Positions 1 through 36,421 of a DNA stretch of 36,421 nucleotides are shown piece by piece. The stretch is from IMG/VR virus record IMGVR_UViG_3300020045_008977, positions 1 through 36,421 of that record. One strand, written 5' to 3'. Made by a program: the position numbers and the translations under genes. Source of the stretch: a virus. Lineage: Duplodnaviria; Caudoviricetes. Below the pieces are notes generated by a model. That model worked only from the letters and a program-made list of their open reading frames with translations. It was not told where the DNA came from and searched no databases. Position 1 is the stretch's first letter. Each line of letters starts with the position of its first letter.

Positions 1-148
1 CAAATGCCGCTCCGATCTTGGCAGCAACACCGAGAAATCCGGAGCCAAAACTTTTTACATTGCTGTCTGTTTTTTTAAGTGCACTATCAAGCCCGGAAGT
101 ATCTCCCGTAACCTGCCAGACAAGCTTTCCTATGTCATATGATGCCAT
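1..148 (-). CDS. Tape measure protein, N-terminal part (runs off window start; continues at window end)
   Basis: ATG at 148 gives MASYDIGKLVWQVTGDTSGLDSALKKTDSNVKSFGSGFLGVAAKIGAAF, a typical TMP N-terminus; lies directly downstream of the tail chaperone. Confidence 0.85.
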   Translation of the reverse strand, partial: MASYDIGKLVWQVTGDTSGLDSALKKTDSNVKSFGSGFLGVAAKIGAAF

Positions 149-156
149 TTATTAAC

Positions 157-369
157 CTACTTGTTAAATATCGCAAAAGGTTTTCTTTCCTTAACAAAAA
201 TCCAGTCCTCAACTTCTTTAGGAAATCCTGAAATCATAATAGCCTGGTTTGTCATTGGTATATCCATTTTATTCCAGTAATCTTCCACGCTTAACGGTCT
301 CCAGTATTTGTTCAATGCAACAATAAGCCTATCAACGTGGAATTCTTTAATCTCGCTCAGTGAACTATT
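157..369 (-). CDS. Tail assembly chaperone gpGT-like C-terminal extension reached by -1 frameshift
   Basis: 70-codon open -1 frame (NSSLSEIKEFHVDRLIVALNKYW...AIFNK*) starting at the A10 run at 368-377 and filling the gap to the TMP start. Confidence 0.8.
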   Translation of the reverse strand, partial: NSSLSEIKEFHVDRLIVALNKYWRPLSVEDYWNKMDIPMTNQAIMISGFPKEVEDWIFVKERKPFAIFNK

Positions 370-818
370 TTTTTTTTATCTAAATCTTTATTTATAGCAA
401 TGTTTAAAAACTCATTTATACTCGCCGGTTCCACATTATTATTCCAGAATTCAAAAGACATCAGTTCTGAGTCTTCGCTGTAGCCGTTATCAATCAGTAT
501 ATCTTTTAACAACTTAAATCTTCGTTCAATTATTTTAGAATCTTTTAAACTGTTTAAATCTTCGTTAAGTGCATGAACTTCATCCTGGAACTTCTTAATA
601 GCTTCAAGATTATCTTTATTTTTTTCTTTTAATAACAATGAGACTTCTTCCTGTAGCAATCTGATATGATTCCATTTAGAACCAACCTCATAAATCTCCG
701 CTTGTAATTTAGCCCAATCGTTATGTCTCTGGTGAGGAATAAAATCAATCTCCAGTTTCTTTAATAGCTTCTTGCCCTTGATTCTATAATTCAATTCGTA
801 TTCTACTTTTTTAATCAT
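357..818 (-). CDS. Tail assembly chaperone (lambda gpG-like)
   Basis: Position between major tail and TMP; ends in slippery A10 run (DKKKIVH*). Confidence 0.8.
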   Translation of the reverse strand: MIKKVEYELNYRIKGKKLLKKLEIDFIPHQRHNDWAKLQAEIYEVGSKWNHIRLLQEEVSLLLKEKNKDNLEAIKKFQDEVHALNEDLNSLKDSKIIERRFKLLKDILIDNGYSEDSELMSFEFWNNNVEPASINEFLNIAINKDLDKKKIVH

Positions 819-851
819 TTCAATCTCCTGTAAGTTCTATTTGTTTTTAAA

Positions 852-878
852 GGGGGCAGGGCTTATTCCTCTGCCCCC
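852..878 (-). terminator. GC-rich hairpin between major tail and chaperone genes (weak terminator or mRNA-stabilising stem)
   Basis: GGGGGCAG...CTGCCCCC stem followed by TTT on minus strand. Confidence 0.5.
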
Positions 879-907
879 GGGAGTTAAAACCCTTTATATT
901 GCTTCAA

Positions 908-1789
908 TTATTGAGCTCCATTGTCAACTGAAAACGCGAATAGTTGCCTTCCATCTGTAAGAGTGCTGTCCAGTTTAGCGGTAAATGATAAAGGCAGAGA
1001 TTCAACGCCCTCTTCATTTGCACCTTTAAAATTAAAAGCAAAACCGCCGGAGTTAGCATCGACAGAATAAAGTTCAAGTTCCCTGACTTTTGAGTTGCTG
1101 TCAGTGTGCGTGATCTTCATTGCATATGCTGAAAGAGTCGCTCCTGATGATCCACAGTGAACAGTTGTTTTTGCAACCGGAGTATTTGAGCCGAAATCGA
1201 TAGTGATATCTTTTGTTTTCGGAGTACCTGTTGACATACCGGCAGAATTAAAAATAATACTCCATCCGCTATAACTATCGGAATCAGCAACAACCATGTA
1301 ATCACCTCCCGCACCGGCTCCAATCTCTGCAAGTACTTCAGGAGTTCCGGCAGCGTCAAGTGTTACGCTTGTTAATGTCGGCTTTGTGCTGAGTTTTAAC
1401 TTTGTGCTGTCGGTTGAACTTTCTTTCATAACAATTTCATACTTAACGTTATCATTCCAGTTTACAGGAATAACTTGTACGGGTGCTGTAGTGTTCGCAC
1501 TTGCCGCAGTTGTAGAGCTTGTAAACAATCCGCCACCTAATCGAACAAGGTTTGCAGGGTCGATGTTGATTAGGTTAAAAGCTCCCGCTATGGTCATGTT
1601 TTTAATTCTCTTTGCAAGCTTTCCTGCATTTGCTGTTTCAATTTGACTTTCATCATATTGAAGCGTTGCGGTAACTGCGTTTTCTATAGCTCCCAAATCT
1701 GTATAAGAGCCTGCACCAGATTCTTTGACAGAAACCTTTGCCCCGTCTGGCATGTAGATGTATGAAGTGATACTCGACTGAATAGGCAT
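908..1789 (-). CDS. Major tail (tube) protein
   Basis: 293 aa, S/T/G/A-rich beta protein, N-terminal YTDLGAI motif, canonical position after tail terminator. Confidence 0.8.
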   Translation of the reverse strand: MPIQSSITSYIYMPDGAKVSVKESGAGSYTDLGAIENAVTATLQYDESQIETANAGKLAKRIKNMTIAGAFNLINIDPANLVRLGGGLFTSSTTAASANTTAPVQVIPVNWNDNVKYEIVMKESSTDSTKLKLSTKPTLTSVTLDAAGTPEVLAEIGAGAGGDYMVVADSDSYSGWSIIFNSAGMSTGTPKTKDITIDFGSNTPVAKTTVHCGSSGATLSAYAMKITHTDSNSKVRELELYSVDANSGGFAFNFKGANEEGVESLPLSFTAKLDSTLTDGRQLFAFSVDNGAQ

Positions 1790-1795
1790 GCTATT

Positions 1796-2173
1796 TTACC
1801 TCATTTTTAATTTTATTGTAACCGGCGTATTATACAAATCGGTTGAATCCGCCGGTGGTATGGTATTCAACACTAAACTTAATTTGAAACTATCTACTCC
1901 ATGAATACGGTTTAACGCCGTATGCACAGTATAAGCCATGGTTAAAGATCCATTAAAAGTTGCTGCTCTGCAATTTACAGAATATTCATACTCCTCTAAT
2001 TCGTTCGCTCCGATTATAGGGCTGACTAAATAAAAGTTAATGCTCTTCTTTCCGGTAAAATCTGCCGGTATAAGTGAGTCATTAAACAAAGCTTTCCCTG
2101 ATCCGTAAGTATCAATCAGATTAGTAATTGCAGTTACATTCAAAGCTGTATATATTTCAGTAGCACCGAACAT
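1796..2173 (-). CDS. Tail terminator / tail completion protein
   Basis: 125 aa; synteny between gp10-like and major tail genes. Confidence 0.6.
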   Translation of the reverse strand: MFGATEIYTALNVTAITNLIDTYGSGKALFNDSLIPADFTGKKSINFYLVSPIIGANELEEYEYSVNCRAATFNGSLTMAYTVHTALNRIHGVDSFKLSLVLNTIPPADSTDLYNTPVTIKLKMR

Positions 2174-2598
2174 TATTTAACCCCGAATATTTCACGATCT
2201 TTCATATTAGCTTTTGTCAATTTACCTCTTGCGGTCTCATTCTGTATTTTGATCATAACATCCGCGCCTTTTTGTCCTAATGCTTTCATTGCTATGGCCG
2301 GTCTTAAGTAAGGCTGTGGCCTCATTTTACGCGTTCCAAATTCCTGATAAACTGCATAGTCAACAGATGAGCCCACATAACCTTCAAGTTTTTTAGGAGA
2401 AGGCACTCCGTCAATTGTCCCGGTTCCATCTTTTGAAGTTTTCCAGACTATAGATCCTTTGAGCCGTGCTGTATCAACCGGGGCAAGCGTTACGGCCTGA
2501 CCTCTTACGCTTGCACAAATAGAAGCTATGCCCTGTTCTATGCCCTCTTCGATGATCTTTAAAACATCCGGATTTTTAGATATTTCTATCATGCCCAT
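2173..2598 (-). CDS. HK97 gp10-like neck/tail component
   Basis: Motifs APVDTARLKGSI and YAVYQEFGTRKMRPQPYLRPA. Confidence 0.9.
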   Translation of the reverse strand: MGMIEISKNPDVLKIIEEGIEQGIASICASVRGQAVTLAPVDTARLKGSIVWKTSKDGTGTIDGVPSPKKLEGYVGSSVDYAVYQEFGTRKMRPQPYLRPAIAMKALGQKGADVMIKIQNETARGKLTKANMKDREIFGVK

Positions 2599-2936
2599 TC
2601 CTTAACATTGATCTGTAAAACTTTCCCTTGAGCTGCGATGTCATCCGCATAAACCAGCATATAATCACCTTCACCGGAAACTGTAATTTTGCAGTCTGTC
2701 GGCAATTCTGATTCCGCCAGTGCTGCCGGATCAACTATAATACAGGCTGTAACCTGTTCTTTAAACTTATCGCTAATATTCGGCTTTGATCCTGTAGCTT
2801 TCCAGTACAAGCCCTTAACCGTTTTAATCACGGTTGTCCACGTTGGTTCTCCCAGAATGCCGTTTGTAATTGTCTGAGTTTTACTATAAACGGTTATAGT
2901 CTTTGAAACACTGTTATTTAATAAAGCCCCAATCAT
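2589..2936 (-). CDS. Head closure / head-tail joining protein
   Basis: 115 aa beta-rich; synteny in neck module. Confidence 0.6.
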   Translation of the reverse strand: MIGALLNNSVSKTITVYSKTQTITNGILGEPTWTTVIKTVKGLYWKATGSKPNISDKFKEQVTACIIVDPAALAESELPTDCKITVSGEGDYMLVYADDIAAQGKVLQINVKEWA

Positions 2937-3178
2937 TCAAGAGCCCCGTATTTATCACATACGCTTGATGCCGGTTTAATCTTTTTCGGCTTTTTCTTCG
3001 TGTCGGTTTGGGCAATTGGTTGCCTGACAATGGCCTTTAAGTCTTTCAATTCTTCCGTGTAACCTGAACTGGCTTTTGATAATTCTAGCACCTGCGGTAA
3101 AAACGCAGCCGAAGAGAAACAAATAAACGCGACAAAGTAACATAGTAACATCAAAGTTCTGCAATTTTTCCATTTCAT
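2933..3178 (-). CDS. Small single-TM membrane protein inserted in neck module
   Basis: GAGG 7 nt before ATG; hydrophobic LMLLCYFVAFICFSSAAFL, basic C-terminus; ATGA overlap with next gene. Confidence 0.55.
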   Translation of the reverse strand: MKWKNCRTLMLLCYFVAFICFSSAAFLPQVLELSKASSGYTEELKDLKAIVRQPIAQTDTKKKPKKIKPASSVCDKYGALE

Positions 3179-3192
3179 TTCATAGCCTCTAT

Positions 3193-3762
3193 TTAACCGA
3201 CTCGCGCATATGGAGTCCCTAAATCATCAATTAACGATTGTGGATAATCATATTGTTTATTGATTTCTTTATCTGAATAAGTAATTGATACAGGGCCATA
3301 AGTCTCTGATTGAATGCCTTTAGCGATTGAATCGGTAATATTCATTTTGCTTATTTTATACCATATCATTTTAGATATTGCCGGGAACATTGAAAGTTTT
3401 ATTGTAGGGTAAATATAAGTTCCCGAACCTGTCGCAGCTGATGAAAGAGTGTAATATCCAGTATCGGGATTATAGCTTTTGATGTAAGTATCGGCCGGGA
3501 TATTATCATGTGCAACCACTTGCCCTAACTCAATGCCGAATGAGGTATTAACAAGCATATTATAAACATCTGTGTCGTGTATTAAAATCTGATCAGAGCT
3601 GTTAAAAAAAGCCCCGATATATTTGTTATATGGGTTGTTCAATATTCGTCTGACATCACTTGAAACAATCGGAATCATCGCGGTAATAGACGCATCATAA
3701 GTCGTCACTGATAACCCTAATTGAGCCTTGACTGTCGCTAATGTGATTAAGTTCATATCCAT
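3193..3762 (-). CDS. Head-tail adaptor (gp6/gp15-like)
   Basis: N-term LITLATVKAQLGL, C-term IQSETYGPVSITY...LGTPY. Confidence 0.8.
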   Translation of the reverse strand: MDMNLITLATVKAQLGLSVTTYDASITAMIPIVSSDVRRILNNPYNKYIGAFFNSSDQILIHDTDVYNMLVNTSFGIELGQVVAHDNIPADTYIKSYNPDTGYYTLSSAATGSGTYIYPTIKLSMFPAISKMIWYKISKMNITDSIAKGIQSETYGPVSITYSDKEINKQYDYPQSLIDDLGTPYARVG

Positions 3763-3763
3763 C

Positions 3764-4867
3764 TTATGGCAACCTGTATATTTCTTCTTCGTAAAAGAAA
3801 AGATTTAAATATCCAGTTGAAGCTGTAGTTGGCCCGATGTTCGTAACGCTTATTACATAATCAGTCCCAGGTTCTAAAACAAACTCATTAAGCCCGCCCA
3901 TTCCTACGCCGCCGGATTTACCGCCTGATGTGCTGCCCTGTCCTGCTGTGTCCTGGTAAATTATAACTTCAGGTCTTAAAACCCATGCTTCGGCAGTGCT
4001 TTCCACATCTCCGATTAAAACTTTAGTTATATGCCTGAATATACTTGCTGATAAATCTTTTTCGGTTGCACCATTTAAAGCAGCCGCTTTTCCTAAATAT
4101 GAACCGTCTGGAGCTGTGCCTATAACACCGACTATTTTAGTTGTCGCGCCATTTGCGTCTATTCTCAGCAGTCTATCTCTTGCCCTTGAATCTATTATAG
4201 TTGCAACTCCTGCAGATAAAACAGTTGTTAACAATGTTGTTATAGTGGCGTTTGCGCTTGCTTCTCTGATTGTAACAGTTCCCGCAGCAACTGAATCCAT
4301 TTCAACGCCTAGAATAGCTGACCAGTTAAGATGACTCGAAACTAACTGAGTCGTTCCGTTAAGTGCCAATTGTTCAGATATAACTTCAGTAGTTGCACCG
4401 TGTAAAGTTCCGTAGAGTGTGACAATCATTCCTATGTCTGCAGCATTATTTGATACAATTTCAACTCCATCGTTATTCGGCTGATTTCCAAAGTTTCCGC
4501 CGGCTGTAGATGCAATTATATTTCTTCCAGTTAAAGCTGCTGTAACACCCGCTTTAAATACGGTTTCTGAATGTTTAGGATTATATCCTCTGAAATGATT
4601 ATCAAGTGAGAAAGTTGTTCCATCCGTAAAATCAGTTGCTTCGTGTATCTGTAAAAGCATAATATTAGCAGAGCTTGAAAAGAAAACCGGTCTCAGGTGA
4701 ATAGCTATGTTTTTTTCTGCAGTCGGTGTTCTTATTGCAAACTTATAAAGAGCTGCAGCCGCAAGTGAACCAGTATTAGTAGCAACTGAAAAACCTTTTT
4801 GTTCATGTATATAGGCGTGATCTGTGTCCATTATAGCTTCGGAAGATGTATGTTTATCCTGTCTCAT
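3764..4867 (-). CDS. Putative virion accessory protein with internally repeated beta domain
   Basis: 367 aa between decoration and adaptor genes; two internal repeats ending ALNG(T/A)T. Confidence 0.55.
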   Translation of the reverse strand: MRQDKHTSSEAIMDTDHAYIHEQKGFSVATNTGSLAAAALYKFAIRTPTAEKNIAIHLRPVFFSSSANIMLLQIHEATDFTDGTTFSLDNHFRGYNPKHSETVFKAGVTAALTGRNIIASTAGGNFGNQPNNDGVEIVSNNAADIGMIVTLYGTLHGATTEVISEQLALNGTTQLVSSHLNWSAILGVEMDSVAAGTVTIREASANATITTLLTTVLSAGVATIIDSRARDRLLRIDANGATTKIVGVIGTAPDGSYLGKAAALNGATEKDLSASIFRHITKVLIGDVESTAEAWVLRPEVIIYQDTAGQGSTSGGKSGGVGMGGLNEFVLEPGTDYVISVTNIGPTTASTGYLNLFFYEEEIYRLP

Positions 4868-4895
4868 TTATTACCTCGTTTAAAAAGTTGTGAAA

Positions 4896-4911
4896 GCCCT
4901 CCGAAAAGGGC
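4896..4911 (-). terminator. Putative terminator after capsid/decoration genes
   Basis: GCCCT-TTTCGG-AGGGC-TTT on minus strand. Confidence 0.5.
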
Positions 4912-4923
4912 AATCATATATCT

Positions 4924-5337
4924 TTAAATCGGAGATCCGTAAATATAAGCTATAGCTCTTACTTTTCCGGCCTCTGTTCCGTCTTGACCGGTTGAAATAA
5001 AGTTAAGAGTTTCGCCCGCTGTTGTAACCGCCTGAGCGTTATCTATACTTGTTGCTCTGCCCATTATGTGATCAACCGCACAAGTCATTGCGTCTGTTAT
5101 TGCAGTTGTTGACCTCCTGAGCTGTAGAGTCCCCGTTGTTGCCGCCGCTTGAGACTGAAATACTACATCTGCTATATTCATTGCTACCGGCATTGTAAAA
5201 CTAAACCCTGCCGCCGCTGTTGAATCAACAACAACTCTTATAACAGTATTGACATATCCCAAGGCAGTTTCAAGTCCGACACTTTGATTTGTAGGATTGT
5301 CGTTGCCTAATTCTTTTCTATTTGCTGCGCTTAACAT
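4924..5337 (-). CDS. Putative capsid decoration protein
   Basis: 137 aa A/T-rich beta protein immediately after major capsid gene. Confidence 0.55.
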   Translation of the reverse strand: MLSAANRKELGNDNPTNQSVGLETALGYVNTVIRVVVDSTAAAGFSFTMPVAMNIADVVFQSQAAATTGTLQLRRSTTAITDAMTCAVDHIMGRATSIDNAQAVTTAGETLNFISTGQDGTEAGKVRAIAYIYGSPI

Positions 5338-5349
5338 ATAAGCCCCCTA

Positions 5350-6522
5350 TCAACCCATCAATATTGCGATGTGTTCAGGCTGTACAGCTTTAAAACCATA
5401 GCAGAGATGGAGTCTCCAAGTTATCATACCATCACCAACGATTTCACAAAGCAAAAATGTCATTCCGTTTCCGGCTGATATAGGAATCTGTCTGATGTTA
5501 GCATTTGCAGGGATAAGCGGAGGTCTCATAATACCCACAACCGCGCTTCTTTCAAACGCCACGTTCGCTGTATAAGCTGAAGATACAAGAATAGTATCGT
5601 TTATTGCTGATGCAACTTTTAGTCCTGGTCTGTTAATAACTATATTACCAGTTGTTACACCCGCACCGCCAAGACCTGTATTTACAACATATTTGTTAGT
5701 GTCTGTTCCAGCTGCAAGTTTAGTCCCATTGGTTACAACATCGCCGGCAACAAAAGTCTCTGTAGCGGTAAGTGTTTTTACTGCCAAAGTTGTTTCTCCT
5801 ATAGGCTCGACTGCTGAAAATTGAGCTGTTGAAGATGTTCCCGCGGTTCCTGCTGTGTGGCTAGCAACTCCACCGGATTCTCTGAGATTAAAACCAAATT
5901 GTTTCCCGAATATTCCATTACGTCTTTCAATGTCTGATCCTGCAGCTTGAGCCTGTTGATAAATAGCAAGTTTTCCAAGATTATAACTTGCTTCTGTATC
6001 CATAACAAGCTGCATATCTACCATAGGCGCGCCGTTATCTCTAAGTATTTTTCTTACTGCGGCAATGTCGTTAATGTCTGAAGCAAATGGAGCTGTTCCG
6101 GCTGTCCCCCATGCGCGGGAAGCGTTCTTGTAGATTTCTGTCATTGCTGCAGCTTCAGCTTCATTTTTAAGAGTTCTCATTCCTTGTGCAATAAGCTGTC
6201 TTACCCATTCTTTATCAGAATCACCATTTTCAAGACTTCTGATTTGTTCGCCTGTTAAATGCCATGATGTTTGAACCGATTTACTGATAGTAACCTCTAT
6301 TGCATCAGCTATTTTATCAGTTCCGGCAGTAGTTGTCATTGCCGGTGTATAATCTGTTGAAGCTGCGGCGGGTGCAAGAGGGAGCTTTATTGTGTCTCCG
6401 ACCGCAACGCCTTTATCTCCAAACGCAAGATTTATACCGTCTAGCGCGCCGACTGCTTCCTGACTTACTTCCTGTGCGGCACTATAAAGCACCGGTGCAA
6501 GATCTGTTAATGTGTTACTCAT
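5350..6522 (-). CDS. Major capsid protein (P22 coat-like, HK97 fold with insertion domain)
   Basis: MSNTLTDL start, GDTIKLP motif, C-term LCYGFKAVQPEHIAILMG; follows scaffold. Confidence 0.88.
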   Translation of the reverse strand: MSNTLTDLAPVLYSAAQEVSQEAVGALDGINLAFGDKGVAVGDTIKLPLAPAAASTDYTPAMTTTAGTDKIADAIEVTISKSVQTSWHLTGEQIRSLENGDSDKEWVRQLIAQGMRTLKNEAEAAAMTEIYKNASRAWGTAGTAPFASDINDIAAVRKILRDNGAPMVDMQLVMDTEASYNLGKLAIYQQAQAAGSDIERRNGIFGKQFGFNLRESGGVASHTAGTAGTSSTAQFSAVEPIGETTLAVKTLTATETFVAGDVVTNGTKLAAGTDTNKYVVNTGLGGAGVTTGNIVINRPGLKVASAINDTILVSSAYTANVAFERSAVVGIMRPPLIPANANIRQIPISAGNGMTFLLCEIVGDGMITWRLHLCYGFKAVQPEHIAILMG

Positions 6523-6533
6523 TTTTTACCTCT

Positions 6534-7151
6534 TTAATCTTTTATTGTTCCACCGTTTTTCATGAATTCGGCTCGTTCTTTGCCCTGCATATTATTAAAT
6601 TCAACAAGCGTTACAACTTTTCCGGAAACTGCCACTCCTGAAACTGGGGCTTTCCCGGCTAAAGCCTGATTCACTGCTTGCTCTTTCTTCTCGTTTACAA
6701 GCTTATCAATGTAATCCTTAAAAGCTTTAACATCCGCTTGAATTTCTGACTCTTCCTGTCCGCTGATGCGCTTTGCAAATTCTAACGGAATCCCCGCATC
6801 AACTAAGGCTTTGTCAACAATTCTTTCTCTTATTAAAGATTTAGTTAATTCCTGTTCTTTTAATCGTTCCTGTTTAGCTATCTCAGTAAGGGCTTTTTCC
6901 CTTTCAACTTCAGTTAGCTTTTCAAGTTCTTTCTGCTTAATGACTTTCTCATCTTCAGATATTTTCCTGTTAAGCCCTGAAATTTCTTTCTTGCGCTCTT
7001 CAAGTTCAGCAGTCGCTTTTTTGTGCTCTGCTTCCATCTGTAAAAATCTTTCATTAAGTTCTTTTAGTGTCGGTTCTGTAACCGCCGCTGGTGTTTGAGT
7101 CGAAGCCGGTTCCTGAGTATTCCCCTGAACCGTTGTATCTGGTTGTAACAT
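6534..7151 (-). CDS. Capsid scaffolding protein
   Basis: Charged coiled coil; C-term EFNNMQGKERAEFMKNGG; directly upstream of capsid. Confidence 0.8.
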   Translation of the reverse strand: MLQPDTTVQGNTQEPASTQTPAAVTEPTLKELNERFLQMEAEHKKATAELEERKKEISGLNRKISEDEKVIKQKELEKLTEVEREKALTEIAKQERLKEQELTKSLIRERIVDKALVDAGIPLEFAKRISGQEESEIQADVKAFKDYIDKLVNEKKEQAVNQALAGKAPVSGVAVSGKVVTLVEFNNMQGKERAEFMKNGGTIKD

Positions 7152-7254
7152 ACTAAACCACCTTTATTATTTTATTTTATTTAAGTCAAGTCTTTTTTAT
7201 TAAAATACTAAATTTATAACATAGTTATTTAATGTAATTCTAAAATACTATATA

Positions 7255-7377
7255 TTAGAAATTATCATCTTTGTTTAATATCAAACACAACAAAGTTATT
7301 ATTCCCATTAACACAAAAGGCAAAGCAAATAAAAAACATATAAAAATTGACTTGTATTCATTTAAATCATTACTCAT
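7255..7377 (-). CDS. 40-aa single-TM peptide (not in ORF track)
   Basis: TAATG overlap with gp7-like stop; MSNDLNEYKSIFICFLFALPFVLMGIITLLCLILNKDDNF. Confidence 0.45.
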   Translation of the reverse strand: MSNDLNEYKSIFICFLFALPFVLMGIITLLCLILNKDDNF

Positions 7378-8450
7378 TATTTACCCTCCGGAAATAGGAT
7401 TTCTCCATATTTATTCTTGATAAGCTTATTTCCCTTTCTCCAGCTGTCAAAATCCTTATAGCTGAACACTTCATTTTCTCCCGTTACCGGATTTCTGCCC
7501 CGTCTTAATTCCGGTTCATTTCCGTCTATGATATCAATCGTTGTTTCACGGTCGTTAATATCGTATTTTTTGACACCCGTATTCCCTGGATACATTGCAG
7601 TAACACCTCCCGGATATTTAAAAGGCTCGTCAACTCCTACCGTTTGCCCGTCCATTCTTGCCGATTGTCCCCTTGTGCGGTTGTCCAAAACAGATACTAT
7701 TCTGCGTTTAACCTCTACCCCTATAGAGTCAAGATATTTAGAAGACGCGAAATGCCCTGCATTCATGGTTCTGTTTGATTCAGTCCGTATTATTCTCATC
7801 GCATTTGCCTTGGCGCCTGAAGCGGTTATTTCCCCGTTTTTAATTGCCGTAATTCCGATAACATTTTTAATATCCTCAACAAGTTTAATATAACCTTTTC
7901 CCTGAAGAAGCCCTTGAGTGATTGTATTCGATATCTGAAGTAATTCCTGATTCTTATTTTTAGTAAGTAATTCGAGCAAGGTTGAACTTTGAGCTTTGTA
8001 GAGTGAAACATCGCCGTATATCTCCTGTATTGATTTTGTAATTGCTTTCCACGATTTGTCCATTCCATAAATAGAGAACTCTGCTAATTCATAAGGCAGA
8101 ATCCCCACTGAAAAAGATGAGAGCCAAGATGCCTGATATTGCGCAAGATAATAGCTGTTCGAAAAGCCGACAAAAGATATGTTTTCAATGATTAAACCGG
8201 CTTTATTAGCGTAATTGTAATACATCTGCTTAATCTCTGACTGCAGCTTAGACAGCCGGTTAAACTTCATCATTGTATTATAATAGTCTTCAGGCTTAAC
8301 ACCGCTTAATAATTCAGCATATACGGTTTTAAGATCACTGCTTATGTCTTCGAAAGCTTTTTGGTATTGCTCAAGAACTTGTCTTGATAGATCGTCTATT
8401 TGACCTTGTACGAGCTCTGATCCTTGATTTTGGAAGTCAAGCCAGTTCAT
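7377..8450 (-). CDS. Minor head morphogenesis protein (SPP1 gp7 / Mu gpF-like)
   Basis: AMRIIRTESNR, VLDNRTR, MDGQ..GVDEPF, YPG...INDR motifs. Confidence 0.88.
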   Translation of the reverse strand: MNWLDFQNQGSELVQGQIDDLSRQVLEQYQKAFEDISSDLKTVYAELLSGVKPEDYYNTMMKFNRLSKLQSEIKQMYYNYANKAGLIIENISFVGFSNSYYLAQYQASWLSSFSVGILPYELAEFSIYGMDKSWKAITKSIQEIYGDVSLYKAQSSTLLELLTKNKNQELLQISNTITQGLLQGKGYIKLVEDIKNVIGITAIKNGEITASGAKANAMRIIRTESNRTMNAGHFASSKYLDSIGVEVKRRIVSVLDNRTRGQSARMDGQTVGVDEPFKYPGGVTAMYPGNTGVKKYDINDRETTIDIIDGNEPELRRGRNPVTGENEVFSYKDFDSWRKGNKLIKNKYGEILFPEGK

Positions 8451-8587
8451 TTTGAGACCTTCCCGCAGATTTCACACTTAAGGCTTTTATCATTTTGCTC
8501 TATAAAGCTATGCCCTGATATTATAGTATTAAACCGGATATAATAATATAATTCTGTAATCCAACATATAGGCTTAAACAGAAACAT
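8447..8587 (-). CDS. 46-aa hypothetical protein with C-terminal CxxC
   Basis: AGGAG before ATG at 8587 (MFLFKPICW...KCEICGKVSK); overlaps both neighbours. Confidence 0.4.
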   Translation of the reverse strand: MFLFKPICWITELYYYIRFNTIISGHSFIEQNDKSLKCEICGKVSK

Positions 8588-10169
8588 TACTGGTCTCCTG
8601 TGCTTTAATGACTGCCCCCTGCTTTTCAGCTCCTTTTGTTGTCCCTGAATCACCCATTATTTTTTCAGCATCTTCTTTAGATATTCCGAATAAAATTATA
8701 AGCTGATTTACTCCCGAATCTCTTGTAATCGCTCCGATCGCTACTGCCTGAACTATGTCGTTAATCGCGGTAACTTGCGCACCATTAAAGACTTGATTTA
8801 AACCTTGTATTTGTTCGGTTTGCTCTTGTCCCTTTTGTGGCACTAACTCAGAAACATTGATTTCTTTTCCCTGATCTTCAATACGTTTCTTTTCCTGCTT
8901 TTCATCTATTCCGGAAAGCTCCCGTTTAGTTTCATCCGATAAGAAAGGCACGTCTTTAAGTCCTTGCATTGTATCAATCCGCATATCAGGTAAAGTCCGG
9001 TTAAACTTAATCTCTATTTCGCCCATCGACATTGACTTTATGGCCATAATATCATTTATACGCTCTATACGTTTCCATAATCCCTTTCGGTAAACCTTTT
9101 CTATACGCTGAGAAAACAGCTGCATATCATAAAGCCTTGTAATTAACGCCTTTCCGCTGACTTCGCCTGTCATGCCTGAATCGGGAGAGTACCAATCAAC
9201 TATATGTGAATGTTTGTGAATCTCCTGAATTAACAGCTTAGAAACGTATTCTCTAAATACGGGGGAAGTATCTTTCTGGATGTACTCAGCTATATCTCCC
9301 GGTTGCATTCCTTGAATAAATTTCCATTCAGAGACATTCTCATCTTCAGGTTTTACCAATTGACTCATTTTTAATAAGGAATCAACAAGCCTTTCCATCT
9401 CGTTTGAATTCCCGGAAAGAACATAATCAAGGGCATCTATATAAGGAATTATTGTAGAAAATGAACTAACATAGTTGATAAGCTCTGTATTATAACAGAT
9501 AACCGGGCAACCTTTGAAGTAAAGAACCCGGTCTTTTTCTCTTTCTGTTAATACATTGTCTTTGACTTTCCAGTATTGCCAAACATCCGCATAAATGACA
9601 TCCGCATAATAATCAAAGTCTTTTTCAGGTGACTTGATTATATAAATCCCGGCTATTATCTCAGGCTCAATACTTTCATCATAAACAAGGATCATTTGCC
9701 GCGGGTCTATGTTTGCAAATTTAATAATTGAGGCTGCCTGATCACCTATTGTGTAAACAATCTCAATTGCTTTATTGTAAGCAAGTGCCATTGTCCCGCT
9801 GTTCATATCCTTGACTTCTACATCATTGTCATATAGAATCTGATTAAGTGCATTTGCATAATCATCTGATTTTTTACTGACATATTTAATGTCGTTAAAC
9901 AGATAACCACCCATAGAATCTATTATTGTGCTGAAGTAACCCGTTTCAATTTTGTTATTTGGAGTTTTATTTCTCTGCTTTTTGTCATTATAACGCTTTA
10001 CTATTTCGGTGTTGTTCCCCTGATAATAATCATTATACATCTGCAGCCGCTTTAATTCGTCTGAACTCAGATAAGATTTAATTATTTCTGTAAGTGTTTC
10101 TTTGTCTATGCGCTCCGGTTTACCCCATGTAAAACGCTGAAATCCTGAATTGTCTATTATTGTACTCAT
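8574..10169 (-). CDS. Portal protein (SPP1 gp6-like)
   Basis: YYQG, PNNKI, IDPRQMILVYD, YIDALD motifs; follows terL. Confidence 0.92.
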   Translation of the reverse strand: MSTIIDNSGFQRFTWGKPERIDKETLTEIIKSYLSSDELKRLQMYNDYYQGNNTEIVKRYNDKKQRNKTPNNKIETGYFSTIIDSMGGYLFNDIKYVSKKSDDYANALNQILYDNDVEVKDMNSGTMALAYNKAIEIVYTIGDQAASIIKFANIDPRQMILVYDESIEPEIIAGIYIIKSPEKDFDYYADVIYADVWQYWKVKDNVLTEREKDRVLYFKGCPVICYNTELINYVSSFSTIIPYIDALDYVLSGNSNEMERLVDSLLKMSQLVKPEDENVSEWKFIQGMQPGDIAEYIQKDTSPVFREYVSKLLIQEIHKHSHIVDWYSPDSGMTGEVSGKALITRLYDMQLFSQRIEKVYRKGLWKRIERINDIMAIKSMSMGEIEIKFNRTLPDMRIDTMQGLKDVPFLSDETKRELSGIDEKQEKKRIEDQGKEINVSELVPQKGQEQTEQIQGLNQVFNGAQVTAINDIVQAVAIGAITRDSGVNQLIILFGISKEDAEKIMGDSGTTKGAEKQGAVIKAQETSNVSV

Positions 10170-10179
10170 TTTGCCCTCT

Positions 10180-11355
10180 TTACCATTTAGTTATATGAGC
10201 CTGTCGGCCGACCTGCTCCAGTGAATACCTAAGGGCGTCTGAGTAGTGGTTATTTTTGTCCTCTGGTACTGTTGTCGGCCTGTCTGTAAGCTTATCTATT
10301 TTATAACAATATGTTCTAAATTCATCAATTGTCTGTTTGCATCGGGGATGTATAATTACTTTCTCAAAAGATCGTATTTTGGCTATACCGTCTTCAACTG
10401 AACCTTTACCCTTCCGGGAAGCCGTGACATTCAATCCTTGTCGTCTTAAATAGCTGATAGTTTCCGGACGTGAATTATCCGCGATTATCTGCCATCTATC
10501 AGACAAGGGAATTTTTTTAATCATATCTGGAATTTTATCAATCTCTATACCAATGCCTCCAGCTTCATAATCTATATATAATTTTCTATCGTCAATAAAA
10601 CATCGAATTAAAGCATTCGGATCCTGACTGAACCCATAGTCTAAACCGAAATAAAAATTAACATTATTCGGAGTTTCAAAATCATCAATAACCCATTTTC
10701 CATAAAAGACTTGTGCTTCTGAATGTTGAACTGGTTCCCCTAACCAGACATGATTATAACGGTCAACATCGGTCTTTCTACACCATTCCATTTCAGCTTT
10801 TAAAACATCCGGGAAAAATGGATTGTCATAATAATTCATTTGAATCTTTAAAGTGTCGTTTCTTTCCGGTAAAATGTAATCCACATAAACAACATCATCT
10901 TTAGTAGTCGGATTCATTGAAAATATTATCCGGCTGTTAGGCTTCCTTATAGTCGGTATTAAAACATCTAAAGAACGCCTTGAAATGCTCTGAGCCTCTT
11001 CTACATGGCAGATGTCAACGCCCTCTGTAGACTTTATATTATCAATGTTCTGATAAAGCCCCTTGAATAGAAAATTAGTTCCGTTTATGCCCTCAATGCT
11101 TTCATTCGTAACTTTATAAAAACCATCGAATCCATTAGTATTTATTTTATCAGACAAAAGCCTATGAATTGAATCTTTTATTGATTTCTGGATCTCCCTG
11201 CAACAAAGTATTCTTAGTTTATTTTCCATCCCCGAAACTAAAAGCATATCTGCAATTGTCCATGATTTTGAACTGCCCCGGCCTCCGTAACAAATCGTAT
11301 ATCTTTTATCAGTTTTAAATATAGGAATAAGTTTTTCAGGTATCTGTATTTTCAG
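10180..11355 (-). CDS. terL: Terminase large subunit (PBSX family); start extended to CTG at 11355
   Basis: Walker A YGGRGSSKS lies in frame upstream of the ORF-track ATG; CCREIQKSIKDS, Walker B CHVEEAQ, GLDYGF and DKNNHYSDALRY nuclease motifs. Confidence 0.93.
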   Translation of the reverse strand: MKIQIPEKLIPIFKTDKRYTICYGGRGSSKSWTIADMLLVSGMENKLRILCCREIQKSIKDSIHRLLSDKINTNGFDGFYKVTNESIEGINGTNFLFKGLYQNIDNIKSTEGVDICHVEEAQSISRRSLDVLIPTIRKPNSRIIFSMNPTTKDDVVYVDYILPERNDTLKIQMNYYDNPFFPDVLKAEMEWCRKTDVDRYNHVWLGEPVQHSEAQVFYGKWVIDDFETPNNVNFYFGLDYGFSQDPNALIRCFIDDRKLYIDYEAGGIGIEIDKIPDMIKKIPLSDRWQIIADNSRPETISYLRRQGLNVTASRKGKGSVEDGIAKIRSFEKVIIHPRCKQTIDEFRTYCYKIDKLTDRPTTVPEDKNNHYSDALRYSLEQVGRQAHITKW

Positions 11356-11782
11356 ATTTTACACCCTCTATAATTATGTTAATAGGTATATTCCCCGTAT
11401 GTTCAAGCTCTTGTTTATCAGACCATCCATAGTTTTTAAGTACAAATATCCCGGCAGCTGCAAAAACTTCACCTGAAAGAATTCCTTTTTCTGCAAAATT
11501 TTCACATGTTAACCGCGCTCTTTTTATAGTGTAAGAAAATTCGTCACTTCTCTTTTCATAATCATATATTGATTGTCTTGATTCAAACCCTAAATGTAAA
11601 GCAAGCCCTGTTAAAGTGGGCGGATTAAGTCTATAAACAGGCCGTCCGGATTTATCTAAAATGACTTTATCCTCTGCATCCTTTAGTAATTCCGGTACGC
11701 ATAAAGCAAAGAACTCATCTATAGCAGATTGAAGCTCTTCATTCGTTTTATACTTTAAGGGTCTTCCTGATTCGTTTTCCAT
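11336..11782 (-). CDS. terS: Terminase small subunit (DNA-packaging gp3-like)
   Basis: GRPLKY, PTLTGLALHLGF.SRQSIYDY, IFVLKNYGWSDKQE; overlaps terL start. Confidence 0.9.
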   Translation of the reverse strand: MENESGRPLKYKTNEELQSAIDEFFALCVPELLKDAEDKVILDKSGRPVYRLNPPTLTGLALHLGFESRQSIYDYEKRSDEFSYTIKRARLTCENFAEKGILSGEVFAAAGIFVLKNYGWSDKQELEHTGNIPINIIIEGVKSENTDT

Positions 11783-11788
11783 AATTAA

Positions 11789-11817
11789 GCAATATCTGTA
11801 ATACTTAAAAAAGTCAA
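11789..11817 (-). promoter_or_regulatory. Putative sigma70-like promoter for packaging genes
   Basis: TTGACT-17 nt-TATTGC, 6 nt before terS ATG. Confidence 0.4.
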
Positions 11818-11824
11818 GTATAAT

Positions 11825-11977
11825 TTACATACTCCTTAATGTTTTAGAAGCTGATTTTAAACCGGATAAATCAAACGGCATAGAAACAGACATCTCCTGT
11901 ATTCCCGGCCAAATAACATATTTTAACCAGTATTTTGATTTCAGCTCTCCGAGTCTTTGATTTTGGTAATCGTTCAT
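11825..11977 (-). CDS. 50-aa hypothetical protein
   Basis: ATGA overlap with Lar-like gene; fills intergenic gap. Confidence 0.45.
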   Translation of the reverse strand: MNDYQNQRLGELKSKYWLKYVIWPGIQEMSVSMPFDLSGLKSASKTLRSM

Positions 11978-12177
11978 ATTCTATTATTCCAAATATTTAG
12001 AAGTTTCTGCTTTAATTCTTCTTCCGTCTTGCCGTCGTAATCATATATTTTATTTATTGTCTTTACTCCGCATTTACATACAATTTCAAAGCCATTTATA
12101 GACTCCGGGCCGAAATAAACAGATACTGCTTTAAATTCTGGGATACCACCACAAAAAGGACAACTTTTTATTTCCAC
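11974..12177 (-). CDS. Lar-family (restriction alleviation-like) zinc-ribbon protein
   Basis: IKSCPFCGG...IVCKCG...WNNR signature. Confidence 0.75.
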   Translation of the reverse strand: MEIKSCPFCGGIPEFKAVSVYFGPESINGFEIVCKCGVKTINKIYDYDGKTEEELKQKLLNIWNNRI

Positions 12178-12178
12178 T

Positions 12179-12406
12179 TTATCTCACCTTAACTGTCATT
12201 TTTCTTATACACTTTAAACAACATCTATGTCTGCGGTTGCTGTCCGGGTTATAGCTGTAAAGGTCTGTTTCGCTTTCCGGGAAGTAATTAGTACACCGGT
12301 TGCATCGATACTGTTTTTCTGATTCTTTCGGCTCTTTACGCTGCTTTTTTAACAGGTCTTTAATTATAGGGTTAATGTCTGGGAGGATTAAATCTTCGTT
12401 ATTCAT
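12179..12406 (-). CDS. Hypothetical protein with two CxxC motifs
   Basis: CNRC and CLKC; tight operon packing. Confidence 0.6.
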   Translation of the reverse strand: MNNEDLILPDINPIIKDLLKKQRKEPKESEKQYRCNRCTNYFPESETDLYSYNPDSNRRHRCCLKCIRKMTVKVR

Positions 12407-12408
12407 GG

Positions 12409-12570
12409 TTATTTTTCTTTTTTTATATTATCTGAAAATATTACATGCCAACATAAAAACGCCGTCAAAGTTAAAACGCAATATTGAACATCTTTTTTTA
12501 AAAATAAATCTATACATGCTATTACGAGAAACCATACTGCATTTATTTTCTGTGTAGTATTAACTTTCAC
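12409..12570 (-). CDS. 53-aa small hydrophobic protein
   Basis: GTG start after GAGGG; two hydrophobic stretches. Confidence 0.45.
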   Translation of the reverse strand: MKVNTTQKINAVWFLVIACIDLFLKKDVQYCVLTLTAFLCWHVIFSDNIKKEK

Positions 12571-12694
12571 TTTTAACCCTCTTCATAAATACATATTTAT
12601 CAGCCTTGCTACAATAAGACTTTATCTTTTTAAGCTCGCTTTCTCTCCGGAATTCAGCTCCACAAACAGGGCATCGATAAAGGTTAATCCTCAT
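12560..12694 (-). CDS. 44-aa CxxC protein
   Basis: MRINLYRCPVCGAEFRRES...; overlaps neighbours. Confidence 0.5.
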   Translation of the reverse strand: MRINLYRCPVCGAEFRRESELKKIKSYCSKADKYVFMKRVKSES

Positions 12695-12860
12695 AGATGG
12701 TTTCTGCAGGACAGGCACTTATACAGCTTCCACAAGCCTTACAATTATCATTAAACACATGAAAAAGCTTGCCGTTCTGCTTTACAAGGGTTATTCCGTT
12801 ATGTTTGCAGTTATCCTGGCATATGTTGCATTTAATACAATTATCCTCTTCGACTCTCAT
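12684..12860 (-). CDS. 2[4Fe-4S] dicluster ferredoxin, 58 aa (not in ORF track)
   Basis: MRVEEDNCIKCNICQDNCKHNGITLVKQNGKLFHVFNDNCKACGSCISACPAETIYED: two CxxCxxCxxxC motifs; GAGGT RBS. Confidence 0.88.
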   Translation of the reverse strand: MRVEEDNCIKCNICQDNCKHNGITLVKQNGKLFHVFNDNCKACGSCISACPAETIYED

Positions 12861-12869
12861 AAATACCTC

Positions 12870-13127
12870 TCACATATTTATTAAAAATCTAATAGCCATG
12901 GTTGCCGTATGAACCGCCTCTGTTTCCATCTTGTTATAATGTTCCCTGATATTTACATCTTTTATAGGATCGCATCCTTCGTAATCATTACAAGCCTGTA
13001 CAAGTTCCCCCGATTCCTCAGATACAACTGCAGCTGCATGGATTTTATCTTTAGGCCATACAGGATGAAGCTTTTTAGCTCGTTCAAGCTCCTGTTTTAT
13101 TAGTAGGATAGTATCTTCAAATTTCAT
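12870..13127 (-). CDS. MazG-like NTP pyrophosphatase-fold protein
   Basis: AVVSEESGELVQA...TEAVHTATMAIRF (EExGE...E pattern). Confidence 0.7.
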   Translation of the reverse strand: MKFEDTILLIKQELERAKKLHPVWPKDKIHAAAVVSEESGELVQACNDYEGCDPIKDVNIREHYNKMETEAVHTATMAIRFLINM

Positions 13128-13144
13128 TTATTCACCTTTTTGTT

Positions 13145-13291
13145 ATCGGAGAGAGACAGGATTTTTAATACCTGTATGCAGAGTGCCGTTAGGATATTAT
13201 TTTACCGGATTTTCACCGTCCGCACCCTCAGTTTTGCTCTTGGCTCTGCGTTTAGGATTTCACTGCGTCTTATTCCGCCACTCTCTCCGAT
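13145..13291 (-). ncRNA. tRNA-like structured RNA with enlarged anticodon-arm region
   Basis: 11-bp terminal stem ATCGGAGAGAG/CTCTCTCCGAT, D-arm-like TGGCGGAATAAGACGC, T-arm-like ACAGG-10 nt-CCTGT abutting the acceptor strand. Confidence 0.55.
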
Positions 13292-13436
13292 TTTAAAGTA
13301 TTGCCGGCCTGTTCCCGGCTGTCAGATTTTCAGACTCGTCACCCGCATGCAAGATGCGCTAAGTGTTCTTTCGGTTTACTCCGGATTATAATAAAAACAA
13401 CATTTAATTTGTGAGGGCGTTGCCCTTGATACATAA

Positions 13437-13562
13437 CATATATATAATAATATACCCACCGTCAACAATTTTTTTACATGATTTCAAAAAAATAATAAAA
13501 TTTCACTTTTTTTAAATAAATACAGAAAAAGGATTGACGATATATCTATATGGTTATATCTA
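13437..13562. promoter_or_regulatory. Divergent promoter region at the strand switch
   Basis: Back-to-back TTGACG hexamers (13465-13460 minus; 13534-13539 plus), each followed by TATA-rich -10-like sequence, with an AT-rich spacer. Confidence 0.6.
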
Positions 13563-13589
13563 TAACTTATTACAAAGTGAGGTGATTAC

Positions 13590-13922
13590 ATGGGCAAAAT
13601 AATTATACCAGTAGTCGAAATAAAAATAGGAAATGACCTATATCTCCAGATTAAAGATGTTTCTTTTATTTCGTTTAAAAAAGGGAGATTTGATTATAGA
13701 CCAGATTTTTCTTATCCTGATGAACCAGCTGAATGCGACTGGAAAAATGAAAACGCTAAACTGGTTATTAAGAAGTATGGGTACGTTCAAGCCCCATCGA
13801 CAAAAGGTATGATTAAAAAGTTAATCTTCGAAAAAGAATTTCCAGCAGATGACAGCTTTGTTTATGAATACTATGAACAAATTATATTACAGATAGAGGA
13901 GGATTTACAAAATGATCGTTGA
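13590..13922 (+). CDS. Hypothetical protein, first rightward gene
   Basis: Strong GAGGTGA RBS; 110 aa. Confidence 0.75.
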   Translation: MGKIIIPVVEIKIGNDLYLQIKDVSFISFKKGRFDYRPDFSYPDEPAECDWKNENAKLVIKKYGYVQAPSTKGMIKKLIFEKEFPADDSFVYEYYEQIILQIEEDLQNDR

Positions 13923-14076
13923 ATCAATTGTATCTAAAAATGGAGAAGTTTACAAAGTAAAGAAATGCCAAAAATCAGGCGAAGAAAATCTACTTGTAAA
14001 CTGTGTTGACGGTACTTGTCCGCTGTTTAGAGATTTTGATCATAAGAAGTTGATTGTAAAGTGTGAAAAAATATGA
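13912..14076 (+). CDS. 54-aa hypothetical protein
   Basis: GGAGG RBS; overlaps neighbours. Confidence 0.55.
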   Translation: MIVESIVSKNGEVYKVKKCQKSGEENLLVNCVDGTCPLFRDFDHKKLIVKCEKI

Positions 14077-14258
14077 GTAACGAATTAAAAATTAAAATAC
14101 AAGATTATAGAAAAAAACATCCGGAGTTAAAGTATCTAAATGATATTGAATTGAAATACCATATGGAATATTGGAACAAAAGACAGAGAAAATGCAAGCA
14201 TGTGAAATCTGTTTACACAGATAATACTTTATGTGTATTGTGTGGAATTCAATTATGA
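14073..14258 (+). CDS. Hypothetical protein (CxH...CxxC)
   Basis: ATGA overlaps at both ends. Confidence 0.55.
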   Translation: MSNELKIKIQDYRKKHPELKYLNDIELKYHMEYWNKRQRKCKHVKSVYTDNTLCVLCGIQL

Positions 14259-14425
14259 GCATAAACATTCTCACATGGACTTGCCCTTGCGGTAAAAAGA
14301 ACGCGTATAATCTTAGCGAACACACTTTTTTAAAACGGCTCCAGATAGAATTAAGCTTTGATGAAAAATTATGTCCAGACTGTTTTGAAAAAAGTTTAAA
14401 AAATAAAGGAGGCCTGAATGCCTAA
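14255..14425 (+). CDS. Small zinc-ribbon protein
   Basis: CPCG...CPDC; ATG at 14255 coupled to upstream stop. Confidence 0.55.
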   Translation: MSINILTWTCPCGKKNAYNLSEHTFLKRLQIELSFDEKLCPDCFEKSLKNKGGLNA

Positions 14426-14576
14426 AATACTAGTGGACTTAAGAGAAGATCAACACAAGGAACTTGCCCAATATTGGGTTGACAGTAAGCAGTCAATGTC
14501 TGAGAGCATACGGCAGGGAGTAGATTTATTCCTGGATAAAGTTAAAAAGAAAGTTAAGAAAAAGGGGGAATTATGA
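14418..14576 (+). CDS. Ribbon-helix-helix (CopG/Arc-like) DNA-binding protein, 52 aa (not in ORF track)
   Basis: MPKILVDLREDQHKELAQYWVDSKQSMSESIRQGVDLFL; AAGGAGG RBS. Confidence 0.7.
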   Translation: MPKILVDLREDQHKELAQYWVDSKQSMSESIRQGVDLFLDKVKKKVKKKGEL

Positions 14577-15289
14577 GCGAAACAGATATAATCACAGTTA
14601 ATAAAATTACTGAATATATGGACGCTTTTAATATTGCAAGTCAGTTAAACGACAAAGAGAAAAAACAATTTGTTGAGATTGCAATAGCGTATCAGCTAAA
14701 CCCTTTTAAGCGTGAAATTTATTGTATTGCTTATGGTCAAGGTCAATACCGGAAATTATCTATAATAACCGGGTATGAAACTTATTTAAAAAGAGCAGAG
14801 CGCACCGGAAAAATGGACGGATGGGAAGCTGAAATTGAAGGTACCGGAGAAGACAGAACCGCTAAAGTAACAATCTATCGGAAAGACTGGAAGCATCCTT
14901 TTAAGCATACTGCTTACTGGCTTGAGTGTAAACAGATGACTTATGATACAACGGCTAAAATATGGAAGCTGAATTCTATATGGGATAAAATGGGAAATTT
15001 TATGCTTAAAAAAGTTGCCATTGCCCAGGCGTTTAGACTTTGTTTCCCTGATGAAATGGGGGGCTTGCCATATGTCGAAGGTGAAAACACTGAACAGGTT
15101 GAAATAGAATCTACACCGCCGGAAAAACCAAAGGGAAATATTGAAAACGCTCTTACTGCTCTTAAAGAAAAAGTAACCACTAAAAAAGCACTGGAAGGAT
15201 TTAAAACTATACTTGATAAATCAGAATGGACACAAGAAGAGTATTTGACCATTGAGCAGGCCATGAGCGAGAAAGAGGCTACATTATGA
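14573..15289 (+). CDS. bet: Single-strand annealing recombinase (Bet/RecT family)
   Basis: LNPFKREIY, TGYETYLKRAERTG, MLKKVAIAQAFRLCFP. Confidence 0.88.
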   Translation: MSETDIITVNKITEYMDAFNIASQLNDKEKKQFVEIAIAYQLNPFKREIYCIAYGQGQYRKLSIITGYETYLKRAERTGKMDGWEAEIEGTGEDRTAKVTIYRKDWKHPFKHTAYWLECKQMTYDTTAKIWKLNSIWDKMGNFMLKKVAIAQAFRLCFPDEMGGLPYVEGENTEQVEIESTPPEKPKGNIENALTALKEKVTTKKALEGFKTILDKSEWTQEEYLTIEQAMSEKEATL

Positions 15290-15909
15290 TGATAGATTGT
15301 GAACAGGGCTCCGATCCTTGGAAAATAATCAGGCTCGGCAGGGTCACCAGTTCCAGAATAAGCGATGTAATGGCTAAAGGGAAGGGGGGAGCTCCATCAG
15401 CAACCAGAAAGAATTATATGTATCAATTGCTTTTGGAACGGCTCACGGGAGAAATGGCAGAGCACTATGTCAGTACAGAAATGCAGAGAGGAGTTGACAA
15501 AGAGCAAGACGCTGCGGATGCGTACGAAATAGAAACATATTCAATAGTTGATAGATGCGGATTCTTTCCGGCTCCCTCCGGACTTATGGAGGGAAGTTCC
15601 CCTGATAGACTTGTCGGAGAAAACGGATTGATAGAAATTAAAAACCCAAATACCTCAACACATATTGAAACCAAAATTTCAGGCGTTATTAAATCTGATT
15701 ATATTTATCAGATGCAACATCAAATGTATTGCGCTGAAAGATCATGGTGCGATTTTGTTTCACACGATGACCGCTTGCCGGATAATCTTAAATTGTTTAT
15801 TAAACGGATCGACCGTGATTCTTTAATGATTGCGGAGATCTGCGGAGAAGTCAAACTATTTTTAAAAGAACTCGATGCACTCGAAGAAAAAGTAAGGAAT
15901 TTAAATTAA
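15286..15909 (+). CDS. exo: YqaJ / lambda-type exonuclease
   Basis: EQGS..W...RLG.VTSS, SPD.LV, IEIKNP, YIYQMQHQM. Confidence 0.92.
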   Translation: MMIDCEQGSDPWKIIRLGRVTSSRISDVMAKGKGGAPSATRKNYMYQLLLERLTGEMAEHYVSTEMQRGVDKEQDAADAYEIETYSIVDRCGFFPAPSGLMEGSSPDRLVGENGLIEIKNPNTSTHIETKISGVIKSDYIYQMQHQMYCAERSWCDFVSHDDRLPDNLKLFIKRIDRDSLMIAEICGEVKLFLKELDALEEKVRNLN

Positions 15910-15919
15910 GGAGAGATAT

Positions 15920-16963
15920 ATGGAAAACAAACTTGTAACAGTAATCAAAGAAAGTCATGTTGAAGAATCAACAGCATTGACTCTACAGAACGCATTCACC
16001 CCGTTTTTTAATCAGGCAAACGAATGGGTTGAAAAAGTTAAATCAATCGTTGTAACCGACGCTTCACAGGCTGAAGAAATCAGACAGGCAAGAGAAGCAA
16101 GATTGAGACTTAAAGAAATACGTATTCAGGCTGACAAAAAGCGTAAGGAGTTGAAAGAGGATTCTTTGAGATACGGAAAAGCCGTTCAGGGTGTTTATAA
16201 TGTAATTGAATACCTGATTGCACCGCTTGAAAAACATCTTGAAGATCAGGAGCGATTTGTTGAAATTCAGAGAGAGAAAATTAAAACTGAACTCCGAATA
16301 AAAAGAGAAAGCGAACTTGCACCATACTTTGAATTTATTCCTTCCGGTTTAAGTCTTGCTGATATTTCAGAAGATGATTTTCAAAAGATTCTTGCAGGCT
16401 CTAAAATACAATTGCAAATGAAAATTGACGCTGAAAAGAAAGCAGAAGCTGAACGCCTTGAAAGAGAAAAGATTGAAGCTGAAGAACGCGAAAAGATCAG
16501 ACTTGAAAACATTAAGTTAAAAAAAGAAGCTGAAGAGCGGGAAAAACTCGCAGAGATTGAAAGAAAGAAAGCTGAGAAAGAAAAGCTTGAACGGGACAAA
16601 AAAGAAATAGCCGAAAAAGAAGCAAGGGAAAAAGATCTCGCAGCCGAGAGAGAAAAAGCAGCGAAAGAGAAAGCTGAATCAGATAAAAAGCTCGCTGCAG
16701 AAATGGCAGAAAGAAAGCGTATCGAAGACGAGTTAAAAAAGAAAGAAGCTGAAGAACTCCGGATTAGAAAAGAAGCTGAAGAGAAAGAAAAAAAAGCGAA
16801 ACTCGCACCAGATAAAGAAAAACTGGTTGAATTTTCAAAGCTAATAGAATCAATTAAATTACCGGAAGTTTCAAATCCGGAAGCAAAAAAAGCAATCCTT
16901 GAATCTAAAGAAATGCTGAACAAAATAAGCATATTTCTTTTGAGACAAGCAGACACATTTTAA
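15920..16963 (+). CDS. Coiled-coil, E/K-rich protein
   Basis: 347 aa; long EK-rich helix; common in phage recombination modules. Confidence 0.75.
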   Translation: MENKLVTVIKESHVEESTALTLQNAFTPFFNQANEWVEKVKSIVVTDASQAEEIRQAREARLRLKEIRIQADKKRKELKEDSLRYGKAVQGVYNVIEYLIAPLEKHLEDQERFVEIQREKIKTELRIKRESELAPYFEFIPSGLSLADISEDDFQKILAGSKIQLQMKIDAEKKAEAERLEREKIEAEEREKIRLENIKLKKEAEEREKLAEIERKKAEKEKLERDKKEIAEKEAREKDLAAEREKAAKEKAESDKKLAAEMAERKRIEDELKKKEAEELRIRKEAEEKEKKAKLAPDKEKLVEFSKLIESIKLPEVSNPEAKKAILESKEMLNKISIFLLRQADTF

Positions 16964-16973
16964 GGAGCCTATA

Positions 16974-17270
16974 ATGAAAATAGCTTATGAATTATCAGTA
17001 AAAGTCTCAGAGTACACCGACAGAGACGGAAACGTCAAAGGAAAATATATGAACGTCGGACGTATTCTGGAAAAAGAAGACGGGGGGCAGTTTATAATAC
17101 TTGATAGAACTTTTAACCCTGCCGGATGCCCGAACCCTGATAATAAATCAAGTGTTATTATCTCGATGTTTGAACCGAAAGAAAAAACTGAAAGTAAACC
17201 GGCTGAAAGAAAGCCTTTACCGGATGATTATTCAGAGAATCCATTTTCAGACGATGAACCGGCGTTCTAA
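16974..17270 (+). CDS. Putative single-stranded DNA-binding protein
   Basis: EYTDRDG..K.KYMNVG beta region and acidic tail SDDEPAF. Confidence 0.6.
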   Translation: MKIAYELSVKVSEYTDRDGNVKGKYMNVGRILEKEDGGQFIILDRTFNPAGCPNPDNKSSVIISMFEPKEKTESKPAERKPLPDDYSENPFSDDEPAF

Positions 17271-17271
17271 T

Positions 17272-17592
17272 ATGAAAAAGCGTATTTGTCCGGATGACTG
17301 CGGCAAGCCTTTAGAAAAAGGTCAGCATTATTGCACTGAATGCGGAGAGGCTAGAGAATACTTTAGCCAACTTGTCGCAATGGACAAATATCGTAAGACT
17401 GATAAATATAAACAGTCTGAAACTAGAAGTAATTTAAAGAGAGTCGAGAACGGTTATTTTAAAGCGTATAATCAGACAGAATCAAGAAAAGAATATATGC
17501 TAAATTATGACCGATCTGAAAAAAGAAAAGTGTACAAAAAACAATGGGCATTGAAAAAGAAAAGAGAGGGTTTATGTTTGATACAGAAATAG
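17272..17592 (+). CDS. Hypothetical basic protein with N-terminal zinc finger
   Basis: More likely start at 17272 (MKKRICPDDCG...CTECG). Confidence 0.65.
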   Translation: MKKRICPDDCGKPLEKGQHYCTECGEAREYFSQLVAMDKYRKTDKYKQSETRSNLKRVENGYFKAYNQTESRKEYMLNYDRSEKRKVYKKQWALKKKREGLCLIQK

Positions 17593-18383
17593 TTGAAGAA
17601 AAAGTTATACCGAAGAGACCGGAAAGAAAGCGCATTATAAATTTATACCGTGACCATTACCAGAATTTCAAAGTTTACAATATCCCTCGCGCTCAGCTCG
17701 TAATAGCAGACATTCCCTATAATCTGGGAAACAAGGCTTATGCGAGTAATCCGGCATGGTATGAGGGGGGCGATAATAAAAATGGTGAAAGCAATCTTGC
17801 CGGAAAACATTTTTTCGACGGTGATAAAGATTTTAATATCAATGAGTTTTTCCACTTCTGTTCAAAGCTGATAAAACCGGAGCCAAAAGAAAAAGGACAA
17901 GCGGGCTGTATGATTATATTCTGCGAGTTTGAGCAGCAGTTTGCATTGATTGAAATTGCCCGGCGTTATGGTTTTATGAATTATATAAATCTTGTTTTCC
18001 GGAAAAACTTTTCAGCGCAAGTTTTAAAAGCAAATATGCGTATTGTCGGCAACTGTGAATATGGGATGTTATTTTATCGGGATAAATTGCCGAAATTTAA
18101 CAATAACGGTAAAATGATATTTAACTGTCTTGACTGGGAAAAAGACCCTGCCGGTAAAAAGTACCATCCGACTCAGAAGCCTGTTAGACTTTTAAGAAAC
18201 TTAATTCAGATATTTACTGACCCTGAAGATATAATTATTGACCCAGTAGCAGGGGGAGGGAGTTCTTTAATTGCCGCTTATTCCGAAGGTCGTTCTTCAT
18301 ATGGATTTGAAATTAAAAAGAAATTCTTTGATGCAGCGCAAGAGCGGATTCAGGAGTATAAAAGTCAAGGCACACTTTTTTAA
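17574..18383 (+). CDS. Orphan DNA methyltransferase (N6A/N4C, beta-class motif order)
   Basis: Motif IV variant ADIPY, HPTQKP, motif I DPVAGGGS, GFEI. Confidence 0.9.
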   Translation: MFDTEIVEEKVIPKRPERKRIINLYRDHYQNFKVYNIPRAQLVIADIPYNLGNKAYASNPAWYEGGDNKNGESNLAGKHFFDGDKDFNINEFFHFCSKLIKPEPKEKGQAGCMIIFCEFEQQFALIEIARRYGFMNYINLVFRKNFSAQVLKANMRIVGNCEYGMLFYRDKLPKFNNNGKMIFNCLDWEKDPAGKKYHPTQKPVRLLRNLIQIFTDPEDIIIDPVAGGGSSLIAAYSEGRSSYGFEIKKKFFDAAQERIQEYKSQGTLF

Positions 18384-18402
18384 TCTCACACTCAAAAAAA
18401 TG

Positions 18403-18431
18403 TTGACAGATAATAATTAGCATAGTAGAAA
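18403..18431 (+). promoter_or_regulatory. Sigma70-like promoter of replication operon
   Basis: TTGACA-17 nt-TAGAAA. Confidence 0.65.
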
Positions 18432-18443
18432 TGTAACCAGATT

Positions 18444-18560
18444 AGAGAATAAATGCTGAATGAACCGCGGCACTTATTCTTTGGAATAACATAAGCCTCG
18501 TATTTCTTGCCGGTTCAACTCTTAATAGAGAGTGCAAGGAGTACGGGGCTTTTTATTTTT
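18444..18560 (+). ncRNA. Structured leader/attenuator 1 (hairpin plus bulged terminator with loop-bulge pairing)
   Basis: 15-bp stem with loop AATGAACCG; 18-bp stem with bulge CGGTTCA; T-tract. Confidence 0.7.
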
Positions 18561-18572
18561 AAGGAGAATATT

Positions 18573-18797
18573 ATGACATGGTTGAACTTCATGAAACAAT
18601 ATGATAATTCAATAGATGAAAAGGTTGCCGATTATCTTTTATTTAATGAAACCGCGTTTCCTTTTTCTGATTTAAAAATTACAACATATCAATTAAGAAG
18701 CGCTATCCGTGCCAGAAAAAATAATATACAAAGATGTGAGATATGCGGACAGAATTTAAATTTTCATAAATTCAATTGTTTGGAGCGTTTTCAATGA
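18573..18797 (+). CDS. 74-aa hypothetical protein
   Basis: AAGGAG RBS before ATG 18573; LLFNETAFPF motif, C-term CxxC. Confidence 0.7.
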   Translation: MTWLNFMKQYDNSIDEKVADYLLFNETAFPFSDLKITTYQLRSAIRARKNNIQRCEICGQNLNFHKFNCLERFQ

Positions 18798-18954
18798 TCA
18801 TTAAACTTAAAAAGGTTAAAAATGGAGATTGTTTTGATTGTGATGTTAGAGTTCTATCTAGAATAGTAAACATTATTTTATCAAATAAGCTAAATAATTT
18901 ATGCATGAAACAAGAGTGTGCTAAACATAGATTTATTTATAAACAGGTGAAATA

Positions 18955-19620
18955 ATGCAATATTTTAAACATATGACGGGGATGAGAAACGATTCTAAAA
19001 TAAAACGGGTTATAAATAAATATGGAATTGAGGGGTATGGAATTTATTGTATAATTATTGAATCCATAGTTGAAAGTATAACTACTGAAAATCCTATTCC
19101 CGAACTACATGAAACGTGCGAAGATTTAGCAGAATTCTATAACGGTAATACTGCAAAGATAAATGAAATAGTTAATTTTATGATAAATCAAGGGCTTTTT
19201 GAATTAAATGAAATAAACGGAAGAGTTCTTTGTAATAAAGTTTATAAATTTCTTGAACAGTCTCAAACCAGGTCAGAGGAGATAAAAAGGCTTATTAGTA
19301 GCTTTAAAACTGTCTCAGACAAAAATAGACTGTCTCAAACAAATATGATAGAACAAGAACAAGAACAAGAACAAGAACAAGAACCCAGAAAAAGATTTAC
19401 ACCTCCCTCTACTAATGATGTTTCTTTATATATTCAGGAAAAGAATTATAGTGTTGATCCTGAATGGTTTATAAATTATTATACTTCTAAAAATTGGATG
19501 ATCGGTAAAAATAAAATGTCATCATGGAAGTCTGCAGTTTCAACATGTGAAAGAAATAATATAAAATGGAAAAAAGAAAATAAATTTAAAAATAATAATT
19601 TTGAATGGCCGGAGTTATAA
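18955..19620 (+). CDS. Replication initiator (DUF4373/Lin1244-like N-terminus)
   Basis: YFKH....RND.KI......YG.EGYGIY; QE linker; C-term FTPPS..DV..Y, F..YY.S.NW..GK.KM..WK.AV; precedes dnaB. Confidence 0.8.
   Translation: MQYFKHMTGMRNDSKIKRVINKYGIEGYGIYCIIIESIVESITTENPIPELHETCEDLAEFYNGNTAKINEIVNFMINQGLFELNEINGRVLCNKVYKFLEQSQTRSEEIKRLISSFKTVSDKNRLSQTNMIEQEQEQEQEQEPRKRFTPPSTNDVSLYIQEKNYSVDPEWFINYYTSKNWMIGKNKMSSWKSAVSTCERNNIKWKKENKFKNNNFEWPEL
19257..19384 (+). repeat. Iteron-like repeats and (GAACAA)5 inside initiator gene; candidate origin
   Basis: ACTGTCTCA(G/A)ACAAA at 19309 and 19329, variant at 19257; GAACAA x5 at 19351-19380. Confidence 0.5.
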
Positions 19621-20892
19621 ATGAGCAATTATAAAATTGACGAAACACAAATGGCTTTAATCAGTACGGCTATTTTAAACAAAGAAAGATTTTTTGATCT
19701 TATGGAATACCCGGAAGACATATTTACTTATCCAATGTCAAACGTTTATACAGCTATGAAAGAACTGCATAATAAAGACATGGAGCTTGATCTTTATTCA
19801 ATAACAAATTATCTGCAGCATAACGACGATAAATTTAATACTGACTTTCTATTATCAATTTACCAGATGCCGACAGTAACAAATTATAAATATCTGCTTG
19901 AAACAGCTTTACATGTCCGGAATAAAAAAATTGTGGGGGATTATGCGACCGACCTTTTTAACCGCTGTCAATCCCGGGATCTGGAATATAAAGATTTTCT
20001 TGATCAGATTATAAATATTAAAGATTTAATCTCTGAACAATTCAATAAAAAATATGTTCCTCTCCGGGATGAGATGTATTCTTTACATACTGATAACGGG
20101 TTAAGATATTATAAAACCGGGATTGATAAGCTTGATGAAAAAATAGTGGGTTTGTTCCAGGGACGTTTTATAATAATTGCAGCAAGTCCAGGCGCCGGGA
20201 AAAGTACTCTTGTACGTCAAATCAGTTATAAAAAAAGATTCCTTTTCTTTACTCTTGAAATGACTAAGCAAGAGATTTTAGCTAATATTTTAATGCAGCA
20301 TTCCGGAATAGAATCGTGGAGAATTTTAGCTGATAAATTAACCGATAACGAAAAAGATATTATTGTCAAAGTTAAGAAAAATCTTGAACAGATAATGCAC
20401 TTCACTATTATAGATGATGTTTATGATATAACTCAAATTATAAATATAACAAAGTCAAAGCATAAAAAAGGAGAGATTGATGGGATGATTCTTGATTATA
20501 TCCAACTCTGCGGAGGGGCTAAAGGTGAAAATCAGAATATTAAAATTGGTTATGTTTCCCGGCAATTGAAAATGCTTGCTCAACAATTAAAGATTCCAGT
20601 TGTAGGATTGAGCCAGTTTTCACGGGGGAGCGATAAAGACGACCGGCAGCCGGAATTAACCGATCTTAGAGATAGCGGATCTCTTGAACAAGATGCGAAC
20701 TGTGTTATATTTCTGCATACGAAAAAAGAAGAGCGGTTAAAGGATGTATGCCCGATCAGTTTGATTGTTGCTAAAAATAGAGGAGGGCGCGTAGGGATAA
20801 TAAAAGATTTAGTATTTAAAAAGTCATTAAGTATGATTACAGATTTAGAACATGAAACGAATTTTGACAAAATGGGGTATATTCATGATTAA
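19621..20892 (+). CDS. dnaB: Replicative DNA helicase (DnaB family)
   Basis: AASPGAGKS, FTLEM, ILDYIQL, LSQFSR, DLRDSGSLEQDA, AKNRGG. Confidence 0.95.
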   Translation: MSNYKIDETQMALISTAILNKERFFDLMEYPEDIFTYPMSNVYTAMKELHNKDMELDLYSITNYLQHNDDKFNTDFLLSIYQMPTVTNYKYLLETALHVRNKKIVGDYATDLFNRCQSRDLEYKDFLDQIINIKDLISEQFNKKYVPLRDEMYSLHTDNGLRYYKTGIDKLDEKIVGLFQGRFIIIAASPGAGKSTLVRQISYKKRFLFFTLEMTKQEILANILMQHSGIESWRILADKLTDNEKDIIVKVKKNLEQIMHFTIIDDVYDITQIINITKSKHKKGEIDGMILDYIQLCGGAKGENQNIKIGYVSRQLKMLAQQLKIPVVGLSQFSRGSDKDDRQPELTDLRDSGSLEQDANCVIFLHTKKEERLKDVCPISLIVAKNRGGRVGIIKDLVFKKSLSMITDLEHETNFDKMGYIHD

Positions 20893-21328
20893 AAATTGCC
20901 CTGATTGTATCCTTGAACAAAGCTGTATAAACATAACCGTTAAGAATGGTAAATGCACCAGTTACCGTCCGAATGAAAACACACAAAGATCAATAAAGCA
21001 AAATAACACATACTGGAAAGTGATAGAATTATGGCACGAACACAGAAAGATTAAACCGGACGGCTCAATTGATTATGATTTTAACACAAAAGAAAAATGT
21101 CATATACAAGTGCGATGGGCTGTGAAATATATTAACAGAGAATCAGCAACTCATTTAATAGACAAGCGCGGTAATTCATTTTTGCATTTTGAACTTGATT
21201 CTATATCGTTTTCAACTCCGCATAAAAAGGCTAATCAATATTATAATGATGCTCTTTTATATATTGCTGAAGATATGAAAACAACTGTGGAAGAATTAAC
21301 AAATATGGCAAAGGAGAATATGAGATGA
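20885..21328 (+). CDS. NinB-like hypothetical protein
   Basis: RSIKQNNTYW motif and SISF; start probably 20885. Confidence 0.5.
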   Translation: MIKNCPDCILEQSCINITVKNGKCTSYRPNENTQRSIKQNNTYWKVIELWHEHRKIKPDGSIDYDFNTKEKCHIQVRWAVKYINRESATHLIDKRGNSFLHFELDSISFSTPHKKANQYYNDALLYIAEDMKTTVEELTNMAKENMR

Positions 21329-21525
21329 AAGCATTAAGAGAATTTTTTTATAATATTTATTTGGTTGAAAAAACAGAAAATGAATTCAGGGTTTTAGGTA
21401 AAAAGAATAGAACCATAAAAACAAAATTAAGTTTAATAGATATAGAAAAATTAAAGCTTTTAGCTGTTTATAATATTGAATTATCAGAGTTATTAGAAAT
21501 GATTAAAAGTTATAAAAAGTTATGA
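21325..21525 (+). CDS. Hypothetical protein
   Basis: ATGA-coupled ORF. Confidence 0.55.
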   Translation: MKALREFFYNIYLVEKTENEFRVLGKKNRTIKTKLSLIDIEKLKLLAVYNIELSELLEMIKSYKKL

Positions 21526-21872
21526 TAGATGAAGAAAAAAGACATAATATTTTTTCAAGAGATCAGTTTTTATGCGGAAATTGCGGAAAGCATATCGTTA
21601 CTTTTGGAACTCCTCAGTTGGCGCATAAAATAAGACAGGGAAAACAGGCTCAAACTCATGTAATGATTTACATATGGAATAAACACAAAAAAGACCGTTC
21701 TCGCAGATGGTGCAAAAACTACATACTTGATAACGAATTAAATTTAGTTTCTACTTGTTGTGGTTCATGCAATTCACATTTTAATATATTTTCAAAAGAC
21801 GTTGAACGGGATGCGCTGATAGACAGGATTATATTTGAGTCGGATTGTTTAAATACAGGGAGAGTTTATTAA
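21522..21872 (+). CDS. HNH-like nuclease-fold protein
   Basis: IFSRDQFLCGNCG, QLAHKI, NLVSTCCGSCN. Confidence 0.7.
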   Translation: MIDEEKRHNIFSRDQFLCGNCGKHIVTFGTPQLAHKIRQGKQAQTHVMIYIWNKHKKDRSRRWCKNYILDNELNLVSTCCGSCNSHFNIFSKDVERDALIDRIIFESDCLNTGRVY

Positions 21873-22091
21873 ATGAAACTGGATTACATAGAAAAGCGTA
21901 TTCTCAACTTTGTTATAGATTATAAAAAAGAAGTAGGAAAGTCCCCAACCAGAATTGAGCTTGCAAACGGCACGGGATTAGATCACATTTCTTTAGATTT
22001 AAATATGCAGTCACTTTCTAAAAAAGGATTTATTATTTTTTCAAGCAATGTTTCAAGGTCTATACAGATTCTAAAATTACCGGAGAATTAA
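21873..22091 (+). CDS. LexA N-terminal-like winged-helix protein (no peptidase domain)
   Basis: ILNFV.DY....GKSPTRIELA...L..KGFI......SRSI. Confidence 0.8.
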   Translation: MKLDYIEKRILNFVIDYKKEVGKSPTRIELANGTGLDHISLDLNMQSLSKKGFIIFSSNVSRSIQILKLPEN

Positions 22092-22092
22092 A

Positions 22093-22647
22093 ATGGTGAA
22101 CTTTAAATCAATGAATAACGAGATTAAGCTTTATAGCCAGACAAACATAGACAGCTTAATGATCAAGGCCGTCAAACAGGTTTTAGACTGTGATATGGCT
22201 CATGCTGTTAAAATAGCAAAGACTTTATGCAATGTGAATTCGTTCAGAAATAATCTTTATTACCCTAGATTTATTCAGCTTCAATTTGCAGACTGGTATT
22301 TATGGGGGATGCAGACACTTTTTGAAGTCGAAGGAAAAATGATTCCGGCATGGGATGAGACCGGATATATAAAAGCCTCAGATAATCAAATAGTCAAGTT
22401 TTTTAATCCGCAGCTGGAAGTTGTTAAATTCAAGAGCTTTGAGGATATTACAGACGCTGCAGACGGTCAATTATTCAAAGTCTATTTACTCAATAAAGAT
22501 AATCATTCACATTTTACAACGGCATATATGGACGGGGGGAAATTCTATTGCTCAGACTCAACATTTAGAGGTAGCCCATCAACCATAGAAAAGGCTTTCA
22601 AGACCGATAAAATCCAGAGCGTTAAGAGAATACAAATTATAAAATAA
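22093..22647 (+). CDS. Putative C39-like (papain-fold) cysteine peptidase
   Basis: LYSQ...LCNVNS...HSHF...SDS order matches Q/C/H/D catalytic residues. Confidence 0.5.
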   Translation: MVNFKSMNNEIKLYSQTNIDSLMIKAVKQVLDCDMAHAVKIAKTLCNVNSFRNNLYYPRFIQLQFADWYLWGMQTLFEVEGKMIPAWDETGYIKASDNQIVKFFNPQLEVVKFKSFEDITDAADGQLFKVYLLNKDNHSHFTTAYMDGGKFYCSDSTFRGSPSTIEKAFKTDKIQSVKRIQIIK

Positions 22648-22661
22648 AGGATGGAACTGTT

Positions 22662-22898
22662 ATGCAAAAATCGAATTTTAATTTTATTTCAAATTTGGGA
22701 ATATCTATTCAGGGTGTAGAATATAAATTCAATTCATTTTCCATTAGAGCTTCAAAACATGCTTATCTTCCTAAACAAAGATTTTATAATAGATTCAATA
22801 AATATAAAGAAAGAAAAGTTCAGTATCAATTATGCTTTTTAAAAAGATTTTCAATAGCTTTGGTTACGTCATTCGGCTTTAAAGATGAGTGCTTCTAA
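22662..22898 (+). CDS. Hypothetical protein
   Basis: ORF with AAGGA RBS; TAATG coupling downstream. Confidence 0.45.
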   Translation: MQKSNFNFISNLGISIQGVEYKFNSFSIRASKHAYLPKQRFYNRFNKYKERKVQYQLCFLKRFSIALVTSFGFKDECF

Positions 22899-23042
22899 TG
22901 AAAGTAATCCCTAACGAGGTATGGTGCAGAACTTGCGGCTATTATCGTCCCGTAAAACAGATGTCAATCGGGAAGCAATCAGAATTTAATGACAGGATAA
23001 ATTATAAACTACCTGAAAATTTAAACGCACCGAAAAAAGTTA

Positions 23043-23071
23043 TTGACACCGGAGTTAATATTTTGTAGTGT
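23043..23071 (+). promoter_or_regulatory. Sigma70-like promoter
   Basis: TTGACA-17 nt-TAGTGT. Confidence 0.65.
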
Positions 23072-23086
23072 ATGTTTATTAAAGAA

Positions 23087-23202
23087 GATAAACCTGAACT
23101 CGTGACTTAGGCTTATCGTTTTAAAATCAACAAAGCCTCTTGTTTTTTCCGTCACGAAGCTGGGATCATTTCCAGTTGGAAATTACAAGGGGCTTTTTTA
23201 TT
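23087..23202 (+). ncRNA. Structured leader/attenuator 2 (same fold as leader 1)
   Basis: Stem with loop ACTCGTGAC; long stem with bulge GTCACGA; T-tract. Confidence 0.7.
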
Positions 23203-23212
23203 GAGGTATGGA

Positions 23213-23797
23213 ATGAATACAAGAGAAATTGCTTCAGCGGTAAACAAGAATGACAGAAGCGTTCAAAGATGGATAAAAACTCTTAGCGTCAAAGTGTCGT
23301 CAATAAACGACAAAATGTCGTCAAGCTCTCCGATGTCTCCGGCAGATTATAATCTTGTTGAAACATGTATGATAATTGAACAGGGGCTCGGTAAAAATGC
23401 CGCTGAAATATTTAGAATGAACGCCACACATGGGACAAAAGAAATAAGCGTTGAATCAAGACTTGATAGGCTTGAATCTTTACTGGAAAAAGTATTGATG
23501 GTACAATTGAATAATATAGTTGTCAAAGAACCAGAAAAACAACTTACTTTTAATGATGTCCCCGAAAAATCAAAACGTGCTGAACTCAGAGAAATAATAA
23601 ATAAATATACTGCTCATCGAGGCTGTAATCATATTGAGGTATGGTCACAATTATATCAACAAATATATTACAGAATGAATATAAACGTAAAACTGTGTGC
23701 TGATAATAGGGGAATGGATAAACTTGATTATATAGAAAAGGAAGGATTATTAAACGAAGTTCTTTCACTTGCTAAAAAACTATTTGAGGTAAAATAA
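23213..23797 (+). CDS. Antirepressor-like DNA-binding protein (N-terminal HTH, ORF6C-like C-terminus)
   Basis: MNTREIASAVNK..RSVQRW HTH; C-term R..L..II..Y...W..LY....YR...N......KLDYIE..G. Confidence 0.6.
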   Translation: MNTREIASAVNKNDRSVQRWIKTLSVKVSSINDKMSSSSPMSPADYNLVETCMIIEQGLGKNAAEIFRMNATHGTKEISVESRLDRLESLLEKVLMVQLNNIVVKEPEKQLTFNDVPEKSKRAELREIINKYTAHRGCNHIEVWSQLYQQIYYRMNINVKLCADNRGMDKLDYIEKEGLLNEVLSLAKKLFEVK

Positions 23798-23798
23798 T

Positions 23799-24002
23799 AT
23801 GAAAAAATGTAACTGTATTAAATTAGTAAATGAATCATTACAAGAACAATACCCAGATGCTAAACTTGAAACAGGTATAACTTTTCCAGAGATGCAAGAA
23901 ATGTTATATGTTACTTTCAGCTATCAGCCGGTCGGAAAAAAGAAAAGGAAAAATCAAGTTGTCGTTGCTTCGTTTTGTCCATTCTGCGGAAAGAAAATGT
24001 AA
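23799..24002 (+). CDS. Small Cys-rich protein
   Basis: CNC...FCPFCGKK. Confidence 0.65.
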   Translation: MKKCNCIKLVNESLQEQYPDAKLETGITFPEMQEMLYVTFSYQPVGKKKRKNQVVVASFCPFCGKKM

Positions 24003-24127
24003 TGCAATATCAAGTAAAGAAATTCACCTGTAAAAAATGCGGAGTCAACTTTGATATAGAAAGCGACTCTTCAATACAGAATCAGGAACTATGTAACTGC
24101 TGTAAATATAAAAAGGAGGATTGAGTT

Positions 24128-24505
24128 ATGAATAAGCCCTTAACATATAAAAAGCACAGTAAGATTATTGCAAAACTTGCACTTTCTAAAAACCTGATCG
24201 ATAAAAAGTTTTACGATGAATTATATTTTGAGGCGTTTAAATCTTACGGAAAACCAAAAAGAAAAAGTAAATCCGGATATGGATTCGATAGATATTATAT
24301 TGAATTACATTATTGCACCTGTGATTATTGGGGAGAATGGGACGAACATTCTTTAATAGATTATATCAGAGATTTATTTTTTTATGGCAGTAACGCATTT
24401 GATACAGTCACAGGACAGCCGGTTAAACCTGTAAAATATTTCAGTTCAACAAAAGAAATAATAAAGCATTTAAGAAATATGAAATCGAAGGATGGTGAGA
24501 AATGA
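24128..24505 (+). CDS. Hypothetical protein
   Basis: AGGAGG RBS. Confidence 0.7.
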   Translation: MNKPLTYKKHSKIIAKLALSKNLIDKKFYDELYFEAFKSYGKPKRKSKSGYGFDRYYIELHYCTCDYWGEWDEHSLIDYIRDLFFYGSNAFDTVTGQPVKPVKYFSSTKEIIKHLRNMKSKDGEK

Positions 24506-24711
24506 AAAAGAATATTTATTTTAAAGTTTATCAAGATAAAGAAAGCATGAACGGAAACACTTATACAGATACGCTTGAAAATATTTTAAAAAATTTACCA
24601 GATATAATCAGAGAATGTAAGGAGTGCGGGGATAGTTTATTCCCTGTTTTTGAGCCTGTCGAAATGACAGAAGATGAGTTTTCAAAACTTCCAGAATTTA
24701 CAGGTTATTGA
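24502..24711 (+). CDS. Hypothetical protein
   Basis: C-term EMTEDEFSKLPEFTGY; ATGA coupling. Confidence 0.7.
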   Translation: MKKNIYFKVYQDKESMNGNTYTDTLENILKNLPDIIRECKECGDSLFPVFEPVEMTEDEFSKLPEFTGY

Positions 24712-24740
24712 TTCATTAAACAATATAAGGAGATTATTAA

Positions 24741-24944
24741 ATGAAAAAATTATTATTTGTTTTTATTCTAATTATAGCACTGGATGTATTCTCAGGTTTT
24801 TTAAATTATGCAGAAAGAAGAAAAGTAAACAAAGAATTGAAAGAGATTAAAATGACTATTGATAATGTTGAGTCACAGTTAAAAATTCTTACTCCGCCGC
24901 CGGAGTTCATGCAGCTGCCTATTACACGAGAGAATAAAAAATGA
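24741..24944 (+). CDS. Small N-terminally anchored membrane/secreted protein
   Basis: MKKLLFVFILIIALDVF plus coiled coil; AAGGAG RBS. Confidence 0.65.
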   Translation: MKKLLFVFILIIALDVFSGFLNYAERRKVNKELKEIKMTIDNVESQLKILTPPPEFMQLPITRENKK

Positions 24945-25342
24945 TAGAACGAGAATATATCATAGATGATTATGTCATGGTAGGCAATAAGAAATTTATG
25001 CTGAATTTAAATGCTTACCGGAATGCCTGTTTCCATCTTTTAAGCGATGCTAAAATAAACTTTAAAAATGAACTGTTGCTGACTTACCCGGAATTACGCA
25101 AAATCAAAGCCCATCAATTAAAACTCAATTACACAATATTCCCTCATAATGCAGGGCTTTTTGATACGGGGAATATTATTGCAGTCGTTGACAAGTTTTT
25201 TCTCGACGCTTTGAAAATAGCCGGCTGCATTCCTGATGATAATTATTTGATTGTGCAATATGATGCTCCCCCGACTGTTTTTAATGGTATTGCACGGGAA
25301 AATAAATGCAAAAAAATTGTAATAAAATGTGAATTTTTTTAA
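24941..25342 (+). CDS. RusA-like Holliday junction resolvase
   Basis: NLNAYRN, DTGNI...DKFFLDAL...GCIPDDN. Confidence 0.75.
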   Translation: MIEREYIIDDYVMVGNKKFMLNLNAYRNACFHLLSDAKINFKNELLLTYPELRKIKAHQLKLNYTIFPHNAGLFDTGNIIAVVDKFFLDALKIAGCIPDDNYLIVQYDAPPTVFNGIARENKCKKIVIKCEFF

Positions 25343-25360
25343 TTTTTTTCTGTATTTGTG

Positions 25361-25389
25361 TTGACTTTAGCAAAGCTATTTAGTAATGT
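25361..25389 (+). promoter_or_regulatory. Sigma70-like promoter of AT-rich block
   Basis: TTGACT-17 nt-TAATGT. Confidence 0.6.
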
Positions 25390-25417
25390 ATATTTATTGA
25401 AGCGAAGGAGAGACAAA

Positions 25418-25636
25418 ATGAATTTAAATCATAAAATAACAAGTTTAAACCAAGCCAATAATTTTATTGGAGCTATTACTGATAATCAATTAAAGCTTAA
25501 TAAAGGTAAAGATTATTTTTATTTTACATCTAGTAAGGGAAAAGTTCCTGTAAGCTTTATGACAAAATCAATAAAAAATATATGGCTTAATGATTTGATA
25601 GATTCAATAAAATATTTTAATGAGAAAAACAAATGA
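25418..25636 (+). CDS. Hypothetical protein
   Basis: AAGGAG RBS before ATG 25418. Confidence 0.65.
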   Translation: MNLNHKITSLNQANNFIGAITDNQLKLNKGKDYFYFTSSKGKVPVSFMTKSIKNIWLNDLIDSIKYFNEKNK

Positions 25637-25914
25637 CAAATAAAGTTAAAATAAACCCATGTAAAAAATGCGGTTCAATAAATGTTAAATTTAGAGATTA
25701 TGGATACTCTTCTTTTAATTGCGGAACCGCCAAATGTGAATGCGGTTTTAAATTAGATTTTGGTAATTTAAGTTGTTTTGGTGCTGTTGAATATATTCAA
25801 AAACAATGGAATATTATAAACAGTGAAAAATTTATTGAATCAGAAATATTAAAATTAAAAGAAAAAATAAAAGAACTAAATAAAGAAAAAAGAATTATAA
25901 TTAAGCATGGATAA
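25633..25914 (+). CDS. Lar-like zinc-ribbon protein
   Basis: INPCKKCGS...KCECG...QWN. Confidence 0.55.
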   Translation: MTNKVKINPCKKCGSINVKFRDYGYSSFNCGTAKCECGFKLDFGNLSCFGAVEYIQKQWNIINSEKFIESEILKLKEKIKELNKEKRIIIKHG

Positions 25915-26410
25915 TATAAAAATAAGATATGCTGATTATTCAGAATTTAAATCTATTTATGAATTTTTAGATAATAATTTTACAAAAGAAGGATATGGGT
26001 TTTTACATAAATCTCAAATTGAAACAGAGATTAAAAAATCAAGAGTTATTATCGTATTAAATAAAAATGAAATAATTGGAGTCAGAATTGGAATTGGTAA
26101 ATTATGGAATTTATCAGTAAAAAAAGAATATCGAGGAAAAAATATCGGAAAAATGTTAATTGAATTTAATAAACCTGATATAATTAGAGTTAAAAGCGAT
26201 CCGGTCGGACATTTATCTAAAATTCAAAAAGAAAACTTTGTTAATCCTGAAAAGTTTTATGAAAAATTAGGATATAAAATGTACGGATCTGATTATGGTA
26301 AAAATTTTTATCAAAACACTAACGGCAAAGCAAAGCATCATAAGCAAGGCAATAAAAAACATATAAAAATATATGTAAAAAAAGAAGAGAAATTTTTATT
26401 TGAGGAATAA
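25907..26410 (+). CDS. GNAT-family acetyltransferase
   Basis: LSVKKEYRGKNIGKMLI (motif A) and FYEKLGY (motif B). Confidence 0.82.
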   Translation: MDNIKIRYADYSEFKSIYEFLDNNFTKEGYGFLHKSQIETEIKKSRVIIVLNKNEIIGVRIGIGKLWNLSVKKEYRGKNIGKMLIEFNKPDIIRVKSDPVGHLSKIQKENFVNPEKFYEKLGYKMYGSDYGKNFYQNTNGKAKHHKQGNKKHIKIYVKKEEKFLFEE

Positions 26411-26558
26411 TGAGTAAAAATAATATGTTATTAAATAAAGCGAGGTTAATTTATGAGTATATTTGAAGTCTTAGCAGCGATTGAAGAAATAGCACTTGAA
26501 GGCGTGTTAAGTCAGAATGAAATTAAGCGATTAACCAGGATTAAAAAGAGAAGGGAAC

Positions 26559-26714
26559 ATGACAAAACAGAAAACTGAACAGGAAATAATTAAAGACCAT
26601 TATAAAAAAATCGGGCGCAAAGGCGGTTCTGCTAAGAGTGATAAAAAAACTTTAGCATGTAGAGCAAATTCAAAAATGCCAAGAAAAAAGAAAGAGGTAA
26701 ATAAAAATGAATAG
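26559..26714 (+). CDS. 51-aa basic KGG-motif protein
   Basis: YKKIGRKGGSAKSDKKTLACRAN. Confidence 0.6.
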   Translation: MTKQKTEQEIIKDHYKKIGRKGGSAKSDKKTLACRANSKMPRKKKEVNKNE

Positions 26715-26833
26715 TATAATAGGAGTAATTATCTGCATCGGGTTTATGCTCTTTGCTTATGCTGCTGGATATAAAGATGGCAGAGAGTCCGAAAAGAAAG
26801 AATCATATAAACAATGCCGTGAGGAGTCTGAAA

Positions 26834-27052
26834 ATGATCTGTAAAAAGTGCGGGCATGTAATGAATAAAATCAACGACCGAGAAGACGGCGTTATAATCC
26901 GGATCCGGCATAAGTGCGGTAATATGGATTGCCGACATACTGAAGTAATCGAGCGCACTATTTACCATGAGATTAAGGCTGAACTTTCAGAAGCTTTGAG
27001 AATTAAGCCGGGGATTAAAAATGATGTTGAGTTTTTGATGGAAAGGTTGTGA
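26834..27052 (+). CDS. Zinc-ribbon protein
   Basis: GAGGAG RBS; MICKKCG...KCGNMDC; stop codon lies in repeat site 1. Confidence 0.65.
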   Translation: MICKKCGHVMNKINDREDGVIIRIRHKCGNMDCRHTEVIERTIYHEIKAELSEALRIKPGIKNDVEFLMERL

Positions 27053-27086
27053 CATAATCGGGCTTATGTCATTAAAGGAGGAATAG

Positions 27087-27392
27087 ATGGAAATAATAGA
27101 GTCAAGTAGAAGAAAAGCTAATAAAGAACATCAGTGTGATTTTTGCAAAGGCTATATTAAAGTCGGTGAAGAGTATGATTTCCAAAAGAATATATCTGAT
27201 GGAACAATATATCCATGGAAGACTCATGTGAAATGTTCAGAGGTTGCAAATGAATTAAACATGTATGACAATTGTGACGAAGGATTAACTCAAGATGATT
27301 TTGAGGAATTTATAAGTGAAGCTATTTATGAGTTAAGTTTAGAACAAAAAGTAAACATGGTTCATGCTTTAAAATGTGAAGTGACAAAATAA
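27087..27392 (+). CDS. Cassette gene 1: zinc-binding hypothetical protein
   Basis: RKANKEHQCDFC..YIKVGEEY...H..C; AAGGAGG RBS. Confidence 0.8.
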   Translation: MEIIESSRRKANKEHQCDFCKGYIKVGEEYDFQKNISDGTIYPWKTHVKCSEVANELNMYDNCDEGLTQDDFEEFISEAIYELSLEQKVNMVHALKCEVTK

Positions 27393-27421
27393 AGGGTTAT
27401 GCTATTAAAGGAGAATTAAAT

Positions 27422-27634
27422 ATGCACTTAGGTGAAGCAATTACAAGAATGGAACAAAATCCCGGACTTAAAATGACTATGCCGAGACATTATAGAAGTT
27501 GGCAATATAATTATTATGATGCTGAAAAGAAAATGTTTTGTATTGAAGATGGAACTGAATGGGATATAGATAAAAGTATTGCTTGGAATGAAATGGACGG
27601 ATATGAAGATTATAATGAGAACAAAGGACAGTAA
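27422..27634 (+). CDS. Cassette gene 2: hypothetical protein
   Basis: AAGGAG RBS; 70 aa. Confidence 0.75.
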   Translation: MHLGEAITRMEQNPGLKMTMPRHYRSWQYNYYDAEKKMFCIEDGTEWDIDKSIAWNEMDGYEDYNENKGQ

Positions 27635-27664
27635 CAAAATAAACCTTATGCCATGGAGGATGAT

Positions 27665-27919
27665 ATGAGCTTTATATATAAGTTAACTAAACAAATCGAA
27701 TCTGAGCCATCACCCGATTTATGTAAATGTGCATGGTGTGGAAAATATTTTAAAGTTAAAGACCTGTCCACTGAAGAGGAGGGAGATTGGGAAACCGGAT
27801 ATTATAATGTTCATATTTGTCCGGTATGTCCTGAAGGTGGTTGTATAGATGTTTATGACTATTCTAAAAAACAATTTAAGAAACTTATTCAGTGGGAAAA
27901 AAGAATACTGACAAAATAA
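27665..27919 (+). CDS. Cassette gene 3: CxxC/CxxC protein
   Basis: GGAGG RBS before ATG 27665; CAWC, CPVC. Confidence 0.75.
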   Translation: MSFIYKLTKQIESEPSPDLCKCAWCGKYFKVKDLSTEEEGDWETGYYNVHICPVCPEGGCIDVYDYSKKQFKKLIQWEKRILTK

Positions 27920-27943
27920 CAATTATGCTATATGGAGGATGAG

Positions 27944-28165
27944 ATGAAAATAATGATAATAAAATGTAAGGAAATAGATGATCAGCACCGGCACTCATTA
28001 GGGTTGCAAGCATCTGATAGAACATTATGTGGAATAGCATTTGAGGGAATGGGGGGAGGATTTAGTTCGCAGGCAATAATAAAAAACGGAACTATAAATT
28101 GTCCTGATTGTATAGACATTATAGACTTTTGTAAAAATATATCAGAAAAAAATATAAAAAGGTAA
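27944..28165 (+). CDS. Cassette gene 4: H...TLCG...CPDC protein
   Basis: GGAGG RBS before ATG 27944. Confidence 0.75.
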   Translation: MKIMIIKCKEIDDQHRHSLGLQASDRTLCGIAFEGMGGGFSSQAIIKNGTINCPDCIDIIDFCKNISEKNIKR

Positions 28166-28201
28166 TACTGACAAAATAAATAATTATGCAAGGATGATTA
28201 T

Positions 28202-28531
28202 ATGAATAAATTTAAAAAGATTTATCTTACACAGAGTGAATACATAGAAAAAATATTTTGTCAAAATGAAAATTGTTCTGAATGCTTCGGAACAGATCAT
28301 AACGGAGAACCAAACGGATATGGATGTGAATCCGCTGAAAGATTTGTTGATGAAACTGAAATTTATGAAGAAATAAATATGGGAGATGAAAGACAATTTG
28401 TCGCAAAAGACGAATCAGATAAAATAATTTTAGAACTCGAACAGCAAAAAGCGGAGTTGATAGAGGAATTGGAAAGACTCATTGAGTTAGAAAAGCTTGA
28501 TTGTAATCTTATATTGGATGATTATAAATAA
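28202..28531 (+). CDS. Cassette gene 5: acidic Cys-containing protein
   Basis: AAGGA RBS; CQNENCSEC...YGCE. Confidence 0.75.
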   Translation: MNKFKKIYLTQSEYIEKIFCQNENCSECFGTDHNGEPNGYGCESAERFVDETEIYEEINMGDERQFVAKDESDKIILELEQQKAELIEELERLIELEKLDCNLILDDYK

Positions 28532-28557
28532 AGACATAATGATTACTATGTCACTAT

Positions 28558-28586
28558 AAAAAAGACTCCCCGGTTAAGGGGAGCTT
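28558..28586 (-). terminator. Terminator at convergence of plus and minus arms
   Basis: CTCCCC-GGTTAA-GGGGAG stem with adjacent A-tract (U-tract on minus strand). Confidence 0.65.
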
Positions 28587-28619
28587 AAAGGAGAGTGATT
28601 TATGAAAAGTTGATATTCA

Positions 28620-29015
28620 TCAATGTAATAATTTGTAAAGCTTATAACCGCCATATCCTCCGGCAGCTGCAGCGATACCACCAACAACATAAAACCGAAA
28701 ATTACCGGCCTGATAAACCGGAACTTTAATTTCCTGTTCTCCGTTTCTTTCGTACAGATCCCATTTTAAACTAAGCTCAGTGTATTCCGGTTTAAGTTCT
28801 TTGACTGTAAATGTCTGGTTAAATTTAGTCAAGTCGTAATTCTTCGCAATTTCACAGCAATCAGATTTAGAATAATCCCTGTAAACTATATGGTCAACAT
28901 TTTTAACAACTTCGATCTCTTTGACTATAGTTTGTGGCTTATGGTAAAAATAACCAGATACAAAAGAAATTGAGCATAATATAATTATAAATAAAACGCT
29001 GTATAAATATTTCAT
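28620..29015 (-). CDS. Membrane-anchored protein, spanin-like position
   Basis: N-terminal TM helix and C-terminal Gly/Ala hydrophobic segment; last late gene. Confidence 0.55.
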   Translation of the reverse strand: MKYLYSVLFIIILCSISFVSGYFYHKPQTIVKEIEVVKNVDHIVYRDYSKSDCCEIAKNYDLTKFNQTFTVKELKPEYTELSLKWDLYERNGEQEIKVPVYQAGNFRFYVVGGIAAAAGGYGGYKLYKLLH

Positions 29016-29176
29016 TTTGATTCTGATGAAAATGTTTGACTTATTGTTATATTTATCGCATCGGATTTAAACCCGTATGCAACCAAAGCGCAAAATAAAG
29101 CAAAAATTAAAAATGCTCTCCAAAATCTTTGGCTTTTATTCGTACCAAGTGATTCGTAAGCTTTTTTTATATTCAT
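29012..29176 (-). CDS. 54-aa single-TM protein, holin candidate (not in ORF track)
   Basis: AGGAGG RBS; FWRAFLIFALFCALVAYGF; ATGA overlap. Confidence 0.55.
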   Translation of the reverse strand: MNIKKAYESLGTNKSQRFWRAFLIFALFCALVAYGFKSDAINITISQTFSSESK

Positions 29177-29234
29177 TATTCCTCCTGAATGTTGGATTAT
29201 TTATTCTTTCAAATTCGTTTGCCATTGTTTTCTC

Positions 29235-30134
29235 CTAATTCCCGAGGTAAGTACATGTGAAAAACGATCTTGCTACAGTAGACGGCCCAGAACCGTCGGT
29301 GTGAGGTCTTACTACGCTTCCCGATGTTAAATATATCATTATTGTCGTTGGTGGCTCTGCCGCCGATGATGAACTTGAGTAAGACGTTGCTATTTTTGTA
29401 TTTATGTTTATAGTAGCAAACGCAGTTGTTAGTTCAGATGAATTTAATGAAATACCTCTTAAAACTCCACTAATGTCTCCCGAATTAAAAGTAAAACTGT
29501 ATTTTCCGCTTCTATTTATAGTTATTTCAAGTCCATCGGCATTCCCATTATACCCACTAACATGATTTTCAGAAAACATATTTCCGAAATTTTCAACTAC
29601 GTTTGTAAAACGCATAATTTTATTGTCAGTAGAACCATATCCGGCATAAGTGTTAAGCCTCAATTGACTTGTAATTCTTTCGTTTACAACTTCCCAACAC
29701 CCGGAATTTACAGATTCCTGAACAACTAAAAAATCTCCAACTTTAGCAAGTATAATTGAAGCAAGTAAATCATTACTTAATTTATTAGCATCCGTTGCAT
29801 GTGGTGAAATCGTAACAACATCAGCTGAAGCATCCGCTTTGACAAATGCTATTTCTATTCTACGTCTTGCATTATTTGCCATTAGCGGAAGTGTATAAGA
29901 AACCGCACCCGCTGTTGTATCAAACTCTATTCTTCCATATCCATCATTATCCAATCCAACATATGAAGCTTGTTTATATCCCGTTGAAGTCGGAGTTGCT
30001 AAAATCCAAGCCCTGATGGTATTTAATAAAGTCCTCTTGACCGTGAACGGGCTTCCAGCTTCCTGTATATATATATTTTCAGTTCCTACAATGCTTGTAA
30101 GTTCGTCTTTTAACCTTAATTCTGTATCTGGCAT
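29235..30134 (-). CDS. Tail fibre / receptor-binding protein
   Basis: DTTAGAVSYTLP spacer motif; C-terminal jelly-roll-like ITINRSGKYSFTF...IYL.SG.VVRPH. Confidence 0.7.
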   Translation of the reverse strand: MPDTELRLKDELTSIVGTENIYIQEAGSPFTVKRTLLNTIRAWILATPTSTGYKQASYVGLDNDGYGRIEFDTTAGAVSYTLPLMANNARRRIEIAFVKADASADVVTISPHATDANKLSNDLLASIILAKVGDFLVVQESVNSGCWEVVNERITSQLRLNTYAGYGSTDNKIMRFTNVVENFGNMFSENHVSGYNGNADGLEITINRSGKYSFTFNSGDISGVLRGISLNSSELTTAFATININTKIATSYSSSSSAAEPPTTIMIYLTSGSVVRPHTDGSGPSTVARSFFTCTYLGN

Positions 30135-30135
30135 A

Positions 30136-31968
30136 TTAACCCCTCATCAGGATATAGTTTCCTGATTCATCTATTATTTTGTTTCCTGATTCGTCAATAA
30201 GTATTGAGTAAACAGTGTCTATCGGCATTGTATAATCCCGGATATATCTCATGGTTAAATCTATAGAATAATTATCTAAATTCTTATTTAATCCCATAAC
30301 TTCATAAACGCCATATTCAGGTACTATAGCAACACCGTTTTTATCCATAGTCCTTGACATTGGAGCTGCAACAATAAAATCCATTATTTCAATGTCAGTA
30401 GTATAAGGGATTGACCGAGTGACAACATCCCCTACCAGCTTGCTGATTGACATTATGCTCTCAGACTTGGCTTGAGCGTCCGCAAGGCTTGTTAAATTGG
30501 TTTCAAATGTTGTTGTTTTATAAGTCTTGTAAGTGTCAAAAACCTCAGCCTTATAATTAACGTTTTCATACTGCTCATAAGAATCAGATTCAAGATTATG
30601 ATTATATTTTATAATAACTGAAGATAGAAATTCAGATCCATTATTGTCTATCTGCGGATCGTCTAACCATTCATCCTGTTTAATTATCTTAGTAACTGTT
30701 CTATTTGCATCATAAAGCCGGACTGTATAAACTCCGGTATCTTTAAAGAAAAACAAACCATCAATATCAACGCATATCTGACCCAAAACGTCCTGGAGCT
30801 TCTTGTCATCGTCTACGCTGACGGAAGTGTCTCTGGCTATGTCTTGCGCTATTGCGGTCTCTGTGGTGTCCCAGAACGTCGCTGTATAGTTCTTATCATC
30901 ATATCTATACATCAAATCCTTAATAATATCAACGCCATTTTGAAGACTTGCCCCGGATGCATTAAACGTTGATACAACTAAATCAAAATTATCCCCTACA
31001 TCGGCAGTATTTAGTTTAAAAGTTCCCGCGGTTAAATCAATATCAGTAGCGGTTTTCTGTACTCCGTCAACCCATACATTCGTTGCAGTAAGTGAACCGG
31101 CCGCATTAAATTCAGTATCGCATAATAGAAAAGTATGCTTACCTCCGGAGGCTGTTTCGTTCAGGCATATACAAGGGCTTTTAATCTGAGCCCCGTATTT
31201 GATCGGTTTAGGCTTGTCTACATTCTCGTCATTTAAAGACGGGTAAAGAGTCTTATTTAAAAGATTAGTTGCTATTGATTGAGTTAAGCCCTTCCGCGGA
31301 TCCTGTAATTTAACTGAAAAGTCAGTCCATGAACGATTATCGTTTTCAATAAGCCCTTGAAAGACTAAATCATAATTAGCGTATGCGGAATCCTTTTCAC
31401 CTATCAGAATCCGGCTTGCCTGTGCAAATAGGTTTCTATCTCTCCAATCGTCAAAGAATCCATCCTCATTATGACATTGTACTGATCCGGTAGTGTATTT
31501 AAGCAATCCGTAAAATAGAGGGTCTTTTGATTTCTTAATGTTGAATATTTTTGAGACTCTTGGCTCATAATAAATGTTGTTTAAATAATGCTTATTGTCA
31601 CCTATCAATCCGCTACAAAAACCGACTACCGCACCGATTGAAATATCAGCAACACCCCAGACTGACTTATCATCAACAAAGTGAATATATAGAAATGTTG
31701 CACTGTAATTATAATAAAATGAAGATTTTGTCGTTTCACATTCTGAAATTGAGCTAACTTTTGAATATTGCACTTGATCCACAACAACAGATTTTATATT
31801 ATATACTGCCTGATTTACGTCTGAGTAATAACCGACAATGGAATAATCATCTGTGATTGTTATTATATTTGGAGTGACTTTATAAGTCCAAACTCCGGGA
31901 GATTGACTAACCATTAAACTTAAATCAAGCGGCTTGTCATATTCCCATAATTTTAAATATTCTGTCAT
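30136..31968 (-). CDS. Tail tip / hub protein
   Basis: 610 aa; KPIKYG motif; C-term ILIDESG repeat x2; position in tail module. Confidence 0.7.
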   Translation of the reverse strand: MTEYLKLWEYDKPLDLSLMVSQSPGVWTYKVTPNIITITDDYSIVGYYSDVNQAVYNIKSVVVDQVQYSKVSSISECETTKSSFYYNYSATFLYIHFVDDKSVWGVADISIGAVVGFCSGLIGDNKHYLNNIYYEPRVSKIFNIKKSKDPLFYGLLKYTTGSVQCHNEDGFFDDWRDRNLFAQASRILIGEKDSAYANYDLVFQGLIENDNRSWTDFSVKLQDPRKGLTQSIATNLLNKTLYPSLNDENVDKPKPIKYGAQIKSPCICLNETASGGKHTFLLCDTEFNAAGSLTATNVWVDGVQKTATDIDLTAGTFKLNTADVGDNFDLVVSTFNASGASLQNGVDIIKDLMYRYDDKNYTATFWDTTETAIAQDIARDTSVSVDDDKKLQDVLGQICVDIDGLFFFKDTGVYTVRLYDANRTVTKIIKQDEWLDDPQIDNNGSEFLSSVIIKYNHNLESDSYEQYENVNYKAEVFDTYKTYKTTTFETNLTSLADAQAKSESIMSISKLVGDVVTRSIPYTTDIEIMDFIVAAPMSRTMDKNGVAIVPEYGVYEVMGLNKNLDNYSIDLTMRYIRDYTMPIDTVYSILIDESGNKIIDESGNYILMRG

Positions 31969-32226
31969 TTAATAACTCGCTGCCGTTGCTAATAAAAAAA
32001 CATAATCATTTGAAGAAGACGTAGAGCTGCTTGTAAAAACACAGGTTAAAACATTATTTGTAATAGTGTAGGATGTAAGCCGTAGTACATCATAAGCAGT
32101 TCCAGAAGATTTAAAATATATACATGCAATATGATCTATATTATTCGAGTATGTAAATGTAAATGTAACCGTAGTTCCTGAGGCATAACTTCCAGATTTA
32201 GCCTCTGATAATGTTTCATATTTCAT
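31969..32226 (-). CDS. C-terminal half of split tail-protein paralogue
   Basis: Aligns by eye to the last ~85 aa of the 32644-33318 product. Confidence 0.65.
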   Translation of the reverse strand: MKYETLSEAKSGSYASGTTVTFTFTYSNNIDHIACIYFKSSGTAYDVLRLTSYTITNNVLTCVFTSSSTSSSNDYVFLLATAASY

Positions 32227-32647
32227 AATGCCAATACCTTTCTTTATTCATTATCTGTTTTAATATATAATTAGACCCATCATAATAAAGTTTTAAAATA
32301 TATCTATGCGCTGCGCTTCCGCTTGTTCCGTACCATCCGTTTTTTAAAGCGTTAAATGTAGGCGCTGTATTTGTCATTTCTGCAACTGCATAAGAACCGG
32401 AAACATAAGTTTTTACATAGCAAATTCCAGTTGAAGGAGTTCCCGTAATAGTTTCATTTGCATTGAAATAATATAAATCACCGTCAATTTCAACCGTAGA
32501 GCTTAATTGAATAACCGGCTTAACGGTCGTTGTCATTTCCGAAAAATTAACGGCATAAAAACCCTTTTGTAAATATGTTTCATTTGTTATATAATTATCA
32601 AGTGTAGTTTCGCCAAAATAAAAATTGCTTATTAAATTTATTGTCAT
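32216..32647 (-). CDS. N-terminal half of split tail-protein paralogue
   Basis: Shares YF.A.ETI.GTP and NGWYGT.GS..HRY with the 32644-33318 product. Confidence 0.75.
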   Translation of the reverse strand: MTINLISNFYFGETTLDNYITNETYLQKGFYAVNFSEMTTTVKPVIQLSSTVEIDGDLYYFNANETITGTPSTGICYVKTYVSGSYAVAEMTNTAPTFNALKNGWYGTSGSAAHRYILKLYYDGSNYILKQIMNKERYWHYEI

Positions 32648-33318
32648 ATTGCAACCGTTATAAAAATTGAATACTTACCAGCTAAATTGCTAGCAACATT
32701 TGAAATCAATGTAACTGTTACAGTATCGGTTGATATTACAACTGATGAAACTCTTACCCGGAAATCTCCTGATAGTTTTTCAGATATAATACTTAAAGTA
32801 GTAATTGCGACTACATCAGAAGTAAAAGTAAAAACTTCAGTTTTTGTTTCTCCGGCGTTCCATGTTCCCGCCCAATCTGCCTGCTGACTTTCGTAATTAT
32901 ACGGAATATCAAATTGACTATAAAGTTTTTTATTTGAATATGATGCGGTTGCTTTTGTCATTTTTGCAACATATCTATGCCCCGTGCTTCCGCCAGTTCC
33001 GTACCAACCGTTTAAAGATGTACTAAATTCTGGATCTGTTGCAGTCCATTCTGCCGTAACTGTTCCAGATGAATAAATCAGTTTAATATAAGCTACGCCA
33101 TCAACAGGAGTTCCTCCGATAGTTTCATCGGCATCAAAATATATTAAAGTACCATTTAAATCTATAATTGATCCGGCGGCAATTTGCGGAATAGTTGTTG
33201 AATCCATTTCAGTTAATGATAAAGCAAAATGACCGTTTCGCATAGCTTGAGCGGTTTGCATTATCTCCGTTAAATTTACATCTACTGTACTAAAATTATC
33301 TATTCTAATTCCTGACAT
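32644..33318 (-). CDS. Tail/baseplate protein (intact paralogue, 224 aa)
   Basis: GAGG RBS before MSGIRID; beta-rich. Confidence 0.75.
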   Translation of the reverse strand: MSGIRIDNFSTVDVNLTEIMQTAQAMRNGHFALSLTEMDSTTIPQIAAGSIIDLNGTLIYFDADETIGGTPVDGVAYIKLIYSSGTVTAEWTATDPEFSTSLNGWYGTGGSTGHRYVAKMTKATASYSNKKLYSQFDIPYNYESQQADWAGTWNAGETKTEVFTFTSDVVAITTLSIISEKLSGDFRVRVSSVVISTDTVTVTLISNVASNLAGKYSIFITVAI

Positions 33319-33326
33319 TTTTTCCT

Positions 33327-33662
33327 CTAATAACAATACTCAAAATTATCGTCATAAATATCAAACTCTTTAAAAATATCTATTTTTACCCTAGCTGTTT
33401 TTAATGTCATTTCAATATGAATATTTTGTTTTACATCTGAATTTATTTTAATACAGTTTTCATGTAATTTTTCTACTCTATATACCGTAAAATAATAATC
33501 AACTTCATCCGACGTAATGAATAATTTATCATCTTTATGTAAGTCATTCATTGAGACGACAACCGGATATTCACTTTTGACATAATAGTGACCTCTTAAA
33601 TCAGGGTCGGGAAAATCATCATCACAAGATAAAAAAAACAAACAAAAAATTATTAAAAGCAT
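33327..33662 (-). CDS. Putative lipoprotein in tail module
   Basis: MLLIIFCLFFLS-C lipobox-like signal followed by DDDF. Confidence 0.6.
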   Translation of the reverse strand: MLLIIFCLFFLSCDDDFPDPDLRGHYYVKSEYPVVVSMNDLHKDDKLFITSDEVDYYFTVYRVEKLHENCIKINSDVKQNIHIEMTLKTARVKIDIFKEFDIYDDNFEYCY

Positions 33663-34399
33663 TCCTCTATTTCGATCGCACATGAAAACAACCCCCCTTC
33701 CGCTACGGTTTTATTCCAGCTTAACGGTTTAGTCAAACAACAAAAAATAGGTGGTTCAACCGTTAAGCTTTCCTCCCATATAATTAACCAGAAAGGCTTA
33801 ACAATGTCAACAACATTCCAGAATGATTTTAATAAAATACGGTTTGCCGGAGTGATATCAGATAGATTAAACTTTGCTTTTTTATACTGAAGCTGTCTAT
33901 TTCCGTAAACCTGTCCACTGACCGATTTAGAAACTGATGAATTACTGTCATAATCAAGCACCATTGCAGTATCCATGTAAACGGCTATATGAGTCCCTAA
34001 AAAGACTTTGCTGATTTCGATATAATCATCGGGATTGCTTGCGTCTGATACGCTTAAACGCCAATATCTATATGTCTGATTTGCGGTTAAATCTTTATAG
34101 ACATAATCCGCTGAATATGTTAAAGACGTCGTATAACTTGGGGATGTCCAGACGTTTGTTGCATTTGCTTCAAGTGTCAATGTAACCCCTGAAGAAAAAT
34201 TGTGTTTCTCAATCATGACTTTAGAAACTGCAACCGCTGTCAGTAGATCAAATATAATAGTCTGTGATGTATCTGAAACAGTACGACCGACACGGGATAA
34301 ACGGTCATCATTAAACGCCGTTGTAAAGTCGTAATCCGGATTCTCTGTTGATGCTGTTATTGTCGCACCTTCTACATGATTGTCGAATAAAATAAACAT
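33653..34399 (-). CDS. Distal tail-like protein with discoidin-like domain
   Basis: Directly after TMP; YRYWRL motif. Confidence 0.7.
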   Translation of the reverse strand: MFILFDNHVEGATITASTENPDYDFTTAFNDDRLSRVGRTVSDTSQTIIFDLLTAVAVSKVMIEKHNFSSGVTLTLEANATNVWTSPSYTTSLTYSADYVYKDLTANQTYRYWRLSVSDASNPDDYIEISKVFLGTHIAVYMDTAMVLDYDSNSSVSKSVSGQVYGNRQLQYKKAKFNLSDITPANRILLKSFWNVVDIVKPFWLIIWEESLTVEPPIFCCLTKPLSWNKTVAEGGLFSCAIEIEECF

Positions 34400-34401
34400 G
34401 G

Positions 34402-36421
34402 TTACCTCTTAACCAGCGCGCGTTCTGCTATAAATAAATCTCCATTCTGTGAGGCATTCCAGAGCATATTAAATAAATCCTCTTTAGCTATTGGAGGAAG
34501 CTGACGAACTCCCCCGCCCGCGCCTGAACCGTTTCCGATTGCCTGCAATATGTTCGCCATTTGATCAGCATTGCTGACAAGCTCTGTCCCGCCGTCTCCG
34601 GCGATAATCTGCGTTCCCTGTGCACTTCCCGGGATAATACCGCCTGAAGCAAATTTCGGGGGCTGTGGTCTGCTTGCTTCAACCGCTGCAAATTGCGCTC
34701 CCGCTGCAACACCCGCGGTAACACCCATCCCAATCATAAAACCAGGCTGTAAAAACCATGGAGCCTGCGCGCCTGAGGCAATGGCATTCATGATAGAAAG
34801 CGGAATCTGAATGGCTGCAATTGCCCTTTGAAATTCCCAAGTCCTGAGAGCGTTTTCATATTCAAGTTTAGCTTTCTCTTTCTGGTATTTAGCTTCAATC
34901 TGAGATTTAACCAGAGCGCGTCTTTTTTCCTCTATCGCTAAAGCGTCACCCGTTGCAACCGCGGCATCATATTCCCTTTGAGCCTGTTCAACCTGAGTTT
35001 CCTCTGATACTCCGGCAGCTTCCAGTTCAGCTTCCATTTGAGCATCAAGGGAATCAATATCAGCCTGAGCCCGGGCAGAATATAGATTCTGAAAAGCAGA
35101 AAGAAGCCCTGTAATAGCTGTCCCGGCCTGCTGATAATATGAATTAGTAGCGTTAATCCTTTCGGCTGTCGATTTCCACTCAGCATCTGCAATTTTATCA
35201 AGGTAAATCCCTTCAACAATCGCGGTATCTTCAGCAAGTTTCTGCTTGTCCCTCTGAAATTTCCGGAGGTCTTCGAGTCTTCTATCAAGTTCTTCTTGAA
35301 GTCTTTGACTTTCTGTGAGTAAATTTTCACTTTCAAAATCTGAAGTTTCTTTTAAGACTCTTATTCTTTCAGCTGCCCACTTTTTACCAGCTTCTTCCTG
35401 TTTGGCCTTTGTTTTAACATCTTCTGCAGCGAGACCTTGCGCGGCTAATACCCTTTGTTGCTCAATATCAAGCTGACCTTTGTTTAAAAAGTCATATTGT
35501 TTAAGCGCGTCAATCTGCTGATTTAAATGAGCAATTTGTTTAACATTCCAAGAGGCGCCTTTTGCTAAATGTTCATTGCCACTTTGAACTCGTTCTCCAT
35601 ATTCTTTTATGGCATCAGCTTTTTTTCGTTCAAGTTCTAATATCTGCCCATCTGTAGTATATTGCTTTTCAAACTCATCATTAAGCCCTGCAAGAAGAGA
35701 GGTAAACCCGGAAGCCAGTTCTGCCATTGCCATTCCCGCACCGCGTAAAACAGTATCAAGAATACCTCCCTCTTTTGTAGCCCGGTTAAGCTCATCAACA
35801 AGACCTTTAAGCTCTACGCTTGCAAGGTCTCCCATTATGGTTAGAGATTTGTCAAGATTATCGTTAAAGTTAGACCATTTACCGGCCAGAGTTTTAGACT
35901 GTGAATCCATCAACCCGGCAAATTTACCACCCTCTTTAGTAAGGTTTTTAAATACCTGTTCAAGCGCGCCGAATTGGATCTTTCCCTCTGAACCCATCTT
36001 TTTAATCTGGGAAGCATCGACATTTAAAACTTTACCAAGCTCTTCAAAAATTGGAATTCCGCGGCCTGCAAGCTGATTCAAATCCTCTGCATAAAGTGTC
36101 TGCTGTACGCGAGCCTTCCCATATATCTCTACAAGTTCACCAAGTGGAATTGATAAACCGGCTGCAACATCTCCGATACGTCCCAGGGTTCCCGTGACAT
36201 TTCCTGCAGTCTCGCCAAAGGCAATAAGCTTCTTCGATGCGTCCACAACCTCACTGAGCTGAAAGGGAGTGGAAGCTGCGAACTCAGCAAGGTCTTTAAT
36301 AAGTGCTTGCGCAGCTGCGGCACTTCCAAGCATAGTGGTAAAAGCAACTCGCTGCTGTTCCATTCCGGCTGATGCGGAAATGGCAGCTTTACCGATACCA
36401 AGCATTGATTCTGCTATTTTA
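34402..36421 (-). CDS. Tape measure protein, main part (frame open to window end)
   Basis: FAASTPF, LGRIGDVAAG, EDLNQLAGRGIP tape-measure domain; C-term FASGGIIPG. Confidence 0.93.
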   Translation of the reverse strand, partial: KIAESMLGIGKAAISASAGMEQQRVAFTTMLGSAAAAQALIKDLAEFAASTPFQLSEVVDASKKLIAFGETAGNVTGTLGRIGDVAAGLSIPLGELVEIYGKARVQQTLYAEDLNQLAGRGIPIFEELGKVLNVDASQIKKMGSEGKIQFGALEQVFKNLTKEGGKFAGLMDSQSKTLAGKWSNFNDNLDKSLTIMGDLASVELKGLVDELNRATKEGGILDTVLRGAGMAMAELASGFTSLLAGLNDEFEKQYTTDGQILELERKKADAIKEYGERVQSGNEHLAKGASWNVKQIAHLNQQIDALKQYDFLNKGQLDIEQQRVLAAQGLAAEDVKTKAKQEEAGKKWAAERIRVLKETSDFESENLLTESQRLQEELDRRLEDLRKFQRDKQKLAEDTAIVEGIYLDKIADAEWKSTAERINATNSYYQQAGTAITGLLSAFQNLYSARAQADIDSLDAQMEAELEAAGVSEETQVEQAQREYDAAVATGDALAIEEKRRALVKSQIEAKYQKEKAKLEYENALRTWEFQRAIAAIQIPLSIMNAIASGAQAPWFLQPGFMIGMGVTAGVAAGAQFAAVEASRPQPPKFASGGIIPGSAQGTQIIAGDGGTELVSNADQMANILQAIGNGSGAGGGVRQLPPIAKEDLFNMLWNASQNGDLFIAERALVKR

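What the first reader, a model, noticed from the sequence alone, without database searches (positions are those of the whole stretch)
23087..23202. Leader 2 has the same fold with a different, fully compensated 7-nt key
Seen: after TTGACA-17-TAGTGT lies stem GATAAACCTGA/TTAGGCTTATC, with the same A-C mismatch in the same ATAAA/CTTAT context as leader 1, and a 9-nt loop ending TCGTGAC (23100-23106). Then comes stem AAAGCCTCTTGTTTTTTCC/GGAAATTACAAGGGGCTTT plus T-tract with bulge GTCACGA (23151-23157) and an apical hairpin. Loop-to-bulge spacing is 51 nt versus 50 nt in leader 1. Primary sequence has diverged while pairing is retained, giving covariation within one genome. It precedes an antirepressor-like gene. 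Inference: a family of RNA switches with orthogonal 7-nt specificity codes.
Basis: partly seen in the sequence, partly recalled or inferred. Interest (0 to 1): 0.78.

Follow-up and report, generated by a model that had tools for sequence, protein, structure and literature searches.

The report
Lock-and-key terminator leader of phages
A 120-base folded RNA in front of this phage's antirepressor-like gene has a hairpin loop whose seven letters match a seven-letter bulge inside a predicted transcription-stop hairpin, and the two change together across related phages; it matches no catalogued RNA family and likely works as a self-limiting gate on early phage genes.

Summary
23079-23204 folds into a 5' hairpin and a long terminator-like hairpin (z -5.7). 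The 9-nt loop's last 7 nt (23100-06) match the 7-nt bulge (23151-57). Eight copies (both window leaders, six metagenome homologues) carry five different keys, each perfectly compensated.

The design is widespread. In a viral-contig scan, 12 of 51 promoter-plus-long-terminator families carry their own key of 7 nt or more, against 3 of 2,550 cross pairings. They often precede antirepressor or replication genes. There is no Rfam match, and my searches found no paper.

It is not C4/CI (no downstream target, no separate antisense RNA) and not guanidine-IV (no conserved loop).

Best model (0.45, inferred): the loop-bulge kiss forms during transcription and blocks terminator closure, as reported for guanidine-IV; terminated leaders then kiss nascent ones in trans and favour termination. 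Trans action rests on one other family, where keys vary 40-80 times more than terminator arms. In this family keys vary no faster than the adjacent stem. Expression and termination were not shown. This scan has noted the class about 100 times.

The parts
23043..23071 (+). Leader 2 sigma70-type promoter (-35 at 23043-48, 17-nt spacer, -10 at 23066-71), predicted
   Evidence: sequence; a -35/-10 pair also lies upstream of 5 of the 6 homologues (L023 is cut off 10 nt upstream)
23087..23117 (+). Leader 2 5' hairpin (H1) with A.C mismatch 23092/23112; MFE extends it to 23079-23124
   Evidence: 8 of 15 pairs with two-sided change; mismatch and flanking 4-bp helix invariant in 8 of 8
23100..23106 (+). 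Key: last 7 nt of the 9-nt loop
23132..23196 (+). Long terminator-like hairpin: 5' arm 23132-50, bulge, apical hairpin 23158-77, 3' arm 23178-96
   Evidence: base invariant in 8 of 8 including a U.G pair
23151..23157 (+). Anti-key: 7-nt bulge, exact complement of the key
23194..23202 (+). U-tract (U6-A-U2), predicted termination site; the ribosome site (23203-07) lies outside the stem
   Evidence: sequence
23213..23797 (+). 194-aa gene, N-terminal HTH, weakly antirepressor-like; first gene behind leader 2
18403..18431 (+). Leader 1 promoter (-35 consensus, weak -10), predicted
18444..18556 (+). Leader 1: same fold; key 18461-67, anti-key bulge 18511-17, terminator stem 18493-18551
18573..20892 (+). 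Genes behind leader 1: two small ORFs, replication initiator (18955-19620), DnaB helicase (19621-20892)

Best explanation
The element is a promoter-proximal leader RNA whose 5' hairpin loop carries a 7-nt key that matches a bulge inside a predicted intrinsic terminator, and it likely acts as a self-limiting attenuator: the cis kiss would block terminator closure and let early transcripts read through, and terminated leaders would then kiss nascent ones in trans and favour termination. Steps. (1) Shown by sequence and covariation: the fold, the key/anti-key match, and its place between promoter and gene. (2) Inferred from anatomy: the long hairpin plus U-tract terminates transcription and releases an RNA of about 120 nt. 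[quoted passage not shown] (4) Inferred, weakest step: the finished, terminated RNA exposes loop and bulge, pairs with the same key on nascent leaders, removes the tether and so promotes termination. The result would be a timer or copy counter on antirepressor and replication genes that acts only on leaders with the same key, in the phage's own copies or in co-infecting kin.
For: Key pairs: 6 of 7 change on both sides in the alignment, 8 of 8 copies are perfect 7/7. Class-wide: 12 of 51 families have an own key of at least 7 nt (10 exactly 7) against 3 of 2,550 cross pairs and 0 of 51 direct repeats of 5 nt or more. The match does not extend beyond 7 nt in either window leader, as expected of a kiss. 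The ribosome site lies outside the stem in 8 of 8, so control is more likely at termination than at translation. A rough reach estimate says kiss and finished terminator cannot coexist in 10 of 30 elements. PMC11611296 (passages) reports that a long-range kissing loop prevents assembly of the terminator in guanidine-IV. For trans action: in family F336 (35 contigs) the key has 4 alleles, 35 of 35 compensated, pi 0.21 against 0.003-0.005 in the terminator arms; keys differ between copies in 5 of 5 multi-element records. Genes behind the elements include antirepressors and replication initiators, the genes that C4/CI RNAs guard in P1 and P4.
Against: No transcript, 3' end or read-through was seen. 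In the window's own family the key varies no faster than the upper H1 stem (pi 0.52 against 0.54), which cis covariation alone explains. For this family the reach estimate does not exclude kiss plus finished terminator (allowed at angles up to about 70-89 degrees; bulge-loop kisses are flexible, 28-111 degrees in PMC8457670). A 7-bp duplex is about -9 kcal/mol against about 17 kcal/mol for closing the terminator base, so the block would have to be kinetic. F336 contigs are related and not independent, its H1 stem was fixed by my pattern, and its apical hairpin and promoter region (pi 0.16) vary too. Two of the three G003 first keys differ by one base and cross-pair. In IsrK the short RNA acting in trans activates rather than represses. 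Several elements precede genes of other or unknown function.
Confidence: 0.45

Rival explanations
1. Cis-only attenuator. The kiss competes with the terminator and sets a fixed leak, or is tipped by a protein that binds the invariant helix around the A.C mismatch; keys drift neutrally and carry no code.
For: Key diversity equals H1 upper-stem diversity in this family. The lower H1 helix and mismatch are invariant in 8 of 8, and an A.C mismatch recurs in L038 and L044. A small DNA-binding-like gene ends just before the promoter in L018 and L034 (by eye).
Against: In F336 keys are polymorphic while terminator arms are almost frozen. Most other families lack the long H1 and the mismatch. A fixed leak needs no 7-bp tertiary contact.
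Confidence: 0.3
2. Opposite sign (IsrK-like). The cis kiss helps the terminator or is neutral, and the released RNA turns the downstream gene on in trans, giving positive feedback.
For: IsrK of Gifsy-1 is a terminated leader that activates its own read-through mRNA for an antirepressor-like gene (PMC4825925, passages). Kiss and terminator may coexist in this family.
Against: IsrK works by pairing with a downstream ORF; here the key recurs within the next 400 nt in 0 of 30 elements and the ribosome site is not sequestered. Coexistence is excluded by the rough estimate in 10 of 30 elements.
Confidence: 0.12
4. Classical nested antiterminator: key:anti-key plus a helix between the H1 3' arm and the terminator's 5' base replaces both hairpins.
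For: For leader 2, folding of 85-109-nt prefixes gives this structure as MFE; that helix is -7.9 kcal/mol.
Against: The helix is -5.5 in 2 and weaker than -1 in 5 of the other 7 copies, and leader 1 prefixes do not form it.
Confidence: 0.05

Closest known systems
P1/P7 C4, P4 CI and N15 CA RNAs (Rfam RF01695) with their leader targets (RF03163 c4-a1b1; RF01394 isrK/seqA)
   Same: Leader-derived RNA; 7-nt bulge complementary to a 7-nt site upstream in the same leader (P1 a1 is 7 nt); guards antirepressor or replication genes. The L041 elements even have two keys in the C4 order.
   Different: The anti-key lies inside the terminator hairpin itself. There is no separate tRNA-like RNA, no downstream a2/b2 or seqC copy (0 of 30; P1 and P4 have one), and no icd/kil ORF. 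Rfam finds C4, isrK and c4-a1b1 in P4, N15 and P1 but not here.
Guanidine-IV riboswitch (GGAM-1/mepA)
   Same: 5' hairpin loop kisses an unpaired part of the terminator hairpin; steric exclusion of the full terminator is the proposed and tested mechanism (PMC7736828, PMC11611296; passages).
   Different: Its loop nucleotides are highly conserved and form a ligand pocket; here 6 of 7 key positions vary with compensation. No transporter genes. No Rfam hit.
Gifsy-1 IsrK
   Same: Terminated leader RNA that acts in trans on its own read-through transcript, in front of an antirepressor-like gene.
   Different: IsrK activates translation by pairing with orf45; no such downstream complement here; no isrK match.
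Engineered branched kissing loop and the ColE1 RNA I-RNA II 7-bp kiss
   Same: Loop-bulge geometry and 7-bp length (PMC8457670, passages).
   Different: Structural likeness only; no antisense RNA from the opposite strand is indicated.

Membership tests
C4/CI/CA antisense RNA (RF01695) | Match to the C4 covariance model | tested here: not met
   No hit at E<=1 in the window; positive controls P4, N15, P1 score 69-79 bits
C4/CI/CA antisense RNA (RF01695) | 7-nt single-stranded bulge complementary to a site upstream in the same leader | tested here: met
C4/CI/CA antisense RNA (RF01695) | Second copy of the target downstream (a2/b2, seqC) | tested here: not met
   0 of 30 elements within 400 nt; leader 2 key occurs once on its strand
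C4/CI/CA antisense RNA (RF01695) | Two recognition elements (a' bulge and b' loop) | tested here: not met
   One key in all 8 window-type copies; two keys only in the L041 elements
C4/CI/CA antisense RNA (RF01695) | tRNA-like stalk with minor hairpin, cut out of the transcript by RNase P (processing recalled) | tested here: not met
   The stalk is followed directly by a U-tract and has one apical hairpin against two hairpins in C4 and CI; processing itself not testable
C4/CI/CA antisense RNA (RF01695) | Acts in trans to cause premature termination | not testable with these tools
   Indirect only (for; neutral)
isrK/seqA (RF01394) and c4-a1b1 (RF03163) | Match to the model | tested here: not met
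   controls hit
Guanidine-IV riboswitch | 5' loop pairs with an unpaired part of the terminator hairpin | tested here: met
   (bulge rather than apical loop)
Guanidine-IV riboswitch | Highly conserved loop nucleotides forming a ligand pocket | tested here: not met
   6 of 7 key pairs vary on both sides
Guanidine-IV riboswitch | Upstream of guanidine transporter or related genes | tested here: not met
Antisense-RNA attenuators of plasmids (pT181/pIP501 type; recalled) | Counter-transcribed antisense RNA from a promoter in the leader | tested here: not met
   No antisense promoter at a shared place in the 8 copies; none found for leader 2
Intrinsic terminator | GC-rich stem base directly followed by a U-tract | tested here: met
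   8 of 8 copies
Intrinsic terminator | RNA 3' ends at the U-tract | not testable with these tools
   Only contigs were available

The most novel reading that the evidence does not exclude
A widespread, protein-free and ligand-free class of phage attenuator in which one 90-130-nt RNA is antiterminator, terminator and its own trans-acting repressor. Its 7-nt key would be an addressable self/non-self code that times early genes, counts genome copies and sorts co-infecting phages into exclusion groups, also in phages without an integrase or CI-type repressor.
Probability: 0.4. Interest if true: 0.87.

Novelty: new variant of a known kind. Interest (0 to 1): 0.68.

Why it matters
RNA-based phage immunity is known from a few enterobacterial phages (P1/P7, P4, N15). 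If the model holds, a much simpler one-piece version is common: about a quarter of the promoter-plus-long-terminator families sampled from viral contigs. It would give a sequence-readable rule for which phages silence each other. It would also be a second natural case of antitermination by steric kissing, and a ready library of small, mutually independent RNA-triggered transcription gates. It can be tested directly with a 170-bp template and a laboratory polymerase.

Tried and rejected
Rfam: no match at either leader or at any key-bearing element. Window-type homologues outside metagenomes: the model R1 found none in the viral pattern loci (1+120+21), the 8 antirepressor loci or the 116 genome loci (best 38 bits against 101-127 for the training copies), none in 151 Spirochaetota genomes, and blastn found none in cultured phages. 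Elements of three other families (L336, L330, L552) were not found in cultured phages, nor L336 in E. coli. Expression: no RNA holder listed; the laid runs are contigs and say nothing on expression. One contig differs at bulge position 23156 but its partner position is not listed, so compensation could not be read. Seed-type targets: the 12 sites of the leader 1 key exceed dinucleotide shuffles but not an order-3 model (expected 6.6, rank 579 of 13,710); rejected. Nested antiterminator helix: leader 2 only. Antisense promoter: not conserved. Host chromosomes: 13 pattern matches in 401 Spirochaetota genomes, 0 with a 7-nt key, most with tRNA-like folds; 281,587 bases around antirepressor-like genes gave one weak 6-nt hit, not credible. 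A mis-set pattern missed family F336 and its 17 loci were not used. A second promoter pattern gave 1 filter hit in 26 matches, plus one sequence in 3 contigs seen by eye; a promoter-less pattern gave 1 in 125, so the one-in-four figure belongs to the first pattern only. My scanner did not report the P1, P4 or N15 systems. Literature searches listed no paper describing this architecture in phages; subscription papers are not covered, the supplement of PMC5737381 (c4-2 text) could not be read, and the candidate tables of PMC10690425 were not examined and may hold members.

Full report
Setting. The window is a 36.4-kb, 35.7% GC tailed-phage sequence with terminase, portal, capsid, tape measure, RecT/exonuclease, a replication initiator and DnaB. 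No integrase or CI-type repressor turned up among the 69 window ORFs scanned; two small regulators did (14418, 21873). The host is not established. The family of the downstream protein has matches in 10 of 401 Spirochaetota genomes, best E 9e-52, but no other phylum was searched.

Observation. Confirmed in every detail. Only two such elements exist in the window. Both lie inside the rightward early region. Leader 1 precedes the replication genes and leader 2 the 194-aa HTH gene, so each hairpin could also stop transcripts that come from upstream (inference).

Homologues. A pattern built on the shared stem ends gave 36 metagenome matches and 1 viral match. Six of the 36 are true copies: L010, L023 and L034 with the leader 1 key, and L014, L018, L031 with three new keys. 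With the two window leaders that is 8 copies and 5 keys, each with a 9-nt loop and a perfect 7-nt bulge complement. On the MAFFT alignment 94% of cells pair, 27 of 46 pairs change on both sides, and 6 of 7 key pairs do; one row (L031) is out of register by one column there. Invariant U.G and G.U pairs point to RNA of this strand, though the invariant A.C would be G.U on the other strand. The genes behind the copies differ: replication initiators (L023 by PHROG; L010 by eye), an Ant-type antirepressor (L018), the window's HTH family (L031, by its first codons) and a small unknown gene (L014). The leader therefore moves as a module.

The wider class. Phages that share the HTH family have the same logic in other folds: loop-to-apical-loop in L038 and L044, and three two-key elements in L041. 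I then scanned viral contigs for a consensus promoter followed by a long terminator, with no key in the pattern (120 of about 580 stretches returned). Of 120 matches 97 had a terminal stem and 25 a key of 6 nt or more. Clustered into 51 families, 12 had an own key of 7 nt or more, 10 of them exactly 7, against 3 of 2,550 cross pairings. Two other patterns gave far fewer (1 of 26 by filter; 1 of 125 without promoter), and host chromosomes none (0 of 13). L124 and L388 have the window's 5'-bulge topology. Downstream genes include antirepressors (L457), replication initiators or primases (L394, L044, L431, L330), ParB-like proteins (L390, L041) and several unknown or unrelated genes.

Cis or trans. 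For family F336, 43 matches were fetched and 8 without a terminator were dropped. The 35 left give 13 distinct elements and 4 keys, all compensated. Key diversity is 0.21 per site against 0.003 and 0.005 for the terminator arms. That is what a diversifying code would give, but the contigs are related and other parts of the element vary too. In 5 of 5 records with more than one element (window, G003, G004, G416, G426) the keys differ; the second G426 key is a 6-nt match. Against this, in the window's own family key diversity (0.52) equals that of the upper H1 stem (0.54). The key never recurs in the next 400 nt (0 of 30), so the only cognate trans target is another copy of the leader.

Mechanism. 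The anti-key is transcribed about 40 nt before the base of the terminator, so the loop can capture it first. A rough reach estimate says the kiss cannot coexist with the finished terminator in 10 of 30 elements, including F336 with a 0-1-nt linker; for the window's long H1 it is borderline. Guanidine-IV is the precedent: PMC7736828 proposes steric exclusion of the full terminator by a kissing structure, and PMC11611296 reports that a long-range kissing loop prevents terminator assembly (passages). Here no ligand pocket is conserved, so another input is needed. The simplest is the terminated RNA itself. This parallels P4, where CI RNA from the same leader pairs with seqA and seqC and causes premature termination (as summarised in PMC4825925). 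I put the whole model at 0.45, a cis-only attenuator at 0.3, the opposite sign at 0.12, a stand-alone small RNA at 0.08 and a nested antiterminator at 0.05.

Comparison with known systems. It works like C4/CI in its 7-nt bulge-to-leader pairing (P1 a1 is 7 nt) and like guanidine-IV in its predicted steric antitermination, but it fails membership of both (see Membership tests). Rfam finds C4, isrK and c4-a1b1 in the control phages and nothing at the key-bearing elements. That P1 and P7 differ in immunity through their C4 sequence is recalled, not read.

Literature seen. Passages of PMC4825925, PMC5737381 (supplement unreadable), PMC2864571 (supplement hits and list), PMC10690425, PMC8198154, PMC8457670, PMC11611296 and PMC7736828. 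Search listings only for the rest. None of these described this architecture in phages; the library lacks most subscription papers.

Earlier notes of this scan. 104 findings in at least 93 genomes hold the words kiss, terminator, phage and leader; I saw 16 rows. They are unchecked AI notes and not independent support, but they show that this window is one more member of a class the scan has met often. One of them led me to guanidine-IV.

Verdict. A real, conserved, uncatalogued RNA element and a member of a broad class. Novelty: new variant of a known kind. Interest 0.68; 0.87 if the trans-acting key is shown.

Noticed in passing
window 13146-13307 (-): GC-rich non-coding stretch ahead of the leftward genes with a weak manA-like Rfam match (20.6 bits, E 0.26, gathering 55); its two ends pair, but 13135-13400 folds no better than shuffles (z -1.4).
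   Followed up: partly
window 1-36421: No integrase or CI-type repressor found among 69 ORFs scanned; none either among the part of the ORFs scanned in G002, G004 and G426, although G426 has an RDF-like gene.
   Followed up: partly
window 19337-19394: Tandem 6-nt repeat (EQ repeats) inside the replication initiator gene.
   Followed up: no
L041 9882-9984, 10644-10746, 13036-13140: Three two-key elements (small loop to 3' bulge, second site to apical loop), the C4 a/b order fused to a terminator; a possible link between this class and C4.
   Followed up: partly
L041 3298-3361: Type II hammerhead ribozyme above the gathering score.
   Followed up: no
L018 212-391 and L034 (58-aa ORF before the promoter): The same small DNA-binding-like gene ends directly before the leader promoter in two homologues with different keys.
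   Followed up: no
L547, L550, L557-L560, L564, L565, L568: Promoter-hairpin-terminator family with the same 6-nt motif three times in direct orientation (two loops and the linker); no key; suggests protein binding.
   Followed up: no
L321, L323, L345, L358, L399 and about 10 more: Conserved promoter-hairpin-terminator small RNA family without a key; no Rfam match at the element in L358.
   Followed up: no
L330 1506-1629; L368 2049-2119: Betaproteobacteria-1 RNA 160 nt behind a key element, and an int-alpA RNA in another such locus.
   Followed up: no
window, 12 sites: The leader 1 key 7-mer is frequent in the genome, explained by a general CCG/CGG excess.
   Followed up: yes

What the first reader, a model, noticed from the sequence alone, without database searches (positions are those of the whole stretch)
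27047..28556. Integron-like gene-cassette array bounded by Xer/dif-like sites in a phage with no recombinase
Seen: six same-orientation sites separate five unrelated small genes: TTGTGACATAA-TCGGGC-TTATGTCATTA (27047), AAGTGACAAAA-TAAAGGG-TTATGCTATTA (27379), CAGTAACAAAA-TAAACC-TTATGCCATGG (27629), TACTGACAAAA-TAACAA-TTATGCTATAT (27906), TACTGACAAAA-TAAATAA-TTATGCAAGGA (28166), TAAAGACATAA-TGATTA-CTATGTCACTA (28529). Each upstream stop codon falls in or within a few nt of a site, and sites 1-5 run straight into an RBS, so each 250-363 bp unit is one site plus one promoterless gene. I did not spot the motif elsewhere in the window. Known: this 11-(6/7)-11 layout with CATAA/TTATG inner ends matches XerC/XerD dif sites (E. 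coli GGTGCGCATAA-TGTATA-TTATGTTAAAT); pdif modules shuffle genes on Acinetobacter plasmids, and IMEX phages borrow host Xer. Inference: a phage accessory-gene array whose cassettes are gained, lost or reordered by a host tyrosine recombinase. I do not know of this having been described for tailed phages.
Basis: partly seen in the sequence, partly recalled or inferred. Interest (0 to 1): 0.92.

Follow-up and report, generated by a model that had tools for sequence, protein, structure and literature searches.

The report
Shared gene-swap sites across unrelated phages
Five unrelated phage or phage-like contigs carry rows of small, different genes separated by the same 28-base inverted-repeat site, which likely lets a borrowed recombination enzyme swap genes between phages that infect the same host, although no swap or enzyme has been shown.

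Summary
Six co-oriented 11-(6/7)-11 sites (core ACAWAA-N6/7-YTATG) separate five small genes at the end of the early operon of a near-complete 36-kb siphophage with no recombinase gene. The same sites form arrays in four other contigs, one a 73.6-kb phage of a different type. The 15 bounded cargo units share no protein homology. Near-identical half-sites, including RBS blocks, recur across phages and are re-assorted across the spacer. Eleven related siphophages lack the array; the closest has other genes and no sites at this locus. The sites are not sigma-70 promoters, not attC hairpins and not scattered operators. Best reading: tyrosine-recombinase core sites for cassette exchange by an enzyme supplied in trans. 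'XerC/XerD dif' is only partly supported: both arms look XerD-like, no published dif has the left arm, and no host dif was found. A look-alike site lies beside a spirochaete plasmid recombinase related to one carried by the second phage, but a second such plasmid has none. No recombination product was seen. This scan noted similar dif-like arrays before in other phages; my literature searches found no description.

The parts
27047..27074 (+). Site 1, TTGTGACATAA-TCGGGC-TTATGTCATTA; perfect 8-bp inverted repeat; holds the stop of the upstream gene
27087..27392 (+). Cargo gene 1, 101 aa, Cys-containing, PHROG 7314 (unknown function); last residues and stop lie in site 2, while two homologues run on further
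27379..27407 (+). Site 2, 7-bp spacer TAAAGGG
27422..27634 (+). Cargo gene 2, 70 aa, no Pfam or PHROG family
27629..27656 (+). Site 3, spacer TAAACC (shared with four sites in three other arrays)
27665..27919 (+). Cargo gene 3, 84 aa, CxxC/CPxC protein, PHROG 13332; ends KRILTK in site 4, the same ending as an unrelated methyltransferase in G001
27906..27933 (+). Site 4, spacer TAACAA; its right arm + RBS block (25-27 nt) is identical in L101 and L118, its left 20 nt identical in G001
27944..28165 (+). Cargo gene 4, 73 aa, PHROG 15583 (unknown function)
28166..28194 (+). Site 5, 7-bp spacer TAAATAA, right arm shortened against the RBS
28202..28531 (+). Cargo gene 5, 109 aa, no family
28529..28556 (+). 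Site 6, terminal and most diverged; no RBS follows
28565..28584 (.). GC-rich hairpin, predicted terminator where early (+) and late (-) transcription converge; a similar hairpin lies at the same locus in relative G002
26831..27052 (+). Last gene before the array; its stop lies in site 1

Best explanation
The six repeats are 28/29-bp inverted-repeat sites shared with arrays in four unrelated contigs, and they are likely core sites for one Xer-family tyrosine recombinase supplied in trans, which would swap the genes between them among phages infecting the same host. Shown: site anatomy, RBS plus promoterless cargo, a shared pool of half-sites re-assorted across the spacer, non-homologous cargo, and absence of an enzyme in this phage. 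Inferred: four copies of a single enzyme (a host single Xer, or the short recombinase of a co-resident plasmid or phage such as the 276-aa one in G001) bind both arms and cut at the spacer edges. Sites with the same spacer on two co-infecting genomes would recombine, and a second crossover at the next matching spacer would exchange the cargo, as proposed for Acinetobacter plasmid xrs sites. Neighbouring spacers differ in 14 of 15 slots, which would limit simple excision. Cargo would be read from the phage early transcript. The host is possibly an anaerobic spirochaete (weak leads only).
For: Arrays in G001 (6 sites), L108 (3 plus one truncated), L118/L121/L131 (3) and L101 (2). No tblastn cross-hit among 15 cargo units. 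The window and G001 share only five protein hits, mostly weak or partial. Inner arm bases are the most conserved, outer ones vary, and 17 of 20 spacers are 6 bp. Identical 25-27-nt right blocks and 11-20-nt left blocks occur across phages. Left arm, spacer 3' half and right arm are uncorrelated (Mantel r -0.08, -0.02, 0.04) while the within-right-half control is correlated (r 0.26, p 0.004). The nearest half-site lies only in the same array for 1 of 20 left and 2 of 20 right halves. Ordered spacer pairs TAAACC>TAACAA (3 phages) and GACCAG>TAAACC (2 phages) bound different genes: 4 matches against 1.3-1.6 expected, p about 0.045, post hoc. Terminal sites in both long genomes have no RBS or gene after them. 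The best plasmid hits of the G001 recombinase are Brachyspira plasmid enzymes; about 55 nt upstream of that gene lies TATATACAAAA-GATAAG-TTATGTATATA, with the same ACAAAA/TTATG inner asymmetry (0.007 such near-palindromes expected per plasmid).
Against: No circle, empty site or same-array indel was observed. No homologous cargo was found in a second array. The advance prediction failed for the next-closest enzyme: no such site in 27.7 kb of the Entomospira plasmid, nor near four more distant enzymes (0 of 5 records). G001 has no site next to its own recombinase, which lies about 34 kb from the array. Three of 20 spacers are 7 bp and many are unique. The Mantel tests rest on 20 short sites, so lack of correlation is weak evidence. 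No array was found among 17 loci from bacterial genomes. Host assignment is unproven; one relative's head protein is recorded from an Ignavibacteria MAG.
Confidence: 0.5

Rival explanations
1. The sites are mimics of the host's chromosomal dif, used by the XerC/XerD pair. Read on the bottom strand, the conserved arm would be XerD-like and the variable arm XerC-like. Exchange would be pdif-like, or one strand pair plus replication as in VGJphi.
For: 11-6-11 layout with AA/TTATG inner ends. The left arm read backwards matches Leptospira XerD arms at up to 10 of 11. 14 of 17 non-first spacers begin TAA, as expected if only the bases beside one arm must match. A host enzyme would explain sharing between unrelated phages.
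Against: No listed dif contains GACATAA or GACAAAA. Mean arm identity to four XerC arms is only 4.0-6.0 of 11, against 6.8-8.0 to five XerD arms. The spacer 3' half is not linked to the right arm, as a one-sided crossover would predict. No matching dif in 251 Bacteroidota or 101 Elusimicrobiota genomes; Spirochaetota could not be sampled.
Confidence: 0.22
2. The sites are operators or translation-start elements for a DNA-binding regulator (like ESAS repeats of cluster K mycobacteriophages, or stoperators), not recombination sites.
For: Imperfect palindromes abut an RBS in 18 of 20 cases. ESAS are inverted repeats with a variable spacer tied to start sites (PMC3203893 passages).
Against: Confined to one cluster of consecutive junctions in both long genomes, whereas SAS/ESAS are spread through the genome. 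Terminal sites have no gene after them. Absent in 11 fetched relatives. Near-identical in unrelated phages. Half-sites are re-assorted and overwrite C-termini.
Confidence: 0.12
3. The repeats are short homology linkers for the phage's own RecT/YqaJ annealing system (PeSL-like shuffling); the dyad is a relic of a promoter or operator.
For: The phage encodes RecT and a YqaJ exonuclease. Cross-phage identity reaches 42 nt (site 4 against L101 site 1). PeSL cassettes shuffle ORFans in T4-type phages (PMC2839356 passages). The grafting of site+RBS blocks onto new genes needs some such route in any model.
Against: The conserved part is a fixed-geometry dyad, not a long homology. PeSLs are about 100 bp with promoter and terminator. 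Array sites lack promoter features: TTGACA 1 of 20 against 53 of 93 in singleton matches, and -10 match 2 of 20 against 45 of 93.
Confidence: 0.12

Closest known systems
pdif/xrs modules of Acinetobacter Rep_3 plasmids (PMC11705084, passages read)
   Same: Several 11-6-11 sites bound accessory genes; central regions fall into compatible classes; exchange is proposed through cointegration and resolution between co-resident replicons.
   Different: Here all sites point the same way, each is fused to an RBS, the carrier is a tailed phage, both arms look XerD-like, and XerC/XerD dependence is not shown.
Integrase-less attC clusters (CALINs) in virulent phages (PMC9892861, passages read)
   Same: Co-oriented array of site-bounded genes in a tailed phage without its own recombinase; cargo can include DNA methyltransferases (as in G001).
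   Different: Sites here are 28-bp duplex-type cores; internal sites do not fold and lack GTTRRRY boxes by inspection. The words Xer and dif occur 0 times in that paper.
IMEX phages CTXphi, VGJphi, TLCphi (PMC4246890 and PMC5357621, passages read)
   Same: A phage without integrase uses dif-like sites and a borrowed tyrosine recombinase.
   Different: IMEX use one attP to put the whole genome at the host dif; here six sites partition accessory genes inside the phage genome, and no integration is evident.
PeSL cassettes of T4-type phages (PMC2839356, passages read)
   Same: Repeats between small ORFans mediate modular shuffling in lytic phages.
   Different: PeSLs are about 100-bp promoter plus stem-loop units within one phage group; these are 28-bp promoterless dyads shared by unrelated phage types.
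SAS/ESAS repeats of cluster K mycobacteriophages (PMC3203893, passages read)
   Same: Imperfect inverted repeat directly upstream of an RBS.
   Different: ESAS have 17-bp arms and 4-13-bp spacers, are dispersed and stay with the same gene families; these have 6/7-bp spacers, are clustered and bound changing genes.

Membership tests
XerC/XerD dif or pdif site | Two 11-bp arms around a 6-bp central region with partial dyad symmetry | tested here: met
   17 of 20 sites have a 6-bp spacer, 3 have 7 bp; inner bases nearly invariant
XerC/XerD dif or pdif site | ATAA-central-TTAT inner motif | tested here: inconclusive
   Right side TTAT in 18 of 20; left side ATAA in only 3 of 20, AAAA in 17
XerC/XerD dif or pdif site | One XerC-type and one XerD-type arm | tested here: not met
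   Both arms closer to XerD arms than to XerC arms in a panel of 5 and 4 arms; GACATAA and GACAAAA absent from the Kono list
XerC/XerD dif or pdif site | Match to the host's own dif | tested here: inconclusive
XerC/XerD dif or pdif site | Recombination depends on XerC and XerD | not testable with these tools
   needs assay
Integron or CALIN | Co-oriented, mostly promoterless single-gene units bounded by sites | tested here: met
   one G001 unit holds several genes
Integron or CALIN | attC sites: folded strand with R and L boxes | tested here: not met
   Internal sites fold at -0.2 to -0.7 kcal/mol, no better than shuffles; sites are 28-29 bp; no Rfam match
Integron or CALIN | IntI gene and attI | tested here: not met
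   No tyrosine recombinase in the window or in 0 of 21 relatives
Single-enzyme tyrosine recombinase site | Near-symmetric arms around a 6-8-bp spacer | tested here: met
   Site 1 has a perfect 8-bp repeat; both arms are of one type
Single-enzyme tyrosine recombinase site | Cognate enzyme gene linked to a site of this sequence | tested here: inconclusive
   Met for the Brachyspira plasmid homologue; not met for G001 itself or for Entomospira
PeSL | Sigma-70 promoter plus terminator stem-loop in each repeat | tested here: not met
SAS/ESAS or stoperator | Dispersed through the genome and conserved in related phages | tested here: not met
   Single cluster in the window and in G001; absent in 11 fetched relatives
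SAS/ESAS or stoperator | Binding by a regulator that changes expression | not testable with these tools
   needs assay

The most novel reading that the evidence does not exclude
A cross-phage gene-cassette exchange: unrelated tailed phages of one host lineage share a pool of site+RBS-packaged accessory genes and swap them by spacer-matched double crossover, using a tyrosine recombinase that only some of them (or the host or a plasmid) encode. New cassettes arise by grafting standard 5' (arm+RBS+ATG) and 3' (arm+stop) modules onto ordinary phage genes.
Probability: 0.4. Interest if true: 0.88.

Novelty: new variant of a known kind. Interest (0 to 1): 0.7.

Why it matters
Phage mosaicism is usually put down to homologous or illegitimate recombination. 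A site-specific, spacer-coded route shared by unrelated phage types would be a defined mechanism for the turnover of small accessory genes. It gives exact, cheap tests: 28-bp sites, two recurring spacer classes and a candidate enzyme. The identical RBS and stop modules on unrelated genes also bear on the open question of how gene cassettes are first made.

Tried and rejected
Sigma-70 promoters: rejected. The motif overlaps the consensus, and many singleton matches in viral contigs look like promoters, but array sites differ (TTGACA 1/20 against 53/93; 7-bp spacer 3/20 against 63/93; RBS directly after 18/20 against 3/93). The region has 22 promoter-like hits against 16.7 +/- 4.2 in shuffles. 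Structured RNA or attC: no Rfam hit, no fold for internal sites. More arrays: (41 and 31 loci) gave only the G001 contig; one search gave 0; (122 loci, scan stopped at 30 of 64 parts) gave no new RBS-linked array; (17 genome loci) gave none. Cultured phages and plasmids: only chance-level matches to site 4. Close relatives by the gene next to the array: none. Cargo-3 homologues: 0 of 150 end in LTK, and none of 24 loci has a site above 12.6, against 17.7-30.5 for array sites; these are 32-55% identical over most of their length, so they show the family exists without sites but do not test mobility. Host dif: 8 of 251 Bacteroidota (below the control) and 9 of 101 Elusimicrobiota (control 1) matched; the 12 stretches inspected were heterogeneous, often inside genes, and none was an array. 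Host naming by protein searches gave no usable names except one Ignavibacteria MAG. Sequencing runs: none was listed, no RNA holder listed, so no reads were laid. No whole genome is held. Literature: searches gave 0 papers; searches listed none on Xer-type cassette arrays in tailed phages (listings and abstract starts only, except the papers cited). Subscription journals are not covered. No structure or complex prediction was run.

Full report
Context. The window is a circularly permuted, near-complete siphophage genome, broken in the tape-measure gene. It encodes terminase, SPP1-type portal, RecT, YqaJ, DnaB and a methylase. Its relatives have 35-37-kb genomes. The array closes the early (+) operon at a hairpin where late (-) genes converge. 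No tyrosine or serine recombinase was found among 66 ORFs scanned, by tblastn, or, for the tyrosine family, in 21 related viral records.

Observation. The six sites, spacings, stop positions and RBSs are as reported. The core pattern occurs six times on the + strand, all in the array; simulations give 0.44 hits per window and at most 2 in 1.6 kb. One weak outside match at 32548-32575 (-) lies in a coding gene. Site 6 is the most diverged and fails leave-one-out.

Recurrence. Pattern scans gave 41 and 31 viral loci, 32 metagenome loci and 17 genome loci. Most are single matches; several that I inspected lay inside genes. Four further independent arrays emerged: G001 (six sites at 17662-20432 of 73.6 kb, nothing comparable elsewhere in the record, ending at a hairpin), L108 (three sites and one with a shortened spacer), L118/L121/L131 (three) and L101 (two, contig ends in the array). 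G001 is a different phage type and shares five protein hits with the window, mostly weak or partial. L101, L108 and L118 are short contigs that look phage-like from their genes. Cargo includes a DNA methyltransferase, YopX and small unknown proteins. The 15 bounded units have no tblastn cross-hits.

Anatomy of 20 sites. The inner bases ACA(A/T)AA and TTATG are nearly invariant, the outer bases vary, and 17 spacers are 6 bp. Eighteen sites run into an RBS; the two that do not are the terminal sites of the two long genomes. Identical blocks cross phage boundaries: 25-27 nt of right arm+RBS+ATG in three arrays before different genes, and 11-20 nt of left arm after different genes. In 8 of 20 sites the upstream gene ends on the spacer's TAA (seven, one read), often as LTK. 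Two homologues of cargo 1 continue past this point, and 0 of 150 homologues of cargo 3 end in LTK, so the site appears to be grafted on. Left arm, spacer 3' half and right arm vary independently, unlike the within-half control; with 20 short sites this is suggestive only. Nearest half-sites are rarely confined to the same array, which argues against local duplication. Two ordered spacer pairs recur across phages around different genes (p about 0.045, post hoc).

Relatives. Of 21 related viral records, 3 have a single pattern match. None of the 11 fetched has a cluster. The closest complete one, G002 (77% identical head protein), has a similar terminal hairpin with other small, abutting genes and no sites. 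The array is therefore an acquired feature and not a family-wide regulatory element. No close relative with the array was found, so breakpoints could not be mapped.

Which enzyme. None of the predicted difs in Kono et al. 2011 (PMC3025954; passages and two look-ups in supplement 2) contains the left arm. Both arms resemble XerD arms, best those of Leptospira and Elusimicrobium. G001 encodes a 276-aa tyrosine recombinase that keeps the catalytic motifs (motif identity from recall), far from its array. Its best plasmid hits are Brachyspira enzymes. Just upstream of that plasmid gene lies an 11-6-11 near-palindrome matching the pattern defined earlier; the plasmid has 3 pattern hits against 0.94 expected, and 1 near-palindrome against 0.007. 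The same prediction failed for the Entomospira homologue and four more distant ones. Host leads: an outer-membrane phospholipase in G001 points to a diderm, ferredoxin and NrdD-like genes to an anaerobe, and weakly to Spirochaetota; one search points to Ignavibacteria for one relative. The window's host is not established.

Mechanism. The best-fitting model is spacer-matched exchange between co-infecting genomes, as proposed for Acinetobacter xrs sites, where excision was not detected but cointegrates formed between sites with closely related central regions (PMC11705084 passages). It accounts for recurring spacer classes, differing neighbours (14 of 15) and unlinked halves. One-strand exchange plus replication, as in VGJphi (PMC4246890, PMC5357621 passages), accounts for the conserved TAA but predicts a spacer-to-right-arm link that was not seen. 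Every enzymatic step is inferred. Taken together I put site-specific recombination at about 0.72, split 0.50 for a single enzyme in trans and 0.22 for host XerC/XerD. Operators and RecT linkers get 0.12 each.

Novelty. Site-bounded arrays in integrase-less virulent phages are known with attC (PMC9892861), and repeat-mediated shuffling is known with PeSLs (PMC2839356). Ten literature searches found no Xer-type array in tailed phages; the library lacks most subscription papers. Earlier notes of this scan describe similar dif-like arrays in other phages; I did not test them, and none matched this stretch by sequence. This case adds sharing of near-identical half-sites and spacer pairs across unrelated phage types. 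Verdict: a real feature, a new variant of a known kind, interest 0.70, held back by the lack of any observed recombination and of a named host.

Noticed in passing
G001:C1:54087-54917 (L133:1465-2295, -): Short 276-aa tyrosine recombinase in a phage early region, closest to Brachyspira plasmid enzymes; its nearest Atlas cluster is 56% viral.
   Followed up: partly
L411:26696-26723 (Brachyspira hyodysenteriae plasmid pBHWA1): Unannotated 11-6-11 near-palindrome about 55 nt upstream of the plasmid's tyrosine recombinase gene; likely its resolution site.
   Followed up: partly
L414, just upstream of the gene at 666 (Picosynechococcus plasmid pAQ4): Near-palindrome GTAACAAAA-N6-TTTAGTTAC before a plasmid recombinase; it shares the left-arm end with window site 3.
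   Followed up: no
window 22889-23068 (+): 59-aa peptide matching only the C-terminal end of anaerobic ribonucleotide reductase NrdD; homologues occur in G001, L118 and six related siphophages.
   Followed up: no
G001:C1:6000-6764 (L151): Phage-borne outer-membrane phospholipase A; 69 proteins of this family, itself included.
   Followed up: partly
L268, L270, L320, L325, L337 and others: A recurring viral element TTGACATAA-N6-TTATGTCATATACT with conserved flanks: a TTGACA-17-TATACT promoter with a perfect palindrome over its spacer, likely an operator; distinct from the array sites.
   Followed up: no
L108:5139-5165: Truncated site: left arm and TAA joined directly to a degenerate right arm and RBS, as if the variable spacer half were lost.
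   Followed up: no
window 13590-13922 against G002 16258-16545: The homologue of the window's first early gene lies near the far end of the early operon in G002, a rearrangement between close relatives.
   Followed up: no
L254:2981-3008 (G360, Elusimicrobiota sample): Dif-like palindrome with spacer TGTACA inside a longer inverted repeat, between two genes; may be a dif or an operator.
   Followed up: no
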